A stretch of DNA of 64,000 nucleotides from a phage, in sequence record OZ336094.1, one strand, 5' to 3'. Each line of letters starts with the position of its first letter. Positions within the stretch are counted from its first letter, which is position 1. Both the position numbers and the translations under genes were made by a program. Shown in pieces: positions 1 to 64,000 of this stretch. Under the pieces are notes generated by a model. The model saw only the letters and a program-made list of their open reading frames with translations, was not told the origin of the DNA and did not search any database.

Positions 1-34
1 CGTGGATGCTATTGTTGCTAAACGCACATAATCA

Positions 35-58
35 AAGCCCCTTCGGGGGCTTATTATT
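35..58 (+). terminator. Intrinsic terminator-like hairpin (AGCCCC-TTCG-GGGGCT) with T-rich tail, downstream of a truncated upstream gene ending about nt 30
   Basis: GC stem with UUCG tetraloop followed by ttattattt; position read by hand. Confidence 0.5.
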
Positions 59-70
59 TAAGGAGATTAA

Positions 71-2890
71 ATGTATCCTATTCCTTTATTTATGTCAACA
101 ACATCAGCTTCAGTAGTAACAGCTACATCTATAACTACTTCCTCTATTGGTATTGCAATAGTTGGTGGTAAAAAACAACTGACATACACAGTTACACCCG
201 AAGATGGTGCGTTATTTGATATAGCTTTTTCATCTTCAGATAATACCAAAATGGTTATAGATAATAGTGGTATGATGGAGTTTGTTGCCGAAGGTGGTTT
301 TGATGCAATAATGACAGCTAAAAATAATTTAGGTGCTGTCTTAACTGATCAATCTGGTGGTTATGCTTCAGAATTAAGTGTGTACACTGAAAGTCTATTG
401 GCTATGGATGTAGGCACTACTCAACAGTTGGTTGCTACAATCAGTCCAGAAGGTGCTAAAGACCTTCCAGATATGGTAATTACATACACCACAACAGATC
501 CAGAAGTAGCTACTGTAAGCCCTACAGGATTAATAACTGCTCTTAAAGATGGCAATTGCCGTATAGGTTGTACTGCAACGTATCAAGGAACAGTTGTGGC
601 CTCTGATAGTTCTTATTTAGGTGTTAATGCTATTCCTGTTATTTCTAATGTAACAGCCGTGGCAAACAGCTATGGAGACGTTCGTGTTGCTTGGGATGTA
701 GCTGATCCGCTAGACGGTGATACTTATACTGTAGAAGTATTAGATTTAAGTAATAACAGTGTCCAGTGGACTACAACAACCACGAATACTTACGCCTACT
801 TTGATATCTCTGACTCTATTCCTCTTTATGGGTTTGCTCCAACATACCTTAAAATTAGCGTTAAGAGCACCAAAGCAGCAGCCGTTATCTTTAATAACTC
901 AATAGCTACAGATGATTCATTCATTAAAGAAGTTATTGTCTTTGCTGGACAAGATAACGTAAATGCACACTTTACAGAACTATCTGGTGCAAATAAAGCA
1001 GCAATGAGTAGCACAACAGCCCGTAATGCATATGCTACGCAACGTGGTTTAGCAAATGCTGAAGTTCTTCCGTTAAATACAGCTTCTGGATCATCAGCAG
1101 CAGATAAATATGCTGACGATAAAGCTGGAACAGGTACACCAGACAACTACTGGTATGATCTGGATAACACAGCAGATGGGCCATGCTTAACTAACTTTAT
1201 CACTAAAGTAACACCTTATGCAAGTAAGGTTAAAGCAATTATTTGGGGACAAGGTGAAAATGATGCTGTATCAGCATCTTCAACTGTTGCAGGTAGGTAC
1301 AGTAACACTACACGTTACCATGATGCTACGATAGCTATCTTTGATAAGATGCGTACAATAGTTCCTGCTTCTCAAGCAAAAATTGTTTGGCAGATCCTAG
1401 GACGTTCTTATTTATATGGTGTAGAAGTTAATGGTGTGGATTGGCAGAAGTACAGAAATGTACAAAGAACCATCTCTACAGCACGTGATGATGTTATCAT
1501 TGGTTCTTGGGTAGATGGTGCTGAACGTTACAGTGGTTATGTTTATGAAGAAGGTATTGATGGTCGTATCCATTATGTTTCTTCTGTATACCAAACAGCA
1601 GCTACAAAACTTGCTAAATCAGCAGCAGACGGTACAGACTTAACATCAACGTCACCTGTTTGGGTTGATATGGCTGTTCCAACTGGAGCAACAGCTACTT
1701 CCCAACCTAATCAAGATACAATTTTAGCATGGGATGCTCAAGGCTATAGTAAACACTACTTCCGTAATATTAACGTCTTAACCGCATCTGTATTAACTGA
1801 ACAAACGCTTAATACGAACAGTTATACGTTTACCTATGCAGATCAAGTAGAACAATATGGTTTTGCAGCAGGAACTACTATATTTGATGTTGCATATTAT
1901 GACGAAGCAAATGATGTGTTATCTCCTTTAGTACGTTTTAATGTTAACGTTACAGCAGGAACCGTAGAAGATAAACCTGTCGTGATGGACTATGATTTGA
2001 CGCAAGAAACTCTTCCATCAGATGTTAAGGTTAATGGTGGGAACTCTTTTGCTCGTGCTTCTGGAGATATACTTGTAGCCACTAACACCTTGGTTGCTCC
2101 GTTGGAGTATGTTGGTAATACCCCTGTAGGTAGACGTGTAACAGCTAACACAGCTTCACAAATTTTTGTCAACAACGCCTTAACAAGTGCAAGCCCGTGG
2201 GTAAAGACCAACTTAACTGTTGCAGCTTCATCTGATAAATCTCCGGCTGGAACTACTGCCAATGTATTCAAATTAACTCCGACTACAACCTCTGGTAGTC
2301 ATATCTTAACTGCAACATATACTAACGCGTACAACATATCTGCCGGACGTAACTGGTCTGCCTCTGTTTTCTTGAAAGCAAACGGGATTACTAAGGCCAA
2401 ACTAAGATTAAAAGCAGGAACTGAAGTTAATGAGGGTACTTTTGATTTAGCAGCAGGTACATTCACAGGAAGTGAAGCTAATATTATATCTATGGGCAAC
2501 GGTTGGTATCGTGCTATTCTGCATAAAACAGGGATAGCCAAACAGTCCTTCATAAGTTTTGAAATAATTGCCTTGGATGCAACTGGTGCGGAGATTTTCT
2601 CTGGAGATGGTACTAGTAACCTTGCAGTTTGGTTGCCACAGCTTGAAGGTGCTTCTACAGGAGAAACATCAAAAGCTGGATCGCCTTATGTCTGCACATA
2701 TCCTGGAAATTTAGGAGGAGTATCCTTCACTATACCAAGGAACGGACATACTGGTGTGGATGTTTACTATTCCAACGGAGACGTTGTTCGTGACGTATTC
2801 TCTGGTACGGCATCTACTTGGACAATAAACTACTCCAGCTTGTACGATTGGGGATCAGTCTTTATTACAGGTTTGAAATATTACGACTAA
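71..2890 (+). CDS. Tail fibre / tail spike protein with Ig-like (BIG2/FN3-like) repeats and a central SGNH/sialate-O-acetylesterase-like segment
   Basis: 939-aa ORF; RBS aaggag before ATG; Thr/Ser-rich N-terminus; BIG2-like segment (TTDPEVATVSPTGLITALKDGNC); esterase-like block (KAIIWGQGENDA); domain calls from motif memory only. Confidence 0.5.
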   Translation: MYPIPLFMSTTSASVVTATSITTSSIGIAIVGGKKQLTYTVTPEDGALFDIAFSSSDNTKMVIDNSGMMEFVAEGGFDAIMTAKNNLGAVLTDQSGGYASELSVYTESLLAMDVGTTQQLVATISPEGAKDLPDMVITYTTTDPEVATVSPTGLITALKDGNCRIGCTATYQGTVVASDSSYLGVNAIPVISNVTAVANSYGDVRVAWDVADPLDGDTYTVEVLDLSNNSVQWTTTTTNTYAYFDISDSIPLYGFAPTYLKISVKSTKAAAVIFNNSIATDDSFIKEVIVFAGQDNVNAHFTELSGANKAAMSSTTARNAYATQRGLANAEVLPLNTASGSSAADKYADDKAGTGTPDNYWYDLDNTADGPCLTNFITKVTPYASKVKAIIWGQGENDAVSASSTVAGRYSNTTRYHDATIAIFDKMRTIVPASQAKIVWQILGRSYLYGVEVNGVDWQKYRNVQRTISTARDDVIIGSWVDGAERYSGYVYEEGIDGRIHYVSSVYQTAATKLAKSAADGTDLTSTSPVWVDMAVPTGATATSQPNQDTILAWDAQGYSKHYFRNINVLTASVLTEQTLNTNSYTFTYADQVEQYGFAAGTTIFDVAYYDEANDVLSPLVRFNVNVTAGTVEDKPVVMDYDLTQETLPSDVKVNGGNSFARASGDILVATNTLVAPLEYVGNTPVGRRVTANTASQIFVNNALTSASPWVKTNLTVAASSDKSPAGTTANVFKLTPTTTSGSHILTATYTNAYNISAGRNWSASVFLKANGITKAKLRLKAGTEVNEGTFDLAAGTFTGSEANIISMGNGWYRAILHKTGIAKQSFISFEIIALDATGAEIFSGDGTSNLAVWLPQLEGASTGETSKAGSPYVCTYPGNLGGVSFTIPRNGHTGVDVYYSNGDVVRDVFSGTASTWTINYSSLYDWGSVFITGLKYYD

Positions 2891-2892
2891 TA

Positions 2893-2922
2893 AAAAAGGA
2901 GCCATTAGGCTCCTTTTCTTTT
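2893..2922. terminator. Bidirectional terminator hairpin (GGAGCC-ATTA-GGCTCC) between convergent genes
   Basis: Perfect 6-8 bp stem flanked by A-run upstream and T-run downstream; same stem recurs near 4066. Confidence 0.55.
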
Positions 2923-2925
2923 ATC

Positions 2926-3357
2926 TTAGTCAGTGAAAATTACGCTTACATCTTCTTTAGAAAAGAGTTTATGATCTTCACCTTTTGTCTCAAGAGTTTC
3001 ATACAGATTAAGAAGTTCTGAAACATCTTTCTCTACCAGTTTCTTCAATGTTGCAATTTTCTGTTTGCGACTCTTAATACGTTCAGCTACAACCTTACGC
3101 TGGTATCCGGCAGTACGATAACCTGAGAAAGTTACACCAGTAAGGCTTGCAGTCACAGGATCGTAGTGACGTTCAATCTGAAACTTATTAAAAGGTACAG
3201 CGTCATCACGAATAATCTTACCGCCATTACTTACTTGACGAAGACCAGTAACTTGCTCCAGTCGTGCCATAGAAATCTTTGGAGACAGACCAGAGTCCAG
3301 GTTCATACCATTGTTAATCAGTGCTTTCAGGGTGATTTTGCTGTTCAGTGTACTCAT
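2926..3357 (-). CDS. Hypothetical protein, 143 aa, overlapping the 3' end of the methyltransferase gene
   Basis: Track ORF; strong RBS (ggagga) 8 nt upstream of ATG on minus strand; no recognisable motif. Confidence 0.5.
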   Translation of the reverse strand: MSTLNSKITLKALINNGMNLDSGLSPKISMARLEQVTGLRQVSNGGKIIRDDAVPFNKFQIERHYDPVTASLTGVTFSGYRTAGYQRKVVAERIKSRKQKIATLKKLVEKDVSELLNLYETLETKGEDHKLFSKEDVSVIFTD

Positions 3358-4045
3358 TTAGTCGTTCCTCCGCTTGCTTAAAAATATTTACATCGGCTTC
3401 ACAGCCAAAGTATTCTCTACCTGTTAAAAGTGCCGCAACTTGTGTTGTTGCACTTCCAGAGAAGAAGTCTAAGACTACATCTCCTTCGTTGGTGTGTATA
3501 TTAATAAGGTCACAAAACAAAGTCAAGTGTTTTTGTGTTGGATGAAAACGATCTGCTCCTTGATAGATAGGATACTCAAACACACCCTTATGGTAGGAAG
3601 CATTGAAGGTTGGCTTCGAACCTTTAACACAAACAATAGCCATCTCTTTAGCGTTACTAAGATAGTTAACACCACTGTTGATGGGTACAGGGTTTGTTTT
3701 AATCCATTCGATAGTACGGAACATACGAAAACCAAGTGGTTCAAGGATTTCACGTAGCTCTTGGATCTTCCAGATATCATACCAAACGATGCAAGTACCA
3801 CCTTTTCTAAGCACCCTGTAGGCTTCTTTGAATACTTCTTTAAAGTAAGGAATATCTACAACATCCCAATCACCAAAGTTGTAAGATACACGGAATCTAT
3901 CCGTATCTTTTCCAGTCGGCTCTCCAGATTGAAAATTTGTGTCACGAGAAATAGCATATGGTGGGTCAGTAAGAATCAAATCTACACTATTGCTTTCGAG
4001 GGTTTGCAGGTAGTTTAATGCGGTGTTGTTTACAAATTCGCTCAT
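3314..4045 (-). CDS. DNA methyltransferase, beta-class N6-adenine or N4-cytosine type
   Basis: DPPY motif IV near N-terminus (LILTDPPYAIS) and FxGxG-like SAM motif near C-terminus (VLDFFSGSATT); RBS aaggag. Confidence 0.75.
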   Translation of the reverse strand: MSEFVNNTALNYLQTLESNSVDLILTDPPYAISRDTNFQSGEPTGKDTDRFRVSYNFGDWDVVDIPYFKEVFKEAYRVLRKGGTCIVWYDIWKIQELREILEPLGFRMFRTIEWIKTNPVPINSGVNYLSNAKEMAIVCVKGSKPTFNASYHKGVFEYPIYQGADRFHPTQKHLTLFCDLINIHTNEGDVVLDFFSGSATTQVAALLTGREYFGCEADVNIFKQAEERLNEYTEQQNHPESTD

Positions 4046-4057
4046 TATATCTCCTTC

Positions 4058-4084
4058 AAAGAAAAGGAGCCGTTAGGCTCCTTA
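4058..4084 (-). terminator. Terminator hairpin (GGAGCC-GTTA-GGCTCC) downstream of the SSB-like gene
   Basis: Same stem as the 2898 hairpin; T-run follows on minus strand. Confidence 0.5.
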
Positions 4085-4105
4085 TATTCACACAATACTT
4101 AACTA

Positions 4106-5053
4106 TTAGAAACAGTGCAGGAAGTTTCGACCATACTGCAAACCAATAGGAGCAAATGGGATATCATCATCGAAGTCTTGAACAACAGGTTCTGGTTCTT
4201 TCGGTGCTGGCTCTTTCTTCTCTACTTTTTTAGTTTCTTTCTTAACTTCTTGTACTGGGGTAGACATTCCACGGATAGCAGCAGCTACTTTATCAGACAA
4301 AGCAAGAACTTCACGAGCAGCTTCAATAATCTCTTCTGCCGTTACAGTTTTACCTGTATGATCACGACAAGCGTTAAGAATTGCGTGTCCAACTGAAGCA
4401 CCAAGATCATAGTCAGTTACATCAACGCCACGATCTTTAGCAATTTCAGCTTTCAGAGTAACAGTTGCAGATTGTACCACACCAGCCAAGTCGAAAGCAT
4501 CACCTTTTACACCAGCACGTAGAAGCTCCAGAGCGCCGTTTACAGCGTGTCCTGTTTCAATCCCTACGGTATCACGTTTTTTGTAGTTAGGCTTGCTACC
4601 GTCATTATTAGAGGGCTTATTTCCACCTTTTGAAGAGGATTGTGCTTGCTGAACACCTTCTGTTGAAAGAATAGTGATTTTACCTTTAGAGGAGTTGTAG
4701 TATGTTTTGCCATTCCATTCAGAAGGTTTAACATCCATAGTTAGTTCTACACCTTTTTCGATAGTAACCCACTTATCACCATCTTTAACTTGCAGGTTTT
4801 CATGTTCTGGGTGCAGTTTAACTTCACCTAGGCTAACCCAAACACCTTTATCATCAGCACCAGCACCTTTCTCTTTAATAAGCAGAGATGCTTTGTGAGT
4901 TGATTCAATTTTCTTATCTGGCTGACCTGCAACCTTAATATAAGAGACTTTCATTTCATCAAACTTATCTAGTTTGACATATTCAACGATACCTTCAGCC
5001 CAGAATGCTTCTTTTTTAGTACGACGGTCGATTTCAGAATTAATTACTGGCAT
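4106..5053 (-). CDS. Single-stranded DNA-binding protein-like, with SSB-type acidic tip motif DFDDDIPF followed by a 15-aa extension
   Basis: 315 aa; C-terminal region ...VVQDFDDDIPFAPIGLQYGRNFLHCF; Gly/Ser/Asn-rich linker; location in replication module. Confidence 0.45.
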   Translation of the reverse strand: MPVINSEIDRRTKKEAFWAEGIVEYVKLDKFDEMKVSYIKVAGQPDKKIESTHKASLLIKEKGAGADDKGVWVSLGEVKLHPEHENLQVKDGDKWVTIEKGVELTMDVKPSEWNGKTYYNSSKGKITILSTEGVQQAQSSSKGGNKPSNNDGSKPNYKKRDTVGIETGHAVNGALELLRAGVKGDAFDLAGVVQSATVTLKAEIAKDRGVDVTDYDLGASVGHAILNACRDHTGKTVTAEEIIEAAREVLALSDKVAAAIRGMSTPVQEVKKETKKVEKKEPAPKEPEPVVQDFDDDIPFAPIGLQYGRNFLHCF

Positions 5054-5069
5054 AAATTCTCCTCTATAA

Positions 5070-5468
5070 TTACATTACTTTAACACAAAACTCTCGTAAA
5101 AGAGTAGCGTCAGTTTCTTCCAACAGGTATTTACCAAGACCAATACCAAATCCTATTTCACCACTTTCAAAATGGAGGATTTGTATCTTTTCTCCACCAA
5201 GGTTAATTACTTTTGCTTTTCCAGGATTATCCAAAACATCTCGTATTGTATCCTGTAGTAACATAAGTTCACGTTTTGTGATAGTGGTTTCAGATATCTC
5301 TTTGTTTTCTACTCTCACTGTTAAACGGTTGTATCCACCAAAGAGACATAGTATTTGAATAAAAAAGGTATTATCTTGAGGTTCAACATCTTTTTTAGTT
5401 AGCTCAAGACGATTAGTTTCTCTACTGTAGAACGTCTCGACTAAGATTTTAGAACGATTATCTGTCAT
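5070..5468 (-). CDS. Hypothetical protein, 132 aa
   Basis: Track ORF co-oriented in replication block; no motif recognised. Confidence 0.45.
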   Translation of the reverse strand: MTDNRSKILVETFYSRETNRLELTKKDVEPQDNTFFIQILCLFGGYNRLTVRVENKEISETTITKRELMLLQDTIRDVLDNPGKAKVINLGGEKIQILHFESGEIGFGIGLGKYLLEETDATLLREFCVKVM

Positions 5469-5511
5469 TCAAGTCCTCATAATAACACACAATTATAATG
5501 TTTGTCAACAC

Positions 5512-6105
5512 TTAAATTTTAAATTCTTCATTGTTAAATGAATCCAGTGTACGTACTTCTGGTTCTTTGGGAATGAAAACGTCTTTTACAAAGCGGAACA
5601 TGGGGAAACGTTCTGCCATTTTACGGACGTGTGCTTCTTTACCTGTGTATCGGTGATTAATAGTACAAATATTAGTTTTCAGTGCAAATTCAAAATCTGG
5701 ATGATATACATAATTTTGACCATCCCAGTAACACAAGCAAATAGCTACATCAAAGTTCCATACGATTTCACTGCGTACACCTTCTTCCATGATCATAAAG
5801 TTAAACTTAAGATCTTTATAGTATGCTTCAAATACCCATTTCAAATGTGGTAGTTCGGCATAAGTGTGTTCTGTTTGCTTAGTAAGTTGTTTAACATTAC
5901 GTGCACCAACACCCAACATCAAAAATTTCTCTACTAATACGAGTGTATTGTGGTTAGGCATACGCAAGTAAATGTCAATATCTTGCGCAGGTTTCTCTAA
6001 TCGCCAGTCACGTACAGCGCCGCCAGCTACAATTGCAAACGGATCTACCAGTTGGCACATACGTAATACTTCTAAAGCTCGTACTTTTTGATCTTCAATA
6101 TTCAT
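5512..6105 (-). CDS. Minimal nucleotidyltransferase, pol-beta superfamily (CCA-adding / poly(A) polymerase head-domain-like)
   Basis: Motif AIVAGGAVRDWRL...DIDIYL resembles the GGxVRD...DxD head motif of tRNA nucleotidyltransferases; only 197 aa. Confidence 0.4.
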   Translation of the reverse strand: MNIEDQKVRALEVLRMCQLVDPFAIVAGGAVRDWRLEKPAQDIDIYLRMPNHNTLVLVEKFLMLGVGARNVKQLTKQTEHTYAELPHLKWVFEAYYKDLKFNFMIMEEGVRSEIVWNFDVAICLCYWDGQNYVYHPDFEFALKTNICTINHRYTGKEAHVRKMAERFPMFRFVKDVFIPKEPEVRTLDSFNNEEFKI

Positions 6106-6242
6106 ATTTTCTCCTATCTCTTATGGTCTTTGCGTTATTCTAGATGTTCAAACATCTAATTATGAAATGGTTTAAAAGTGTGGAACAACCTTGGCAATAA
6201 TAGATTGTCCCACATAAAAACTCCTTTAAAATCAAAGAGATG

Positions 6243-8822
6243 TCAGTGACAACTAGCCCATGAGTTACCAACATCGTAACCAGCAGTGAGAGGTACATTA
6301 AGATTGTAATACTCACCAGCTTTATTAACAGCGATAGATGCTAATTCTCCAGCACGACTGTAGGCTGTAAACCAACCACCTTTCGGAGATTCATGTACGT
6401 TAGCCCAAATCTTGCCAGTACGTTTCTCTTCCTCTTCTTTCCAGGCATTAACTTTATCCAAACATTCTTTATCAATTTTCTTTTGTTCTTCTGGATCATC
6501 AACTTGAGTCCAACCTAAAGATTCTTTAGAGAACCATTTAAAATGCACCAGATCACGAGTTACTTCAAGCTGCGCTTCATCGTGATATGCAATCATTTGT
6601 TGAACGAATGACTTATTTTTCCAGTCATCAACAAAAAAGTCAACAGCTAATCCTTCTTCTTCGATAAGATCGTCGTAGATAACCATTGCTCTTTTTGCAC
6701 AAATAACACCACCACTCTGGAACAGAGAGTTAAGTATTGCGTGTGCAGATCGTGTAGGTACTTTTCTACCATCAATACCGAGAATGTATTTCTTACCTGT
6801 TTTAACCCAAAAATCATGCAGACGTTCTTTAAGAAGCGCAAGAGGTTTTGCAGCTTCCCAGAAAGCATCGTATACAAGCTGTCCTGTATACATATCACTA
6901 CCTATAGTTTTTGCTACTTTTGCAGCTTGAGCACCATAAGTAATACCATACTTAACAGATTTAGCAGGGCTTCGTTCAAACTTACGACCAATAGTGTCAG
7001 AAATACGTCGAGCCATCATTGTATGAACATCATTAGGTTTTTCCAATAATAGAGCATTACAATATTCGTGTGGTTCTTGCTCGTACCGCCAACAGTAGTG
7101 TGATTCTATTTTTGCCTCAAGAGAATCAAAGTCATAACCAATTTGGAAGTATTTTGGAACTTCTACACCAAATAAGTTACGCATTTCATATCCGTACAGA
7201 GATGTTACACGTGGGATATTTGCTACTAACCTATGTTTCATACGAGACGTAGCTGCATCACACGTTGCAGCAGGAGTTGGTATACGACCATCAGCCCTTA
7301 CTGCCGCCAGATAACCTTTATCGTAATCCTCTTCATCTTCTTCCCAATCAGCACCACCCCCTAGAATAGAGTTCCTACGGTGTTTATACGTAAGATACTG
7401 CACAATCTGCGTAGCATAAGGAAACTTTTCACCTAGTGCTTCCAAGTTAGGACAAATATCTTTCTCTTGCCCTTTTGTAAAGGAAGGGTTAGTAAGCACT
7501 TTAACACCACGACCTTTAGCTTTAGCAATACGATCTCTTAGTTTCCATTCCAAAGTTTCTGGTGTGCACTCTAGATGATCACATCTGTCCTGGCAGAAGT
7601 TAGATGCTAACGTTTGATCAACATAGTCACGAATAGCTTTCTCCATTTGTGCTTCATCTTTCTTAATCTTAGTGCCAGATTTAAGAGTGATATCTTTATC
7701 TTTGTATTCAGATGGACTCCAACCTAAACCAACTAACCAGTTTTTAATATGTGTAGTGTCGTCTAAAGTAGCAGGTACTGTAGGATCACAAATAGGTTCT
7801 TCTGCTGGAATAGGTAGTTTAAACTCCTTACCTAATGCAAATAGCCACCAACCATCTTCTTTTTGTACAAGTTCACCAGAATGTTTCTCTGCAAACTTTA
7901 TCATGTTACTTGAAGGTTCACCATTCTTTTTAAACTGTAGTTTAGGTGGAATGAATGATTTCAAATAACCTTTGGTAGCAGGTTTAGGAGGTAGCACAGG
8001 TTCTGCCTCTAAACGACATGCTTCCATTCGAGCATCCAGATCACGAATATTATCTTCTGCTTGTTTCATATTGAAAGCAAAGCCACGGTGCTCTTGACGT
8101 GTAATAATATCAGCTACACGTTGTTCTAAGTTAAATGGTTCAGACCACTTATTATAATCACCCCACTCTTCCATCAAATAACGGAACACTGCGGTGTTAG
8201 CTTTGTTATCGTAAATACAGTAATACAGCATATCTGCTGCAAATGTTTTAAATCTTTCAGTTTCAGGAATGTTTTTTCTAAAATCAATTTTAACATCCCC
8301 TCCAGCTTTCTTAGATAACTCTGCCAGACTATGACCACCGAAGCGATCAGGGTTTAGTGTCTTACTTAAGATCATAGTATCACAAATTTCAATGTTACTA
8401 TCACCCCAAGTATTGTACTTAACACTGTAGTTGAGTTTAAAAAATAATTTAATTGCCAGTAAGTCGAAGTTAATGATGTTGTGTCCAACTACTTTGGTAA
8501 TTTTATAGTTTGAATTACCTTTAAATTTACCTGTTCCATTTACAAAATCAGGAAAATCTTTAAGAGGGAAATGGGTATATTCTAAATGCTCATATTCCTC
8601 CAGTCGGTATTCATACTTTCCGTCAGTCTCAACATACGGACGACCATCGAAAAGATATTTATCACCATCATGGAAAGCAATAATCTCTCCAGTATCATGA
8701 CTTTCGCACACAATACAGTGCATTGCAAAACTATCTTTTAAACGATATGGACTTGCCAAGTAATCTACACTTTCGTCATTAAGCAAGTTGTTACTTTCAA
8801 TGTCGAAAGTAAAAGCTCCCAT
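6243..8822 (-). CDS. DNA polymerase, family A, with N-terminal 3'-5' exonuclease domain
   Basis: Exo motifs FDIE, GHNIINFD, YYCIYD; polymerase motif A-like DFDSLEAKI, motif B-like KSVKYGITYG, motif C YHDE; RBS ggaggg. Confidence 0.8.
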   Translation of the reverse strand: MGAFTFDIESNNLLNDESVDYLASPYRLKDSFAMHCIVCESHDTGEIIAFHDGDKYLFDGRPYVETDGKYEYRLEEYEHLEYTHFPLKDFPDFVNGTGKFKGNSNYKITKVVGHNIINFDLLAIKLFFKLNYSVKYNTWGDSNIEICDTMILSKTLNPDRFGGHSLAELSKKAGGDVKIDFRKNIPETERFKTFAADMLYYCIYDNKANTAVFRYLMEEWGDYNKWSEPFNLEQRVADIITRQEHRGFAFNMKQAEDNIRDLDARMEACRLEAEPVLPPKPATKGYLKSFIPPKLQFKKNGEPSSNMIKFAEKHSGELVQKEDGWWLFALGKEFKLPIPAEEPICDPTVPATLDDTTHIKNWLVGLGWSPSEYKDKDITLKSGTKIKKDEAQMEKAIRDYVDQTLASNFCQDRCDHLECTPETLEWKLRDRIAKAKGRGVKVLTNPSFTKGQEKDICPNLEALGEKFPYATQIVQYLTYKHRRNSILGGGADWEEDEEDYDKGYLAAVRADGRIPTPAATCDAATSRMKHRLVANIPRVTSLYGYEMRNLFGVEVPKYFQIGYDFDSLEAKIESHYCWRYEQEPHEYCNALLLEKPNDVHTMMARRISDTIGRKFERSPAKSVKYGITYGAQAAKVAKTIGSDMYTGQLVYDAFWEAAKPLALLKERLHDFWVKTGKKYILGIDGRKVPTRSAHAILNSLFQSGGVICAKRAMVIYDDLIEEEGLAVDFFVDDWKNKSFVQQMIAYHDEAQLEVTRDLVHFKWFSKESLGWTQVDDPEEQKKIDKECLDKVNAWKEEEEKRTGKIWANVHESPKGGWFTAYSRAGELASIAVNKAGEYYNLNVPLTAGYDVGNSWASCH

Positions 8823-8912
8823 TCTCCCTCCTTAAAATATTTCTAAAGTCTTAATTTGTTAATACTGTACCACAAATTAATTGTTTTGTAAAGGGGCTTT
8901 CGCCCCTTCTTG

Positions 8913-9308
8913 TTATTTATTGTCAGCACTTAGTTGTACTTTAATAAGGCAATTAGGGACACCATTGGTATTTCTCAAGCCTACACGTTCAATTTTAACA
9001 GTGCCTGTCAAACCATTAAAAGTGGAAACAATGTTATTAATGTTTTCATCCTTACTAGTGATATCAAGAATAACTTTATCACTGACATTTTTCAACATAC
9101 GATCTACAAGCTCTCCCACAAAACCACTGGTAGTTTGAATGAGAAGGTATAGACAACCATCCTCAAACCACAAATGTTCACCATAAGCATAACCGTATGG
9201 TTCTAATTCTGATCCGTCTTGAAATTTAAACTTAGCAATAGTTTTCGTATAATCATACGCTAAAGCAGAAGGGCATACCCCATAGAGGATGTTTTCGTTG
9301 TCTTTCAT
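8913..9308 (-). CDS. Hypothetical protein, 131 aa (start refined to internal ATG with RBS)
   Basis: Track ORF 8913..9437 overlaps primase-helicase 3' end; internal Met 44 preceded by aaggag and lies just downstream of the primase-helicase stop. Confidence 0.45.
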   Translation of the reverse strand: MKDNENILYGVCPSALAYDYTKTIAKFKFQDGSELEPYGYAYGEHLWFEDGCLYLLIQTTSGFVGELVDRMLKNVSDKVILDITSKDENINNIVSTFNGLTGTVKIERVGLRNTNGVPNCLIKVQLSADNK

Positions 9309-9318
9309 ATTTTTCTCC

Positions 9319-11091
9319 TTAATAAGAACCAGCAGAAATATTTTCTGGGTTACTTGTGTATTGATCGTAATCGTGAAGTGTAGCTGTTTTAATCTCATAG
9401 AAGAAACTACCTGCTGCACCAGTCTCTGAGAACTCACGGTTCTTTAGAATGTAGCAATATGTGCGGTTACGTTCCATAGGATCTTCAGCTTGTTTATCCC
9501 GCTCCAGCGCAATTGTAATACCAGCACCTTTAGCAAGGAAGCTACTACCCATTGCATCATCTTCTACAATATGTTCATTACTATTGTTAGAAGACTTTTT
9601 AACGTGTGAAATTACAACAATGGTTATTGCGTACTCTTTCATAATGCGTTTCAGCCACGTCGCAAGTTCCTCTTGTTGTGACACGTCCATACCAGAAAGC
9701 AAGTCAGAATAAGGGTCGATAACAAGAATGGTTACTCCGAAATAAATAATCATTTCCAGAACCTTCTCTTTAATCACATCTACGTTAGCTCCACGATCAT
9801 CACAAACATAGAAACGTGGTGTTCCATCTTCCCGTTCGTAAAAATCACGAATCTTTTCTTCATTATCTTTTAAAATCTTTTCCTTCTCTTCTTTCGTTTT
9901 ACGGTGAAGAGGGATATGCAAGAATGAAGACAGTAAGTTACGAGAATACTTCTTATACGTTGCCTCCAAAGATAAAATACCAAGAGTATGTTCTGGGTGT
10001 GCAAGAATAATGTGTTTCGTAATCTCGTTAACCAACAGTGTCTTACCGATACTTGTTTTTGCAAGTATAACAGTAATTTCTTCTTCTACCAAGCCTCCAC
10101 CTAACATATTCGAAGCAACACGCATGAATGGAGGAAGGGTGATCATTTTAGCTTCCAGGCATTCCAAGGCTGCTTCATACAGTACGTTAGAAGCGTAAAC
10201 ACCAGCAGGTGTGTACAGTTTAGCTTTGAAAAAGCGATCAATAAAATGATCAATTTTTCCTTCTACTAGTGCCTGGTTAGGATCTTTAACATCCGTTAGT
10301 TCCATCACGTAAACTTTATTACGTGGTAAGATTTTAACACATTTCTCAACTGCTGCACGTCCAGCTTCATCATTATCCATACATAGAACAATCTTTTTAA
10401 ATTGATCTAAGAATTTATAACGATGTTGAAGCTGCTTATGCAGAGATGTTTCGCCACAAGTACCAGATACTACAGCAGGAACAGGATATTTACCACCCTT
10501 GTTATAATCTTTTAGCATCTGTGTTGCAGCCAGCATATCATGTTCACCACCAACGATTAGAATAGTACCGCTGTGGTTACGATATTTAAACTCACCAAAA
10601 AGATCACAATCCTTTCCTGTTTCACCGATAGGATGTGAGAAATCTTTTGGATCGATACGTTGTTTATACCCAGCAATATTGTAATCTTTAGTTGTAGGGT
10701 ATAGTGTTGAAATTACTTCGCCAGTAGCTTCATCGTACATATAGCGTACACCGAAAGGCTTAGAGATATCTTCACGAATACCGCGATAACCTTTTGGATT
10801 AGTTCCAGTGCTGGCTTTTAGTTTATCATGTACTTCTGGATTAAACTCACTACCCAAGATATCCTCCTCTTCAATTTCTTCGCCGTGTGCATTTAACCAT
10901 TTTTGATCAGGGATAGTAAAGCCACAAGAAAAACAATGTGCGCCTCGATGATCTTCATCGGCATCTAAGCCATATACCATCAAATTGTTTTGTGATCGAT
11001 CACGCCCTCCTTTCATACAACGAGGACACCCAGTATGTCCTTCTTGACTTAAATCAATGTTATACCCATATTTATTTACAACATAAGACAC
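9319..11091 (-). CDS. Primase-helicase (T7 gp4-like): N-terminal zinc-ribbon primase plus DnaB-like helicase
   Basis: Zn-binding CPRC...CFSCG at N-terminus; Walker A AKTSIGKT in C-terminal half; 590 aa. Confidence 0.75.
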   Translation of the reverse strand: MSYVVNKYGYNIDLSQEGHTGCPRCMKGGRDRSQNNLMVYGLDADEDHRGAHCFSCGFTIPDQKWLNAHGEEIEEEDILGSEFNPEVHDKLKASTGTNPKGYRGIREDISKPFGVRYMYDEATGEVISTLYPTTKDYNIAGYKQRIDPKDFSHPIGETGKDCDLFGEFKYRNHSGTILIVGGEHDMLAATQMLKDYNKGGKYPVPAVVSGTCGETSLHKQLQHRYKFLDQFKKIVLCMDNDEAGRAAVEKCVKILPRNKVYVMELTDVKDPNQALVEGKIDHFIDRFFKAKLYTPAGVYASNVLYEAALECLEAKMITLPPFMRVASNMLGGGLVEEEITVILAKTSIGKTLLVNEITKHIILAHPEHTLGILSLEATYKKYSRNLLSSFLHIPLHRKTKEEKEKILKDNEEKIRDFYEREDGTPRFYVCDDRGANVDVIKEKVLEMIIYFGVTILVIDPYSDLLSGMDVSQQEELATWLKRIMKEYAITIVVISHVKKSSNNSNEHIVEDDAMGSSFLAKGAGITIALERDKQAEDPMERNRTYCYILKNREFSETGAAGSFFYEIKTATLHDYDQYTSNPENISAGSY

Positions 11092-11103
11092 ATGATTCTC
11101 CTA

Positions 11104-11373
11104 CTAAAATGATTCGTTTGTCTCCATAATATATTGCATTTCCAAATCTTCCATATGTTTCTTAAATTGGTAAACAATTTCCGATGGGGAAATATCTATA
11201 TCAAAAAGTTCTTTTGTACCAGAATAAAATCTAATACCATCAACAATAAGACCACCATAATAATCCCAATCACTTTCTCGTGAGAAAGGATTAGGTTCTT
11301 CATAATAGTAATCTACTTCAACAATAATAGGTTCTTTATTATCTTGTTTATACTCAAAATCAAAAGTGTTCAT
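11104..11373 (-). CDS. Hypothetical protein, 89 aa
   Basis: Track ORF; acidic; start overlaps upstream gene stop. Confidence 0.4.
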   Translation of the reverse strand: MNTFDFEYKQDNKEPIIVEVDYYYEEPNPFSRESDWDYYGGLIVDGIRFYSGTKELFDIDISPSEIVYQFKKHMEDLEMQYIMETNESF

Positions 11374-12317
11374 TATAAATCCTCGATAAGCAGTCTGCGG
11401 GTTTCATTTAAATCATCAATATTGTAGTTATCTCTTACATACTTAGCAAGAGCCAATCCTTTCTCAATACAAACATCAGGAGATTCGATTAAGTATTCTA
11501 CAATATCTTTCCACTCTTTAACTGAATCAGCAAAGAAGATTAGATCTTTAAATTCTTCAGTATAATAGTTCTCTCGTGGAGAACAGACGAGTGGCAAACC
11601 TTTAGCACCAGCTTCAAGAATTTTTAAATTACTTTTGGCATTATTAAAATGATTATTTACTAATGGAGCTATGGAGATTTGATGACCATCGTATGCTTCC
11701 ATATAACACTCATAAGGACGAATACCTTCATAAACACAATCTGGTTGAATATCTTCTTTAATTTGCAACCATTGAGCACTACTTAACTCTTCGTGATCTC
11801 TACGAAATCCACATAAAGTTAAATCTTTACCAAAACCAGGAAGAATTGCTAAATCATGTTTATGTGTTTCACTTCCCGCCCAAACCAGTGGACTTTTAGA
11901 ATAACGGTCTTTCGTAAGAACAAACTGTCCTTCATCAAAAGGTAGTCCGTTAGGCACAATATGTACATTATCATTGTATTGGCTTAATTCAACCTTTAAT
12001 GCCGGAGTTGTTGTAGTTACAAGATCGCTTCTTTCAAGGAACCATTTTAGGTCATCTCGGATTTGATTTTCAAATAATCCTTCAAGCATATGCCCTTCAG
12101 GAATAATTAAAGAATCATCCAGATCCATTACCAATTTAAACCCAAGTTGTTTAAGAGCCAGGAAACCTGGCTTTCCACGTGTTGGTACTCCATTGAACAC
12201 AAAAATATTATGCTTAGGATTAATGGTCAGTTTGCGTTTATATGGCAAAATGATTCTATGAAAATCACATACACTATACTTTTCATTTCCGCGTGTGTCA
12301 AGAATAATATTAGGCAT
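11373..12317 (-). CDS. Putative GT-B fold glycosyltransferase (paralog 1)
   Basis: C-terminal motif KILEAGAKGLPLVCSP resembles the nucleotide-sugar-binding E..G..EA.A.G.P motif of GT1/GT4 enzymes; paralogous to 12329..13342. Confidence 0.45.
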   Translation of the reverse strand: MPNIILDTRGNEKYSVCDFHRIILPYKRKLTINPKHNIFVFNGVPTRGKPGFLALKQLGFKLVMDLDDSLIIPEGHMLEGLFENQIRDDLKWFLERSDLVTTTTPALKVELSQYNDNVHIVPNGLPFDEGQFVLTKDRYSKSPLVWAGSETHKHDLAILPGFGKDLTLCGFRRDHEELSSAQWLQIKEDIQPDCVYEGIRPYECYMEAYDGHQISIAPLVNNHFNNAKSNLKILEAGAKGLPLVCSPRENYYTEEFKDLIFFADSVKEWKDIVEYLIESPDVCIEKGLALAKYVRDNYNIDDLNETRRLLIEDL

Positions 12318-12328
12318 ATAGCTCCTTA

Positions 12329-13342
12329 TTAAAGACTTTCAATAACTTGACGACGCAGTTCATTGGCATCTGCAAGATTATAATTAAGACGAACGTGTTC
12401 TGCAAGCATCATACCACGATCTTCTGTGTATCTAGGGTTCCTCATTAGCTTGACAACTTCATAATGCCAAGATGCTTTAGAGTCTGCATAGATAACAGCC
12501 TTTGCATCTACCGGATTGAAGTACGGCAGCACAGGAGAACAGATAATAGGAAGACCCTTTGCACCTGCTTCCAAAATCTTCAAATTGCTTTTACAGTTGT
12601 TGAAGTCATTATCTACCAGAGGAGCAATTGCAATACTGTGACCGTCATACACAGACATATACTCACCTAAATTTTTAATAGCTGGTTTATACTGTGCATT
12701 TGGAATTTTACGTTTTATTTTAACCCACTCCGCAGTAGTTAGATACTGACTGTTATTTCCAACAGGTGCAGAAGGATACACTTCATACCCTGCAATTGTC
12801 AATAGTGTATCATCAAATGTATTAGCTACAAGAGATAAATCAGGTTCATGGCTTGCTCCTCCAGCCCAAACAATAGGTGTGTCAGAATAACGGTCTTTTG
12901 TTAAAGTAAATTGACCTTCGTCGTAAGGCAGTGCGTTTCTAATAACGACAACATTACGATTTAAATGACGAATTTTGTAAGCTAGGTATTCTGTTGTTAC
13001 TGTAACAACATCTGCTAACTTAACCATCTCTACAATAGTTTTTGAGTGATTAGTAAATACGCCAGCCATATAATGTTCAGGATTAAGCGAATAAAAATCA
13101 TCTAAATCAACAATAATCTTAACACCTTGTGCCTTCAGGCGTTTAACTTCGTCTGATCCACGAGAATACACTCTATTAAAAACTAAAACGTCTTTCTTAG
13201 GCTTAAACGTATTTCCCGCAAATGGCATTACAATACGATGGTAATCACAACCACTGCCTAACTTATTATCACACTTAAGTACAGGAGTATTAGGATTTAC
13301 CATATTTTTGAGCCTCCTCATAAGAGATAAAAGTTTTACCAT
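12329..13342 (-). CDS. Putative GT-B fold glycosyltransferase (paralog 2)
   Basis: Shares motifs with neighbour (DLDD, LTKDRYS, PIVWAGG, KILEAGAKGLPIICSP); tandem paralog. Confidence 0.45.
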   Translation of the reverse strand: MVKLLSLMRRLKNMVNPNTPVLKCDNKLGSGCDYHRIVMPFAGNTFKPKKDVLVFNRVYSRGSDEVKRLKAQGVKIIVDLDDFYSLNPEHYMAGVFTNHSKTIVEMVKLADVVTVTTEYLAYKIRHLNRNVVVIRNALPYDEGQFTLTKDRYSDTPIVWAGGASHEPDLSLVANTFDDTLLTIAGYEVYPSAPVGNNSQYLTTAEWVKIKRKIPNAQYKPAIKNLGEYMSVYDGHSIAIAPLVDNDFNNCKSNLKILEAGAKGLPIICSPVLPYFNPVDAKAVIYADSKASWHYEVVKLMRNPRYTEDRGMMLAEHVRLNYNLADANELRRQVIESL

Positions 13343-14053
13343 TGCGAAGATCCTCCAGTGATTGTTTATATTGTTCCCAGTTTACACCAATCCCCTGTTC
13401 TTTCTCTTCTTTTGACAGATTCGCAAAAGGTAAAGGATTATCTCCAAACACATCGTCAGGATGGATAAACGCCATAATTCGAATAGGACATGGTACACCG
13501 AGAATGCCTCGGTTCAAACCTGCCAGTGGAACGCGCTGAATCCACTCTGCATCTTCATATCCATAACCGTGGGTGTATGAGCGGAAATAGCCAGCTTTCT
13601 CAATAACTGCACGGGAATACATACCAAACTGGCACATACCTAGTTCCCAAATAACCACCTCCCCTTCAATACCTTTTACTTTATCTTTAAAGTATTCAGG
13701 CATACCAAAGAAATCCCAACCATTTTCCTTTGCCTCTCCCCTTCAATACCTTTTACTTTATCTTTAAAGTATTCAGGCATACCAAAGAAATCCCAACCAT
13801 TTTCCTTTGCCTGTTTTACAAAATATGTTTCCCACCCTGGAACAACAGGATAGCAATCATCATCAAAAATAAACCAGTAGTCATACCCTTCATCATAAAA
13901 CTTTTTCATCAGTTCATTACGGGCATATGCAACACCTTTTCGTTCACGATCATACTGTACAACAAAAGTAGCATTAGGATCAGTCACAAGATAATCTTTA
14001 AGAGGACGCTTACCTACAGTAATAACACCAACACCAATTTTTGTATTTTCCAA
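13290..14053 (-). pseudogene. GT-A-like glycosyltransferase gene disrupted by a 77-bp perfect tandem duplication (frameshift)
   Basis: Track ORFs 13676..14053 and 13290..13703 both encode GMPEYFKDKVKGIEGE; removing one repeat copy restores a single ~237-aa ORF with a DDD motif (YDYWFIFDDDCYP). Confidence 0.6.
13659..13812. repeat. Perfect direct tandem duplication, 2 x 77 bp, inside a coding sequence
   Basis: Identical copies at about 13659-13735 and 13736-13812 (ctccccttcaatacc...ttttcctttgcct); 77 is not a multiple of 3. Confidence 0.85.
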
Positions 14054-14062
14054 AATAACTCC

Positions 14063-14626
14063 TTAAATAATTTTATTCATGTCTTGACAATGTAAAAGGT
14101 GTGAAACAGCTTTTCTAGGATCATCATTACCTAAACGGTATGTGTGAAATAAATATAACCCACGTAGTAAACCTAGCCTTTTATTGTTAGCGTGCAATGC
14201 TTTAGAGAAAATTATATCAAACTGTATTGATCTTTCCTCAAAAGGGATTTCATTCCACAGACTCTTACGAAAGAGAAGAAAGAATCCTGCTAAGATAGCA
14301 TCTGTAGGTACTTCCTCTATTGAGTTTCCCCATTCTAGATGTGCTCTTTTTGCAATCTCAATGTGGTGTAATATATTCGGATCTTCACTTCTTTCATTAT
14401 TAAATAATTGATATGTTGATCCCAATCTGTTACAAGATGCACCAAGAACATCAAAATCAGGATTTGAACGGACAATTGATTCCAGCCAAGCAGGTTGTTC
14501 TGGAAGAAGAAACATTGTATCAATGTCTCTTAGGCAAATCCAACTATCTTCTGGTAAGACACTTATTGTGTCATTGATACCTTTTCCAATATCTCCAGAA
14601 AGATAGGGAGTTATGTGAAATATCAT
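14063..14626 (-). CDS. Hypothetical protein, possible nucleotide-sugar transferase
   Basis: 187 aa; DxD-like segment WICLRDIDTMF; sits in the glycosyltransferase cluster; weak call. Confidence 0.3.
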   Translation of the reverse strand: MIFHITPYLSGDIGKGINDTISVLPEDSWICLRDIDTMFLLPEQPAWLESIVRSNPDFDVLGASCNRLGSTYQLFNNERSEDPNILHHIEIAKRAHLEWGNSIEEVPTDAILAGFFLLFRKSLWNEIPFEERSIQFDIIFSKALHANNKRLGLLRGLYLFHTYRLGNDDPRKAVSHLLHCQDMNKII

Positions 14627-14683
14627 ACTCCCTCCGTATTATTACTTTAGCATTTTTAGACTAAAAAGTCCAAATGGTTTTAC

Positions 14684-14878
14684 CTATTGATTACGTTTTG
14701 CGAGTTCCATTTGGATAGCTAAACTGTGATCTCGTGCTTCCATATACTCTTTATATGTTTCATTAAGATGATCACGACAAACATCACGCAGTTTAATCAG
14801 TTTATCTGTAGGGATACCACTAAGATCATCCCAAGATTTTACAACTTCACCAGTATCATTGATCCCAATGGTTTTCAT
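14684..14878 (-). CDS. Hypothetical protein, 64 aa
   Basis: Track ORF in co-oriented array. Confidence 0.4.
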   Translation of the reverse strand: MKTIGINDTGEVVKSWDDLSGIPTDKLIKLRDVCRDHLNETYKEYMEARDHSLAIQMELAKRNQ

Positions 14879-15086
14879 CTACAACCTCCTTAATTGCTAC
14901 AGCACAGTTTTTGCAGATACACTGCCCTTTACCTTTAGAAATCTGGATGTAAGGTTCATTTTCATTTTCGCCCTTACGTGAGTCATATATTACAGTATTG
15001 AAGCACACAACGCAAATATTTTTTAAGATTGTATACTTATCAACTTTCTTTTTTGTTTTAAAGTTAACTTCAATAACATCAGCCAT
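14856..15086 (-). CDS. Hypothetical zinc-ribbon protein, 76 aa (start refined)
   Basis: Two CxxC pairs (CVVC...CKNC); internal ATG overlaps upstream stop (TGATG coupling). Confidence 0.4.
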   Translation of the reverse strand: MADVIEVNFKTKKKVDKYTILKNICVVCFNTVIYDSRKGENENEPYIQISKGKGQCICKNCAVAIKEVVDENHWDQ

Positions 15087-15364
15087 CAGTGTAACACTCC
15101 CAGTATGTTGCTTTGTGACATAACCATAGAACATTCAACATTATCGTGACTACGTGAAAAACGTTCCCAAACCTCTTCATCGACTCGTAAAGCTATACAA
15201 GGATAGACGTTATCATTGATCATTTCAATTGAATAAACATCCATATTGTCTTCGTCTTCGATGAACATCATTGCAAACTGTTCTAAATGTTTCCTAATGT
15301 AATGTACATCCTCTTCTGTAAGACCAATAACAAGATAACTTGCAACGATAACGCCATCTTTCAT
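15086..15364 (-). CDS. Hypothetical protein, 92 aa
   Basis: Track ORF; acidic. Confidence 0.4.
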   Translation of the reverse strand: MKDGVIVASYLVIGLTEEDVHYIRKHLEQFAMMFIEDEDNMDVYSIEMINDNVYPCIALRVDEEVWERFSRSHDNVECSMVMSQSNILGVLH

Positions 15365-15374
15365 CTATATCTCC

Positions 15375-15884
15375 TTAGCGATAGAATTGATGTTCTTTGT
15401 AGCGGTACACTAGAACCATATCTTTTTCCCAGTGTGCTCTTATTGTAGATTTTTTAAAGTATAATGCTCCTTTTGTAATATCTAATGCAATTCGTAATTC
15501 TGGAAAATGCGTATCGAGATAAAGTAGACGTTCTGCTATAGCCTTAGCTTCCTTCCACTTATCACGTTCCATAACGTTGAATGTCTTTGTGTAAGAGAAT
15601 TGTCCTTTTTGAAACAAAACTTCTTTTATAGTATCAGGGAAATATGAATCTCTAGCCCTATTCAATACTACATTACCAACAGCAGACATACCGCGCTTTC
15701 CTTGATTACGACTTTCTGCATAGATTGCACAAGCTAATAGATTTTCTTTACTATCACGCTTTGTACACTTGTGAACTACTTTAGCAGTTTTTACGTTTGC
15801 AGCTTCGGCTTGCGCCACAACAGGTGTAAATGTAAAAGCAGTTAAGGATAGTAACGCAATTGCGACAAAGGTTTTTATTGACAA
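15375..15884 (-). CDS. Secreted cell-wall hydrolase, SleB/CwlJ family; candidate endolysin or lytic accessory enzyme
   Basis: N-terminal signal peptide (FVAIALLSLTAFTFTPVVAQA); motifs AIYAESRNQ and GMSAVGNVVLNR typical of SleB-type hydrolases. Confidence 0.6.
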   Translation of the reverse strand: MSIKTFVAIALLSLTAFTFTPVVAQAEAANVKTAKVVHKCTKRDSKENLLACAIYAESRNQGKRGMSAVGNVVLNRARDSYFPDTIKEVLFQKGQFSYTKTFNVMERDKWKEAKAIAERLLYLDTHFPELRIALDITKGALYFKKSTIRAHWEKDMVLVYRYKEHQFYR

Positions 15885-15977
15885 ACTTGCCTCCTATTTT
15901 GTTAAACGAACTTTTATTGTAACACAGAAGAGGCTGTTTTGCAAGTGGAGGGGGATAATCCCCCCTCTTACACCCTG

Positions 15978-16580
15978 TTAGATGTTGTAAACCTTCGTAT
16001 GAGTTACTACACCATCTTCTACAAAATCAATACGTTCTTGATCCGTAACTAGTGCAGACAATACTTTAAATTTAATTGTTACACGTTCAAAAGCTGGTTG
16101 ACCATCTTTAAGATAATTATGTTCAGTTGTTACTGTCTTGTTTACAAAATCAACTTTTGCTTTACCGTTTTCGCGTAGGTGGAATGTTTTTCCTGCTTTG
16201 TACACAATTTCAACATTACCTTCGAGAGTAATTCCTTCAAAAAGTTCACCCTCTTCTTCATTTTCTTCATTTTTGAACAGACGACGAAACTCTTCCATAT
16301 CAAGATAAACAACATCTTCAGAATAACTATCAGTAAGGTATGTCTTACCATCCATTAACCCGAAATATTGCCAGATTGCAGAATAAACATCACTAGTTGA
16401 TCCAAGGGTTTCTCTGAGTTTAGTTCCACGGATTACTTCATAAACTTCAAAATTGAAACCAGACTGCAAAGCATTAAACAGTACATCACTAACTTCTAAA
16501 GCATAATCTTCATTGTTGTCAATATCCACAAGAAAATTACCGCTACGAATAAGTTTTTGACCTTCTAAAGTAATACCCAT
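15978..16580 (-). CDS. Hypothetical protein, 200 aa
   Basis: Track ORF adjacent to TerD-like gene; no motif recognised. Confidence 0.45.
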   Translation of the reverse strand: MGITLEGQKLIRSGNFLVDIDNNEDYALEVSDVLFNALQSGFNFEVYEVIRGTKLRETLGSTSDVYSAIWQYFGLMDGKTYLTDSYSEDVVYLDMEEFRRLFKNEENEEEGELFEGITLEGNVEIVYKAGKTFHLRENGKAKVDFVNKTVTTEHNYLKDGQPAFERVTIKFKVLSALVTDQERIDFVEDGVVTHTKVYNI

Positions 16581-16599
16581 TGTTTTCTCCTCTTTTATT

Positions 16600-16626
16600 T
16601 AAAATATGCGCCCCGAAGGGCGCTAT
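16600..16626 (-). terminator. Terminator hairpin (GCGCCC-CGAA-GGGCGC) downstream of the TerD-like gene
   Basis: 6-bp GC stem with tetraloop, T-rich tract follows on minus strand. Confidence 0.5.
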
Positions 16627-16632
16627 GATTTA

Positions 16633-17229
16633 TTACTCGAACCAATCGTCGCCAGCGCCAAACGCTTTAACTACATCATAAATGTCAAGTCCAGCTTTAC
16701 CTACACCATATGCTTTCAGTTTCCATTCGCTATCTTCCCGCACCAGGGAGGCAACGTGGCAAATGGTGTTACCTGCAAGTTCTGGAGCCAAGAAATCAAA
16801 ATCCAGCAGTTCAACGTTACGTTCATCATCGAAGATTTTAAGGAAACCTTCGGTAGCGTGACCAAGGCGTTTTTTACCCGTTTCGTCATCAATAGTAATT
16901 ACGAATGCAATTTCCTGTGCTTCAGCAGAGATATTATCCAGTGTAACATCAATCTGCTCCATCTGTCCTACACCGTCACGAACATCTTCACCTGCAAAAG
17001 TAGAACGTTCAGGATCAAATTTCTGTGCGTAGCATACCAGGTGGCGAGGAGACAACAGTTCCGGCAGACCAGATGCATTGTGTCGGCAAATCAGAGCACT
17101 AACATCCAGATCCAGTTTTTCGTTAGATTTCCAAGAGAATTCCAGACGAATGCGTTTCAGTGCTGGTGCAATCTTTTTCAGAGAAACTTTTTCGCTAGAA
17201 CCTTTTTTCAGGGAAATTTTCTGAGTCAT
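16633..17229 (-). CDS. terD: TerD-family protein (tellurite-resistance / stress-response TerD domain)
   Basis: 198 aa, typical TerD size; segments LDLDVSALIC and FAGEDVRDGVG...IDV resemble TerD Ca-binding motifs; RBS aaggag. Confidence 0.6.
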   Translation of the reverse strand: MTQKISLKKGSSEKVSLKKIAPALKRIRLEFSWKSNEKLDLDVSALICRHNASGLPELLSPRHLVCYAQKFDPERSTFAGEDVRDGVGQMEQIDVTLDNISAEAQEIAFVITIDDETGKKRLGHATEGFLKIFDDERNVELLDFDFLAPELAGNTICHVASLVREDSEWKLKAYGVGKAGLDIYDVVKAFGAGDDWFE

Positions 17230-17301
17230 AATTTATTATCTCCTTTGTTGTTAATTTACGTTGTCTATTTTACTAATCTTTTCTACAAAGTCAAGCGTTT
17301 T

Positions 17302-18096
17302 TTACGCTTTTGCTCCAAATTTTTTAACCCACTCACCAAACTCTTCGGATAGCAGTTTATCGTAAAGTTCTTCGTCAGACAAGGACAAATCTGCAATACC
17401 GATAAAATCAACATTATCGTATTCTTTTGCCAAGTCTTTCAGGAATTTAAAGTTTGCATTGCCTACACCAACCATAAACCAGTAAACAGGAGTGTTGCGG
17501 TGTTTGTTCAGCAAACTACGTACTGCTGAAGTATCCATGTTCTCCCCGTCAGTTTGGAAGAAAATCATTGCAGGAGTACGATCAACTTGTGCATCAGTAT
17601 CTACAACCTGTTCTACAACAGTACGTGTAACTTCTACACGTTCTTTTTTACCAGTTAGTTTAGCAAGGAAACCCTTAGCCGGAACTTCTTCATACTCAAC
17701 GACTTCGCGTGTAATATTTTTCATAGGTACACTACCGAAGTATGTATCATAGATCTCTTGCATTACTGGGGCATAAGCTGTACCACCATTGATGCAAACA
17801 TTAGACATACAAGAGCCGACATAATCATCATATACATCAGCCGTTGCAGGAGGCAGTTCAAAAGAAGAACTATTGAAAGCCCACATGTCAATCTGTGCAT
17901 TATCATCAAACTTCATACCAAACGGCAGCAGTTTACCTACAAAATCACTAACAGTGCCATCACGATACAGCTCACACATACTACCCGAAATATCTAAGGC
18001 ACTACCGACACGAAGAACAACATCGTTAATCTTTTTCTTACGCAGAGATACGGTAAGAGTTTCTTGACGTTTTTTAAGACTGATTTTATTGGACAT
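17302..18096 (-). CDS. von Willebrand factor A domain protein (TerY-like)
   Basis: MIDAS motif DISGSM near N-terminus; 264 aa; adjacent to TerD. Confidence 0.6.
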   Translation of the reverse strand: MSNKISLKKRQETLTVSLRKKKINDVVLRVGSALDISGSMCELYRDGTVSDFVGKLLPFGMKFDDNAQIDMWAFNSSSFELPPATADVYDDYVGSCMSNVCINGGTAYAPVMQEIYDTYFGSVPMKNITREVVEYEEVPAKGFLAKLTGKKERVEVTRTVVEQVVDTDAQVDRTPAMIFFQTDGENMDTSAVRSLLNKHRNTPVYWFMVGVGNANFKFLKDLAKEYDNVDFIGIADLSLSDEELYDKLLSEEFGEWVKKFGAKA

Positions 18097-18097
18097 A

Positions 18098-18367
18098 TTA
18101 TTTCTCCTTTCTGAGTGTAATGTTAGTAACTTCTAAATCCACTTCTACCATTTCTGTATCATACGAAATACAGCTAAGTTGACCTCTTTGCGAACCGTTC
18201 AGACACATTGCTTGGTTTGTATTAACCTTAATAAACACTAAGTTTCTGAACGTATCTAAACCAGAATCTTGATAGGCAACATAATATACAAATGTATCAC
18301 CTACGTCAAGTTCTCCAAAACATTTAGGTTCATCTGATTTGTCGTCTTTGATATTAAATTTAAGCAC
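18098..18367 (-). CDS. Hypothetical protein, 89 aa
   Basis: Track ORF in co-oriented array. Confidence 0.4.
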   Translation of the reverse strand: MLKFNIKDDKSDEPKCFGELDVGDTFVYYVAYQDSGLDTFRNLVFIKVNTNQAMCLNGSQRGQLSCISYDTEMVEVDLEVTNITLRKEK

Positions 18368-18923
18368 TGTCTTCTCCTTTACCTGCTCTCAAGCCTAAAT
18401 AGAAAGCCTCTCTGGTGATCTTTTGCAACTCGTTTAAAGAGATAGTTACAACTAAATCATCTTCAATTTCTAGCTTTGAGTCTTCTTCTGTCTCAATGCA
18501 AGTATTATGCACTTTGTGGTAAGGATTGTCAACACGTTTAAATTTATTATTTTCAGTGCTGAAGAAGCAATCTGGATCTTCTTCCCCATCACCCCAACCC
18601 TGGTTAGGATCTTCTTCAGATCTTTCTGTTGGGATCTCGCCTGTAAAGTGCTCTTCTAATACCAGAGCAATCCCATCTCCAAGATCGGAAGAGAACATCA
18701 AATTACAAACTTCTTCCCAAGGCATAGACCACTTAAATCTTTTACGATTGCCATGTTTATCTTCTTCGTTAGAGAAAACACTACCATAGCTATCATAATT
18801 CCCATACATCTCTTCGACTACCTTACCACCTTTCAAAAGAAATAGGTAGCAAGGAGAGCCATCGAAAGAGGTAGAAAGAGCAGCATTACCAGACTCTTTG
18901 CACAAGAAACTAAAACACCCCAT
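18360..18923 (-). CDS. Hypothetical protein, 187 aa
   Basis: Track ORF; acidic C-terminal half. Confidence 0.45.
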   Translation of the reverse strand: MGCFSFLCKESGNAALSTSFDGSPCYLFLLKGGKVVEEMYGNYDSYGSVFSNEEDKHGNRKRFKWSMPWEEVCNLMFSSDLGDGIALVLEEHFTGEIPTERSEEDPNQGWGDGEEDPDCFFSTENNKFKRVDNPYHKVHNTCIETEEDSKLEIEDDLVVTISLNELQKITREAFYLGLRAGKGEDSA

Positions 18924-19123
18924 TATACACCAGCCTTAAGATCAATTAAAGCCAAAGTTGTTTCAGAGTGTGTTTGCTCGTCTACAGGTGCAGTCATATG
19001 ATAATACAAAAAATCTTCGGCATCATACCAATCTGATTCTTGACCTTGTTTCCAACCATCAATGAAAGCATCTTCCACAATGGTTTGCAATTCTTCACGA
19101 GTTAAGTGAATATCTTTACTCAT
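18923..19123 (-). CDS. Hypothetical protein, 66 aa
   Basis: Track ORF; stop/start overlaps with neighbours. Confidence 0.4.
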   Translation of the reverse strand: MSKDIHLTREELQTIVEDAFIDGWKQGQESDWYDAEDFLYYHMTAPVDEQTHSETTLALIDLKAGV

Positions 19124-19329
19124 TACACATTCTCCTCTTTTACCAATTCCATTGTTGAATTGTCAAAACCATCTTTAGAAGAATAGGTATAGACAGAACG
19201 TAGTTCTCGCAGGACAGTGAATACATTAGGATCATCTAACCAAGCATCCTGGAGGAGAACATAACGATCTTCATTGTCATATTGAACAGCAATCATAGAA
19301 CCAGACAGTTTGTAAATTTTAATATTCAT
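19123..19329 (-). CDS. Hypothetical protein, 68 aa (start refined to Met 10 with RBS aaggag)
   Basis: Track ORF 19123..19356; internal ATG preceded by aaggag. Confidence 0.4.
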   Translation of the reverse strand: MNIKIYKLSGSMIAVQYDNEDRYVLLQDAWLDDPNVFTVLRELRSVYTYSSKDGFDNSTMELVKEENV

Positions 19330-19342
19330 AATATATTTCTCC

Positions 19343-20446
19343 TTAAAGTAGACCACGTTTAACAGTTTGAATCATACCATCTTCAAGAGATTGCACTTCT
19401 TGAATGTAATCAATACGAGCAGCACGGGCTTCAGTGTTGATTCGGTTAGTTTCTTCCAACATTTTAACTAAGTTTTCTTGATCACGACGCAATGTTTCAA
19501 TATCCAATACTTGACGATTAGCAAGTTGTGTAGCTTCAATTTGGTTTTGTGCAGCCAGATCACTACCCATTGCAATAGCAGCATTAAATTCATTCAGTAC
19601 ATTGTTCTGTGTATCGGCTGCTTTCTTCTGGCGTAGACTTTCAATATACATAGAAAAGTTTGCAGAGTAAGCAGGAATAACATTATTCACAATATTACGG
19701 GCTGATCGCATCAAACTTGCAGATACTTTCTGCATACTTTGTACACGTGGCCCCATCTGAACACACAGTAAACGCAAGGCTTTCAGATCTGCAATACGAA
19801 TTTCAAGCAGATCCATAGTATCACGAGTACGTTGACGCTCTTCTACTTCATTTTCAGGTAGTGTATTAAGGCGAACTTCTTCTTTTTCATAAGTAGCTGT
19901 TAGAAGCTCTATATCCCTGTTTAAGCTAAGAGCATATTTTGCAATAGCTTCCTCTAAACGTTGCAGATATCGTAAAGAATCTTCTTCTTTTTTCAAGTCT
20001 GTTTGGAGTGTCTTTACCAAACCTTCAATACGGTTATTGATGGTGTCAAATTCTCCAAACAAATCTTCTTTCATACCTAAAACTTTCTTAACTAGTTTAC
20101 CTAAACCTTTAGATTGTTTAATAGAGTTAGGATCAAGTTGCTTTGCTTGCTTAATAAGCGCAGTTAAACGTTCACTCATTTCATCTCCCTGAGATGAACG
20201 CTGGTGTTTAAGCACTTCAGCATTAAGGTTACGAAGAGTAAGTCCTGCATCAGCACCAACCTGTTCAATCTCTTCACGAGACATTGGAGGCAGCATTTGT
20301 ACAGGGCGTGCAACAGCAGGGGCATATACAGGGCTTGCATCCATAGCACTTGGAGCAAACAAAGACTTACTTTTTTCTGTTGTTGCCGTGAATACACTCA
20401 TTTCAGACGGTTTGCTTTTTACGGCACTGATAAAAGGACTGGACAT
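19343..20446 (-). CDS. TelA-like toxic-anion-resistance family protein (coiled-coil)
   Basis: 367 aa, size and predicted coiled-coil character of TelA; context with TerD, vWA and TerC; call is context-weighted. Confidence 0.4.
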   Translation of the reverse strand: MSSPFISAVKSKPSEMSVFTATTEKSKSLFAPSAMDASPVYAPAVARPVQMLPPMSREEIEQVGADAGLTLRNLNAEVLKHQRSSQGDEMSERLTALIKQAKQLDPNSIKQSKGLGKLVKKVLGMKEDLFGEFDTINNRIEGLVKTLQTDLKKEEDSLRYLQRLEEAIAKYALSLNRDIELLTATYEKEEVRLNTLPENEVEERQRTRDTMDLLEIRIADLKALRLLCVQMGPRVQSMQKVSASLMRSARNIVNNVIPAYSANFSMYIESLRQKKAADTQNNVLNEFNAAIAMGSDLAAQNQIEATQLANRQVLDIETLRRDQENLVKMLEETNRINTEARAARIDYIQEVQSLEDGMIQTVKRGLL

Positions 20447-20514
20447 TCAATTTCCTCCATATTCTTTAGTAAATGGTGATACCTCTGTACCACCATCATA
20501 ACACAAGTTAAGTA

Positions 20515-21366
20515 TTAAACAAACATATCTAAATAATTTGTAGTAATAAATGCTCCATCTGCTTCCAGATTAACATAACCCGTGGTATTAGTAGTTAAGA
20601 AATCCAGATCGAAGGACTCTTTAACACCCCGTACCTCAACACGAGAGATATCGAATACAGGTAGTGTAACAGCCTCTTCGTGCAATACCGTACCTTTGTA
20701 GGTTGCCTTAATGATAAACTTGATATTACCTGTTCCAGCATCATATAAAACACTTTCAAACCCTTTGAGAGTATATTTATCACCAGAAGTGAAGTGCAAA
20801 GTTGCTTTGTTTACAGTACGTTTCTTACGAGGAGTTCCTTTCACACGTTTATGATCACTACGTTTTTTGTATTTAGGAATGAATACAAACGATACACTCT
20901 CAAGAAAGGTATCAACATCAAGGATTTTAATATCCTCTGTTGCAGCAAATTTTGAAGTCGTTGCATCAAAATGCTTTTCCCTGCGATCATACATAAAGAT
21001 ATCAAACCGATCTTCTAAATCAAACAAATTATGTATTTTAATTTCAGAATGCTTGCGCATTGCAGCAACCTTGAACTCTTCAAAACGTGGGTGTTCTACA
21101 AGTTCTTCAAGTTTTACACCAAAGACAGTATATTGCTTCGAAGTCTTTTCTGGTGTTGGCATTACAGAAGCATAGTCCCCGATTGCGCTCTTAAAGCAAA
21201 ATTGTTCTTGACCTGTATTTTTACCAACGAATTTACAGTATTCGTCATTGTGCATACTTTCCTTAGTAGTACCAACAAACTCAAAACCATCTTTATTCTT
21301 CTCAAGAATTTCTTGATTAAAAATCCAACCTTCCAGGCGATACACTTTACCAACTTCTAGTTTCAT
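20515..21366 (-). CDS. Hypothetical protein, 283 aa
   Basis: Track ORF; no motif recognised. Confidence 0.45.
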   Translation of the reverse strand: MKLEVGKVYRLEGWIFNQEILEKNKDGFEFVGTTKESMHNDEYCKFVGKNTGQEQFCFKSAIGDYASVMPTPEKTSKQYTVFGVKLEELVEHPRFEEFKVAAMRKHSEIKIHNLFDLEDRFDIFMYDRREKHFDATTSKFAATEDIKILDVDTFLESVSFVFIPKYKKRSDHKRVKGTPRKKRTVNKATLHFTSGDKYTLKGFESVLYDAGTGNIKFIIKATYKGTVLHEEAVTLPVFDISRVEVRGVKESFDLDFLTTNTTGYVNLEADGAFITTNYLDMFV

Positions 21367-21401
21367 CTGTTTCTCCTTCTTATTTAATCTGTATTAAATT
21401 A

Positions 21402-21992
21402 TTAACGACGACGTGAGCTACTAAAACTACGTTTCGACGAAGAATAACTTTTCGAAGACTTACTATAAGAGCTAATAGGGCTTGAGTAAGACTTACGAGC
21501 AGAGTAATCACTATTCACTTTTGTTGTTGACGGGCGTGAATACGTTTGTACACTTTGCTGCTTAATTGTGTTTTGTTTAGTGGTTGTATATGTATTCCCT
21601 TGTTTATCATAAAAACGATGCTTTTGTGTTGTATATGCTTTACTATTAGTTGTAGGAGCAGCGTTGTTATTGATAATTGTTGTATTGCTACCGCCATCTC
21701 TATAACCACCACCGCCACTATTACCACTCAACATATGACCAAGAAGCATACCTGTAGCAAACTCACCTACACCAGAAGAACCACTACCGCCTCCTTGCAC
21801 AACAACTGTTGAAGGTTGTGCAGGTGCTGCTTGAACAACTTGAGGTGCAGGCTGATTTACATATTGTTCATCTACCATCTGATTTGGTGTTTGTTGGTAA
21901 CGTTGATTTTGTACATTTTCAGAATCATCACAACCTACCAGCAATGCACTACCTAAAACAACTGCAACAATAAAAGATTTAATGTTTTTCAT
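21402..21992 (-). CDS. Putative lipoprotein with Ser/Tyr-rich low-complexity C-terminus (start refined)
   Basis: Signal peptide with lipobox LVGC (MKNIKSFIVAVVLGSALLVGCDD); RBS gagagg; Gly-rich and SYSS-repeat tail. Confidence 0.5.
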   Translation of the reverse strand: MKNIKSFIVAVVLGSALLVGCDDSENVQNQRYQQTPNQMVDEQYVNQPAPQVVQAAPAQPSTVVVQGGGSGSSGVGEFATGMLLGHMLSGNSGGGGYRDGGSNTTIINNNAAPTTNSKAYTTQKHRFYDKQGNTYTTTKQNTIKQQSVQTYSRPSTTKVNSDYSARKSYSSPISSYSKSSKSYSSSKRSFSSSRRR

Positions 21993-22185
21993 TTGTAACC
22001 CTCTCATTTAAAGTCTCAACACAATTTTTAAAATCCCTAGAGAAACAATACATCTGTTCTCCGTTCCTGTTGATAGTAATTGTATGGTTATCAATATATG
22101 TTGTCAAGATAAAAATCAAACAAAACAACCCTAGAGCAAAACAAATATTTTCAAACAGAATCCAAAGAACACGTAAAACCACCAT
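21979..22185 (-). CDS. Hypothetical small membrane protein, 68 aa
   Basis: Hydrophobic N-terminus; RBS gaggtg; overlaps start of lipoprotein gene. Confidence 0.35.
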   Translation of the reverse strand: MVVLRVLWILFENICFALGLFCLIFILTTYIDNHTITINRNGEQMYCFSRDFKNCVETLNERVTNEKH

Positions 22186-22199
22186 CAGATCACCTCAAC

Positions 22200-22219
22200 A
22201 AAGCCCCCGAAGGGGCTTA
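22200..22219 (-). terminator. Hairpin (AGCCCC-CGAA-GGGGCT) downstream of the TerC-like gene
   Basis: GC stem with tetraloop; weak T-tail. Confidence 0.4.
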
Positions 22220-22224
22220 ATGAA

Positions 22225-23202
22225 TTAAGCAACAGTCTGGTCTTCTTTTTCAGGGAAGATTAAACTTGCAACAACACCCAACCCAAGAGTACCTAACACA
22301 ATATACATACTGATCGTCGGATCAATGTGTGCTGGCAGGAAACTGACTTTTGCGTGCAGAGTTTCTGCAAACGGGTGATACATCAGTTTTACACCCACAA
22401 ACACCAGGACTACGATAACTGCTTTCTCCAGATGAACCAAATACTTCAGTGCAACACTAAGAACAAAGAACAGAGCACGTAAACCTAAGATTGCACAGAG
22501 CATCGAAGAGAACACCAGTAGAGGTTCTTGTGTCACTGCAATTACTGCTGGAACAGAGTCTACTGCAAAGATTACGTCAACCATTTCCATTACAAACACA
22601 CAAACCAGAGCCGGAGTTGCTACACGAACACCATTTTTGATTGTGAAGAACTTCTCACCATCCATCTGATCAGATACAGGGAACAGCTTACGAACAATGC
22701 GAGTAGCCCAGTGTTTAGAGTAATCAACTTCTGCATCATTATCTCCAGCGAATACCATTTTAGCCGCACAGAAAAGGATGACAGCACCGAAGAAGATATT
22801 AACATACCAGCCCAAACTCAACAAGTAAGTACCTACTGCTACAAACACACCTCGGAAGACAATCGCACCTGCAATACCCCAAAGTAGAATCTTGTGCTGC
22901 AAGTGTGTGCTTTTAATACCAAAACTTGCGAAGACTGCCACAAATACTACTAAGTTATCTACAGAAAGAGATTTCTCCAACACATACCCACTCAAAAACA
23001 AGCTCGCAAAATCAGCACCGTGTTGGAAGTATACAAAACCATAGTAGGCTAATGATACCCCAATCCAGAAAATTGACCAGCCAATTGCAGATTTAAATGA
23101 AATTTCTTTGTTTTCTCTGTGTCCAAAGAAGTCAATACAAATCGACAAGACTAAAATACCCACTAAAACAACCACATCAATAATTGGGAAACCCAGTTGC
23201 AT
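22225..23202 (-). CDS. terC: TerC-family integral membrane protein
   Basis: 325 aa with multiple TM segments; motif EKSLSVDNLVVF matches the conserved TerC signature. Confidence 0.6.
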   Translation of the reverse strand: MQLGFPIIDVVVLVGILVLSICIDFFGHRENKEISFKSAIGWSIFWIGVSLAYYGFVYFQHGADFASLFLSGYVLEKSLSVDNLVVFVAVFASFGIKSTHLQHKILLWGIAGAIVFRGVFVAVGTYLLSLGWYVNIFFGAVILFCAAKMVFAGDNDAEVDYSKHWATRIVRKLFPVSDQMDGEKFFTIKNGVRVATPALVCVFVMEMVDVIFAVDSVPAVIAVTQEPLLVFSSMLCAILGLRALFFVLSVALKYLVHLEKAVIVVLVFVGVKLMYHPFAETLHAKVSFLPAHIDPTISMYIVLGTLGLGVVASLIFPEKEDQTVA

Positions 23203-23219
23203 TCTTTTCTCCTCTTTAA

Positions 23220-23238
23220 TGCGGAGGACAATCCTCCG
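23220..23238 (-). terminator. Hairpin (GCGGAGGA-CAA-TCCTCCGC) between an upstream small gene and terC
   Basis: 8-bp stem; no strong T-run, may be an RNA-stability or attenuator element. Confidence 0.35.
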
Positions 23239-23279
23239 CTCTATGTCTTATACTATAAACTGTTTTTAAAGAAAGTCAA

Positions 23280-23528
23280 CTAGTTCAGTTCTGTAATTTT
23301 AAGTTTATCTTCTTTGTTAATGATAGGGAAAGCTACAGCATCACCTACGTCATCAATAAAGCAAATAGCAATACCACCTTCCACTTTGCTAATCTGACCA
23401 TTAAAGGCGTGATACGGGGCAGGAACTTGATCTCCATCTTCAAGGAGAATAGCCTCGTAAACCTTGCCGATAGTACAATCACGAGTGTTTCTAAATTTTT
23501 CAAGCACTTCAACATTTACTTTACGCAT
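23280..23528 (-). CDS. Hypothetical protein, 82 aa
   Basis: Track ORF. Confidence 0.4.
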   Translation of the reverse strand: MRKVNVEVLEKFRNTRDCTIGKVYEAILLEDGDQVPAPYHAFNGQISKVEGGIAICFIDDVGDAVAFPIINKEDKLKITELN

Positions 23529-23542
23529 ATAAAAATCCTCTC

Positions 23543-23749
23543 TTATTTGTTAGATTGAAAGATACCACGAAGTACCGCAAGAATGAACGTCACACAGACT
23601 ACACTCCAAAACGTTACAGGAACATGATGCCAGTCTAAGCCGATAATGTCAATCATATAATTGTATGCTAAAAGCAGTAGCCAACTAGGGATTAACACAA
23701 TCAAGAACACAACAATAAAACAACCTAATACTGCTAAAACACCTGCCAT
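23543..23749 (-). CDS. Hypothetical membrane protein, 68 aa
   Basis: Two predicted TM helices. Confidence 0.4.
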   Translation of the reverse strand: MAGVLAVLGCFIVVFLIVLIPSWLLLLAYNYMIDIIGLDWHHVPVTFWSVVCVTFILAVLRGIFQSNK

Positions 23750-23758
23750 ACTTTCTCC

Positions 23759-24475
23759 TTATTTCAGTTTGTAAACAATTACATTTAAACCTTTGTTTAC
23801 TAGAGTTTCTTCGATCATAAGTTTTACAATATTCCAAGAACCTCCAGCCAAACCACAACCAAGCATTGGTAAACCTACAATTTTACCGCCTGAAGATACA
23901 ACATCGTCTCCCATACTATCTAACGCATTGTAGATAGCTTCATAATTCAGGTCACGCTTACCTTCCTCACGACGACTATAACCATATTGTCCATATAAAT
24001 TATAAATTGTCAAATTGTTTTCTGTATACTTGGTAAACGTACCTAATTTTTTATAATCACCACGTTTAGTGGCACAATCTGCTTTAAACGCACCAGGCCA
24101 CTTACTTTTAATTTTTGGTGCAATACCACTACCCATAGTGCAAAAACAGTTACAGCAGTGTGCTATAGCGTCTATATCGCCTCTCTCGGCTGCTGCTAAA
24201 AGATCACCGTATACCTCAATGATACCTGCTGGATAACTTGTTACAATTTCATCTTCCCAGTACATTTTCTCTACACCACCGATCAGTGCAAAGTTTTGTG
24301 TAATGCGATCATCAATATAGTTAAGACCTGAAACATACACAGCATATTCATCCTGTGCTGTAATACCTTGTACACGAATTCTTAAGACACCATCTTTATC
24401 TGTTGCTACACGCCCAAAATCTTTTTCTGTAATATTGGTGATAGGATCTCCGAAAGTCATTACTTTATTAGACAT
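23759..24475 (-). CDS. Macro-domain protein (ADP-ribose binding/processing), start refined
   Basis: Segments DAIAHCCNCFCTMGSGIAPKI and GLPMLGCGLAGGSW resemble macro-domain motifs (VNAAN..GGGV..AI and FP.I.TG.YG.P); internal ATG with RBS aaagggga overlaps PRTase stop. Confidence 0.5.
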   Translation of the reverse strand: MSNKVMTFGDPITNITEKDFGRVATDKDGVLRIRVQGITAQDEYAVYVSGLNYIDDRITQNFALIGGVEKMYWEDEIVTSYPAGIIEVYGDLLAAAERGDIDAIAHCCNCFCTMGSGIAPKIKSKWPGAFKADCATKRGDYKKLGTFTKYTENNLTIYNLYGQYGYSRREEGKRDLNYEAIYNALDSMGDDVVSSGGKIVGLPMLGCGLAGGSWNIVKLMIEETLVNKGLNVIVYKLK

Positions 24476-25325
24476 AATAATCCCCTTTAACATTAGATTT
24501 GTTGATAATGTTGCTTTCAAAAAATTGACGTAGGAAATCAAAGTTCTCTTTATATTTTTCAATATTATTGTAGCCTTCTGCAAGGCAACCAAAGAACAGT
24601 TGTTCTACATAATACAAAGGAAGCTGTGAAAGTGCAATTTTAAAATCAACTTCGCTTTGACTCATTAGATACTTAATAGGACGAACCAAACATTTAGCAT
24701 CAGTTTCTTGCTTAATCATTTTAATAAAAGCTGCCAGGTTATTGATGTAGTTGAAGTTAAGTGCAGCTTCGGTGTTGGCTTCTGTACCTTCATACTTTGC
24801 AAAGTACAGGAAAAACGTATCGTTTTCAACACCTTCTTTGTCTAAAATTTCAATAAGTTTTTCTTCGTGCGTTCCTGTAATATTAACATCATCAATGAAA
24901 ATCAGAGTTTTATTACCCCAGAAATCACGATTGATAGAGAAAGTGTCACCATCGATCAAAGCCTTACGATCTTCTTTGCTAAGAAATCCATAATCATTGA
25001 TATAGCTCACTTTACGATGAACGATATCCCACTCCACGGCTTTACCTCCTTTGATAGAGATTAGGTAGTTGAGGTGATCTACAAAATGTTCAGATAACAC
25101 TGTAGCTGCATTTTTCACATAGTTATATGGAGATGGAATAACAACAAAACTTTCATTTACCAGTCGTTCTTCATACTTGGAAAAGAAACTTTCAGCCAGA
25201 ATGCGCCCCATTCTTTTTGCTGCCTGGTTACTACCAAACTTTAGCTTGGAATAATCTGCAATGTTAAATTTTGCTTCCTTCAGGTTAGTAAAAGTATTAG
25301 CAAAATGTTGAATTTGATTACGCAT
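24468..25325 (-). CDS. Phosphoribosyltransferase (PRTase)-domain protein
   Basis: PRPP-binding-like motif TLIFIDDVNITGTHEE. Confidence 0.55.
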   Translation of the reverse strand: MRNQIQHFANTFTNLKEAKFNIADYSKLKFGSNQAAKRMGRILAESFFSKYEERLVNESFVVIPSPYNYVKNAATVLSEHFVDHLNYLISIKGGKAVEWDIVHRKVSYINDYGFLSKEDRKALIDGDTFSINRDFWGNKTLIFIDDVNITGTHEEKLIEILDKEGVENDTFFLYFAKYEGTEANTEAALNFNYINNLAAFIKMIKQETDAKCLVRPIKYLMSQSEVDFKIALSQLPLYYVEQLFFGCLAEGYNNIEKYKENFDFLRQFFESNIINKSNVKGDYYV

Positions 25326-25974
25326 TAATAAGTTCCTCTTTTTTAAGTTTAGCCAACAAGTCTTCTGGATTAATAATATGACAGAACTTCATCCCTATGT
25401 CAACAGCTTTTCCATCATAAATCAAACTATCTCCAACGTGTAAAATCTCCTCTGGTGCGAGATCAAACGTTACCATTTCATCAAAAGAGAGTTTAAAAAA
25501 CCTGGGATCTGGTTTACACAAGCAAAACTCATCAGAAAAATGCATAAAATCGAATGGTAATTTTGTCAAGCCAGAATATACAGCTAAGAAACTACCAGGT
25601 ACAAAATTGGTATTGCTCTTAATACTCAAAGAATAGGTTGAACTTAGCTCTTCCAACTTCTTGCAAAGTTCAGGATTCAATGTTGGAGGATGTTTTATAA
25701 ACATTGCTAAACAGTCTCTTTTTAACCCATCCACTTTATCAAGATCAATGTTCAAACGAGTAGAAAGTGTTACCCAAGCATCCTTAGACGTTCCACAAAT
25801 GCCTTTTTCTGCTTTTAAATCCAGGAGAGTTTTTACCTCTTTATATACGGTAGCTGCTTCTACCTCAGAACAAGAGGCATACTCGGCAATAACCTTGTTG
25901 CGTTCTTCTGCATACAAAGGATTAGCAGTAATAAGAGTATTCCATACATCAAAAGAAATATGCTTAACAGTCAT
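25318..25974 (-). CDS. HAD-superfamily hydrolase-like protein (start refined)
   Basis: N-terminal ISFDVWNTLI (HAD motif I-like) and C-terminal VGDSLIYDGKA (motif IV GDxxxD); motif I lacks the second Asp. Confidence 0.45.
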   Translation of the reverse strand: MTVKHISFDVWNTLITANPLYAEERNKVIAEYASCSEVEAATVYKEVKTLLDLKAEKGICGTSKDAWVTLSTRLNIDLDKVDGLKRDCLAMFIKHPPTLNPELCKKLEELSSTYSLSIKSNTNFVPGSFLAVYSGLTKLPFDFMHFSDEFCLCKPDPRFFKLSFDEMVTFDLAPEEILHVGDSLIYDGKAVDIGMKFCHIINPEDLLAKLKKEELINA

Positions 25975-25976
25975 TT

Positions 25977-26132
25977 TTAATCCTCCGTCCAAAAGAATAT
26001 CATCTGCTTAATTTTATTGATCTCTTGATGTAGTAACTTTCCAGCATGTGATTGATCTTTAATATTGACAGCAAGAATTTCAAGCTCCGTTAGTTTTTCT
26101 TGGATAGCTTTATATTCATCATCTGTAAGCAT
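25977..26132 (-). CDS. Hypothetical small protein, 51 aa
   Basis: Hand-translated ORF (MLTDDEYKAIQEKLTELEILAV...), RBS aggggaag; below track size cut-off. Confidence 0.35.
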   Translation of the reverse strand: MLTDDEYKAIQEKLTELEILAVNIKDQSHAGKLLHQEINKIKQMIFFWTED

Positions 26133-26143
26133 TTTCTTCCCCT

Positions 26144-26347
26144 TTAGAATGGTAATCTTTGTATGTCACTTATCCCCACACCAAGAAGTCTAGCAATATC
26201 CTTATCTAAAAGCAACTCTTTTTGTTCTAAAATGTTAATCAGATCTCCTAATACTTCTTTAATGTCACGATCATTTTTAGCAACGTGACCACCTGCGGTA
26301 TCAACTTTATCTTTAAAAACAAAATAATGATCCATAATACCCTCCAT
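26144..26347 (-). CDS. Hypothetical protein, 67 aa
   Basis: Track ORF. Confidence 0.4.
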   Translation of the reverse strand: MEGIMDHYFVFKDKVDTAGGHVAKNDRDIKEVLGDLINILEQKELLLDKDIARLLGVGISDIQRLPF

Positions 26348-26352
26348 ATAAA

Positions 26353-26378
26353 TAAAGGAGGCTTTCGCCTCCTTTTAT
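26353..26378 (-). terminator. Terminator hairpin (AAGGAGGC-TTTC-GCCTCCTT) downstream of AAA+ ATPase gene
   Basis: 8-bp stem, tetraloop, T-rich flank. Confidence 0.5.
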
Positions 26379-26381
26379 CAC

Positions 26382-27542
26382 TTAGTAAGAACGACCACCA
26401 AACACATACTCTGTGTAGTTTTTACGTTCTTTGTTTTTAATAACAACTTCAATGTTGTTACCTTTATCATCGGTGAACATAAAGTGATAACCGTCACCAC
26501 CCATTGTACGAATGTGTTTTTCATCATACGTTAGCAAGATACGGTCTACACCCCAGTAGTAGTCACCTTCTTCATCTTTATCTTCTACAGTAACGATCCC
26601 TTCCATTTCAGGAAGATGCTCTTCTCCTGACTTATGATCTACAGCTACAACATAACGATTACCGCTAAACAAACCTTGTGCTGTCATACCGTCAATATCG
26701 GTATCTGACGAAACATCTCCTGTACGATCTACACCGTTAACTTTCAGAAGTTTAACTTCTTTTGCAGCATAGCGGTGTTCAGTAATACTGATACCCATTA
26801 ATGCAAGTGCATCAGAGAATTTGTCATTAGGGTAACGGTTAAGTTCTTCTACTAATGACTGAACAATATCAAAGTTCAAATCCACGGAGAGATTATAAAG
26901 CGTTTCAAAATCTGGTAAGAAGGCTTTGTTCTCCAGATTTTTAGCCAGATAATCATCCATAGTAGCTTTAGGTAGTTTCTTATAGCTAAAACTGTAGAAA
27001 ATACGGCTAGGACGATTACGCAAAAATTCTGATACATAACCATCATTTTTAGTCAATACAAACAGTTTGTCGTAGCCACCAACACCATCCAGCAGGGTAA
27101 GCAAACCATCTTGTGCATCTTTTTCAGCATACAGTTTATCAAATTCATCGATCATAATCATCACAGGTTGTGTGATTTTAGACATAAAGTTGATAAAGCC
27201 TTCACCATTAAAAGCACTACCGATAGAAATAGTAGGAATACCCATTTCACGAAGAGCAGAAGACAGCATTTTAGCTTGCAAAGTTTTACCGCTACCTTTC
27301 GTACCCTCAAGGAGAACACCTGTGTTTTTACCTTTGCGGCTAAGGAACGTCTTGATAATACGTTCTGATTTATCATCAGTATCACCGTATGTTACTGAAG
27401 GGACTTCCATATCGTTTTTAGGATACAGGAAGAACTCGCCACTTTGAGTAACACCTACACCAAAAGTTCCTGCTGGAATTTCTTCAATATCTGTACCAGA
27501 CTTCTGACGCAGGAAGATTTGATTGCCGAATACTGTAAACAT
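26382..27542 (-). CDS. AAA+ ATPase (classical-clade-like), paralog A
   Basis: Walker A GTKGSGKT, Walker B IMIDEFDK, sensor-1 LTKN, SRH-like LRNRPSR; paralogous to 42038..43165. Confidence 0.6.
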   Translation of the reverse strand: MFTVFGNQIFLRQKSGTDIEEIPAGTFGVGVTQSGEFFLYPKNDMEVPSVTYGDTDDKSERIIKTFLSRKGKNTGVLLEGTKGSGKTLQAKMLSSALREMGIPTISIGSAFNGEGFINFMSKITQPVMIMIDEFDKLYAEKDAQDGLLTLLDGVGGYDKLFVLTKNDGYVSEFLRNRPSRIFYSFSYKKLPKATMDDYLAKNLENKAFLPDFETLYNLSVDLNFDIVQSLVEELNRYPNDKFSDALALMGISITEHRYAAKEVKLLKVNGVDRTGDVSSDTDIDGMTAQGLFSGNRYVVAVDHKSGEEHLPEMEGIVTVEDKDEEGDYYWGVDRILLTYDEKHIRTMGGDGYHFMFTDDKGNNIEVVIKNKERKNYTEYVFGGRSY

Positions 27543-27562
27543 AGTTTTCTCCTCTATTTAAT

Positions 27563-28033
27563 TTAGTCAGATTCCCAAATGTTGTCTTTCTTAACCCACA
27601 TTCGTTGATTATCTGAACCTCTATAACGTTTCGTTGTTGGTTGATTCATATCATACTTACCATCTATCACTATGTCAACCAGTTTTTTAATTTTTTCTGG
27701 AATTTCTTCAAAAAGATATCCTGTATATAAAACAATATCTTTTTTGTTTCCAAAACAATCTCTTACCTTCTCAAGAACATACTCTACAGTATCAATGTTC
27801 TCTTTGTCAAGAGGTTCACCACCTAAAACTGTTAATCCTTTAATGAAAGGTCGAGATAAATCTTTCAAGATAAGATCTAATGTTTCAGCAGTGAACTCTT
27901 GTCCGTAGTTATACGACCAGGCTTTCTGGTTAAAGCAGCCACGGCAACCGTGGCTACAACCGCTCACCCACAAAGAGCATCTTACACCGTCACCGTTGAG
28001 CATGTCAACAGGTTCATATCCGGCGTAATTCAA
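27563..28033 (-). CDS. nrdG: Anaerobic ribonucleotide reductase activating protein (radical SAM)
   Basis: Cys cluster GCSHGCRGC (CxxxCxxC); 156 aa; immediately downstream of nrdD. Confidence 0.8.
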   Translation of the reverse strand: MNYAGYEPVDMLNGDGVRCSLWVSGCSHGCRGCFNQKAWSYNYGQEFTAETLDLILKDLSRPFIKGLTVLGGEPLDKENIDTVEYVLEKVRDCFGNKKDIVLYTGYLFEEIPEKIKKLVDIVIDGKYDMNQPTTKRYRGSDNQRMWVKKDNIWESD

Positions 28034-29829
28034 AAGTGTTTCTCCCTTTCTAGTACCTCTTGCATTTTACCTTTATTATAAGGGCGAGAGTTAGGGGCAG
28101 AAAGGTATCCTGACACTCTTCTGATCACAGATATGGATTCTTCTTCATGATTACCGCAACTTGGACACTCGAAGCCTTTAGCCGTTGCTTTAAATTCACC
28201 ATGAAAACCACATTTGAAACACTGATCTACAGGTTGGTTCACACCAAAATAAGGAATTTTGTTGTAGGCATAATCTACAAGAGTTTCCAGTGCTTGCAAG
28301 TTATGTTTAAGGTTTGGTGTTTCTACATAACCTATGTTCCCACCATTACTGATTTGTGCAAAACCTTCCTCATAATCCCACTTTTGGAACGGGGTAGTGT
28401 GCATCCACACAGGTTGATGGAAAGAGTTTGTCAAGTAGTCACGATCAATAGAACCAGGATAGCGATCATTTAATGCTTTGGCAAATTTATAGCACAAGGA
28501 TTCTGCTGGTGTTCCATACAAACTAAAAGCTAAACCAGAACGTTCTTTAAATGTGCCACAGATATCCTTCATATATTGAAGGATGTTTTTACCCATTGCT
28601 TTTGGATTGGTGTTACCTGGGTATAAAATCTCCATAGCTTCTGCTAAACCTACATAACCGATACTAATAGAGGCATAACCACCTTCAAATAGTTTACCAA
28701 TCTCTTCATTAGCTTCTAGTCGAGCTAAAGCCCCTTCCATAAACAATGTAGGGTTTTGAGATGCTTTGGTATGTCTGATACGGTTAACACGTAGCATATG
28801 TGCCTTATACGCCATCTCCATATGTTGTTCCAACAATTCAGTAAATAAGATGCCCTTTTCACGGGACTCTGCTGCAATGATAGGTAAGTTTAAAGAAACT
28901 ACGCCTAAGTTGAAACGACCATCATATTTTTCACCTTGCTCTGTTGCATAGTATGACAAGAAGCTACGGCAACCCATGCTTGTGACGCGACCATCTGAAG
29001 ATCCTGTAACTTCTTTGTTTAAAGGTACAGAGATAAAATCAGGATAAATGCGTTCAGCACAACACTCCATCGCCAGTTGCTTCAGATCATAATTTGGATC
29101 GCCAGCTTTCATGTTAACACCATCTTCCAAGAAGAAGATAACTTTAGGAAACACAGGAGTTACCCTATCTTTTCCTAATCCTTGTTTGTGCACCATTAGG
29201 TAGTTTTTAGTGATCATTCTACCAAAAGCAGAGGTATCCAAACCTAAACTAATTGTTATAAAAGGTGACTGACCATTTACACTCATTAGAGTGTTCACCT
29301 GGTAGATTAAAGTTTGCATTGCATCATAGACCTGTTTATCTACCATACGCATAGCAATATCATAATCGCCAACATCGGCATATATTTTATTAAAACTTGC
29401 TTTAACGTATTGACTAAGCCCAGTATCAACATGTGCACAAGTTTGTCCACCATATTGGCTAGAAGCTACTGCTTGAATAATTTGAGTTAGGACAGTAGTC
29501 GCTACACCGATAGATTTTGGTTTTTCAATATGTGCATTACCAATACGGAAACCGTTCTCAAGCATATCTTGGTAATTTACCAGGCAACAATTAGTTAAAG
29601 GTGAGAGTAAATAATCTAAATCGTGGATGTGACCATACCCACTTTTATGCCATTCTGCTAAATCTTCCGGTAAAATATGGGTCATTGCCATGTGCTTGCT
29701 TAGGATACCTGCTAGTAAATCTCGGTGAGTATTAACAATCATTGCAGGTTTGTTTGCATTTTCACGAGTAAATTCTTCGGATGTTTGTTCGAGGAATCCG
29801 ATTACATCCTCATATAGTTTTTGGGTCAT
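28030..29829 (-). CDS. nrdD: Anaerobic ribonucleoside-triphosphate reductase
   Basis: 599 aa; C-terminal glycyl-radical motif RRVSGY and Zn-ribbon CFKCG...CPSCG. Confidence 0.85.
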   Translation of the reverse strand: MTQKLYEDVIGFLEQTSEEFTRENANKPAMIVNTHRDLLAGILSKHMAMTHILPEDLAEWHKSGYGHIHDLDYLLSPLTNCCLVNYQDMLENGFRIGNAHIEKPKSIGVATTVLTQIIQAVASSQYGGQTCAHVDTGLSQYVKASFNKIYADVGDYDIAMRMVDKQVYDAMQTLIYQVNTLMSVNGQSPFITISLGLDTSAFGRMITKNYLMVHKQGLGKDRVTPVFPKVIFFLEDGVNMKAGDPNYDLKQLAMECCAERIYPDFISVPLNKEVTGSSDGRVTSMGCRSFLSYYATEQGEKYDGRFNLGVVSLNLPIIAAESREKGILFTELLEQHMEMAYKAHMLRVNRIRHTKASQNPTLFMEGALARLEANEEIGKLFEGGYASISIGYVGLAEAMEILYPGNTNPKAMGKNILQYMKDICGTFKERSGLAFSLYGTPAESLCYKFAKALNDRYPGSIDRDYLTNSFHQPVWMHTTPFQKWDYEEGFAQISNGGNIGYVETPNLKHNLQALETLVDYAYNKIPYFGVNQPVDQCFKCGFHGEFKATAKGFECPSCGNHEEESISVIRRVSGYLSAPNSRPYNKGKMQEVLEREKHF

Positions 29830-29837
29830 TAATCCTC

Positions 29838-29872
29838 CGTGGAAAATAAAAGCCAGCTTAATGCTGGCTTTA
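29838..29872 (-). terminator. Intrinsic terminator (AGCCAGC-TTAAT-GCTGGCT + T-run) upstream of nrdD
   Basis: 7-bp stem followed on minus strand by tttatttt. Confidence 0.6.
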
Positions 29873-29918
29873 GGGTGGATCTTTATTTTAAATCTTTTTC
29901 GTAAGATTGTCCTTGATC

Positions 29919-30869
29919 TTAGTCAAGGTTTTTGGTAATACGTGTACAACCGTCAGAAGTCAAACCGTCAACTTGAGTTTCCCAAGTGCCATGAATATTT
30001 CGGAACAATGTTGTTACACCTTTTGGTTCATTAATAATGATTGCCATAACAAGTTTAGGATCGATAACAGACATAATCTTTTCCTCAATACCCTCTGTAA
30101 TAACATTATTACGCACAATATTAATTACATCTTCTTGTACAGTAAGAGTGCTTACGTTCTTAAGAGTATATACCTGCTGCGTAGTGTAAATGATACGAAC
30201 ATAACTTACAGAACGAGTAGGCACAGGTTTACGTGGACGACGAAAACGTGGTTTTGGTGAAGATTCAGTCTTACTTTCATTTTTTGAATAATACTCCTCA
30301 AACAGTTTAGTAAATGTTTTTACATCAACTACAAACCGATCTTTCCTATATGGAGAATTCTTATGTGCACCATTAATACCACTGTTTTCATCGAAGAAAG
30401 TAATGTTTTCTTCAGTTGAATATGTTAGATAATGGTCTGCATCTTTCCAATGTGGTTGTGGACAATGCGGATTACAAACGGAAAGCAGATAACTAATATC
30501 TTCTTCCGTTGCACTAGTATCCAGGAAACACGTATTATGCACAGTCAGTTGTACTTTTGCAACCATATCCATTTCTTTATCCTCGTTGGCAAGATATTCA
30601 GTACGAATAATCTCCAGAAAACCTTCAGGTGTTACTTCCATAAATGTGTATTCAGGGTGAAGTTCCATATATTCAAATCCACAACCATCTAATTGCTGTA
30701 GGAAGTTAGGATAGAAGAACAAGTCATTAACACTATGAATCAGATCATTGATTTCTGCTTCAGATGTGTAACCAAAACTTTTGTGAATTGCTTCATTAAG
30801 AATATGCAGGATACCCATCTCTTCTGCTGCTTTTTTAACTTCCAGTTTATTAGCGTAAAATGCAATCAT
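29919..30869 (-). CDS. Hypothetical protein, 316 aa
   Basis: Track ORF; no motif recognised. Confidence 0.45.
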   Translation of the reverse strand: MIAFYANKLEVKKAAEEMGILHILNEAIHKSFGYTSEAEINDLIHSVNDLFFYPNFLQQLDGCGFEYMELHPEYTFMEVTPEGFLEIIRTEYLANEDKEMDMVAKVQLTVHNTCFLDTSATEEDISYLLSVCNPHCPQPHWKDADHYLTYSTEENITFFDENSGINGAHKNSPYRKDRFVVDVKTFTKLFEEYYSKNESKTESSPKPRFRRPRKPVPTRSVSYVRIIYTTQQVYTLKNVSTLTVQEDVINIVRNNVITEGIEEKIMSVIDPKLVMAIIINEPKGVTTLFRNIHGTWETQVDGLTSDGCTRITKNLD

Positions 30870-30886
30870 TATGTTCTCCTTCTAAA

Positions 30887-31321
30887 TTAGTTTAAAATTT
30901 CTTTGGCAATGGTAGAAGCAAGTTTTCCATCATATTGATTAGGATACTCTGCTTTAAGGTGTTTCATCATATCTGGCATTTTCTTGCCTGTCAAGGCAAA
31001 TTCTTCAGCAATCGCTCGAAGGTCATCTTCAGATAGCATTTCTGGTAAATATTTTTCCAGGGTGGTGATATCACGCATAGCTCGCTCACATTTGCTAATG
31101 GAGGCATTAACTTTCTTAAGCGAGTCTAGTTCCTCTTTAGCGTGTGCAATACCAATCTTAACAATGTTAATCATAATATCATCTTCTGATTTATTCAGAT
31201 TTGCCTTTTGAGTACGAGCAAGGTCAAACTCACCAATAATATTAGTTAACAAAGCAAAAGCACCCTTATCGGTTGTACGTGCTAAGATACGATCTGCTTT
31301 CATTTGTGTCACAATAGACAT
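30887..31321 (-). CDS. GatB/YqeY-domain protein
   Basis: 144 aa; pattern LSEDDLRAIAEEF...GKKMPDMMKHLKAEY resembles the YqeY/GatB C-terminal domain. Confidence 0.45.
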   Translation of the reverse strand: MSIVTQMKADRILARTTDKGAFALLTNIIGEFDLARTQKANLNKSEDDIMINIVKIGIAHAKEELDSLKKVNASISKCERAMRDITTLEKYLPEMLSEDDLRAIAEEFALTGKKMPDMMKHLKAEYPNQYDGKLASTIAKEILN

Positions 31322-31333
31322 TCTATTCTCCTC

Positions 31334-31906
31334 TTATTTGCTAATGCTTTGAATCTTATTTACAACACGGTTTATTGCCAGTGAAGCCCTAGGCTCCGCA
31401 ATACCTGTTGCATAGATATAAGGATGACCTTTTGGAGACTCCCTCATACCGAATGAACCTAATTCTAAACCATATTCATCCTCTACGTCAACCCCAATAT
31501 TAGTGGGTACTAAATATGTTTTAACTCCATAATAAGTAGAGAAGAAACAGCGCATAGAGTTAGCATACTCTTCAATTGTAGCATCAGGGTAGAACTCAAT
31601 CAACTCCAATTTCAAGAAAATATTAAAATGGGTATCATCTAAATTTTCTTCTGTGCGGTAACATGGTGTTAGTGCCATATACGGATTACCTGCTGCAAAT
31701 TCAAAACCATCCTTCTCCATTTGCAGGAAAGATTGTTCTGCACTAGCTACATAGTATTTACCGTTAGGATGCCCTAATGGGCGATCCTCTTTATTTTCTG
31801 GTAGTGTATACGCCAGTATATCAGCATCCACGAGATATGGAACTTCTAACATTTGTGCAAATCGACCATAGTAATCAATAGCTTGAGCTATTACTGCAAC
31901 ATTCAT
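31334..31906 (-). CDS. Class II aminoacyl-tRNA-synthetase-like catalytic-core protein (AsnA/EpmA-like paralog)
   Basis: Motif-2-like LTPCYRTEENLDDTHFNIFLKLELIEFY and motif-3-like GIAEPRASLAI; only 190 aa, so a truncated core. Confidence 0.35.
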   Translation of the reverse strand: MNVAVIAQAIDYYGRFAQMLEVPYLVDADILAYTLPENKEDRPLGHPNGKYYVASAEQSFLQMEKDGFEFAAGNPYMALTPCYRTEENLDDTHFNIFLKLELIEFYPDATIEEYANSMRCFFSTYYGVKTYLVPTNIGVDVEDEYGLELGSFGMRESPKGHPYIYATGIAEPRASLAINRVVNKIQSISK

Positions 31907-32154
31907 GATCGACCTCCATTGCGGAATGCACGTTTAGTAATGTTTGACATAGTGATCAAATCTTGAAGCGTCATACCAGGAAAATGCTGTTCAAGAACAC
32001 CTTCAACAGCGCCTACAATATCTGATAACTCAATAAGTTGCATCAGCTTGCAATCTTGATCAATAGCATCTTGAAGTTCATAAAGCTCTTCTTGAATCTT
32101 AGCAACAGAACCATATTCCTCTTTGCTAATCTCCTTCAAATGATACCCTGCCAC
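31903..32154 (-). CDS. MazG/HisE-like nucleoside triphosphate pyrophosphohydrolase domain protein
   Basis: 83 aa; EExxE...D pattern (IQEELYELQDAI...ELSDIVGAVEGV). Confidence 0.4.
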   Translation of the reverse strand: MAGYHLKEISKEEYGSVAKIQEELYELQDAIDQDCKLMQLIELSDIVGAVEGVLEQHFPGMTLQDLITMSNITKRAFRNGGRS

Positions 32155-32164
32155 TTTAACCCCC

Positions 32165-33901
32165 TTAGTTTACCAGTTTATTTATGTCTGGTAAAAGATT
32201 TATTTCACCTAAGAAATCACCTTCACCTTCCTCTAGCCAACTCTCATATGCTTGTGCATGATTATAGTTACCATCAAAAGAATCTGCAACAAATTTTTCT
32301 ACAGTTTTTCGAGATGTGCCAGCGCCAAATACACCAAGTTTAATACCATTGATCGGTAAAGTGGTGCTTGTTGGTACTTTCTCTGTTGCAACACGATTGA
32401 TATCTATAATCTCCTGTACGGTTGTGTTCCATTGTAAGCATTTAACACAACGGGTATGCGCTACATACAGTAGGTTTCGCTCTGCCTCTTCTAGTCCTAC
32501 CCATTCACCAGTCTTTTTATCATAGTTGGAAGGAAAATCATTAGCAACAATAACCTGATCCCACTCCAAACCTTTAGACTTGTGTGCTGTAGTCAATGTG
32601 ACTTTTGCTGTAGGAGAATTTCTATGCGTTCTAAGTGTATGTGCTATAGTGTTTGCCTTACCAGAAACTACGATGTTTAACAAGCGTTTAGCATCTGGAT
32701 CAGCCTCTGCACACTCAACAAATTCATCCCAGTCTGCGTAAGGTAATACAGTTTCATGTTTTACTTTCTCAATATCTCCTCTCCGAAGAGCATTAACACT
32801 ATCTACCATAGAGATAAAATCCCTGGTATCTACGTTAATAATAATTTCTTCCCCATCTGCAATACGATCCATTGCCTCCATAAGCAAGGTTAAATTCTTG
32901 CGAAAGATGATAGTGTAAGGTTTTGTATAGTCTACAACATCTGATTTGTAGCTACCTACTACAGTATCAAAGCCTTTACCAACCAAAGGGTGACGCAAAG
33001 GTTCTTTATCGCTTAAAATCATATTGGCAATGTTTGCCACTTTGGGGCCAAAACGGAAGCAAGCAGTTAATGGAAGCTCTGCCCCATATGTAGATGTTTC
33101 CTTCATCATATTTTGGCTTCCACGGAACTGGTAGATGCTCTGATATTCGTCACCCACCACTACTACTTGTTTTGCAGATTTAGCATTTCGCAGAATAGAC
33201 AAGAATGCAGGGTTAACATCCTGGAATTCATCACCAAAAATAATATCATAACCAAGATCAGCACCAGACAATTCAAACAATTTTACATAGGTGTCATGCG
33301 TCATCAAAGTATCTGTGTTAGGATCGATGCGCTCTCGCCACAATTGTTTTGCATACTTAACTACTTCTGTAATTAGTTTGTGTTCGTTAATACCTTTTCT
33401 TTTAATATCTGCAAGATGTACACTAGGAAAATGTTTACGGCTGATAAAAGGATCATCCGAAAATTCAAACTTACCTACGGTTTGCTTGATCATTAAACCG
33501 ATCATAGCACGAGTTAAAAGTGTTTTCCCTCGTTTATCAATAAGATTATTAATCTTAAATTTCTTTGCTATCTCGCTACCTGTACCTGCAACGTTAACAT
33601 ACTGTCCTTCTGGTCGTGACAGTTTTGCACGTAAACGATGATCCAGGAATTGATAGCAAATAGAATGCAATGTACGGCATTCTACATTTAGTGGCATCTT
33701 ACGTCGTGCTTCTTCTGCCATGCTTTTATTGAAAGCTAAGTAAAGAATGCGATCTTCTGTACTGTTAGCCAGCAAATAAAGTGTTGACGTTTTGCCTGAT
33801 CCAGATTTAGCTTGGATAGTTAAAAAGCGATGGTCTGGAAAAGCCTCCTTAATAGCTGTTTGCTCTTCTGTTGGAGTGAAGCTCAACTCTTTCTTAGCCA
33901 T
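32165..33901 (-). CDS. UvrD/Rep-family (SF1) DNA helicase (start refined)
   Basis: Walker A AKSGSGKT, motif II GDEFQD; about 579 aa from refined start. Confidence 0.7.
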   Translation of the reverse strand: MAKKELSFTPTEEQTAIKEAFPDHRFLTIQAKSGSGKTSTLYLLANSTEDRILYLAFNKSMAEEARRKMPLNVECRTLHSICYQFLDHRLRAKLSRPEGQYVNVAGTGSEIAKKFKINNLIDKRGKTLLTRAMIGLMIKQTVGKFEFSDDPFISRKHFPSVHLADIKRKGINEHKLITEVVKYAKQLWRERIDPNTDTLMTHDTYVKLFELSGADLGYDIIFGDEFQDVNPAFLSILRNAKSAKQVVVVGDEYQSIYQFRGSQNMMKETSTYGAELPLTACFRFGPKVANIANMILSDKEPLRHPLVGKGFDTVVGSYKSDVVDYTKPYTIIFRKNLTLLMEAMDRIADGEEIIINVDTRDFISMVDSVNALRRGDIEKVKHETVLPYADWDEFVECAEADPDAKRLLNIVVSGKANTIAHTLRTHRNSPTAKVTLTTAHKSKGLEWDQVIVANDFPSNYDKKTGEWVGLEEAERNLLYVAHTRCVKCLQWNTTVQEIIDINRVATEKVPTSTTLPINGIKLGVFGAGTSRKTVEKFVADSFDGNYNHAQAYESWLEEGEGDFLGEINLLPDINKLVN

Positions 33902-33902
33902 T

Positions 33903-34379
33903 TCAACCTCTCTTAATTTGTTTAACAAGCATAGGAACAAAATCTCGTTTTAAAATTTGTTCAATAATATGATCAGGTAGCTGTTGGAAATTATAATTAA
34001 AAGCTACTGTCTCACCTTTAGGTGTTTCTACCCGCACATATAACATGTTACGAAGTTTATCCACTTGTGCTGTATATTCTAAACCATGTAATTGATGCAT
34101 TGCAAACATCAAATCATCAGTTTCAGTTTGGAATCTATCATTTGCTTGCATTAAGGACAAGGTAAAAGGTAGATTTTCCCTAAGAGCCACCTTCTTAGGA
34201 ACTAGTGAAGGAAAATACTCACCAATAACTTCCTGTGTAAGCTGGATACACTCTTTTTCAAGTTGGTTTTGTTCCTTAAGTTCACAAACACTTTTTTGTA
34301 AAGTGTTAACCTCTTTTTGCAAAGCTGCTAGTTGAGCACTTAACTTTCTTTTTTGATTACGACCAAAACGTTTAGACAT
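33903..34379 (-). CDS. Hypothetical protein with N-terminal coiled coil, 158 aa
   Basis: Track ORF; heptad-like N-terminus. Confidence 0.45.
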   Translation of the reverse strand: MSKRFGRNQKRKLSAQLAALQKEVNTLQKSVCELKEQNQLEKECIQLTQEVIGEYFPSLVPKKVALRENLPFTLSLMQANDRFQTETDDLMFAMHQLHGLEYTAQVDKLRNMLYVRVETPKGETVAFNYNFQQLPDHIIEQILKRDFVPMLVKQIKRG

Positions 34380-34387
34380 ATTTCCCC

Positions 34388-34903
34388 CTAGTAAAACCCT
34401 TTAACAATCTGTATTAACTCGGCACAACGGTTGACCAACTTTTCCTCATACAATACACGTTGTGGCATATGTTGTATAATATACTCCATTTGCTCATGCC
34501 ATGTCCACTTCTCTTTTTTGTCTGGGATAACATCACTAGCACGAGAATTATCTTTTAATGTTTGTATAATCCAATTGCTTGGAAAGTGCTCTCCACCTTT
34601 CTTAAATGGTTTATAGTGGCCTAGAGTAAATTGAGAATCCCCTGTTAGAGCACCCAATTTATTTAGATGGATAATCAAACTACGAAACACGTAGTATTCA
34701 TAGATGTTATCCACCGTATAGCAAGCATAATATTTCAAGATGCCCTTATCTCGCGGATACTTACCAACATCCAGATTGCACCAGTTAACATTTTCTGGAT
34801 CATAGTGGTGTTCCTTAAGCCATATCTCTCTTTCATCAAAGTCTGGATATATTACCGCCCTGCTTACAGAGTCAACAAGTGGAGATTGAGCATCAAAAAA
34901 CAT
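34388..34903 (-). CDS. Hypothetical protein, 171 aa
   Basis: Track ORF. Confidence 0.45.
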   Translation of the reverse strand: MFFDAQSPLVDSVSRAVIYPDFDEREIWLKEHHYDPENVNWCNLDVGKYPRDKGILKYYACYTVDNIYEYYVFRSLIIHLNKLGALTGDSQFTLGHYKPFKKGGEHFPSNWIIQTLKDNSRASDVIPDKKEKWTWHEQMEYIIQHMPQRVLYEEKLVNRCAELIQIVKGFY

Positions 34904-34924
34904 TATATTTTCCTTATTGGTTTG

Positions 34925-35290
34925 TTAAACGTTTTCTAAATCTTTTAAGGCATTACCCAACGTTAGAACAATAACATCGTTTGCTGCCTCTTCCCCATTG
35001 ATATTGGTGAAATTTGGTGTGACAAAAGTAACCATATAAAACTCGTCCACCTGGAAGACAGCAATAACACCATCCATCTTAACATCTTGACGAAAGGAAA
35101 AACCAATCATCTTCTCTTGCAAAGGCATATCCCCTTCCTTCATTACCGCTAGGGAGTTTTCAGGAATGTTATATTTATCTGATCCGATGTAGATGTACGT
35201 AATGTTATCTTTATCGTGATGATACAGGGTTGCTTTTTCCATATCTAAACCTGACAGATCAAATACGTTAATTTCTTGTGTAGTCTTCAT
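34925..35290 (-). CDS. Hypothetical protein, 121 aa (start refined to ATG with RBS ggagga)
   Basis: Track ORF 34925..35365; internal Met preceded by ggaggatattt. Confidence 0.45.
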   Translation of the reverse strand: MKTTQEINVFDLSGLDMEKATLYHHDKDNITYIYIGSDKYNIPENSLAVMKEGDMPLQEKMIGFSFRQDVKMDGVIAVFQVDEFYMVTFVTPNFTNINGEEAANDVIVLTLGNALKDLENV

Positions 35291-35654
35291 AAATATCCTC
35301 CCAAATCCAATAATCATCTGTGTAAGTAGGATGCCTTTTATCCCACTCTGCTCTAGCCCAAGCAACCGCTGCTACCAACACATCACCATGACAAGGTTGA
35401 GGTGCGCAGAAGCAAACTAAGTCTTTCCCTTCTAATTCTAACAAATCCTCAAGAGTGATTTTACCACAACGAATTTGTTCCCACAACCACTCTTTATATC
35501 TTTGTATAGTTGATCCTCGTGGTTCATCATCCTTTAACTTAAAAGGATTTGCAAACTTTGAGGCTTTTAACCCCATATGAGGCATAGCTCTGCCAATGTA
35601 CACTGCACCTTCAGGTATTACTTTACCTAAGTGGTAAAAATTTAATACTTTCAT
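35268..35654 (-). CDS. DUF4326-like protein
   Basis: Segments YIGRAMPHMGLKASKFANPF and CFCAPQPCHGDVL match my recollection of the DUF4326 signature; start refined to Met 9 adjacent to upstream stop. Confidence 0.4.
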   Translation of the reverse strand: MKVLNFYHLGKVIPEGAVYIGRAMPHMGLKASKFANPFKLKDDEPRGSTIQRYKEWLWEQIRCGKITLEDLLELEGKDLVCFCAPQPCHGDVLVAAVAWARAEWDKRHPTYTDDYWIWEDIYEDYTRN

Positions 35655-35655
35655 A

Positions 35656-36006
35656 TTAACCCAAACACATCTGTGCAATCAAACCCTGTATAAATTTATT
35701 AGCTTCTTTACTGTCGTAGTCAGTCTCTTCTGGATATCCATCTTCATCGTACACAACTGTACCTTCAATATACCCTGCCTCAATTAAGGCGCGGATCATA
35801 TCAAATTGCCAGCATGAGTTACCAAATGGACGTTTACCATTAAAACACTCTTCTTCTCTCCATAACGTAGAGAGTAGTTGTCGGAAATATTCCCGTACAG
35901 TAACAGTACCAAGATCTGAATCCTCAAACATAACATCCAGGGCATCAGGATTGCTTTTCTCTACATAAGGAATATATTTAACACCATTAATAGTTACATC
36001 AAGCAT
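35656..36006 (-). CDS. Hypothetical protein, 116 aa
   Basis: Track ORF. Confidence 0.45.
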   Translation of the reverse strand: MLDVTINGVKYIPYVEKSNPDALDVMFEDSDLGTVTVREYFRQLLSTLWREEECFNGKRPFGNSCWQFDMIRALIEAGYIEGTVVYDEDGYPEETDYDSKEANKFIQGLIAQMCLG

Positions 36007-36369
36007 TTATTTCTCCTTATCATCATATTCTAGGAACATATCTGCACGATATGCTTTACGCTCTTCAAACTTAGCAGGATCTACAACAATAAGCAATACA
36101 AGGTTAACATCTAAATACTTCTTAACAAATAGAAATAAATCTTTTCCACAGTTAAAACCTACACCAGTATAGGCATCCCCATATTGATCTACTGATTTAA
36201 TCTTCTTACTAACCGTACACTCTATGCTATTCTTTTCTTCTTGGTATAAGGCTTTCCCACCCCAATATGTAAAGAATTTAGTACCGTCAGCACCAAGTTT
36301 AAAACCTTCTGTTGCATGTCCAGCAAATGAAAGTAAACATAACCAAGTAATCATCAGGTACTTTAGCAT
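36007..36369 (-). CDS. Hypothetical secreted/periplasmic protein (start refined)
   Basis: Signal peptide MLKYLMITWLCLLSFAGHA; RBS gggtgg. Confidence 0.45.
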   Translation of the reverse strand: MLKYLMITWLCLLSFAGHATEGFKLGADGTKFFTYWGGKALYQEEKNSIECTVSKKIKSVDQYGDAYTGVGFNCGKDLFLFVKKYLDVNLVLLIVVDPAKFEERKAYRADMFLEYDDKEK

Positions 36370-36370
36370 T

Positions 36371-36853
36371 TTAACCACCCAATTGCAAATGTTTAGAAAG
36401 AACAATATCCCATTGATCACCACAGCCGTTATCTATGCGGAACATAATGTACGTATCATCTTCTTCTACGACATACCGTACCTCATAGGAATTACAACAG
36501 CCTTCCCAATTTTTAACAGCCTCTGGTGTATCATGTGTAAGAATTTCATTACCATCGTATGACCAAAACAAAGGGGTAAGGTTTTCGAAGGTCAGTGAAG
36601 TAGGGTTTACTTCATCTTTAACTGCTTCCTCATATTCTTTATGCGTTTGTACTGCTTTAGTTAGTGTACTCATGTCTATCTCCTTTTCTCCTTCTTGACT
36701 ATGGAGGATAGCGAACTCTCTAAATTCCACCTCACGCCATGTTTTCAGGTAGTGCTTTATAATTTGATCAACATCTGCCTGTTCAACGTTACTTTTCAAG
36801 CAATAGTAATCATGGTCTTCACCCATTCTACCCCATATGCTATACATTGTCAT
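36371..36853 (-). CDS. Hypothetical protein, 160 aa
   Basis: Track ORF. Confidence 0.45.
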   Translation of the reverse strand: MTMYSIWGRMGEDHDYYCLKSNVEQADVDQIIKHYLKTWREVEFREFAILHSQEGEKEIDMSTLTKAVQTHKEYEEAVKDEVNPTSLTFENLTPLFWSYDGNEILTHDTPEAVKNWEGCCNSYEVRYVVEEDDTYIMFRIDNGCGDQWDIVLSKHLQLGG

Positions 36854-37121
36854 CTGATTGATCCTTTACATTGTTCTTGGCATACACAGGAATAACATCA
36901 TTGTGATCTTTATTACTTTCATCTGTTAAAGCCCAAAACAATTTACCTGCTGGATGTTTAAAGATGTAAGCAATAGGTTCCTCTTCCTGGGCTTCTTTGC
37001 TACGGATACCATCCCGCCAGGCAAGCCAAGTGTAGATCATCATCTCTTGACGTTCTTCTTCATTAGGCCACAGATGTGGTAGAAAGTTTTTATCAAACCA
37101 TTGCTTAAACTCTTCAGTCAT
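36840..37121 (-). CDS. Hypothetical protein, 93 aa
   Basis: Track ORF. Confidence 0.4.
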   Translation of the reverse strand: MTEEFKQWFDKNFLPHLWPNEEERQEMMIYTWLAWRDGIRSKEAQEEEPIAYIFKHPAGKLFWALTDESNKDHNDVIPVYAKNNVKDQSDDNV

Positions 37122-37131
37122 AATCTACTCC

Positions 37132-37296
37132 TTAGCGTACAAAGTTAACTTCTGCTTCTTTCAGTTTTGACACTTCTACATAACCACCATGATCATCTTT
37201 AATCCATTCTTTTCCTTTACGGATGATAACAGGATATGTAGAGTGAGTAAGTTTAGGTACAGATCTTTTTGTTTTAGTGATAGAAATGTTTTGCAT
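37132..37296 (-). CDS. Hypothetical small protein, 54 aa
   Basis: Hand-translated (MQNISITKTKRSVPKLTH...), RBS aaggag; below track cut-off. Confidence 0.35.
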   Translation of the reverse strand: MQNISITKTKRSVPKLTHSTYPVIIRKGKEWIKDDHGGYVEVSKLKEAEVNFVR

Positions 37297-37422
37297 AGTA
37301 ATCTCCTTAGTAAATTTTACATAGAGTCTAGATTATTTAGTAGATAGAGTCAATAACTAATTACTGTTAGATCTGTATTCTGTCTTCCATTCACAATGGT
37401 AAACTTCAACAGGTTCTAACTT

Positions 37423-37623
37423 TCAATGTTCAGGAACTAATTCAGGACAATATCTACAAAAGAGAAATAGATAGATAACTAAGACAGGTATTAAATAGTA
37501 AAATGGTATACGATCATAACCATACTTATGAGATAACATGTAGACATATAGATAGGGTATAACAATTAATCCTATAACTATAAGTAAGAAGAGAAGTATA
37601 AACCTTAGTGTAGTAACATCCAT
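37423..37623 (-). CDS. Hypothetical membrane protein, 66 aa
   Basis: Two hydrophobic segments. Confidence 0.4.
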   Translation of the reverse strand: MDVTTLRFILLFLLIVIGLIVIPYLYVYMLSHKYGYDRIPFYYLIPVLVIYLFLFCRYCPELVPEH

Positions 37624-37787
37624 AGTATTCTCCTATACAGTAATATACTCTGTTCCTGCCCCTCCATGAGTGACAGGAACAATATCTATAGAGAATACTA
37701 ACTCGCTTCGCTCGTCACCTTTCAGGTTTAGGGTAGCATGTTTTTCTGAAAAAGTCAATACTCTCCACAAAACTTTACAAAATACTT

Positions 37788-38060
37788 TTACATAGGTACA
37801 ACAGAATCTGTTTTGAAGTCGTACATATGATTTACACCTGTGATTTTTGACATAGAGATTGCACGTTTAGCACCTGCAATTACCTGGTCTGTCTTCTTAA
37901 TCTCTTCACGGAACTTACGTACAGTTAAAGAGAAGAAACGATGATCCATCCATTGACGATTCACACGATCACGCTTGAAGTGACGGAAATCTTCAATCTG
38001 CTTATTGCGCAATCGGCGCAGTACATGCAATAGTTGATAGTAAGGGTGTTTATTTTTCAT
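37788..38060 (-). CDS. Hypothetical basic protein, 90 aa
   Basis: Track ORF; Arg/Lys-rich. Confidence 0.4.
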   Translation of the reverse strand: MKNKHPYYQLLHVLRRLRNKQIEDFRHFKRDRVNRQWMDHRFFSLTVRKFREEIKKTDQVIAGAKRAISMSKITGVNHMYDFKTDSVVPM

Positions 38061-38063
38061 AAA

Positions 38064-38492
38064 TTATTCTCCAAATCGAAAGTCGTCAATATCATCAAAC
38101 CATACACAATAGCGAGTCCTTTCTTTTTCTGTTGCAGACATTGTTTCAACAGCTTTAGGACTAAGCACAACAGGAATGTAACGAATAGGTCGTTCATAAT
38201 AGTAGCCATACTTTTCTGTATTAGCTGCCTCAAAGACTTTACGGCGTTCTTCAAGATCTTCTATGGTGAATCCTACCATATAACCATCATATTTGCTACC
38301 CCATCCTTCCTCACTTTCAACAATTGGGATATAAAAGCCGTTACGCGTCCCTGACACTGATTTTTCTTGAGCCTGAAGGCAAGCCTCCCATCCTGCTTTA
38401 AAGACGTTATAGAGCGATTTACGCACGTTATGAGTGCCGCTTTCGCTTGCTGGATAGAGTTCATTAAACTTGTCTTGGATTTGTTGTGTCAT
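38064..38492 (-). CDS. Hypothetical protein, 142 aa
   Basis: Track ORF. Confidence 0.45.
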   Translation of the reverse strand: MTQQIQDKFNELYPASESGTHNVRKSLYNVFKAGWEACLQAQEKSVSGTRNGFYIPIVESEEGWGSKYDGYMVGFTIEDLEERRKVFEAANTEKYGYYYERPIRYIPVVLSPKAVETMSATEKERTRYCVWFDDIDDFRFGE

Positions 38493-38635
38493 ACTCGCCC
38501 CTTAGTGATTATTTGACCAGCTAAACAAATAGCTTGTAGTACAATAAAGAAGTAGCCTAATTTTACACTACCCAATACCCAGAATGCAATGTTTGCAAAC
38601 AAACAAAAAGCAATATTAAGTCTAAAGAATAACAT

Positions 38636-38836
38636 TTAATCCCCTTCATATTTAGGTAAAGGCATATATGCCACAATAGGAGGGTAATCAAAGTGAAAAT
38701 GATGGTTCACCACAATAATCTTACCAGACATACTTTTATGCACTTCACAATACCCTTTTCCACCATCTTCCATTACCACCACATACTCACCTAGTGGGAT
38801 ATCGTATGGATCTTCTACTTTTACCCATTCTGTCAT
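38636..38836 (-). CDS. Hypothetical protein, 66 aa
   Basis: Track ORF in overlapping array. Confidence 0.4.
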   Translation of the reverse strand: MTEWVKVEDPYDIPLGEYVVVMEDGGKGYCEVHKSMSGKIIVVNHHFHFDYPPIVAYMPLPKYEGD

Positions 38837-39102
38837 TTTGGAAACACCTCTTGTCCATCTTCATGCATTTGTAGTAAAGTTTCACAGATTTCATACACAT
38901 CTTGATATGTTACAACTGAGAGATCAGATTCTTGATCTTCGACAAGCATAGCACAAAGAGCTTTAATGTCAATACCTTTACAATGTTCCGTAGCTATACG
39001 GTACATTTCACCATCCTCCCAAACAATTGGTTGCGGAAGCAAAACGTCTGTACCATCTTCACAAGTTACAATGTAGTCTGCAATATTATCACGAATTTTC
39101 AT
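38833..39102 (-). CDS. Hypothetical protein, 89 aa
   Basis: Track ORF, 4-nt overlap with neighbours. Confidence 0.4.
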   Translation of the reverse strand: MKIRDNIADYIVTCEDGTDVLLPQPIVWEDGEMYRIATEHCKGIDIKALCAMLVEDQESDLSVVTYQDVYEICETLLQMHEDGQEVFPK

Positions 39103-39356
39103 TGTACTACCCCCTTAAATCCAGATGTGCTGCCAGTTTTAACTTTTGCTTTAAGATGTTCCAACTCTACCATAGGTGTTGCTACTTGTATAGGATTTTC
39201 CTCAACCTCATGGATATAATATTCATAATAAGCATACTTACCAATAGAATGCAGATACTTAATTGCATGTTCAGGCGAATCTGCTTCGACATACCCTAAA
39301 TCTTTTGTGGTACGACCTTCGCAATCACCTTCGGTAGTTACATGATAAAGTGTCAT
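39099..39356 (-). CDS. Hypothetical protein, 85 aa
   Basis: Track ORF. Confidence 0.4.
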   Translation of the reverse strand: MTLYHVTTEGDCEGRTTKDLGYVEADSPEHAIKYLHSIGKYAYYEYYIHEVEENPIQVATPMVELEHLKAKVKTGSTSGFKGVVQ

Positions 39357-39517
39357 AAAACCTCCTCATAGTAAGGTAAAGCCTTGATCAGTTGTTCTGA
39401 AGTGCCATTTTGCACCCACGTAACACCCTTGTCAACAGAAACTTACCCTTTTTTGTCAATAAATTTACGCAGACAGCCAGTGAACTTATTTTTGTAGATA
39501 GCCATGTTTACTCCTTG

Positions 39518-39874
39518 TTACATCCACAGATTATGAAAATACTTAGCAAACAAAATGCGACCTTCTAAACGATCTTGCCGCTGTTTTTCATTAACTTCTT
39601 CTGGTGGAGTTGAGTCCTTAAAAGAAGACTCTATTTTTTCAAGAATTTCTAACCAGTGTTCTGCTGCTCGTTCTTCCATATAAGGTAGATAGTCACCTTT
39701 AGCGTGTGGGTACATCCGACGAAGTAACCCACTAGGAATTTTAACATTGTTTGTGGCTATCACTTTTGCACGATATGCAGAAAGTGCATTGTAGATCAGT
39801 TTACTTAGTGTCACATCTAAGTCAAGAAGATCACTCTCTTCAAATTGAATTTCATCGTGTACAATTTTCATCAT
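39518..39874 (-). CDS. Hypothetical protein, 118 aa
   Basis: Track ORF. Confidence 0.4.
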   Translation of the reverse strand: MMKIVHDEIQFEESDLLDLDVTLSKLIYNALSAYRAKVIATNNVKIPSGLLRRMYPHAKGDYLPYMEERAAEHWLEILEKIESSFKDSTPPEEVNEKQRQDRLEGRILFAKYFHNLWM

Positions 39875-40155
39875 GCTTTCTCCCGATCTGCCTCTAATTT
39901 CAATAAGAAAGCTGTATACTCTTCCGAGCCTTGGTGTAAAAACATGCGATAAGAGCTTACTAGTTTCTTCGTTGTCGTATAACGTTCCATTTCCCCAACA
40001 ACACCTCCACCCAAGGTGTAGAGCACAACACCCTCAAACCCAACATGAGTTACTACTTCAATCAAATCTGTGTTATCCCAATGGTAGTTAGGTGACACAA
40101 TAAGATCGCCAACTGCCAATTTAATGTTTGCTGCTTCGTCTTGTGAATAGTACAT
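39871..40155 (-). CDS. Hypothetical protein, 94 aa
   Basis: Track ORF. Confidence 0.4.
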   Translation of the reverse strand: MYYSQDEAANIKLAVGDLIVSPNYHWDNTDLIEVVTHVGFEGVVLYTLGGGVVGEMERYTTTKKLVSSYRMFLHQGSEEYTAFLLKLEADREKA

Positions 40156-40167
40156 TTTGTTCTCCTC

Positions 40168-40458
40168 TCACATTAAGACACGTTTTGTATTGATGGGGGC
40201 ATTGTCGAACATGTTTATCACTTTGTCAAGTTTGTGTATTAACTCGTTCGTAATGTTCCACTCTTTGTATGATCTCCATTGCTTCTTATTCTCACCTACC
40301 TGGTGTAAAACTTTGATTGGTGCGTTCAAACGTACATTGCGTTCTTTATCCTCTTCAAAAGAGGCTAACCATTTTTCGTTATGCCCATGAACAGCAATAA
40401 TAATGCCAAAACCATCAAAAGTTTCTGTAATATTCTTAGTTGCTAGTGTGATGTTCAT
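40168..40458 (-). CDS. Hypothetical protein, 96 aa (first gene of the minus-strand block)
   Basis: Track ORF next to the divergent intergenic region. Confidence 0.4.
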   Translation of the reverse strand: MNITLATKNITETFDGFGIIIAVHGHNEKWLASFEEDKERNVRLNAPIKVLHQVGENKKQWRSYKEWNITNELIHKLDKVINMFDNAPINTKRVLM

Positions 40459-40517
40459 ATCTAACCTCTTTTGTTACGATACACACAGAGTACCAGAAAT
40501 TAATTTCAGATCAAGTA

Positions 40518-40547
40518 TTGACATACTGTTTTATTGTGCTAATCTTA
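40518..40547 (+). promoter_or_regulatory. Sigma70-like promoter (TTGACA-N18-TAATCT) at the strand-switch region
   Basis: Exact TTGACA at about 40518; AT-rich spacer; precedes RBS gaggag and ATG at 40578. Confidence 0.4.
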
Positions 40548-40577
40548 ATGCATACACAAATGAGAGGAGATAAACGA

Positions 40578-41129
40578 ATGCAAAACACCGATCTGACTTG
40601 GATAGAAGCCAAAGAAGCAATGTTAAAAGGCAAGCGCGTTAAACATAAATACTTTTGCGAAGGAGAATGGTTTGAAATGCGTAACCGATCCATTGTAGAT
40701 GAAAAAGGGAATGACATGCAACAATGGTTCAAAAATGAAATTTGGCAGGGAACAGGTTGGTCTATAGTTGAAGAGCAGCCTAGCCCAAGCGCACTGTTTA
40801 GCCCTATTATGTATCGCGTTATCGGTGCTTTAGTTGTTGATCACGGGATTGCAGTGGAAAAAGAATGCTGGGAAGAGGTATCTTTTTTCAACCTGGCTTC
40901 TTATGCAAAAAGCCATATGCACTTGTTTGAAGAAGGGGATGAATTTGTTCTTCGTATGCGATATGGCAAAGAATTCAGATTACCACTTGATAACGATGTA
41001 GACACTGTTGTAAAATGGTTAGCAGAGCATTATGCTTACGATGCAATTTGTGGTCGCAGCTTCGGCAACGAACGCTGGGACATGATTTGTGAAAAATATG
41101 ATTTTGAGCCGGAATACGGAGTTTTATAA
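40578..41129 (+). CDS. Hypothetical protein, 183 aa (start refined)
   Basis: Track ORF 40518..41129 begins at a TTG inside the promoter; ATG at 40578 has RBS gagaggag. Confidence 0.5.
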   Translation: MQNTDLTWIEAKEAMLKGKRVKHKYFCEGEWFEMRNRSIVDEKGNDMQQWFKNEIWQGTGWSIVEEQPSPSALFSPIMYRVIGALVVDHGIAVEKECWEEVSFFNLASYAKSHMHLFEEGDEFVLRMRYGKEFRLPLDNDVDTVVKWLAEHYAYDAICGRSFGNERWDMICEKYDFEPEYGVL

Positions 41130-41380
41130 TGTTAAGCATCAAACCTAAAATGATAACAGAAGACGAAGCAGACTTTATTTTCAAATGTGGACGTGTATGG
41201 AGAGAATTCACAAAAGGAAATGAAGTGGTGGTTGTTGTCGAACACAAGATATCTATTCAGGATCTGTTTGGACAATATGTTGATGTTATTAAATTAGGTA
41301 TTGACAAAGGTTTAGTTGAGGTGTTAACCTTAGATCAAGTTGAAGCAGAGCATCTCGATAAAGTAGTGGTTGAATTTTAA
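41129..41380 (+). CDS. Hypothetical protein, 83 aa
   Basis: Track ORF; TAATG stop/start overlap. Confidence 0.45.
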   Translation: MLSIKPKMITEDEADFIFKCGRVWREFTKGNEVVVVVEHKISIQDLFGQYVDVIKLGIDKGLVEVLTLDQVEAEHLDKVVVEF

Positions 41381-41400
41381 AATACAGATGGGAGAAAGGT

Positions 41401-41574
41401 ATGAGTTTCTTTGTTACAGTATTTATGGCTATCTGGATTGTAGTCTCACTCGTTCTTTTCCTGGTGGGTTGTCTGGAAGAGATTAAGAAAGCGGTTATTT
41501 GCGGTTTCTTTGGCTTTATTATCTCTCCTGCCTGGATGTGGTTCTTCATTATGATTGGTTTCCTTAAAAGGTAA
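41401..41574 (+). CDS. Hypothetical small membrane protein, 57 aa
   Basis: Hand-translated (MSFFVTVFMAIWIVVSLVLFLVGCLEE...), RBS gggagaaagg; two hydrophobic segments. Confidence 0.4.
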   Translation: MSFFVTVFMAIWIVVSLVLFLVGCLEEIKKAVICGFFGFIISPAWMWFFIMIGFLKR

Positions 41575-41588
41575 GTGAGGAATAAAGA

Positions 41589-42026
41589 ATGAGTAAAACA
41601 AACGCAATCGCAGATAAAGCAACGGATGTACTTCTGAACATGGTTAACGTCACTATTCAAACAATGAGTGATGTTGTGGAGTTTGGAAAACAACAAATTC
41701 CAGAAGTAATCCATCAATTGTTAGTGTGGAAAGCAGTATCCGCAGGTTTATGGCAACTTTTTAGTATTTGCTTTATGTTTATTACTTTTATTGCTGTGCG
41801 GAACCTCGTAAAAGCAATTAAAGATAAAGAATGCCTGTGGTCACGAGATCGCTATGGTGAAGTATCTGCTTTACCTATTGTTGGCCTTGTTGTCTGTGCT
41901 TTCTTTTTCTTTTTAGGACTTGTTATTTTCTTTTCGAATTTTGATTGGCTAAAAATCATTATTGCACCAAAAGTGTATCTGATTGAATTTGCTGCTGATT
42001 TAATTCGTTCATCTCAACAAAAATAA
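41589..42026 (+). CDS. Hypothetical membrane protein, 145 aa
   Basis: RBS gtgaggaat; three or four hydrophobic segments. Confidence 0.5.
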   Translation: MSKTNAIADKATDVLLNMVNVTIQTMSDVVEFGKQQIPEVIHQLLVWKAVSAGLWQLFSICFMFITFIAVRNLVKAIKDKECLWSRDRYGEVSALPIVGLVVCAFFFFLGLVIFFSNFDWLKIIIAPKVYLIEFAADLIRSSQQK

Positions 42027-42037
42027 AAGGGGTTAAA

Positions 42038-43165
42038 ATGAAATACACGATTTATGGTGATATTGTAAGTGTAAATAAAGATATGGGCGTGGAATCTAAC
42101 TATCTTCCACCTGGATTCTATACTGTTAGTCGTGATCCCCTTGGCAATTACTTTTTAAGCCGTGGTAATCTAACAGGTGTACCGGATGTTCTGTATGGTG
42201 AAACAGAAAAACGAGCAAATCACGTTATTCGTACATTCCATCGCCGGAGTGCACAAGGTAAAAATACAGGTTTGCTCCTGACAGGCACTAAGGGCAGTGG
42301 TAAAACTATGTTAGCCAAACTCATTAGTCGTGACCTTGTAGAAGAAGGTATTCCAACTATTATGGTTACTCAAGCCTACAGTGATGCTAATTTCATTGAA
42401 CTTATTAGCAAGATCACAGACAAAGCAGTGATTATTTTTGATGAATTTGATAAAGTATATGAGAAGAAACAAGATCAAGAAGCACTTCTCACTTTGTTAG
42501 ATGGTACTGGCAGTGGTAATAAACTGTTTATTCTAACTAAAAACAGTGGCTTTATCTCTGAATTCTTTCTAAATCGTCCTAGTCGTGTGTTTTATAATTT
42601 TAATTATGATAAAATCTCACTAGAAACTATGATTGACTATTTAGATAAAAACCTGGATAACAAAGCACACTTTGATAATTTCCAAAGGCTTTGGGATGTA
42701 AGTTTAGAGTTGTCCTTTGATGTGATCCAAGGTATAGTAGAAGAACTTAATTTCTACCCTGATTTATCCTTTAAAGAATGCATCTCTATGATGGGCGTTT
42801 CTTTGGGTGGTGGTAATAAGTGGGATATCAGCAGCGTTGTTATTAATGGGAAACTTCAGAAAGTTAGCTGGGTATCTAGTTGGCATAACTTCACACCTGC
42901 AATCTTTTTAGGTGGCTCGTGCACACTAGACGTGTACTTGTCATCTCCAAGTGATGCAGACTCTAAAGAAGCCCTTGCTAATAGCTCTTACGTGGTTTTT
43001 GATGATGAAGGAGATGCTCGAATTCCATTGAATGCGACAAAAATGAAAGCAGATCTTATTACAGGCGGTAAAATCGTTGTGTTTAGTGATGATCCAGAAG
43101 ATTCTTTCCGTATTGTTCTGGAACCAACTATCACCAATGGTGCAACTTTGGCAAGCGTGTTTTAA
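42038..43165 (+). CDS. AAA+ ATPase, paralog B
   Basis: Walker A GTKGSGKT, Walker B IIFDEFDK, LTKN, LNRPSR; about 45-50% identity by eye to 26382..27542. Confidence 0.6.
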   Translation: MKYTIYGDIVSVNKDMGVESNYLPPGFYTVSRDPLGNYFLSRGNLTGVPDVLYGETEKRANHVIRTFHRRSAQGKNTGLLLTGTKGSGKTMLAKLISRDLVEEGIPTIMVTQAYSDANFIELISKITDKAVIIFDEFDKVYEKKQDQEALLTLLDGTGSGNKLFILTKNSGFISEFFLNRPSRVFYNFNYDKISLETMIDYLDKNLDNKAHFDNFQRLWDVSLELSFDVIQGIVEELNFYPDLSFKECISMMGVSLGGGNKWDISSVVINGKLQKVSWVSSWHNFTPAIFLGGSCTLDVYLSSPSDADSKEALANSSYVVFDDEGDARIPLNATKMKADLITGGKIVVFSDDPEDSFRIVLEPTITNGATLASVF

Positions 43166-43181
43166 GTAAGCCAGCAAATAA

Positions 43182-43206
43182 AAACCCGCTCCGGCGGGTT
43201 TTCTTG
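43182..43206 (+). terminator. Intrinsic terminator (ACCCGC-TCCG-GCGGGT + T-run)
   Basis: GC stem followed by tttcttgtatt. Confidence 0.55.
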
Positions 43207-43239
43207 TATTGATGCCAGATTTAATAAGAGGAGTAATAG

Positions 43240-44412
43240 ATGACAGCACCAAAATCATGGGAACAATATAAAGAAGAATTAACACCCCTTGCTAAAAATC
43301 GCAATATTCAAATCCTGGGTTATGTTGGTGAATGGAAAGGGAACAAGACTAAACTTAAGCTATCTTGCCCTAAACATGGAGAGTGGAACACCACGAACAT
43401 TAATGATTTTAAGAAGGGACGTGGTTGTCCTATCTGTTCTGGTAAGAAGCCGTTAACATGGGAAACAGAATTGCCGATCTTGGAAGAGATAGCACAGAAG
43501 AGGGGGTATCAGGTGTTAGGGTACGTGGGAGAATGGAAAGGGAATAAAACAAAACTTGATTTGTTGTGTCATTGTGGTAATAAATGGGATACTACAAGTA
43601 TTAACAATTTTAAACGTGGTAGCGGTTGTCCACAATGTAAGAGGGAGAGACAAACAATGTCCGACGATCAACATATTGCAGATTTCTTTTCTACAGGGGA
43701 ATTTAAGGAAGGCACTATCTTCACCAATACAGGGAAACGTAACAAGCGTGATACAGTATGGATGGTTGAGTGTCCTGTTTGCTCCCATGATGAATATGTT
43801 CAAGCAGGTGTTTGTGATGGTAAATTTTACTCTGCAGGACATAACCTTAAACAAGGGTATATTCCGTGTCGTTGTGGGAACTATCAGTATACAGAAGACC
43901 AGATCACCTATAGGGTAAAAAAGGAAGTAGAAGGGAAAGGGTATGTCTGGGTAGATTGGATTACCAAACCCTCTTCTATAGGTAAGTTTAAATATCTTTG
44001 TCTTGTGCATGGTGAGCAGATAGGGAGTGCTCGTAATTTATTAAGCCTCGGTCAAGGTTGTCCACAGTGTGCTGGTCATAATCAACAGCAATTATATATT
44101 AATATTGTTAAAGATAATGATATTATAGTTGCTCTTAAGTTTGGTATATCTAAAGATAGCGATAGACGATTAAACGGTCAAAATAGCCGTAATCTGTTTT
44201 TTATGGAGCGTATTTGTTTATATGATTTTAGCACAGTGAAACAATGTAGGGCTGCTGAAAGAGCTATAAAGAAAAAATTAAAAACTGGTATTTTAACGGC
44301 AAGAGAGTTGAAAGATGGTTATACAGAAACAGTAAGTGTTTCTGATTTGGAAAATCTTCAAAAAATTATTACACAATATGGTGGCAAATTAGTATACAGT
44401 AAGGAGATGTAA
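43240..44412 (+). CDS. Zinc-ribbon repeat protein with C-terminal GIY-YIG-like (T5orf172-type) domain; possible nuclease / homing-endonuclease-like
   Basis: Repeated modules LGYVGEWKGNKTKL..C..G.W.T..IN.FK.G.GCP.C; C-terminus LYINIVKDNDIIVALKFGISKDSDRR resembles GIY...YIG spacing. Confidence 0.35.
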   Translation: MTAPKSWEQYKEELTPLAKNRNIQILGYVGEWKGNKTKLKLSCPKHGEWNTTNINDFKKGRGCPICSGKKPLTWETELPILEEIAQKRGYQVLGYVGEWKGNKTKLDLLCHCGNKWDTTSINNFKRGSGCPQCKRERQTMSDDQHIADFFSTGEFKEGTIFTNTGKRNKRDTVWMVECPVCSHDEYVQAGVCDGKFYSAGHNLKQGYIPCRCGNYQYTEDQITYRVKKEVEGKGYVWVDWITKPSSIGKFKYLCLVHGEQIGSARNLLSLGQGCPQCAGHNQQQLYINIVKDNDIIVALKFGISKDSDRRLNGQNSRNLFFMERICLYDFSTVKQCRAAERAIKKKLKTGILTARELKDGYTETVSVSDLENLQKIITQYGGKLVYSKEM

Positions 44413-44964
44413 ATGCGGATTACTGATAAGTATGTGTTCTTCTTCTCGGCAAAAGATGAATTTAGCAACTGGTATCTATCATCTTTTATTGAACCTTTAG
44501 CTCCCAAGTATAATAATTCTATTACAAGTTCTGTTGAATTTACTTGTGTGGAACAATATATGATGTGGAGAAAAGCATGTTTGTTTTATGATTACAACAT
44601 TGCATCTTCTATTTTAACCGGAGATCTAAGATATACAGGAGAAAAAGAACAGGCATATTATAAGCGACTAGGTAGATTAGTTAAAGATTACGATGAAGCT
44701 ACTTGGACTTCTTTACGGGAGAAGATTGTCAAGCGTGGTTTGTATCTTAAATACACACAAAATGAAGATCTCAAAAATAAACTTATAACCTACGCAGATA
44801 AGGAGTTCGTAGAGGCAAGCCCTTATGATTCTATTTATGGTATCAAAATGGGGATGTGGGATCGTGATGTGGAAAATAAGGACTGTTGGAAAGGACAAAA
44901 TCTTTTAGGAAAATGGCATACAGACCTTGCTGTTTATCTAAAAACACAATCTGATATTTCCTGA
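44413..44964 (+). CDS. NADAR (YbiA-like, DUF1768) domain protein
   Basis: FFFSAKDEFSNWYLSSF, EQYMMWRKACLF and SIYGIKMGMWDR align with YbiA motifs (FYSTSDDYGDFSNF, EHYFQAQKF, DAYWGDGGHG). Confidence 0.55.
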   Translation: MRITDKYVFFFSAKDEFSNWYLSSFIEPLAPKYNNSITSSVEFTCVEQYMMWRKACLFYDYNIASSILTGDLRYTGEKEQAYYKRLGRLVKDYDEATWTSLREKIVKRGLYLKYTQNEDLKNKLITYADKEFVEASPYDSIYGIKMGMWDRDVENKDCWKGQNLLGKWHTDLAVYLKTQSDIS

Positions 44965-45180
44965 TATTTTGAAAATTTTTATTTTTATAAAAAGGGGTGT
45001 GGGTTTCATGTACGGAAATTCACCCTCTGCACAGTATATCCAGAGTAAGTAGTATTCTACACCCTGTTAATAAAGTATTTAATTTGTTTGTTGGACTATG
45101 GTATCTGATCTTTAAAAGACATACTATCTCTTAACTACTACTTATAACAGAACAGTAAAATCATTTTTATAAAAAGTACA

Positions 45181-45382
45181 AAATTATTTAAAGTTTTTAC
45201 AGATTTTTGGGTACAAATTTTGAAAATGAAAAGTTCAAGTTTGGTCAAAATTATTTAAAGTTTTTGTACGTATTTCTGTCCAGATTTTGAAAATGAAAAC
45301 TTCAATTTTTTAAAAATTCCCCAGTTTATTTAAAGTTTTTTTGCCTTTTTCCGTAGAAAAATCAAAAATGAAAAGTTCAATT
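45181..45382. repeat. Three imperfect direct repeats of about 66-76 bp, each with TATTTAAAGTTTTT and TTGAAAATGAAAAGTTCAA blocks
   Basis: Seen directly; conserved blocks with 34-37 nt spacing; ORF-free AT-rich DNA. Confidence 0.7.
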
Positions 45383-45401
45383 TCGTGTTTTTATAGGTGT
45401 G

Positions 45402-45515
45402 TTAATGAGAATCATTTTCGTTTGTAAATGAGAATCATTATCATTTAACTATGTAAGTGATAATCATTCTCAGTAAGAGAATGAGAATCATTAGCAAATG
45501 AGAATTTTCTCATTT
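45402..45515. promoter_or_regulatory. Array of five or more palindromic AATGA-GAA-TCATT boxes (Fur-box-like)
   Basis: AATGAGAATCATT x3, GTGATAATCATTCTC, and perfect palindrome ATGAGAATTTTCTCAT; one base from the Fur core AATGATAATCATT. Confidence 0.5.
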
Positions 45516-45776
45516 AGAGAATAACGCGCAGGGGCGGTGTTTGTCTCGCGCTCCCGTGTCCCCTCGCCATACAATAAGAATAGCATAACCAACAACAAAA
45601 GCAAGCGATTATTTTTATCTTTACATTTCTTTACAAATTTATTTTAGACGAGCTACCGGCGATCAACCTTCCAACCAGTGCCCCCTGGTATGTTAGCCCC
45701 GCCTTTACGCCGTGGGGGTGGCGTTTCCTCTTCTGTATGTAAAACAGTATAAGCCCGATCCCTGGGCTTGTCAAGA

Positions 45777-46043
45777 TTATTTTTTGTTTTCTTGCCAGGA
45801 TAGGACACCTAACCAAAAATACATGTCGCCCCGCGCCCCTGGCGGGATCTTGCTTTCCCCGCCGCCACTGCAAGCCCATAGATAACCATTAGCGAACGGA
45901 TCAAAATGATCTATTTCTTCCACCTTATGATCGCCCAGGTTGAGAACGGTTTCAACCTTTAAGCCCGTTGCGCTTGCTACCTGGTGCACCGTGCCGCCTT
46001 GCCAGCCTAATGAGTGCATGAGGTGTAGAGTAGTATTTGTCAT
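45777..46043 (-). CDS. Hypothetical protein, 88 aa, in a GC-rich segment
   Basis: Track ORF; RBS aaaggg; local GC well above genome average; adjacent out-of-frame ORF 45631..45879 suggests possible frameshifted remnant. Confidence 0.3.
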   Translation of the reverse strand: MTNTTLHLMHSLGWQGGTVHQVASATGLKVETVLNLGDHKVEEIDHFDPFANGYLWACSGGGESKIPPGARGDMYFWLGVLSWQENKK

Positions 46044-46156
46044 GGTATCGCCCTTTCTTTGATGTGCGCCCTGGTTGGCGCGGTAGAAAGATAATAGCCC
46101 TTTCCTTTATAGATAGCAAGCAAAAAAAAAGAAATGAAAAAAAGATTAAAAAAGGG

Positions 46157-46185
46157 GTTGACGTTCCTCACCTGGTAGCGTATTA
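46157..46185 (+). promoter_or_regulatory. Sigma70-like promoter TTGACG-N17-TATTAT
   Basis: Good -35/-10 with 17-nt spacer; no canonical ORF immediately downstream. Confidence 0.4.
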
Positions 46186-46313
46186 TTCATCTTGTCGAGG
46201 GGGGCGAGGCACAACGACAATAAACAAAAGGAGGGCGCAATGTAGGACGGGCAAAGGTGAGGATCTCCATAATCCACCGTCACAATAACATTACTTATAA
46301 AAGGTTGATAACG

Positions 46314-46409
46314 ATGATCAAGAAAGAAAACAGCTTGACGGTTGGAACGATTAACGCTATCATTCTTGCCGTTCCATTTTGGATTGTAGTTGCGGTTATT
46401 ATTTTTTAA
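46314..46409 (+). CDS. Possible small hydrophobic peptide, 31 aa
   Basis: Hand-translated MIKKENSLTVGTINAIILAVPFWIVVAVIIF; weak RBS. Confidence 0.2.
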   Translation: MIKKENSLTVGTINAIILAVPFWIVVAVIIF

Positions 46410-46417
46410 AAATATTC

Positions 46418-46473
46418 TTGACAACGTTTTTTAATCTGATAAGATGTATCACATAGGGCGGCAATAGTGCCGC
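46418..46473 (+). promoter_or_regulatory. Promoter + 5' stem-loop cassette (TTGACA-N16-TAAGAT; hairpin GCGGCA-ATAG-TGCCGC)
   Basis: Member of repeated cassette family; followed by purine-rich RBS and ATG at 46498. Confidence 0.55.
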
Positions 46474-46497
46474 TCATAACAGAAGAGAGAAATAATC

Positions 46498-46770
46498 ATG
46501 GCATCATATAGCGCATCAATGATCGTAATGGGCATCACTGGTAAACCTATGCGCGGTGGCGGATCTTTCGCTAACATCAATATTGATGGGCGTTTATCCC
46601 TGGATGCAGCGATCACCGTGGCACGGGAAACATTTAAAAAAGAATGTAATTTCAATAAACAAGATTATCTCGGTTTCGCTATTGAAAAAACCGCGCGATT
46701 TGTGGATTATAAAAGCCCGAAAATGATCGACACTACACTAAAAGCGCAAGATGTAGCGTTTTTGCTTTAA
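46498..46770 (+). CDS. Hypothetical small protein, 90 aa
   Basis: Track ORF directly downstream of cassette. Confidence 0.5.
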   Translation: MASYSASMIVMGITGKPMRGGGSFANINIDGRLSLDAAITVARETFKKECNFNKQDYLGFAIEKTARFVDYKSPKMIDTTLKAQDVAFLL

Positions 46771-46773
46771 GTC

Positions 46774-46833
46774 TTGACACTGAAAAATAATTTGGTAATA
46801 TATACTCCATAAGGCGGGAAATGGTTTCCCGCC
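46774..46833 (+). promoter_or_regulatory. Promoter + 5' stem-loop cassette (TTGACA-N16-TAATAT; hairpin GGCGGGAAA-TGG-TTTCCCGCC)
   Basis: 9-bp perfect stem immediately after -10; ATG at 46859. Confidence 0.6.
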
Positions 46834-46858
46834 AGGCCATCAAAGAAAGGGTAACACA

Positions 46859-47221
46859 ATGAGCAAGCAAATCAATACTATCATGTTAAACCTGGTATCT
46901 TTCCGCGACGACGTGAAAAATCTTCCACGTGATGCAGTGGATGCACGGATCGAAAGCTATCGCTCACAGATCGCAACGCTACCGCTAAAACGTGATCAAC
47001 ATGCCGCTAATATGATGCTTAATGCTATGCTTAAAAAGATGATTCAATGTGATCTTACCCTGGCTTATGAATATGCTGGCGATCTCTTTGTAACATATAG
47101 CAAGCCCGTACCAGGTATGAGCACAACGGAAGAATTGCATGCCTTAAATCTGCGACAAGATGCATGGGATAACATGCGCCGTGTTATGGTATGGGTAGAA
47201 AGCGGTAAAATTTACGAATAA
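46859..47221 (+). CDS. Hypothetical small protein, 120 aa
   Basis: Track ORF downstream of cassette. Confidence 0.5.
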   Translation: MSKQINTIMLNLVSFRDDVKNLPRDAVDARIESYRSQIATLPLKRDQHAANMMLNAMLKKMIQCDLTLAYEYAGDLFVTYSKPVPGMSTTEELHALNLRQDAWDNMRRVMVWVESGKIYE

Positions 47222-47227
47222 AAACGG

Positions 47228-47280
47228 TTGACATTGCACTAAAACCTGATAAGCTATCTTAAAGCGGGAATAGTTCCCGC
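47228..47280 (+). promoter_or_regulatory. Promoter + 5' stem-loop cassette (TTGACA; hairpin GCGGGAA-TAG-TTCCCGC)
   Basis: Cassette family member; ATG at 47300. Confidence 0.55.
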
Positions 47281-47299
47281 TTACATAGGATAAAACTTT

Positions 47300-47446
47300 A
47301 TGAAACAATATGTAATGAGTATTCACACCAAAAACGGCGCTACTGTTACGACTCCGGCACGGTTTGCACTTGTAAACCGTTGCAAGAGACTAAAACGAGA
47401 GCTAAAAAACAACCGTGCAACGGGCTTTAAACGCTGGGGAGGATAA
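47300..47446 (+). CDS. Hypothetical small basic protein, 48 aa
   Basis: Hand-translated MKQYVMSIHTKNGATVTTPARFALVNRCKRLKRELKNNRATGFKRWGG; downstream of cassette. Confidence 0.4.
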   Translation: MKQYVMSIHTKNGATVTTPARFALVNRCKRLKRELKNNRATGFKRWGG

Positions 47447-47448
47447 TC

Positions 47449-47709
47449 TTGTTTTTTCTAAAAGTTTTTGATAATGTGATCGCTTTTGAACATGCTGCAA
47501 CGTTCAACCTGGCGAGATACGCTATCAGGTTTAAAGATAATGTTTATCCCCGTGCTGGCGGCGGTTACACTATTTTTAATCATCGCAACGCGCAACTGAC
47601 TGATATAACTAATCCAGATCCGGGAGTGTATCGCATAGGCTGGCTACCGTCAAAAGACGCGGCAAGCATGTTTAAGGTATGTAAACTACTAACAGAAGAG
47701 GCAAATTAG
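47449..47709 (+). CDS. Hypothetical protein, 86 aa, probable TTG start
   Basis: Track ORF without in-frame ATG near start; RBS ggggagga upstream of TTG; uncertain. Confidence 0.3.
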   Translation: MFFLKVFDNVIAFEHAATFNLARYAIRFKDNVYPRAGGGYTIFNHRNAQLTDITNPDPGVYRIGWLPSKDAASMFKVCKLLTEEAN

Positions 47710-47710
47710 C

Positions 47711-48265
47711 ATGGGGCGTGAGTATGTGATCCAGTCCTGGGTAAAGCATGACGCTAATGATCCGCGCATAATACCAGATGACATGATCGATCACATGGTA
47801 GGGTATAGCGGGGAGCAGATAGGAAATCGAGCGGCAAAGAGCAACGGCAACACAAAGGCGCGATCTGTTCGCCCTGGTTGGCTGGCAAATGGTAACGCTG
47901 ACATTGCAAGCGCCGCAGATCCAAGCGATGACGCTAAAAATAATCCCTTATACAGCATTGATCCGGCTTTTAAGGTGTTAGAAGAATATCCCGCTAAATT
48001 AGCCGCACTAGATAAAGCATACGAAGAAAAACGCATGGCATGGACGGTATACAACACCGCTAAAATGGTGCTAGATGCAAAATTGATTAAAGCCCAGGAG
48101 AAGATCAATAAACTTGTTGCAGTAGCGCAAGAGGAAGACCAGGACGACCAGGAGGAAGAGGAAGAAATCATGCCTACCCTGGAAGAGGAAGAGATCCAGC
48201 CATACATGCCGACGGAAGAGGAAAAAAGACAAGCCCTAAAAAATTATGAAAATTGTCTTGTGTAA
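47711..48265 (+). CDS. Hypothetical protein with acidic C-terminal tail, 184 aa
   Basis: Track ORF; poly-Glu/Asp tract (EEDQDDQEEEEE). Confidence 0.5.
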   Translation: MGREYVIQSWVKHDANDPRIIPDDMIDHMVGYSGEQIGNRAAKSNGNTKARSVRPGWLANGNADIASAADPSDDAKNNPLYSIDPAFKVLEEYPAKLAALDKAYEEKRMAWTVYNTAKMVLDAKLIKAQEKINKLVAVAQEEDQDDQEEEEEIMPTLEEEEIQPYMPTEEEKRQALKNYENCLV

Positions 48266-48267
48266 GG

Positions 48268-48323
48268 CTTGACATATGCGAACAAGCCCCGTAATATGTA
48301 CCACATAAAGCGGGGCAACGCCC
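48268..48323 (+). promoter_or_regulatory. Promoter (TTGACA-N17-TAATAT) + short hairpin (GGGGC-AAC-GCCCC)
   Basis: Cassette variant; a second promoter TTGACA-N16-TATAAT lies at about 48346-48373. Confidence 0.5.
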
Positions 48324-48345
48324 CATAAGGTGAAATAAAAAATCA

Positions 48346-48373
48346 CTTGACACCTGAAATCAGTAAGCTATAA
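48346..48373 (+). promoter_or_regulatory. Sigma70 consensus promoter TTGACA-N16-TATAAT
   Basis: Exact -35 and -10 hexamers. Confidence 0.6.
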
Positions 48374-48411
48374 TGCTTATATAGATTGAAACATGACTAA
48401 GGAATAAAAGC

Positions 48412-48591
48412 ATGGCTATTATTGCAAAGACTGAGATCGTAGGTTTAGATTCTATCATCCTGGCATATGAGGAAGCTATAGAAATGTATGTGGTTTCCTA
48501 TGGTGATTATATCCGTGAATATAAATCTATTGATCTAGCTTTTGAATGCTATATTCGCCAGGTCAATAAAGCATATGATGATTATCGTTAA
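48412..48591 (+). CDS. Hypothetical small protein, 59 aa
   Basis: Hand-translated MAIIAKTEIVGLDSIILAYEEAIEMYVVSYGDYIREYKS...; downstream of consensus promoter. Confidence 0.45.
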   Translation: MAIIAKTEIVGLDSIILAYEEAIEMYVVSYGDYIREYKSIDLAFECYIRQVNKAYDDYR

Positions 48592-48610
48592 AAGTTTTAG
48601 TCTTGTGCTA

Positions 48611-48639
48611 TTGACAACGAACGATAGTACAAGCATAAT
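48611..48639 (+). promoter_or_regulatory. Sigma70-like promoter TTGACA-N17-CATAAT
   Basis: Exact -35; no hairpin in leader. Confidence 0.5.
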
Positions 48640-48686
48640 AACTTTTATCGGGAATACTCCTAACTAATCAAAAGAGATTAAAGACT

Positions 48687-49052
48687 ATGGCTAAAAATAT
48701 CAATGTTTCTGCTTATGCTACCCTGGCTAACACTGCTAAAATTGAACTATCCAGCATTGAAGCGGTACATATTAGCGCCCGTCGCTGGTTTCAAAAGTCT
48801 TATGGTAATACTTATTTCTCTTTGATGGTTGACGTTGAGATCGGCGGTAAACTGATTGAAGTCGTTAACGTTCCGTTTCAATATGGTTATGGTGATCATT
48901 TTGATACCGTTGCCCTAGAAGAGTTTAGCAAGGTTATCAACCTGGAAGGTAAAGAGTTTTCAAATTATGCATACCTTTCCCGTTTTTGCCGTGATAATGG
49001 GATCGCTGTATACAGTCATGCAAGCGATGTTAAACGTAAAAAAGATTTATAA
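48687..49052 (+). CDS. Hypothetical protein, 121 aa
   Basis: Track ORF. Confidence 0.5.
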   Translation: MAKNINVSAYATLANTAKIELSSIEAVHISARRWFQKSYGNTYFSLMVDVEIGGKLIEVVNVPFQYGYGDHFDTVALEEFSKVINLEGKEFSNYAYLSRFCRDNGIAVYSHASDVKRKKDL

Positions 49053-49058
49053 AAAGCA

Positions 49059-49116
49059 TTGACAGCACGAATAAAAAGCATATAATACTTATATCGAGAG
49101 CGGGAATAGTTCCCGC
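49059..49116 (+). promoter_or_regulatory. Promoter + 5' stem-loop cassette (TTGACA-N16-TATAAT; hairpin GCGGGAA-TAG-TTCCCGC)
   Basis: Exact consensus hexamers; cassette family. Confidence 0.6.
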
Positions 49117-49140
49117 CTCACTGAAAAAGAGATTAACATC

Positions 49141-49380
49141 ATGGCTAAATCTAAAATGTTCTTAGGTCACAAAAACAAAACTCATTGGAATGTAAGCCTT
49201 TGGATCAACAACGATGAAGGTTTTTATAATCTTGCGCGTGAATTTATCGCAGCTAACACCAATAAGAATGACGCAGCGCGGGATATGATGTTATTTCTTG
49301 AAAGTATGGATCAAGATAAAACGCCAGACGGATTCAAGTTCAGTAAAACCGCGATCCGTGCCGCTATGGTTGGAATGTAA
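49141..49380 (+). CDS. Hypothetical small protein, 79 aa
   Basis: Track ORF downstream of cassette. Confidence 0.5.
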   Translation: MAKSKMFLGHKNKTHWNVSLWINNDEGFYNLAREFIAANTNKNDAARDMMLFLESMDQDKTPDGFKFSKTAIRAAMVGM

Positions 49381-49475
49381 AGGAGGTATAAAAATGAAAC
49401 ATCGTTCGACCTATCTCACAAAACGTTTTAGCTTAGATCATAAGTTAGGCTATTACGGAAGAAATAGAAAATAAT

Positions 49476-49535
49476 TTGACACTGTTTAAAATTCTGGTAT
49501 AGTTTATCACATAGGGCGGGAAATGGTTTCCCGCC
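49476..49535 (+). promoter_or_regulatory. Promoter + 5' stem-loop cassette (TTGACA-N16-TATAGT; hairpin GGCGGGAAA-TGG-TTTCCCGCC)
   Basis: Cassette family. Confidence 0.6.
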
Positions 49536-49557
49536 AAATCAAAGAAAGGTTATCATT

Positions 49558-49785
49558 ATGGCTATCGTTATTGTTCGCGTATCCGGTACGGTTGGAAGCT
49601 CCCAGGTAGTAGCAGTTATCACAGAGAAGAAAGGGGATGATCTTCACTCCTCCTTGAATAGCTGGGCGGTCGCTAACTTTGGGCAATGGTCGAGCGTTGA
49701 GTACATCGAATCCTACCAGGTGCCAACGATTAGCCTAACCGATCTAAATGTTGATCGCTTGTTGTGCCTGGATCAATTAAACTAA
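49558..49785 (+). CDS. Hypothetical small protein, 75 aa
   Basis: Track ORF downstream of cassette. Confidence 0.5.
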   Translation: MAIVIVRVSGTVGSSQVVAVITEKKGDDLHSSLNSWAVANFGQWSSVEYIESYQVPTISLTDLNVDRLLCLDQLN

Positions 49786-49793
49786 AAATAATA

Positions 49794-49849
49794 TTGACAA
49801 GATAACTAAAATCAGTAAAATGTAATGCATAGGGCGGCAATAGTGCCGC
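49794..49849 (+). promoter_or_regulatory. Promoter + 5' stem-loop cassette (TTGACA-N16-TAAAAT; hairpin GCGGCA-ATAG-TGCCGC)
   Basis: Cassette family. Confidence 0.55.
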
Positions 49850-49872
49850 TCCTAGTGAGAGAGATTATCAAG

Positions 49873-50088
49873 ATGGCTAATATCCGCACACTGTTAAAAA
49901 ATGCAAGTCAAGTTTTATTTTCAGATGACGAGTATTTCAACAAAGACATTACAGGCGTGAAAAATTTAAAAGACGTGAAGGATGTTATCGGTATCCGTGG
50001 ATCTTTACGTAAAGGTGACATATACGGTAACAAGGTGCAATATAAACTGTCAAAAGATTATGATTTTACTTTGACATTTATTTCATAA
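49873..50088 (+). CDS. Hypothetical small protein, 71 aa (start refined)
   Basis: Track ORF 49825 start lies inside the 5' hairpin; ATG at 49873 follows purine-rich RBS. Confidence 0.5.
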   Translation: MANIRTLLKNASQVLFSDDEYFNKDITGVKNLKDVKDVIGIRGSLRKGDIYGNKVQYKLSKDYDFTLTFIS

Positions 50089-50094
50089 AACCGC

Positions 50095-50155
50095 TTGCAA
50101 TACTGCAAAAATAAAGTAAACTGTATTCATCAAGGCGGTGGAATAGCCCACCGCC
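50095..50155 (+). promoter_or_regulatory. Promoter-like (TTGCAA-N16-TAAACT) + 5' stem-loop (GGCGGTGG-AATAGC-CCACCGCC)
   Basis: Cassette variant. Confidence 0.45.
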
Positions 50156-50178
50156 TAACAAAGAGAAGAGGAAACATC

Positions 50179-50349
50179 ATGATCACTTTCGCTACCCGTG
50201 AAGCCGCTCGCAACGTTGCACGTAAAGTTAACGCCGCCAACCTGGGCGCTACGCTTAAAGCCCCGGTAAAAGATGAATCAGGTAAATGGATCTTCCCTGG
50301 TCTGCGTCACGCTGATAAGCTGGGAACGTTAACGCTAAAAAATAAATAA
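50179..50349 (+). CDS. Hypothetical small protein, 56 aa (start refined)
   Basis: ATG at 50179 after RBS agaggaaac; track start at 50095 lies in promoter. Confidence 0.45.
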   Translation: MITFATREAARNVARKVNAANLGATLKAPVKDESGKWIFPGLRHADKLGTLTLKNK

Positions 50350-50356
50350 AATCCGC

Positions 50357-50415
50357 TTGACAGTAGCATCATTTATAAGTAAAGTAACAACAACGGCGGG
50401 AAATGGTTTCCCGCC
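50357..50415 (+). promoter_or_regulatory. Promoter + 5' stem-loop cassette (TTGACA-N17-TAAAGT; hairpin GGCGGGAAA-TGG-TTTCCCGCC)
   Basis: Cassette family. Confidence 0.6.
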
Positions 50416-50435
50416 ATCAATAAAGAGATAAGATC

Positions 50436-50795
50436 ATGAAATCAGTAAAAGCAATTAAAACTTACATTGTGTCGGCTATTTCTTTTGATGGTACTACAAC
50501 CGAAAAAGAAAAGATCACCGAACTGATGCGCCGTTTTAACTCTGAATACTGGTATCCCGATAATCAAAAACGTTACAATTATAACGTGATCAAGGCGATA
50601 GCCTCATGGTTACAAGGTTTACCGTCAGACATTAACATCGCCTTTGATTATAACGAGATTGATCATTTATTAATTGAATGGAAGTACATAAAAGAAACAA
50701 GCAAAGAAACAACCGTTACCCGTGAGCGGGAAAATTATTGGTTATATATTGCAAGCATGATCGTAATCCTGGCAAAACAGCATAACGTGGCGTAA
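50436..50795 (+). CDS. Hypothetical protein, 119 aa
   Basis: Track ORF downstream of cassette. Confidence 0.5.
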   Translation: MKSVKAIKTYIVSAISFDGTTTEKEKITELMRRFNSEYWYPDNQKRYNYNVIKAIASWLQGLPSDINIAFDYNEIDHLLIEWKYIKETSKETTVTRERENYWLYIASMIVILAKQHNVA

Positions 50796-50810
50796 TTAAG
50801 AGGAAGAAAC

Positions 50811-50948
50811 ATGAACGCATCACAGCAGATCGAAAAATTCAACCGCAGCAAGGCGCGTAAAGATTGGAACGAAGAGATCACCAAAAAAGGCGACAAGCGG
50901 AACAAAACAAAGAGAGATCGCAGCACAAAAAGATACTGGAACGAATAA
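50811..50948 (+). CDS. Hypothetical small basic protein, 45 aa
   Basis: Hand-translated MNASQQIEKFNRSKARKDWNEEITKKGDKRNK...; RBS agaggaag; followed by terminator. Confidence 0.35.
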   Translation: MNASQQIEKFNRSKARKDWNEEITKKGDKRNKTKRDRSTKRYWNE

Positions 50949-50949
50949 C

Positions 50950-50980
50950 AAAAAAGGGCGCAATAAGCGCCCTTTTAGCT
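50950..50980 (+). terminator. Intrinsic terminator (AGGGCGC-AATAA-GCGCCCT + T-run)
   Basis: Same stem as terminators at about 55167 and 56319. Confidence 0.6.
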
Positions 50981-51067
50981 TATATAGAGGCTTGTTACCC
51001 ATAGGCAATGGTAACGCCAGGATAAGCCTATAAATCAACGTTAGACGGCTTTACAGGAGCTTTAAAA

Positions 51068-51250
51068 ATGAAATTAGACGAAATAAGCAAGGCACTAGCC
51101 CAGGGGCAAAGGTTATGCGCCCGATATCGTGATCAATATGGCTTCATAACTAGCGGCGTGATCCTGGGGATTGAAGGCAATAAGATTTTTATTGACACGT
51201 TGAAAAACGTTGTATATAGTGACAATATAATCTCAATAAAACATATATGA
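51068..51250 (+). CDS. Hypothetical small protein, 60 aa
   Basis: Track ORF. Confidence 0.45.
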   Translation: MKLDEISKALAQGQRLCARYRDQYGFITSGVILGIEGNKIFIDTLKNVVYSDNIISIKHI

Positions 51251-51258
51251 GGCAAGAA

Positions 51259-51660
51259 ATGAAAAAATTATTGATCGCTGGTTTAATCTCTTTTGGCATG
51301 GTTGGAACATCTAGCGCGGCGATATCCTCCACAGTAGCAGAATTAAGCGCCGTTGATGCAATGGAAAACGTCATGCTTATTAATAATGCGATCCCCGATG
51401 AAATCATGGAGGATTCACACATGATCGCTTATGGTGCTGTTACACAACTAACGGCAAAAATAGATAAATCTATTGTTAACGGCTTAAATGAAGATGTGCC
51501 ATGTGAAATTATTACCAGTGTGCTGACTACTCAAAATTTTACGCCGTGGTTAAAAAGTATTCAAAAAGTACACAGTACAGCCGCAGATCGTAGCAATGAA
51601 AAACTAGTGTCAGCACTTGCAACGTATACCCTAGCAAAATGCACCGAGATAAAAGATTGA
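51259..51660 (+). CDS. Hypothetical secreted protein, 133 aa (start refined)
   Basis: Signal peptide MKKLLIAGLISFGMVGTSSAA; RBS tgaggcaag. Confidence 0.5.
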   Translation: MKKLLIAGLISFGMVGTSSAAISSTVAELSAVDAMENVMLINNAIPDEIMEDSHMIAYGAVTQLTAKIDKSIVNGLNEDVPCEIITSVLTTQNFTPWLKSIQKVHSTAADRSNEKLVSALATYTLAKCTEIKD

Positions 51661-51685
51661 CAACATAGAAAGCACGTTATAAGAT
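51657..51685 (+). promoter_or_regulatory. Sigma70-like promoter TTGACA-N17-TAAGAT
   Basis: Exact -35; RBS aaggag follows. Confidence 0.5.
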
Positions 51686-51707
51686 ACACACAACAAAGGA
51701 GAACTAC

Positions 51708-52010
51708 ATGAACGGCATAGCTAAAACGTTTTTTCTTTTTTCTGGTGTAAATGATCCATCAATAAAAGTCGATAGTGTAAAAGAAAACAATACTATCACC
51801 GCTAAATTGTTTCAAGATGAAACAAATAACGTGCTAATCATTAATCTTAAAGAAATAACGAAAGGTTATTATACTATTGCTTACCATGCAATCTATCGTG
51901 CTGGTACTAGTGAGGAAGTGCAAACAAGCAACAACGAAAGCGCGGCACTACCTGGTGATCTGGTGCTGGGCGTTATCAGTTTAATTGTCAATGATTTTTT
52001 TAAGGAGTAA
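51708..52010 (+). CDS. Hypothetical protein, 100 aa
   Basis: Track ORF; RBS aaggag. Confidence 0.5.
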   Translation: MNGIAKTFFLFSGVNDPSIKVDSVKENNTITAKLFQDETNNVLIINLKEITKGYYTIAYHAIYRAGTSEEVQTSNNESAALPGDLVLGVISLIVNDFFKE

Positions 52011-52014
52011 AACC

Positions 52015-52110
52015 ATGCCCTATTTACATTTATTTTTCGGTATCTTATTGACAGGATCTTTTTTCTTCTGTATGCTTGTTTCTATTGTAAACCACGTTTT
52101 AAGACATTAA
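52015..52110 (+). CDS. Hypothetical small hydrophobic peptide, 31 aa
   Basis: Hand-translated MPYLHLFFGILLTGSFFFCMLVSIVNHVLRH; RBS aaggag. Confidence 0.35.
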   Translation: MPYLHLFFGILLTGSFFFCMLVSIVNHVLRH

Positions 52111-52119
52111 GGAAACAGC

Positions 52120-52239
52120 ATGAAAATTATTCCCGTACAATATAGCGTAATAAATCCAGCATACGAGGAAGGAAGGAAAACAAGCATGGCTTTATGTTGT
52201 ATTGCTACTATAGCCATGTTGTTATACATTGTGTTTTAA
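52120..52239 (+). CDS. Hypothetical small peptide with hydrophobic C-terminus, 39 aa
   Basis: Hand-translated MKIIPVQYSVINPAYEEGRKTSMALCCIATIAMLLYIVF; RBS aaggaaa. Confidence 0.3.
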   Translation: MKIIPVQYSVINPAYEEGRKTSMALCCIATIAMLLYIVF

Positions 52240-52268
52240 TAGGTTTTATAGTTGTACGCTTTAAAGGC

Positions 52269-52296
52269 TTGACAATTTTTTGTTATGCTTTAAACT
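52269..52296 (+). promoter_or_regulatory. Sigma70-like promoter TTGACA-N16-TAAACT
   Basis: Exact -35. Confidence 0.5.
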
Positions 52297-52339
52297 ATAT
52301 CTTGAAAACGGCAAAGGCCGCAAACAAAAGGGTAAAATT

Positions 52340-52663
52340 ATGAAATCTGTGATCGGTGTTTATTTGGATAACTCTGATTTTTTCTATCATCGCGCGCGTT
52401 TACTTGATGCTATTGAAATGATAGAATCAGGCTTTAAAGAGTATCGCCTTGCACATGATGACCTGGAAGCATTACAGGGCAATAGTGTTTTTACATTGCA
52501 AGCGAAAGCACTATGCAAAAGCCGGATCGAGATTGCAAGTAAAAAGATACAACGCGGCATGTCCTGGTTGCGCACCGCAGAAATCAACATGGGGCAATGG
52601 TACGGCGAAAACTTAGAAAATAAACGCACTTTTGTAAATGTAGAAAATCTTAAAGATTATTGA
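52340..52663 (+). CDS. Hypothetical protein, 107 aa (start refined)
   Basis: ATG at 52340 after RBS aaaagggtaaaatt. Confidence 0.5.
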   Translation: MKSVIGVYLDNSDFFYHRARLLDAIEMIESGFKEYRLAHDDLEALQGNSVFTLQAKALCKSRIEIASKKIQRGMSWLRTAEINMGQWYGENLENKRTFVNVENLKDY

Positions 52664-52725
52664 TTGACAGCACACCTAACAGATAGTATATTGTATCTCA
52701 TAGAGCGGGGAAATGGTTTCCCCGC
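52664..52725 (+). promoter_or_regulatory. Promoter + 5' stem-loop cassette (TTGACA-N17-TATATT; hairpin GCGGGGAAA-TGG-TTTCCCCGC)
   Basis: Cassette family. Confidence 0.6.
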
Positions 52726-52745
52726 CTTAACAGAAGAGATAAGCT

Positions 52746-53030
52746 ATGAAGATCACAAAAGCACTTTCCAACTATGCAGCACGTCGCGGATTATGTTTAA
52801 CCGTTGAAAATTTAGGGAAAGAAGATTTTTTGTGCTTTTGGGAGCTTGAGAATGATAATGAGTGGATCTTCTCTTATTCTATCTGCGAAGATCAAAACGG
52901 TTGTTTATTAACCTGGCGCGGTAATATCTATCTACCGGAAGAAATCAAAGAAGAATTACCAGGCACGATCATGACTGAGAAACAGCTTAAGGAAGTGATC
53001 AATTTTGTAGGGCAAAACATTAAAAAATAA
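52746..53030 (+). CDS. Hypothetical protein, 94 aa
   Basis: Track ORF downstream of cassette. Confidence 0.5.
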   Translation: MKITKALSNYAARRGLCLTVENLGKEDFLCFWELENDNEWIFSYSICEDQNGCLLTWRGNIYLPEEIKEELPGTIMTEKQLKEVINFVGQNIKK

Positions 53031-53031
53031 T

Positions 53032-53091
53032 TTGACACTAGGCAAACAACGTAGTAAAGTTTATCACATAGGGCGGGAAATGGTTTCCCGC
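53032..53091 (+). promoter_or_regulatory. Promoter + 5' stem-loop cassette (TTGACA-N17-TAAAGT; hairpin GCGGGAAA-TGG-TTTCCCGC)
   Basis: Cassette family. Confidence 0.6.
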
Positions 53092-53114
53092 TCACAACAG
53101 AAGAGAAACAAATC

Positions 53115-53285
53115 ATGATCCCAACTATGTTTTATGTATCGCGCAAAGGTCACAATATTTTTTGGTCTGAAGATTTAAATGAAGCCATGACGTTTGCCCG
53201 TGATCGTGTTGCTATCGGTGGCGTTAACATTACTGTAACCGATGAAAACGGCATTGAATACTATAACGGCGACGATGAAGAGTAA
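53115..53285 (+). CDS. Hypothetical small protein, 56 aa
   Basis: Hand-translated MIPTMFYVSRKGHNIFWSEDLNEAMTFARDRVAIGG...; downstream of cassette. Confidence 0.45.
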   Translation: MIPTMFYVSRKGHNIFWSEDLNEAMTFARDRVAIGGVNITVTDENGIEYYNGDDEE

Positions 53286-53292
53286 TTAATAA

Positions 53293-53313
53293 GGCGGGGG
53301 AGTATTCCCCGCC
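53293..53313 (+). promoter_or_regulatory. 5' stem-loop of cassette type without recognisable -35 (GGCGGGGGA-GTA-TTCCCCGCC)
   Basis: Same hairpin family; may mark an RNA processing or stability site. Confidence 0.45.
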
Positions 53314-53332
53314 GTCAATAAAGAGGTAAATC

Positions 53333-53602
53333 ATGAAAATATCTTTGGACGTTGCAATCAAGGCCATTGAATCCGGTTACACCCTGGTAAAAGATGATAA
53401 GGCTAAAACCGTGCACCACGTTAACAAGGAAACAGGCGAAAGCATGATCACATATAAAACCGCCTATTTTCTCCAATCAGTAGCAGATCCGCGCGTACAA
53501 CGCCAGGTTACGGCGGCTATTGCTAAAAAATTATGTGCTTTACAGGGTACAAGTTTTAACGAGATCGCCCCGTGTTTTGACTGGTCGAGCTTGAAAAAAT
53601 AG
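53333..53602 (+). CDS. Hypothetical protein, 89 aa
   Basis: Track ORF. Confidence 0.5.
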   Translation: MKISLDVAIKAIESGYTLVKDDKAKTVHHVNKETGESMITYKTAYFLQSVADPRVQRQVTAAIAKKLCALQGTSFNEIAPCFDWSSLKK

Positions 53603-53603
53603 T

Positions 53604-53659
53604 TTGACAACAATTATAAATCGGGTAGAATGTATTTCGTAGGGCGGCAATAGTGCCGC
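53604..53659 (+). promoter_or_regulatory. Promoter + 5' stem-loop cassette (TTGACA-N16-TAGAAT; hairpin GCGGCA-ATAG-TGCCGC)
   Basis: Cassette family. Confidence 0.6.
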
Positions 53660-53682
53660 TCACAACTAAAAGAGAAATCAGC

Positions 53683-53877
53683 ATGGCGCTTAAAAAACTA
53701 ACAAGCAATACTCGTTGGGATGAAATCGACGGAGAAGTTTACATTTTCGCCCGTAAACCAGGTGATCAAAAATGGTCAAAGGCTTTTACTTGCCACCCTG
53801 CAACAATAGACCTGATAAAAAGGGAAGGTTTACGTGAAGCGGTAGCAAGAAGTTTACTGATCCCTTATAAAAAATAG
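53683..53877 (+). CDS. Hypothetical small protein, 64 aa (start refined)
   Basis: ATG at 53683; track start lies in hairpin. Confidence 0.5.
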   Translation: MALKKLTSNTRWDEIDGEVYIFARKPGDQKWSKAFTCHPATIDLIKREGLREAVARSLLIPYKK

Positions 53878-53878
53878 T

Positions 53879-53940
53879 TTGACAATACGCGGTTATCTGG
53901 TAAAGTGTACGACATAGGGCGGGGCAATAAGGCAACGCCC
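53879..53940 (+). promoter_or_regulatory. Promoter + 5' stem-loop cassette (TTGACA-N16-TAAAGT; hairpin GGGCG...CGCCC)
   Basis: Cassette family, divergent loop. Confidence 0.5.
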
Positions 53941-53958
53941 ATTAATGAGGGTAGAATC

Positions 53959-54063
53959 ATGTTAGAGAAAATTTTCACGGTTGTAATAGTTGGCCTGGCG
54001 TTATCGGTTGGATTGGTTGCAACTATGGCTAACATGATCCTATCTTCCCACGGTATTGGATAA
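53959..54063 (+). CDS. Hypothetical small membrane peptide, 34 aa
   Basis: Hand-translated MLEKIFTVVIVGLALSVGLVATMANMILSSHGIG; downstream of cassette. Confidence 0.4.
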   Translation: MLEKIFTVVIVGLALSVGLVATMANMILSSHGIG

Positions 54064-54073
54064 GGTGAATCAA

Positions 54074-54289
54074 ATGATCACGAATAAGACAGGTAAAACA
54101 GAATTTTTACGCGGCTTGCAAATAGGTAAACCTGAGATCTGGCATTGCACTAAATCCGCGCATAATGAAATGAAAGATTTTACCGCTACTTTACAACGTG
54201 TTAAAATATCTATCACGCAGAAAAAAGCCTTGTTAGTAGTAGAAAACGAGATACCGCAAACCATTATTATTGTCGAGCGTACAGCATGA
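54074..54289 (+). CDS. Hypothetical small protein, 71 aa (start refined)
   Basis: ATG at 54074; track start 54056 is TTG. Confidence 0.45.
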   Translation: MITNKTGKTEFLRGLQIGKPEIWHCTKSAHNEMKDFTATLQRVKISITQKKALLVVENEIPQTIIIVERTA

Positions 54290-54672
54290 AAACTGAAATC
54301 ATTATTGAAATCATCAACGGTTATAAAGAAGCCTTTATTTTTGCTGAATCAGCCAGGGATCATGAAGGCTATTTTATTGATAACTTAGACGATTATGATT
54401 TTTCAGATCAAGCCCATCAGCGGATCATTCATGACGTAGCGGCTTATTGTGATGCCAATGATGCTGCTATCTCTGAGGCAATGAGCGACGGCGCTACAGC
54501 AAACCAGATCGGGAATGATTTACATTTTACCCGTAACGGTCACGGCGTAGGCTTTTGGGATCGCCCTGAAATATACACTACTAACACCGCCAACCGCCTA
54601 ACAAATGCAGCTAAATTAATGCCATCGGTGCATGCTTACATTGGTGAAGATAATTTGATTTATATTGAATAA
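54286..54672 (+). CDS. Hypothetical acidic protein, 128 aa
   Basis: Track ORF; ATGA overlap with upstream gene. Confidence 0.5.
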   Translation: MKTEIIIEIINGYKEAFIFAESARDHEGYFIDNLDDYDFSDQAHQRIIHDVAAYCDANDAAISEAMSDGATANQIGNDLHFTRNGHGVGFWDRPEIYTTNTANRLTNAAKLMPSVHAYIGEDNLIYIE

Positions 54673-54678
54673 AAAGTA

Positions 54679-54737
54679 TTGACACCGATCCCCAATATGT
54701 TATTATTTACCACGTAGGCGGGAAATGGTTTCCCGCC
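54679..54737 (+). promoter_or_regulatory. Promoter + 5' stem-loop cassette (TTGACA-N16-TATTAT; hairpin GGCGGGAAA-TGG-TTTCCCGCC)
   Basis: Cassette family. Confidence 0.6.
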
Positions 54738-54760
54738 AGGTAATCAAAAAGGTAAATACT

Positions 54761-55150
54761 ATGCGCAACCTGGTTTCTGTTTCTAACGTTGAAAAATTCC
54801 AATCTTTACAGGGTATCGTTAACAACGTAGCGCCTTTTTTAATCAATGGCTTGATTGCAAAGATGAAAAATAAACATCATGCGGCATGGTCTGCTTACTG
54901 CTTTGATAATGATGAAAAAGCGGCTGAAATGATGTTAAATATGCTGTTAGACAGTGTAGAATCATCTTTACCGGAAAACATCGCAGAAGAGATCACCTAT
55001 CGTTATAATATGGCGATCACTTACCAGGAGGTTGCGCAATTTAATATGATGGATGATGACGAACAACAGGATCAGGAAATGTTCTGGGAGTATGCAGATC
55101 GTCAATCGGCTTTTGATGAAAAGTTAGCGATGTATTATAACGAATATTAA
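54761..55150 (+). CDS. Hypothetical protein, 129 aa (start refined)
   Basis: ATG at 54761 after cassette; track start 54725 lies inside hairpin. Confidence 0.5.
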   Translation: MRNLVSVSNVEKFQSLQGIVNNVAPFLINGLIAKMKNKHHAAWSAYCFDNDEKAAEMMLNMLLDSVESSLPENIAEEITYRYNMAITYQEVAQFNMMDDDEQQDQEMFWEYADRQSAFDEKLAMYYNEY

Positions 55151-55162
55151 TACACGGTAAAA

Positions 55163-55192
55163 GAAAGGGGCGCACTAAGCGCCCTTTTTTGT
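55163..55192 (+). terminator. Intrinsic terminator (GGGGCGC-ACTAA-GCGCCCC + T6)
   Basis: Strong GC stem and tttttt. Confidence 0.65.
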
Positions 55193-55534
55193 ATTCTTTT
55201 TCACAATGGAAGCGACACGTAAAGAATAGGCGTAAAGGTGGCGTAAAACCATCTAAAACCGACTGTAACCGCTTAAACAAGGTAGGAATGATTAATCACC
55301 TTACCAGGATGAAAAAGCTGTTATAAAGCTATCTAGAGCGTTTAAAGCACATAGGAAATAATTTGCTTTTTATCTTGCCTTTTATCCTGCTTTTGATTAT
55401 TATTATGGAACGGGCGGCACCTGGGGACAGGGGAAGATAATCACCGGAAGATCCCGCTATATATTAATAGCTAATATCTATCAAACAACAAAACATCAAA
55501 GGAATAAACTATCAAATCTTTACAATCCTACCTA

Positions 55535-55594
55535 TTGACACCGGATCGCCCTTATACTAAGATGTATCACGTAAGGCGGGAAGTGGTTTCCCGC
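55535..55594 (+). promoter_or_regulatory. Promoter + 5' stem-loop cassette (TTGACA-N17-TAAGAT; hairpin GGCGGGAAG-TGG-TTTCCCGC)
   Basis: Cassette family. Confidence 0.55.
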
Positions 55595-55613
55595 TCAATA
55601 TAGGAATCATATC

Positions 55614-55844
55614 ATGATCGAACAAATTAAACGCGCTGAAGCTATTAACGGCAATGTGATCTATTCTGTCAGCAATAACGAAAAAGGCGTACCCTATGCA
55701 GCGGTGATAGTACAGCCTGACGGTGATTATTGGTTTACTGTATACGGATCTTATTCTTTTGGGCGTCCAGTACATGATAAAATTTTGAAAGTAGCTAATC
55801 CCACTGGGAAGAATATCACAGCAGAAAAATTTTATAAAAAATAG
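55614..55844 (+). CDS. Hypothetical small protein, 76 aa
   Basis: Track ORF downstream of cassette. Confidence 0.5.
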   Translation: MIEQIKRAEAINGNVIYSVSNNEKGVPYAAVIVQPDGDYWFTVYGSYSFGRPVHDKILKVANPTGKNITAEKFYKK

Positions 55845-55919
55845 CTTGCTTTATTTCTTCTGTTAACTTATAGTTATCGCGTAGGGCAAACAATTTTAAA
55901 CGGTAAACGAGGAATCACC

Positions 55920-56303
55920 ATGAGCAATATCATCAACCTGGCGGCTACTGTAAACGGTAAAGACTTTAACGGCGCTGTAGACCGTGATCCTATGTGGTGC
56001 TTATCAGTGTTTAAAGGCGATCTGGTTGAAGTTAGAACAACCGAAGGGTATAGCGATGATTATAAATGCGAGATCCATTTACACAACTGGTACACGGGTA
56101 AAACTTATGCGCTGAATCATGCGTTTATCGGCAAGGTTGAATATAGAGAAATGATCGACGAAGAAACGGGGCAAGATTTTAGCGAGCATGTTTATATTCG
56201 TTCCGAGACATTAGCCGAACGTTTGATCGAGAAAATGAAAGCAAAAAATAAAATTAATTTAACTCATTGGATTGATATAACAAACGATCCTGCTTATCAG
56301 TAA
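55920..56303 (+). CDS. Hypothetical protein, 127 aa
   Basis: Track ORF; RBS acgaggaat. Confidence 0.5.
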   Translation: MSNIINLAATVNGKDFNGAVDRDPMWCLSVFKGDLVEVRTTEGYSDDYKCEIHLHNWYTGKTYALNHAFIGKVEYREMIDEETGQDFSEHVYIRSETLAERLIEKMKAKNKINLTHWIDITNDPAYQ

Positions 56304-56316
56304 ATAACATTTCATA

Positions 56317-56346
56317 CCAGGGCGCACAAAGCGCCCTTTCTTTTTA
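56317..56346 (+). terminator. Intrinsic terminator (AGGGCGC-ACAAA-GCGCCCT + T-run)
   Basis: Same stem as 50955 and 55167 terminators. Confidence 0.6.
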
Positions 56347-56548
56347 CCTAAATAAAGATGATAGCTTTTACCTATCAAGAACGTTCACCGAAAAAAGTGA
56401 ATAGATCGCGGTATCGAGCTAATCAAGGAGCAGATGAACAACCATACCATGAAGATCATAAGGCGCTTACAGCGTGTTTTAGACCGCTTATTTTTAATTT
56501 CTTCATGCAACTATCTGGCAAAAACAGCCTTTTTCTCATCTTTCCTCT

Positions 56549-56626
56549 TAAATGATAATCATTCTTATTTATAGCTGATTATTTATGCAATAAACTGCAT
56601 AATGCAATAATGATAATCATTCTTAA
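56549..56626. promoter_or_regulatory. Two exact AATGATAATCATT palindromes (Fur-box core) in an ORF-free AT-rich region
   Basis: ttaaATGATAATCATTcttat and caataATGATAATCATTcttaa. Confidence 0.5.
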
Positions 56627-56986
56627 CTTAAGACCATCTAACTTATAAAATAATAAGTTATCTAACTAAATTAAAGCTAATTATCTTACTTTTATTTATA
56701 ACATACTGTTACTATCTTATTGATAACTTTATATTAAACAACAATAATCAATGTAAATCATTACTAAGCTAACTATAATCTATCTAACCCTTAAAACTAT
56801 AACTATAATCTATCGAATTGTTGCACAAAGTAACTATTAAATTGTTAGTAACATTGCTAAATAATTAATATCCTATCTATTTATGATCTAATCTTTACCT
56901 TCCTATTTATCACCTAACTAATCATTCCATATAGTAATCATTTCATACAATAACTATAACAAGAAATATAATTCGCAAGCGTATCA

Positions 56987-57182
56987 TTAGCAGCCTATGC
57001 CGGACACATAGGCGGCTAATAATAACGCAACTACACACCCCACATAATAACCATCACCGATAGTCATTATTTGTGCTTATGTAGCTTGCAACAACTGCAA
57101 GCGCAACAATATACAATTGTATATTGTATCCCTTACATTGTTGCGGTGCGTTATTATTAGCTAATGTTTAGAACATTGGCTA
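56987..57182. repeat. Cluster of three long palindromes in a roughly 1.4-kb non-coding region
   Basis: TTAGCAGCCTATG-N7-CATAGGCGGCTAA; perfect 20-bp palindrome CAATATACAATTGTATATTG; TAGCTAATGTT-TAG-AACATTGGCTA. Confidence 0.7.
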
Positions 57183-57465
57183 TAATATAAGCTAAATAAT
57201 AAGCTATACAATAATAAACATCGTGAATAATGATGCTGATGATCATAATGCGCCACCTTCCAGGGGGGCGCTATGTGAACACAAAGAAATCTTTCTTGTC
57301 AAGAAAAATATTAACACTATTGCGCAAAATTATTTATATATGAATAGATGGTTTTTCATACTATTGCCCCCATATAGCCTATCATTTGTTGAGCCTACTT
57401 TCTTAAAAGCGCAATAAATCAGAATTATCTTGATTTTTAGGGCGTTTTATAGTACAGAAAATATG

Positions 57466-57487
57466 CAAATGATAATCATTATCAGCT
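57466..57487. promoter_or_regulatory. Near-consensus Fur box (gcAAATGATAATCATTATCagc)
   Basis: 17 of 19 positions match GATAATGATAATCATTATC. Confidence 0.5.
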
Positions 57488-57639
57488 ATCTTCCACGGGT
57501 GGCACTATTTCACGCCAGATCATTTCATTTGGCAAGGTGTATATAGATGTTTAGACTTGCCAAGCCATTGATTTACTTAGAATTTATCTGTTTTGTTGTG
57601 AGTAGTACCTTTCTTGCTCAGAAAATAATCAAAAGTCTT

Positions 57640-57672
57640 ATAAGTCATTGAATGATAATGCAAATGATAATT
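57640..57672. promoter_or_regulatory. Tandem GATAAT-type hexamer array (gAATGATAATgcAAATGATAATTATTCTCATTg)
   Basis: Overlapping Fur-like hexamers. Confidence 0.45.
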
Positions 57673-58053
57673 ATTCTCATTGATATTTGAGGGGGACGGT
57701 CGGCAGAAATCGGGGGGCGCTGAAAATCGCGTTAAGCACCTCTCGCAAGCGAGCAGTATTTTGCGGCAAGTTATTGATATTATTGACTTTACGCTTATGA
57801 AAAGGGGGGTGTGTCGAAATAAATCGGGTATACCGGAAAATTTTTGTGGTATAGATATTTATTTGTCTATATTATGTACAAAGGGGTGTGTTAAAAATAA
57901 TAGGTATATATAGAATAATTGATAGGGAAATCCTATACTAATCCCTATACTAATTCCTCCATTAATGATGTTCCTATGTTACTGTTCTTGTAATAGATGA
58001 AAAGACGCTGTATGATGTGTGGCATGAAACGTAAACTTATAAAGGAGTCTGAT

Positions 58054-58431
58054 ATGTGTGTTCCTCTTAGCAGTCCACTGCTGTTAGAATTTTACAAAGC
58101 ATGGATGCAAGATCATTCCTCAATGCATCGTGAGAATGTTGGTTTGTGTATTTGCCTTATGGATTATCTGGCAACCACTATGTCAAAGAAAAAACCTACG
58201 CAAGAAGATATAGAACATTTCAAAATGGTTCGCAGTAAAACGCTGGAAGAGATGAAATTGCAATTCACGTGTGCTGGGCTATCCTCCTTCCTGCCCTTTA
58301 ATGATGATCTTCTGTGTTATGAAGATGAAGGTAAGAAACATTCTTGCCATACTAACCCAGAGAGATTGCAGTGGGTGAAAGATCGTATTGCCGATTCATG
58401 TTTGGTGTTAGGGGGTGGTAATGAAAAGTAA
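58054..58431 (+). CDS. Paralog-family protein 1 (start refined), 125 aa
   Basis: Shares LLEFYK.W, GLC.CL.DY, FTCAGL, LPFN, CHTN..RLQWVKDRI with three other genes; RBS aaaggag. Confidence 0.5.
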   Translation: MCVPLSSPLLLEFYKAWMQDHSSMHRENVGLCICLMDYLATTMSKKKPTQEDIEHFKMVRSKTLEEMKLQFTCAGLSSFLPFNDDLLCYEDEGKKHSCHTNPERLQWVKDRIADSCLVLGGGNEK

Positions 58432-58789
58432 TATTCCGTTGAGTAGTGCAGCTTTAATACGATTCTATAAAGCATGGATTGCCAACCATCCGGCAATGAA
58501 TCGCACAACGAGTGGCTTGTGTGGTTGTCTGGTAGATTATGTAGATGATTTTGTTGGTGAGGTAACTAGAGAAGAAGATAAAAGATGGCGTGATCGTTTG
58601 TTGGATAGTTTGAAATACGAAATGAGGAAACAATTTACATGTGCAGGACTGGACTACAATCTTCCGTTCAATGTAGATTGCATGGATTACCTTTCAGAGT
58701 GTATAGACTTGGCGTGTCATACCAACACGTTACGTCTTCAATGGGTGAAAGACAGAATCGAAGATGCAAATAATGCTTGCATTGAATAG
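58421..58789 (+). CDS. Paralog-family protein 2 (start refined), 122 aa
   Basis: Same motif set; RBS gggggtgg; overlaps upstream stop. Confidence 0.5.
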   Translation: MKSNIPLSSAALIRFYKAWIANHPAMNRTTSGLCGCLVDYVDDFVGEVTREEDKRWRDRLLDSLKYEMRKQFTCAGLDYNLPFNVDCMDYLSECIDLACHTNTLRLQWVKDRIEDANNACIE

Positions 58790-58860
58790 AAATGCCTGTA
58801 CACTGTGTTCCATAAGATATGCAATATCGCGCATAACAAAACTACTAATGAGAGGTGTAA

Positions 58861-59319
58861 ATGAAAACTGTATCTTTGTATCTTGCTAACACGGAGCGTG
58901 TACATAATCTTGTAAAAGAATGCGGTGTGAGTGTTCAATTTAACATAGGAACGCCTTCCGTGGTGACAGGCAGTGAGATGTGTGTTATTGATTTCATCAA
59001 TGAATATTTTCGTGGGAAGCCTATTGCTCGTCACTTCATTCGAGAAATGCGAGATGTACAACAGGATTATGAATTCTACCCAGAAATTTGTGAACGCTAT
59101 GAAACGATTCTTAGTTCTGTAGAAGATCCAGATACCAGTGAAACAGGTGTTTCCCACTTGCTGTGGATGTTGAATGAAATTCAGGATGGGTGTAATGGTA
59201 TGTCTGAAACCAAACGCCATCGTTGGTTAGGCTATATTCAGGGTGTTATGGTTATGAAAAACCTTATTACAGTGAATGATGAACGTAATGCTACACGCCC
59301 CGTCTTTAATGGAGCATAA
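58861..59319 (+). CDS. Hypothetical protein, 152 aa
   Basis: Track ORF; RBS gagaggtg. Confidence 0.5.
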   Translation: MKTVSLYLANTERVHNLVKECGVSVQFNIGTPSVVTGSEMCVIDFINEYFRGKPIARHFIREMRDVQQDYEFYPEICERYETILSSVEDPDTSETGVSHLLWMLNEIQDGCNGMSETKRHRWLGYIQGVMVMKNLITVNDERNATRPVFNGA

Positions 59320-59320
59320 C

Positions 59321-59536
59321 ATGAAAAGCATTCAGGTGTGTATTGAAAATAATTGTGGTTATCTGGGATTGACACATGTTGCTTTCCCTCTTATGTTAGA
59401 TGCCGATATCGCTTACAGCGGAGTTGCTTATGTGTCATTCAAGACAATGAGCCAAGTACCTGGCTGGAAGTGGGAAGTAGTTGATGTTGTTGAAGGAGAA
59501 GACTATGTTTTCCTTCCACACGAATATACTGTTTAA
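59321..59536 (+). CDS. Hypothetical small protein, 71 aa (start refined)
   Basis: ATG at 59321 directly after upstream stop. Confidence 0.45.
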   Translation: MKSIQVCIENNCGYLGLTHVAFPLMLDADIAYSGVAYVSFKTMSQVPGWKWEVVDVVEGEDYVFLPHEYTV

Positions 59537-59551
59537 AAAGAGGAAAAGAAG

Positions 59552-59728
59552 ATGGATAAAGAGACTACTGTGTACTTAGTAACAAAGAATACCCCAGGCT
59601 GGAGCCAATGCAGCACTGTACCTTACAAAATCTGTGCAACATTAGAACTAGCACAACGTGCAGAAGCAGAAGTGAATGCCATGCAATACAGCTATGGTGA
59701 AATCATTCCTTTTACTCTTGAACAATAA
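59552..59728 (+). CDS. Hypothetical small protein, 58 aa
   Basis: Hand-translated MDKETTVYLVTKNTPGWSQCSTVPYKICATLELAQRAEAE...; RBS agaggaaaag. Confidence 0.4.
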   Translation: MDKETTVYLVTKNTPGWSQCSTVPYKICATLELAQRAEAEVNAMQYSYGEIIPFTLEQ

Positions 59729-59739
59729 GGAGTTGTGTA

Positions 59740-60192
59740 ATGTTTGAAATTGGTAAAGTGTATCGTTTTAAAAACCCATCTTACATCCGTAAGTTTGCTA
59801 ACGTGTCTGAGTGCAATAGCAGGATTGCTTCTTTTTTAGGTGATTCCTATTTTCGTGTATTAGATGTGGATGATTGGTATGGTGTCACTGCTTTGCAATC
59901 CTTAGCAGGAGAACAAGAAATTATCGCTCAAAATGAAGGAGACTTTCTTCAGTGTTACACGTTGCTTGCAAAAAGTGAGTTTGAGTATTTTGTAGAAGTA
60001 TTGGAGGAAGCACCAAAAAGTAAACACGAAGAGAAATACCTGCTTGTAGTGGATGGAGTTCCGATCATGGAAACCACCTCCCGTGAGGAAGTTGAAAAAG
60101 AGGCGAAACGTTACAAGCTGGATCGTACACAGAGTGTAGTTGAAATCTATTCTCTTGTTGGTGTTGCAGATATTAGTGTGAACATCGTATAA
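59740..60192 (+). CDS. Hypothetical protein, 150 aa
   Basis: Track ORF; RBS aaggag. Confidence 0.5.
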   Translation: MFEIGKVYRFKNPSYIRKFANVSECNSRIASFLGDSYFRVLDVDDWYGVTALQSLAGEQEIIAQNEGDFLQCYTLLAKSEFEYFVEVLEEAPKSKHEEKYLLVVDGVPIMETTSREEVEKEAKRYKLDRTQSVVEIYSLVGVADISVNIV

Positions 60193-60195
60193 TAT

Positions 60196-60408
60196 ATGTG
60201 TAATGACAGATACATTCTTCGTGTATCTGATAAGTCTCCTATGTTTGACTGGCGGGGCTGGTGGCTACTAGCTCCGATGCAAGGTCTGACAGACGTGGAA
60301 AAGGAGGCTTATGTGTATACAAAAGAAGAGATAGAAGATAGCCTTTATTTGACAGATAACATTAAGAATGGTATCTTTGAGTGTAAATTGAAAGGAGAGG
60401 AAGAATGA
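60196..60408 (+). CDS. Hypothetical protein, 70 aa
   Basis: Track ORF. Confidence 0.45.
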   Translation: MCNDRYILRVSDKSPMFDWRGWWLLAPMQGLTDVEKEAYVYTKEEIEDSLYLTDNIKNGIFECKLKGEEE

Positions 60409-60704
60409 CTATTACAGAAAAACTGCGCTGTATTGCAAAGCAAAGTGGAGAAGGTTTATGGTTTCCTATTGAGGAAATTATTCAGGACTGTTATGATCAG
60501 GCTAAGACTGGCAAATACTCCAAAGCATTTAAACCGTCTGTTTTCGGTTTGGATGACTATCCAAAAAATGAACAAGCAAAGAAACGACAAGTTGATTTGA
60601 TTGATCTTGCTATGGAAGCACTACGAGAGCATGGGCTTAGTAAGGTGTATGCTTTAAACACCAAAGAGGGATTTGTAGATTCAGTGATCGTAGACTGGTA
60701 TTAA
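60405..60704 (+). CDS. Hypothetical protein, 99 aa
   Basis: Track ORF; ATGA overlap. Confidence 0.45.
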   Translation: MTITEKLRCIAKQSGEGLWFPIEEIIQDCYDQAKTGKYSKAFKPSVFGLDDYPKNEQAKKRQVDLIDLAMEALREHGLSKVYALNTKEGFVDSVIVDWY

Positions 60705-60713
60705 GGAGAAGTC

Positions 60714-61082
60714 ATGCAAGAGAATAGTAAAGTGTGTAGCATGAAAAGCAGCCCCTATTTGCTAGAATTTTATAAGTGGTGGTTAGAACAAGAAGATACA
60801 AACTTTAGCAAAAAGCATTATGGTCTTTGCACGTGTCTTGTAGACTTCTTATACAATATTGCTTGGATAAAAGATGTTGAGAGTGTATCAAAGCTCCAAT
60901 CCTCTGTACGAGAGGAAATGAAGGAACAGTTTAAGAAAGCGGGTTTGAACCATTTACATCCGTTTAATACGGATTTCTCGCACTACTTTACGGAAACAGA
61001 GCTAGGCATTGCACACCTTAATAAAGAACGTGTACAATGGGTGATTGATCGTATTCGTGATATGGAGGAATGCAATGATTAA
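60714..61082 (+). CDS. Paralog-family protein 3, 122 aa
   Basis: YLLEFYKWW, GLCTCLVDF, HPFN, HLNKERVQWVIDRI; RBS aaggagaag. Confidence 0.5.
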   Translation: MQENSKVCSMKSSPYLLEFYKWWLEQEDTNFSKKHYGLCTCLVDFLYNIAWIKDVESVSKLQSSVREEMKEQFKKAGLNHLHPFNTDFSHYFTETELGIAHLNKERVQWVIDRIRDMEECND

Positions 61083-61284
61083 GTTTAAAACTTTCTGTGC
61101 AATCACTGTTTGTCTTATTCTTGCATACGTGTTATTCTCTAGTATCATTCGTTTAGGTGAGTATATGGCAAGAGAAGCTCGTGAAAGTGAAGCTAAAAAA
61201 GAACAGTGTATTGTGTTAAAGCATCAAAGGGATGCTGAAAAATTTCTTGAACAGGATTGTGGGCGCTATGTGAATTATAATTAG
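61075..61284 (+). CDS. Hypothetical membrane-anchored protein, 69 aa (start refined)
   Basis: N-terminal TM helix (FKTFCAITVCLILAYVLFSSII). Confidence 0.45.
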   Translation: MIKFKTFCAITVCLILAYVLFSSIIRLGEYMAREARESEAKKEQCIVLKHQRDAEKFLEQDCGRYVNYN

Positions 61285-61293
61285 GAGGGAAGT

Positions 61294-61542
61294 ATGTTAG
61301 ATATTTTTACCTTTGATCGTGTTGGTACACCGATTACCGAAGAAGAACGTACCAAAATTGAACAAGAATTGGATGCTTTACGTGCGTCTCTTACAGACAC
61401 AGCCTCACTACAACGTGAAGCTGCACATCTCACAGAGATCACTGGTATTCAGTGGAGCACGGAGTGGGTTGTAATTACAATTGAAGCGGATATTTGGGGA
61501 CATGAAGAGACGCTACGTACCGGAGTAGTAACGGTTTGGTGA
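61294..61542 (+). CDS. Hypothetical protein, 82 aa
   Basis: Track ORF; RBS aggaggg. Confidence 0.5.
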   Translation: MLDIFTFDRVGTPITEEERTKIEQELDALRASLTDTASLQREAAHLTEITGIQWSTEWVVITIEADIWGHEETLRTGVVTVW

Positions 61543-61588
61543 TAGATGTTATTCTTTTGTGTTTCTTGATATATAAATAGGAGGGTTT

Positions 61589-61813
61589 ATGGTAAAACGT
61601 CTGGAATGGGATGCGTGTACTGCTCACGCTTGTCACTGTGATATTGTTGAAGATCCTAATGGAGAGATGGTGTATTATGAGGATTACGAAGCATTGCGCA
61701 ATGCTGTGATTGCTTTGCTGGATGATATTAGCTCACGCTATCCAGGACAACAATTCACGTGTCCACATATCCAACTATTAGCCGAACTTACGGAGTATCC
61801 AAGTGTTCCATAA
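61589..61813 (+). CDS. Hypothetical protein, 74 aa
   Basis: Track ORF; RBS aggaggg. Confidence 0.5.
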   Translation: MVKRLEWDACTAHACHCDIVEDPNGEMVYYEDYEALRNAVIALLDDISSRYPGQQFTCPHIQLLAELTEYPSVP

Positions 61814-61814
61814 T

Positions 61815-61982
61815 ATGGGTGTCCCTGAACAACTGCTCTTTATTGTAGGATTAGTAGGCTTATTGGCGGCTGGCGCTAAAGCCGCTTCTCACACGCATCA
61901 CATAATGTTAAGATTTCTGTTCCTACTCCCTTCTATCCTTGTATTATTAGTCATATTGATTGATAACATTTTTCACAATTAA
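61815..61982 (+). CDS. Hypothetical small membrane protein, 55 aa
   Basis: Hand-translated MGVPEQLLFIVGLVGLLAAGAKAASHTHHIMLRFLFLLPSILVLLVILID... Confidence 0.35.
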   Translation: MGVPEQLLFIVGLVGLLAAGAKAASHTHHIMLRFLFLLPSILVLLVILIDNIFHN

Positions 61983-61991
61983 GGAGAGGTT

Positions 61992-62576
61992 ATGAGTAAA
62001 ATTATACCAAGCAGTTATGAATTATTGCAGTTTTATGTATATTACTTAGACTGGGTTAATAGATCGAATGTTAAAGACAATGCGATGTTTAGTAAAAACA
62101 TCTGTTTAACAGAAAGTATCTTCCGTTATTGGCACACAGGCAGAAAGTGTACACACAGTGAAGCTATGCGCATTGTAGGTGAATACCTGGAGCAATTGCA
62201 AAAAGCAGAACTTCCTGTCCTTCACCCATTCAACGAATCTAAAGAAGAATTAGAACAAGAGTGTAGAGAAGGTAAGTGCCATTTAAATGAAAAACGTATC
62301 GAATGGGTGAGGCAACGTTTAGCCGATGCAGGAAAGACTCCTAGTGACTCTGACTATACGTGGTATGATGTAGAGGGTTTAGTTCAAGGTTTTGAGGCTT
62401 GTGCTATAGATAATACCAACTTTGCCAAAGTTTTATGCGAGGCGTATGACCTGGCAGATAAAATCCGAAATCACGGATGGAAACAAGAGCATAAAGAATC
62501 ATATGAACGCCTTGACAAGATTTTCAAACAGATCTATTCTAACCACAAAGAGATGTTCCAAATGGAGGATGTGTAA
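61992..62576 (+). CDS. Paralog-family protein 4 (divergent, with C-terminal extension), 194 aa
   Basis: ELLQFYVYYLDW, LHPFN, CHLNEKRIEWVRQRL; RBS aaggagagg. Confidence 0.5.
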   Translation: MSKIIPSSYELLQFYVYYLDWVNRSNVKDNAMFSKNICLTESIFRYWHTGRKCTHSEAMRIVGEYLEQLQKAELPVLHPFNESKEELEQECREGKCHLNEKRIEWVRQRLADAGKTPSDSDYTWYDVEGLVQGFEACAIDNTNFAKVLCEAYDLADKIRNHGWKQEHKESYERLDKIFKQIYSNHKEMFQMEDV

Positions 62577-63262
62577 TGAAAGAGATTATGTTTGAAGGGC
62601 ATCGTTACGAAGTTCCAGACAATGCAAATTTCATGGCTCGTGATATCACTGGAGATGTGTTCTGGTTTGAAGATGAACCTGTGTTTTCTTCGAACAAACA
62701 CTGGTTTTCACAACAATCTTCTTCGGAAAATATGACTTTTGGCTACGTAGAGCCTAAAGTGCGCTGCAAAGCAGCTTCTTCTTTGGTAAAAATTTCCCAA
62801 GATGATCAAGAAAATACTCCAGATGTTGTTAGTGCACTACTGAAGTACATTGCAGAACTTGAGAAGAAAATTAAAGAAGCAGAAACTAAGGTGAAAGCAC
62901 GATCAGCCATCATTGAAGCTATGTCTGAACGTATCTTAGAGCTAGAAGATTTGTGTGGAGAGGCTTATCAAGTGGTTGGTGCGCTGGCTTGTGAAGCACA
63001 AATGTTTGAAACTTCAGAACAAGTTTCACATATGTTAGATAATTTGAGTGAATGTAAAATGATTCATGATGATGTATTGCCATTTTGTTGCAATGTTAAC
63101 AAAACAGAGCAAACACAAGATTCAGAAACAGTTTATGTTCCGCTAATGTGTGTTCCAGATCATCTAAAAGGTGTATTCTCTTGTAAATGGTCGCTGTTGA
63201 GCGTTACTAATTGTGGTGAAAACTATTCTGCCAACATTGAATTGCTAAAACACGTTAAATAA
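62576..63262 (+). CDS. Hypothetical protein with central coiled coil, 228 aa
   Basis: Track ORF; heptad-rich segment (ALLKYIAELEKKIKEAETKVKARSAIIEAM). Confidence 0.5.
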   Translation: MKEIMFEGHRYEVPDNANFMARDITGDVFWFEDEPVFSSNKHWFSQQSSSENMTFGYVEPKVRCKAASSLVKISQDDQENTPDVVSALLKYIAELEKKIKEAETKVKARSAIIEAMSERILELEDLCGEAYQVVGALACEAQMFETSEQVSHMLDNLSECKMIHDDVLPFCCNVNKTEQTQDSETVYVPLMCVPDHLKGVFSCKWSLLSVTNCGENYSANIELLKHVK

Positions 63263-63272
63263 GGAGAGTAAT

Positions 63273-63677
63273 ATGTGGTCTGTTAAAATCAAATATAATG
63301 CGCAGTATTATGGTGGAAAGCCTTACGAAGTTGTTATTTGTGACTGTATCTCTAAAGAAGTTGCACAGCTTTGTGGCGCTGGTGTTAGTGAAGCTATGAA
63401 CAAAATGCATAACTCGACTGTGCGTTACCTGGATCAAGATATTCCAGAAGATGTAAATGACTATGCTTACGAAGTTATTTACAGTGAAGGTAAGAAGCTC
63501 TCTATTGAAGATGCACTTAAAGCACTACCTGCTATGTGCAGCCCAACGCCAGAAGCAGTTAAAGAGGTTTTACCAGAATCCAACCCCGATGAATATGCTT
63601 CTATGGTTGCTTCAGATATGTGGAATCTCTGTCGAGAAACTATGATTAAAAATCTTGTGGAAATGGCGCATGAGTAA
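63273..63677 (+). CDS. Hypothetical protein, 134 aa
   Basis: Track ORF; RBS aaggagag. Confidence 0.5.
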   Translation: MWSVKIKYNAQYYGGKPYEVVICDCISKEVAQLCGAGVSEAMNKMHNSTVRYLDQDIPEDVNDYAYEVIYSEGKKLSIEDALKALPAMCSPTPEAVKEVLPESNPDEYASMVASDMWNLCRETMIKNLVEMAHE

Positions 63678-63888
63678 AACACACTTTATACATCCGTTTG
63701 ATCCAAAGAACAAGGCGGTTATACACCGCCGTTGGACTGAAACGCGCATTACAAAATGTCCTGTGCCAGCAGCACAGGAATATAACAAAACATATAAAGC
63801 AGAATTTGTGGAGTACACCTTTGTAAATAACAAAGGGAAGGAGGTTTATGTTCCAGAATACTGCCTTTGGATAAAATGGGAGGAATAA
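63670..63888 (+). CDS. Hypothetical protein, 72 aa (start refined)
   Basis: ATG overlapping upstream stop (ATGAGTAA); track start 63655 is TTG. Confidence 0.45.
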   Translation: MSKTHFIHPFDPKNKAVIHRRWTETRITKCPVPAAQEYNKTYKAEFVEYTFVNNKGKEVYVPEYCLWIKWEE

Positions 63889-64000
63889 TGCAAACATTTT
63901 TTATCGACAAGTTCAATAAAAGTATGAACACGTGGATGGCAACATTCACTATGCAATTTGCGTCATTTAAAGAAGCTCAAGAATGGTGCGATCAACACAA
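63888..64000 (+). CDS. Hypothetical protein, N-terminal fragment running off the window
   Basis: ATG overlapping upstream stop (TAATG), open to window end (MQTFFIDKFNKSMNTWMATFTMQFASFKEAQEWCDQH...). Confidence 0.4.
   Translation, partial: MQTFFIDKFNKSMNTWMATFTMQFASFKEAQEWCDQH

Follow-up and report, generated by a model that had tools for sequence, protein, structure and literature searches.

The terminal non-coding gap and the genome ends

The window, by which we mean the whole stretch of 64,000 nucleotides that was analysed (record OZ336094.1), derives from a Justusliebigvirus, a phi92-like E. coli phage of the Stephanstirmvirinae, with 99.7% identity to Escherichia phage Paula in the 2 kb that were compared. 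It contains a non-coding gap of 1.66 kb that is flanked by a homologue of Phi92_gp248, which is the final gene of the phi92 record, and by a homologue of the phAPEC8_0019 protein, to the right of which homologues of Phi92_gp002 onwards follow; by homology with phi92, the physical genome ends lie inside this gap. An earlier sequence-only reading of the window had seen no convincing ORF here, and this held: the small ORFs of the gap gave no PHROG match while both flanking genes did, the Paula annotation has no CDS in the gap, and a scan for tRNA and tmRNA genes found none. A highly conserved block at the left of the gap (56350-56499, 4-8% variable columns) overlaps a small ORF (56358-56555, 65 aa; also 56434-56574, 46 aa) that is annotated in some records and is without PHROG match; this block may be regulatory or may hold a small gene. 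The records PQ226818, PP925826, OR525700 and PV659873 carry strings of automatically annotated 'hypothetical proteins' of 30-47 aa that run over either strand of the terminal non-coding region, and also over the structured element described below, and these are probably spurious. Four records named 'Campylobacter phage' (MG065639, MG065645, MG065656 and MG065689; host C. jejuni) have 95.9% identity to this region of the source phage and genomes that are likewise ~146.4 kb in length; their labelling as Campylobacter phages looks doubtful.

The RefSeq annotation of phi92 (343-bp left and right repeats), which is the only basis for the phi92 repeat, was aligned to the window and places a direct terminal repeat (DTR) of 343 bp at 57392-57734, with the left end at 57392 and the right end at 57734. 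The record (contig) of phage PD06 terminates precisely at 57391. For the congener BME3 a DTR of 342 bp has been determined by PhageTerm (PMC12210895), and DTRs have been reported as the termini of Stephanstirmvirinae genomes (PMC12695924). It is through homology only that the source phage has the short DTR that goes with a T7-type end-processing hairpin.

The cut points are 57391|57392 and 57734|57735, where the bar marks the cut. The left cut-site motif is TGTTG|AGCCT (57387-57396, + strand; wider context ...TTTGTTG|AGCCTAC), of which TGTTG|AGC is kept in all lineages, and the right one is CGTTA|AGCAC (57730-57739, + strand; wider context ...CGCGTTA|AGCAC). The record of Phapecoctavirus 3A1 ends with ...ATATGTTG and starts with AGCACG, and the right site is supported by the end of the WPEC1 record (...TTCGCGTT) and by the presence of CGCGTTAAGCAC in 3A1. 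The two DTR boundaries have the motif GTT(G/A)|AGC(A/C)C in common. The record ends of SalP219 were dropped as evidence on termini because they overlap by 127 bp, a common k-mer size of assemblers, and the overlap most likely arose during assembly. In most lineages outside Justusliebigvirus the TGTTG|AGC is preceded by a covarying hairpin of 5-6 bp (CCGCC-aca-GGCGG, ATCGC-gta-GCGAT, AACCCT-gata-AGGGTT and others) and by TTTGGGGGCRAA, and in some lineages the TGTTG|AGC module occurs in 2-3 tandem copies ~67 nt apart. The combination of G-tract, small hairpin and TGTTG|AGC looks like the real terminase cut module.

The palindromes are helices of one module

The sequence-only reading had singled out three palindromes between 56987 and 57182, all of which are present where it placed them. 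They are also more than chance would give: in a scan for hairpins (stem of at least 10 bp, at most 1 mismatch, loop of at most 10 nt) the 1.66-kb gap contained 5, against 1.3 in dinucleotide shuffles, and only 0.7% of the 300 shuffles reached 5. Stems of at least 11 bp were found 13 times in the window, 3 of them within 200 bp, compared to ~6 per 64 kb in the shuffles, and the 221-nt segment folded with z-scores versus shuffles of -5.1 (RNA, + strand), -8.3 (RNA, - strand) and -7.3 (DNA). The palindromes are not independent of one another; they turned out to be helices of one conserved fold, a module of ~190 nt (56987-57182) that is present in a single copy in the window and to which we refer as the element. 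A 15-nt long-range inverted repeat, a hairpin (H3) and the outer stem of another (H4), all missed by the sequence-only reading, join the palindromes in a single structure.

The element starts with hairpin H1 (56987-57019), in which TTAGCAGCCTATG (56987) and CATAGGCGGCTAA (57007) form a 13-bp stem with one A.G mismatch around the 7-nt loop CCGGACA; its outer 5 bp (TTAGC/GCTAA) compete with the long-range closing stem. The left arm of the latter, GCTAATAATAACGCA (57015-57029), is fully complementary to its right arm, TGCGTTATTATTAGC (57147-57161), giving a perfect pairing of 15 bp that encloses three hairpins in a 117-nt interior: i) H2 (57031-57084), with an outer CTACA/TGTAG and an inner ATAATAACCATC-ACC-GATAGTCATTAT, in which double changes were found for 6 of the 9 inner pairs; ii) H3 (57084-57102), GCTTGCA-ACAAC-TGCAAGC, with an invariant stem and a variable loop; and iii) H4 (57102-57145), with an outer stem CGCAACAAT/ATTGTTGCG (57102-57110 with 57137-57145), a tip formed by the 20-mer palindrome CAATATACAATTGTATATTG (57107-57126), which is its own reverse complement, and, following the 20-mer, a largely conserved unpaired stretch CCCTTACA (57130-57137). 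The element closes with a trailing hairpin (57158-57182), referred to as hairpin 3, made up of TAGCTAATGTT (57158), the 3-nt loop TAG and AACATTGGCTA (57172), with an 11-bp stem that includes one T.G. Neighbouring helices overlap by 4-5 nt (GCTAA is common to H1 and the long stem, TAGC to the long stem and hairpin 3), and therefore not all helices can be present at full length simultaneously.

The element lies to the left of the DTR, at about 210-230 bp from the left end of the repeat, which in the virion puts it just inside the right terminal repeat. The idea that the palindromes could be packaging or terminase recognition sites thus stood in so far as their position connects them to the genome end, but fell short in that the cut sites are at least 210 bp away and the palindromes are therefore not cut sites themselves. 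The motif TGTTG|AGC follows the long stem of the element at 168-294 nt in every Stephanstirmvirinae lineage examined, which places an inverted repeat some hundreds of bp inward of the right terminal repeat.

Conservation and covariation in the Stephanstirmvirinae

Across Justusliebigvirus the element is 96-100% identical, and its first half is recovered at 70-81% identity in Phapecoctavirus, in the Klebsiella phages KP2025 and FKP3 and in Citrobacter phage Tr1; further lineages were added by pattern scans of viral and metagenome contigs. Within the genus, positions 56950-57149 have 6-8% variable columns and rank among the best-conserved blocks of the gap, versus 54-70% in the flanks (in the AT-rich stretch to the left, 46% at 56800-56849 and 70% at 56900-56949), and the substitutions that do occur in the element are concentrated in the loops.

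The pairing statistics were derived from an alignment of 22 distinct sequences and a model of 42 pairs. Paired cells amounted to 97.8%, compared to 21-44% when partners were slid by 1-3 columns, compensatory double changes occurred at 12 pairs, compared to 1-4 with slid partners, and the observed covariation score was reached by none of 500 shuffles; compensatory changes that exceed both the slid-partner and the shuffle controls are what is generally expected of a structured single-stranded nucleic-acid element. The closing stem was Watson-Crick paired in 330 of 330 cells over the 22 sequences, with 3 covarying positions (e.g. CG<->GC<->AT), the inner 7 bp of H1 in 154 of 154 cells, again with 3 covarying positions (GC<->CG, CG<->GC, TA<->CG), and H3 in 154 of 154 cells, with a stem that did not vary at all. 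Together these three helices gave 638 Watson-Crick cells out of 638 with no wobble on either strand, which fits a constraint on both DNA strands. The unpaired motifs CAACTACAC and C-CTTACA were invariant or near-invariant. The substitution pattern across these lineages shows that the base pairing of the predicted fold is under selection.

Within the genus, identical 8-bp arms surround a 20-mer centre that reads AATT, GAGA, GA or ATG (the phi92 version is CAATATAC-GAGA-GTATATTG); the perfect palindrome is therefore an accident of a particular lineage in a hairpin that is itself conserved. KP2025 keeps the architecture of H4 with a different sequence (CGTAATGAT/ATCATTACG, tip GATGTAT-GTG-ATACATC), Phapecoctavirus has no H4 tip, and hairpin 3 is restricted to Justusliebigvirus, where it is conserved (with a loop change of TAG to TGG) and for which no counterpart was found in the other genera examined.

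These patterns bear directly on the suggestion, made from the window, that the palindromes are a cluster of operators, i.e. that they are read as duplex by dimeric proteins that bind double-stranded DNA. Their dyad symmetry is real, the H3 stem and the long arms are nearly invariant in sequence, and other likely protein sites, such as Fur-like boxes, are abundant nearby. Nevertheless, we consider this interpretation quite improbable: in H1, H2 and the long stem, transversions (GC<->CG) affect both half-sites in concert, the 20-mer has half-sites whose spacing differs by 0-2 bp around centres that are unrelated in sequence, and the 15-bp arms lie 100-117 bp apart at a separation that differs among genera. 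Conserved half-sites at a fixed spacing, as a dimeric repressor would have in its operator, were not found; variation that is centred on loops, together with arms that covary, argues against duplex operator sites and fits a hairpin. The comparison thus gave no support to the operator proposal.

Covariation can be mimicked by template switching, through which a substitution in one arm may be transferred to its partner. The inverted repeats might then be functionless, with their symmetry being kept by (quasipalindrome) correction in a recombination-prone terminal region, and the terminal regions of these phages are indeed rich in repeats and indels. Such a process would not be expected to make the element one of the most conserved blocks of the gap within the genus, to keep it across the Stephanstirmvirinae with an analogue at the equivalent place in the Vequintavirinae, or to conserve the unpaired motifs as well, and we regard this explanation as the most improbable of those discussed here.

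An analogous element in the Vequintavirinae

Phages 4MG and KNP2 and one metagenomic relative have a gp248 homologue, and in these the same gap contains a closed multi-hairpin element. No similarity to the Stephanstirmvirinae element was detected by BLAST or by a covariance model of the latter. The 4MG/KNP2-type element has a perfect long-range inverted repeat of 19-21 nt, the arms of which are separated by 164-173 nt, with an 11-nt repeat nested in it and with hairpins inside, and it folds with a z-score of -10.75. It is spread over the Vequintavirinae, including Seunavirus and Mydovirus members and GAP31, and a consensus of 5 sequences predicted 62 pairs, 10 of which had double changes, with both types of mismatch present. 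The closing stems in both subfamilies have a core AATAAC/GTTATT in common, as seen by eye.

For KPP-1 (Mydovirus) a DTR of 514 bp was located at 116,316-116,829 by coverage and PhageTerm, and the packaging class given by PhageTerm was T7-type (PMC9862379). The KPP-1 element was found at 117,138-117,343, 309 bp from this DTR, with side and orientation matching those in the source phage. The elements of the Stephanstirmvirinae and the Vequintavirinae are architecturally analogous, being alike in architecture and in position, and the genomes compared show that the predicted element holds its position relative to the mapped ends in two subfamilies.

Folded DNA, RNA or replication origin

The same fold could be formed by a transcript, either as a structured non-coding RNA or as a cis-acting RNA domain of a longer transcript, with the minus strand (leftward transcription from the DTR side) being the likelier one; its role could lie in regulation, in processing (e.g. 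as an RNase III target) or even in packaging (cf. the pRNA of phi29). The strength of the covariation equals that of bona fide RNAs. All 20 non-Watson-Crick cells of the model sit in H2, where an A.C on the plus strand is a G.U on the minus strand, and on the minus strand the 42-pair model therefore consists entirely of standard pairs (20 G.U, 0 A.C). The minus strand is likewise preferred in the RNAalifold consensus (-60.4 kcal/mol versus -47.5 for the plus strand) and in the z-score of the single-sequence fold (-8.3 versus -5.1), and a leftward promoter-like site, GTGCCA-16-GATAAT, is found at 57505..57478, where it overlaps the strongest Fur-like box.

Several observations point the other way. 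A search with Rfam 15 gave no match at gathering thresholds in the whole window, and in the gap only matches at chance level (E > 0.5). There is no terminator-like site beside the element on either strand, and the sole one between 55.5 and 58.5 kb (56319-56337) comes after the upstream gene; the counts from the promoter and terminator scan were at chance level. The flanks of the element, in which a dedicated promoter would be expected, are hypervariable in the genus. A T.G on the plus strand, equivalent to A.C on the minus strand, is seen both in the H4 of Phapecoctavirus and in the hairpin 3 of Justusliebigvirus, so that the strand signal of the wobble pairs is mixed, with H2 pointing to the minus strand and H4 and hairpin 3 to the plus strand; the analogue in the Vequintavirinae has both mismatch types, and 638 stem cells without wobble would be unusual under the relaxed G.U rules of RNA. 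We see an RNA as a serious rival, though one that is rather unlikely.

A third option is that the element is (part of) a replication origin or a priming signal, in which the AT-rich stretch to its left (56560-56960) would serve as the unwinding region and the fold as an initiation signal on single-stranded DNA (for the entry of primase or the primosome) or as a platform for an initiator. The 400 bp that adjoin the element have the lowest G+C content of the window (0.31) and contain short direct repeats, the near-invariant unpaired motifs (CAACTACAC, C-CTTACA) would suit sequence-specific recognition, and T7 has secondary origins at its genome ends beside packaging signals (cf. the phiOR annotation). 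The TAACTATAATCTATC units that had been reported from the window are present at 56770 and 56800, but there are two copies only of this direct repeat (15-18 nt), the second of which lies in a segment that is poorly conserved in the genus; AACTATAA occurs 4 times. Parts of the AT-rich stretch are hypervariable in the genus and the least conserved of the gap, and the turning point of the cumulative GC skew is at ~40 kb, together with the switch in gene orientation, away from the element. An origin at the element is compatible with the adjacent AT-rich DNA, and we regard it as rather unlikely. The hexamer ATTAGC was considered as an iteron and rejected; it is not enriched in the window, and it recurs around the element in other lineages.

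Fur-like boxes and other repeats in the region

The 13-mers AATGATAATCATT/AATGAGAATCATT, which we take to be the core of the E. coli Fur box, occur at 56551-56563, 56609-56621, 57468-57480 and 57663-57675, two of these boxes lying inside the terminal repeat, and in a second array at 45401-45515. Compared to the 19-mer GATAATGATAATCATTATC, the segment 57465-57483 agrees at 17 of the 19 positions. Matches to this box with at most 3 mismatches were found 6 times, compared to an expected 0.01, and the 13-mer 29 times, compared to 5.8. Fur-like boxes are also present in the terminal gap of the Vequintavirinae (4MG, KPP-1); we came across no earlier account of Fur boxes for virulent members of this group.

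Repeat units of ~37 nt, consisting of a Fur-like box followed by a G-tract, are present three times (57230-57266, 57463-57499 and 57658-57694). The sequence GGGGGGCGCT occurs exactly at 57263 and 57712, the latter copy 13 nt before the right cut site, and composite motifs of the form 'TTTYGGGG...AATCATT' flank the structured element in other lineages too. Just beyond the right end of the DTR, ahead of the first left-end gene, there are the direct repeats TTATGAAAAGGGGGGTGTGTCGAAATAAATCGG/TTATGTACAAAGGGGTGTGTTAAAAATAATAGG (57795-57827/57872-57904) and two copies of CCTATACTAATC (57932-57955), which are candidate early promoter or regulatory sites; the segment 57869-57930 is conserved into Phapecoctavirus.

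Further to the left, a direct repeat of ~60 nt (ttatttaaagttttt...gaaaatgaaaa(c/g)ttcaatttt) occupies a non-coding stretch at 45250-45400, directly upstream of the Fur-like array at 45.4 kb. A near-identical hairpin, GGCGGGAAATGGTTTCCCGCC, recurs on the + strand along the rightward gene block at 46813, 49515, 50395, 53072, 54717 and 55575 (with variants at 47262 and 52705); the pattern gave 10 matches where 0 were expected and may represent a repeated terminator or an RNA-processing hairpin of the early region.

A putative role at the concatemer junction

A conserved multi-hairpin element beside the terminal repeat is most likely a folded signal in the processing, packaging or copying of the genome ends, and neither a cut site nor a set of repressor sites. 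Given that its pairing is selected, that it is stationed by the genome ends and that T7 offers a precedent, we favour a cis-acting fold, single-stranded or cruciform, that would take part in the processing of concatemer junctions or in packaging, and to this reading we assign a probability of about 0.4. We infer that the working form is DNA and that the process that is served is end processing or packaging. The element would act in cis at the concatemer junction, just inside the right terminal repeat, either as hairpins on DNA that is transiently single-stranded or as a cruciform. It might supply, in a T7-like manner, the hairpin that enables the terminal repeat to be duplicated, or it might mark the junction at which the terminase docks and starts or stops packaging.

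Several points weigh against this junction fold: the putative cut-site module (G-tract, small hairpin and TGTTG|AGC) could by itself suffice for recognition by the terminase, the mismatches in H2 and the consensus energy point to one strand, possibly RNA, the interior of 117 nt is too large for the simple extrusion of a cruciform, and the T7 repeat is a single imperfect hairpin and not a multi-branch fold. A broader proposal takes the elements of both subfamilies together as an undescribed class of end-associated structured nucleic acid in the rV5/phi92 super-group, which would take the form of minus-strand RNA or of a folded DNA strand, would serve the duplication of the terminal repeat or packaging as a cofactor or checkpoint, and might be coupled to the iron status of the host via the Fur-type boxes; we put this forward as a speculation that is rather unlikely to hold as a whole.

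No description of the element was found in the searchable literature, the coverage of which did not extend to the phi92 genome paper. The PhageMaP knockout data for 'Bas63' were set aside because Bas63 is a Felixounavirus and the data are therefore irrelevant here. To our knowledge, the recognition of the concatemer junction and the duplication of the repeat in phages with short DTRs are unresolved even for T7, and almost nothing is known on this outside the T7 group. A covarying cis element at a fixed distance from conserved cut motifs offers a direct experimental handle, in the form of its 15-bp stem, in two large subfamilies of myoviruses that are candidates for therapy (the phi92/phAPEC8 group and the rV5/PVP-SE1 group). 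It also marks the point at which these genomes should be opened for deposition, in a region over which gene callers have probably put spurious 'hypothetical proteins' in several GenBank records.

Comparison with known systems

The pRNA of phi29 is encoded beside the genome end of that phage and is linked to packaging. Like the element, it is a structured molecule (~170 nt) encoded by the end of a linear phage genome, but it is an abundant transcript of a protein-primed phage that has no small terminase, whereas for the element no Rfam family of any kind reached threshold. The single-strand initiation signals (the complementary-strand origins of G4 and M13, plasmid ssi and Frpo) resemble the element in being single-stranded multi-hairpin folds of 100-300 nt with conserved unpaired motifs and imperfect stems; they differ in that they act on obligatorily single-stranded genomes or transferred strands, and no sequence similarity to the element was seen.

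The injection-stop-signal region of T5, which is non-coding, combines palindromes with direct and inverted repeats in a cluster close to a terminal repeat; it lies within the 10-kb terminal repeat and controls the two-step entry of the DNA. Both regions are large non-coding stretches by a genome end, packed with inverted and direct repeats. In the source phage, however, there are no genes between the element and the right end, and a pause in DNA entry would therefore be without evident purpose there.

In T7, concatemers have one terminal repeat per junction and the repeat must therefore be duplicated before packaging; this need has been discussed, and one of the duplication models has drawn support from a hairpin structure that was observed in the course of infection (PMC4281155). 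A relevant study is that of Chung, Nardone and Hinkle (1990, J Mol Biol 216:939; ref. 53 in PMC11482910). The two systems differ: T7 is a podovirus with its own RNA polymerase, whereas the source phage is an unrelated myovirus of 146 kb, and T7 has one imperfect 19-nt hairpin, whereas the element has six helices including a 15-bp closing stem. The T7 inverted repeat is said, in the 1990 work of Chung, Nardone and Hinkle, to give a hairpin-ended intermediate. In the T7 sequence there is an imperfect inverted repeat of 19 nt centred near nt 39588, which lies 190 bp to the left of the terminal repeat if the latter, as we assume, starts at 39778. Both phages have short direct terminal repeats and an inverted repeat placed just inside the right one, at 190 bp to the left of the terminal repeat in T7 and at 210-405 bp to the left of the DTR for the element.

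What the first reader, a model, noticed from the sequence alone, without database searches (positions are those of the whole stretch)
58054..62576. Four-member paralogous small-protein family in the overlapping-gene block
Proteins at 58054-58431, 58421-58789, 60714-61082 and 61992-62576 share an N-terminal LLEFYK.W...GLC.CL.D motif and a C-terminal (F/L)PFN...CH(T/L)N..R(L/V)QWV.DRI motif with conserved Cys/His positions (possible metal site). Two members are adjacent and overlapping. Intragenomic expansion of a small ORFan family is typical of host-takeover or anti-defence proteins evolving under diversifying pressure.
Basis: seen in the sequence. Interest (0 to 1): 0.45.

Follow-up and report, generated by a model that had tools for sequence, protein, structure and literature searches.

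The report
Multi-copy early phage protein family
Four genes at the leading end of this phi92-like E. coli phage encode old, diverged copies of one small helical domain; the domain is widespread in phages, has never been studied, and probably acts on the host early in infection.

Summary
The window is Escherichia phage Paula (phi92-like). The four ORFs are homologous (pairwise z = 11-45 against shuffles), and all match PHROG 2510, which has no known function.

- It is not an ORFan family. There are 1,193 representative clusters, in at least six phage lineages.
- The Cys/His "metal site" is not conserved. Only C39 is near-invariant, and 10% of members have four or more candidate ligands.
- Orthologs evolve under purifying selection (dN/dS 0.10-0.29, like their neighbours), not diversifying selection.
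- The paralogs are old (25-46% identity), not a recent burst.

What is there: a confident six-helix domain of about 110 aa (pLDDT 89). It has no Pfam model, no solved structural relative and no literature. By homology to phi92, A and B are the first two genes after the left terminal repeat, and they sit in a cassette that other relatives replace. Elsewhere the domain lies in the N4-like early region, in P22-like EaA proteins, in tandem arrays of up to eight copies, and in two- or three-domain fusions.

Best guess, at low to moderate confidence: early accessory proteins that bind host or defence components. No target has been identified.

The parts
58054..58431 (+). Family member A (125 aa; PAULA_0068). 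By homology to phi92, the first gene after the left terminal repeat.
   Evidence: ORF. AAGGAG RBS before the ATG at 58054. phrog_2510 E = 7e-22. z = 45 against B. dN/dS 0.18. Present in 6 of 9 related genomes.
58421..58789 (+). Family member B (122 aa; PAULA_0067). It overlaps A by 11 nt, which suggests translational coupling.
   Evidence: phrog_2510 E = 8e-24. dN/dS 0.29. 95% aa identical to the third gene of the tandem array in Phapecoctavirus phiWec181.
60714..61082 (+). Family member C (122 aa; PAULA_0060; ortholog of phi92 gp006). The protein used for the structure model.
   Evidence: phrog_2510 E = 7e-26. AF2 pLDDT 89.3, pTM 0.83, six helices. Present in 9 of 9 genomes, dN/dS 0.13.
61992..62576 (+). 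Family member D (194 aa; PAULA_0055; ortholog of phi92 gp010). The family domain is residues 1 to about 118 (61992-62345). A 76-aa C-terminal extension follows (62346-62573).
   Evidence: phrog_27059 E = 7e-140 and phrog_2510 E = 9e-18. The extension matches the separate families phrog_25020 and phrog_24126. The extension has no Pfam hit. dN/dS 0.10, present in 9 of 9 genomes.
57392..57734 (.). Homologue of the phi92 left direct terminal repeat. It marks the inferred physical left end of the packaged genome, just upstream of A.
   Evidence: phi92 positions 1-556 align to window 57392-57946 at 98.2%. The phi92 record annotates 1-343 as the left terminal repeat. The Paula terminus itself was not determined.
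58043..59551 (+). Replaceable leading-end cassette: A, B, g58861 and g59321. phi92, PaulScherrer and PHB05 carry a single unrelated gene here (gp001).
   Evidence: Homology between PaulScherrer/phi92 and the window breaks at about 58042 and resumes at 59552. Annotations.

Best explanation
The four genes encode ancient paralogs of one phage-specific, soluble, mildly acidic six-helix domain of about 110 aa (PHROG 2510 and related families; no Pfam model).

Shown:
- The homology is real.
- The fold is predicted with confidence.
- Each paralog is kept by purifying selection.
- A and B are the first genes after the inferred left genome end, in a cassette that related phages replace.
- The same domain recurs in blocks of small same-strand genes of unrelated phages: the N4-like early region, the P22-like EaA protein next to the integrase, T1-like phages, and genes 002-003 of the deposited record of a T7-like Rhizobium phage.
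- It is often multi-copy: tandem arrays, fused two- and three-domain proteins, and fusions to other accessory modules.

Inferred:
- The proteins are made early in infection.
- They act without catalysis, as binding modules.
- A conserved helical core (L16, F19, Y20, W23, G37-L38-C39, L42, M69, F73, L78, P83-F84, W109-V110, plus helix N-caps S13, G37, N85 and N103) presents variable surfaces, above all the indel-rich connection between helices 3 and 4.
- Each paralog engages a different host or defence component, or the paralogs assemble with each other. The fused forms and the coupled A/B pair hint at the second option.

The net role would be host takeover or counter-defence, dispensable in some hosts. 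The target is unknown.
For: - Homology.
- Family size and architectures.
- PHROG membership.
- Structure: AF2 pLDDT 89.3, pTM 0.83, six helices.
- Conservation is mainly hydrophobic positions and helix caps, and positions 47-64 are gap-rich.
- Charge: median pI 5.2, 18% of members above 7.
- Purifying selection.
- Presence or absence of A/B among near-identical genomes, and replacement by gp001.
- Leading-end position.
- N4-like context between the gp1/gp2 homologues and RNAPII.
- Schitoviridae context beside RNAP1.
- Rhizobium Autographiviridae, genes 002-003 carrying three domains.
- EaA protein next to the integrase in SEN22.
- phiWec181 with at least 7 copies, including a triple tandem array.
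Against: - No expression data, binding partner or phenotype exists for any member (literature searches).
- The promoter scan is not above background: 32 sites against 29.9 expected.
- The family spans phages of alpha-, beta- and gamma-proteobacteria and keeps several polar residues nearly invariant (C39, E68, Q72, N103, R106; Y91 and E94 at 85-88%). That pattern fits a conserved small-molecule pocket or active site better than fast-changing protein-protein interfaces.
- Purifying selection gives no arms-race signal.
- Domain pairing is not established: the natural two-domain protein has pTM of only 0.64.
- No known defence or anti-defence model matches.
- I could not inspect model coordinates, so whether the conserved polar residues cluster in space is unknown.
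Confidence: 0.4

Rival explanations
1. The domain is a small enzyme or a small-molecule binder (sponge). Its pocket would be built from the near-invariant C39, which lies in the first turn of helix 3, together with E68, Q72, Y91, E94 and R106. It would act on a metabolite or immune signalling molecule common to many Proteobacteria. The paralogs would differ in ligand.
For: C39 is Cys in 120/121 members even though family identity is about 30%. E68, Q72, N103 and R106 are conserved at 94% or more. The family spans phages of very different hosts, which suits a universal ligand better than a host-specific protein target. Orthologs are under purifying selection.
Against: No similarity to any enzyme or to any known sponge fold. 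N103, N85, S13 and G37 sit exactly at helix starts, so they may be structural caps. C39, L42 and the aromatic at 45 follow a spacing typical of core-facing residues, so the Cys may simply be buried. H101 and C100 are variable. Up to 8 copies per genome would be unusual for a sponge or an enzyme.
Confidence: 0.2
2. The proteins are zinc-binding (Cys/His) regulators. For example, they could be early transcription or DNA-binding factors controlling the phage programme.
For: A and B have 4-5 Cys/His at the candidate positions 39, 41, 95, 100 and 101. C has 3. D has three (C95, C100, H101) in the wide alignment, where its N-terminal Cys is misaligned, plus the Cys that aligns with C39. A clade-specific site is therefore possible.
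Confidence: 0.1
3. The domain serves a phage-internal housekeeping role, for example as a chaperone or adaptor for replication, recombination or genome-end processing, rather than acting on the host.
For: Orthologs are under purifying selection. C and D are present in all 9 related genomes examined. In T1-like and Skatevirus phages the gene lies near helicase and primase genes.
Against: A and B are dispensable in natural relatives and are replaced by an unrelated gene. Copy number ranges from 1 to 8. The domain is embedded in mosaic EaA-type proteins, which lie in the P22-like early-left operon, a region regarded as largely non-essential (own knowledge). No core phage function is known to need such a variable gene dosage.
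Confidence: 0.1

Closest known systems
PHROG families 2510, 6418, 27059 and 2176 (uncharacterised phage protein clusters)
   Same: All four window proteins match phrog_2510 (E from 9e-18 to 7e-26). D is essentially identical to the phrog_27059 profile (E = 7e-140). Distant members match the same set of PHROGs.
   Different: These PHROGs carry no function, structure or literature. The split into several PHROGs hides the fact that they share one domain.
EaA / Eaa / EaD proteins of the early-left operon of P22-like (Lederbergvirus) and lambdoid phages
   Same: The domain occurs as one module inside proteins annotated EaA. One example is the 311-aa EaA of Salmonella phage SEN22, next to the integrase. 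The phi92 record labels the genes downstream of D (gp011, gp012) as 'potential Eaa-like'.
   Different: The Paula proteins are single-domain (D adds one short extension) and lack the other EaA modules (phrog_60, 660, 3323, 5117). The function of EaA is itself unknown.
Leading-end early proteins of virulent phages, such as T7 gp0.3 (Ocr), the T5 pre-early genes and the N4 early genes (own knowledge)
   Same: They are small, non-essential, acidic proteins encoded at the genome end that is expressed first. A member lies in the N4-like early region between the gp1/gp2 homologues and RNAPII.
   Different: There is no sequence or fold similarity to any of them. The family pI of about 5.2 is far from the extreme acidity of DNA mimics. 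The family is multi-copy and spread across many phage lineages.
Crl, the sigma-S-binding protein (PF07417 / NF008217)
   Same: Protein C has a faint local match: E = 0.023, 15 bits.

Membership tests
PHROG 2510 (unknown function) | Significant match to the family profile HMM over the domain | tested here: met
   E = 7e-22 (A), 8e-24 (B), 7e-26 (C) and 9e-18 (D), covering profile positions from about 3 to 113.
Crl (PF07417) | Score at or above the Pfam gathering threshold (27 bits) | tested here: not met
   15 bits, for protein C only. 1 of 121 family members matches at E<=0.05.
Crl (PF07417) | Fold similarity to solved Crl structures | tested here: not met
Structural Cys/His zinc site (zinc-finger-like small phage proteins) | Four conserved Cys/His ligands across the family | tested here: not met
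   Only C39 is conserved (99%). C41 10%, C95 17%, C100 57%, H101 69%. Four or more ligands in 12/121 members. No co-variation between C100 and H101.
Structural Cys/His zinc site (zinc-finger-like small phage proteins) | Bound metal | not testable with these tools
   This needs metal analysis of purified protein. A and B have 4-5 candidate ligands, so a clade-specific site remains possible.
EaA/Eaa proteins of P22-like phages | Shares the module composition of annotated EaA proteins | tested here: inconclusive
   The domain is one module of the SEN22 EaA protein and of mosaic prophage proteins. The window proteins lack the other modules. 'EaA' is a positional name without a defining profile.
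Ocr-type DNA mimics | Extreme negative charge (pI about 4) and a DNA-like surface | tested here: not met
   pI 5.2-6.9 for the four domains; family median 5.2. Ocr is absent from the listed structural matches.
Known defence or anti-defence components (PADLOC-DB models) | Match to any model in the library | tested here: not met
   No hit at E<=0.1 for the four proteins or for three multi-domain relatives. PADLOC holds mainly defence models rather than anti-defence models, so this is a weak test.
Early (immediately expressed) phage genes | Transcription in the first minutes of infection | not testable with these tools
   Only positional evidence is available: first genes after the phi92-type terminal repeat and the N4-like early region. 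The promoter scan is not above background.

The most novel reading that the evidence does not exclude
The domain is an uncharacterised, widely distributed counter-defence or host-takeover module. Its near-invariant Cys39/Glu68/Gln72/Arg106 set would form a functional pocket. Phages would deploy it in arrays at the genome end that enters and is expressed first, with each paralog or fused copy neutralising a different host immune component or signal. That would define a new protein family, and probably a new fold, for phage immune evasion.
Probability: 0.25. Interest if true: 0.7.

Novelty: new member of a known kind. Interest (0 to 1): 0.4.

Why it matters
The family is large: 1,193 clusters at 50% identity. 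It is confined to phages and prophages in every context I examined. It has a confident predicted fold with no solved relative, no Pfam model and no literature. It also repeatedly occupies the part of phage genomes where anti-restriction and host-takeover genes are usually found.

That makes it a concrete and tractable target for functional work. Members are present in the BASEL phages Bas60 and Bas61, which infect E. coli K-12. Natural variants with and without the A/B cassette exist. Single residues such as C39 and R106 offer clean mutational tests.

Taken alone, four hypothetical paralogs in a phi92-like phage are not surprising to a specialist.

Tried and rejected

2. Conserved metal site. 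Rejected at family level.

3. Diversifying selection. Rejected for orthologs.

4. Ongoing gene conversion between A and B. Rejected. The DNA is saturated, and apart from the 11-nt physical overlap of the two genes I saw no long identical tract. However, A-N-terminus/B-C-terminus chimeras exist in databases (P0002 and P0023).

7. Word-indexed homolog search with the wide alignment. It added only 10 unnamed proteins.

8. The search for related loci. It failed three times: the alignment was too diverse, and then two scans of bacterial genomes returned no confirmed relative. The prophage distribution in bacterial genomes was therefore not measured.

9. Literature. Nothing on these PHROGs, on phi92 gp006 or gp010, or on EaA function. 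The HIDEN-SEQ preprint (10.1101/2025.11.20.689424) and the accessory-gene preprint (10.1101/2023.04.06.535777) do not mention phi92-like phages.

10. Promoter scan around the block. Not above shuffled expectation.

11. Names given to neighbouring genes in other records ('goF', 'M20 metallo-hydrolase', 'transcription factor'). They belong to other genes, and Pfam does not support them.
Full report
**Identity of the window.** The region 57000-63000 is 99.9% identical to Escherichia phage Paula (LR865361.1; Justusliebigvirus, Stephanstirmvirinae, phi92-like). It is 88-98% identical to more than 100 related phages. The four ORFs are PAULA_0068, 0067, 0060 and 0055, all annotated 'hypothetical'. 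C and D correspond to phi92 gp006 and gp010.

**Check of the observation.**
- The ORFs are present as described.
- An HMM of the four proteins finds no further copy among the six-frame ORFs of the 64-kb window.
- A (ATG at 58054, preceded by AAGGAG) and B (ATG at 58421, preceded by GGGGGTGG) overlap by 11 nt.
- The quoted motifs hold for A, B and C. D is more divergent and has a 76-residue C-terminal extension. C lacks the Cys of the 'CH' motif.

**Size and spread of the family.**
- A word-indexed search found only 31 clusters.
- An exhaustive profile search of 1.84 billion representatives found 1,193 at E<=1e-3 and 408 at E<=1e-10. One listed hit (P0157) is a low-complexity false positive.
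- Most members are single domains of 95-130 aa. Others are two- or three-domain tandem fusions (P0021, P0032, P0036, P0050).
- Some are fusions to other accessory modules: DUF551 in P0083, and modules shared with EaA/Eaa/EaD proteins of P22-like phages in P0114, P0132, P0153, P0155 and P0172.
- All four window proteins match PHROG 2510. D is phrog_27059. Relatives also match phrog_6418 and phrog_2176. None has a known function.
- There is no Pfam, NCBIfam or PADLOC match. No Pfam family is hit by more than one of 121 members.
- tblastn with C finds 469 places in 177 deposited phage genomes, with 1-8 copies per genome.
- The family is therefore not an ORFan.

**Structure.**
- AlphaFold2 on a 20-sequence alignment gives a confident six-helix domain for C: pLDDT 89.3, pTM 0.83, helices 14-25, 31-35, 38-53, 58-75, 88-97 and 104-120.
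- The family profile finds no PDB sequence at E<=10.
- Foldseek against BFVD returns only uncharacterised proteins of phages infecting Escherichia, Pectobacterium, Rhizobium, Achromobacter, Burkholderia, Delftia, Klebsiella and Shigella.

**Conservation and the metal-site idea.**
- Positions conserved at 90% or more in 121 diverse members: L16, F19, Y20, G37, L38, C39, E68, Q72, F73, L78, P83, F84, N103, R106, W109 and V110. W23 is at 89%.
- S13, G37, N85 and N103 sit immediately before helices 1, 3, 5 and 6. I infer that they are helix caps.
- The stretch 47-64, which connects helices 3 and 4, is the main site of insertions and deletions.
Position 41 is Asn in 72% and Cys in 10%. C100 is at 57% and H101 at 69%, and the two do not co-vary (p = 0.43). 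Only 12 of 121 members have four or more Cys/His among positions 39, 41, 95, 100 and 101.
- A family-wide metal site is not supported. A and B, with 4-5 candidate ligands, could still have a clade-specific one.
- The family is mildly acidic: median pI 5.2, with 18% of members above 7.

**Evolution.**
- Across nine Justusliebigvirus genomes, pooled NG86 dN/dS is 0.18 (A), 0.29 (B), 0.13 (C) and 0.10 (D). Twelve neighbouring genes range from 0.04 to 0.41. This is purifying selection with no sign of diversification.
- C and D are present in 9 of 9 genomes, A and B in 6 of 9.
- The paralogs are 27-46% identical in protein and saturated at the DNA level. That is as far apart as copies from different phage families.
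- A and B cluster with the first two genes of a triple tandem array in Phapecoctavirus phiWec181. B is 95% identical to the third gene of that array, although the two phages belong to different genera.
- phiWec181 has at least seven copies within 12 kb.
- Database proteins P0002 and P0023 join an A-type N-terminus to a B-type C-terminus. Rearrangements between neighbouring copies therefore do occur.

**Genomic position.**
- phi92 positions 1-556 align to window 57392-57946 at 98%. The phi92 record annotates 1-343 as the left direct terminal repeat.
- By homology, the packaged genome begins near window 57392, and A and B are its first two genes.
- The segment 58043-59551 (A, B and two further small genes) is replaced by a single unrelated gene, gp001, in phi92, PaulScherrer and PHB05.
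- Eryne, ESCO8, AMO3598 and Nernie carry an extra 156-nt ORF between A and B.
- In other lineages the domain lies:
  - between the N4 gp1/gp2 homologues and the RNAPII gene of an N4-like contig;
  - beside RNAP1 in Erwinia phage Fifi287;
  - in genes 002 and 003 (three domains) of the deposited record of a T7-like Rhizobium phage, whose physical end I did not verify;
  - in blocks of small genes of T1-like and Skatevirus phages;
  - inside the EaA protein next to the integrase of P22-like SEN22.
- All of these are regions of small, same-strand, unannotated genes. From general knowledge of T7, N4 and P22 they correspond to early or non-essential accessory regions. No expression data were found, and a promoter scan of the block is at background.

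**Interpretation.**
- The descriptive conclusion is secure: this is a real, ancient, multi-copy, phage-specific helical domain family at the leading end of the genome.
- The mechanism is inferred. My preferred reading (about 0.4) is that these are early accessory proteins acting as binding modules. A conserved helical core would carry variable surfaces, with different paralogs addressing different host or defence components, possibly as hetero-oligomers. The coupled A/B pair and the natural fusions hint at the last point, but it is not established: the two-domain model has pTM 0.64.
- The main rival (about 0.2) is a pocket for a small molecule, or a thiol-dependent activity, centred on C39, E68, Q72 and R106. 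This would better explain the deep conservation of polar residues across phages of distant hosts.
- A zinc-dependent regulator (about 0.1) and a phage-internal housekeeping role (about 0.1) are less likely.
- The remaining probability covers functions I have not thought of.

**Novelty.** The sequences are deposited and clustered in PHROGs, so these proteins are new members of a catalogued but uncharacterised family. The recognition that several PHROGs and the EaA module share one domain, its leading-end position and its copy-number behaviour appear not to have been described in the literature I could search.

Noticed in passing
window 45401-45495 and 56551-57675: Two intergenic regions hold arrays of a motif, AATGA(T/G)AATCATT, that closely resembles the E. 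coli Fur-box consensus GATAATGATAATCATTATC (consensus from my own knowledge). The 13-mer gives 12 matches at up to 1 mismatch against 0.28 expected. The 19-mer gives 6 matches at up to 3 mismatches against 0.01 expected; the best, at 57465-57483, has 2 mismatches and lies inside the inferred terminal repeat upstream of gene A. This could mean iron- or Fur-responsive control of phage early regions, or binding sites for a phage regulator.
   Followed up: partly
window 57392-57734: Homologue of the phi92 left direct terminal repeat (98% identity over phi92 1-556). The physical genome end probably lies inside the AT-rich, gene-free gap of about 1.7 kb at 56340-58050.
   Followed up: partly
window 58043-59551: A leading-end cassette of four genes (A, B, g58861, g59321). 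phi92, PaulScherrer and PHB05 carry a single 462-nt gene here instead (gp001, annotated 'putative DNA-binding' or 'transcription-repair coupling factor fold').
   Followed up: yes
L007 1923-2078; L010 2064-2219; L011 2207-2362; L012 2063-2218: Eryne, ESCO8, AMO3598 and Nernie have an extra 156-nt ORF inserted exactly between A and B. In Paula the two genes overlap at that point.
   Followed up: no
window 62346-62573: The 76-aa C-terminal extension of D matches separate small-protein families (phrog_25020 and phrog_24126), so D is a fusion of two accessory modules. The extension has no Pfam hit.
   Followed up: partly
window 61294-61542: This 82-aa ORF is annotated 'M20/M25/M40 family metallo-hydrolase' in the Paula record. 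It has no such Pfam match and is far too short, so the name is probably an annotation carry-over. The gene is present in only 4 of 9 related genomes.
   Followed up: partly
window 59740-60192 and 60405-60704: Other records name these neighbouring genes 'goF mRNA metabolism modulator' (Eryne) and 'putative transcription factor' (BASEL phages). Pfam supports neither name. The whole block from 58054 to 63677 has no Pfam-assignable gene among those I tested.
   Followed up: partly
hits H8-H11 (MG065645, MG065689, MG065639, MG065656): Records named 'Campylobacter phage', with host Campylobacter jejuni, are 96.6% identical to this E. coli phage region. Such identity between phages of such different hosts suggests mislabelling or contamination of those records.
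   Followed up: no
L014 12738-13106 versus window 58421-58789: Paralog B is 95% identical in protein to a gene of Phapecoctavirus phiWec181, while the other paralogs differ by 55-75%. This suggests recent exchange of this one gene between genera.
   Followed up: partly
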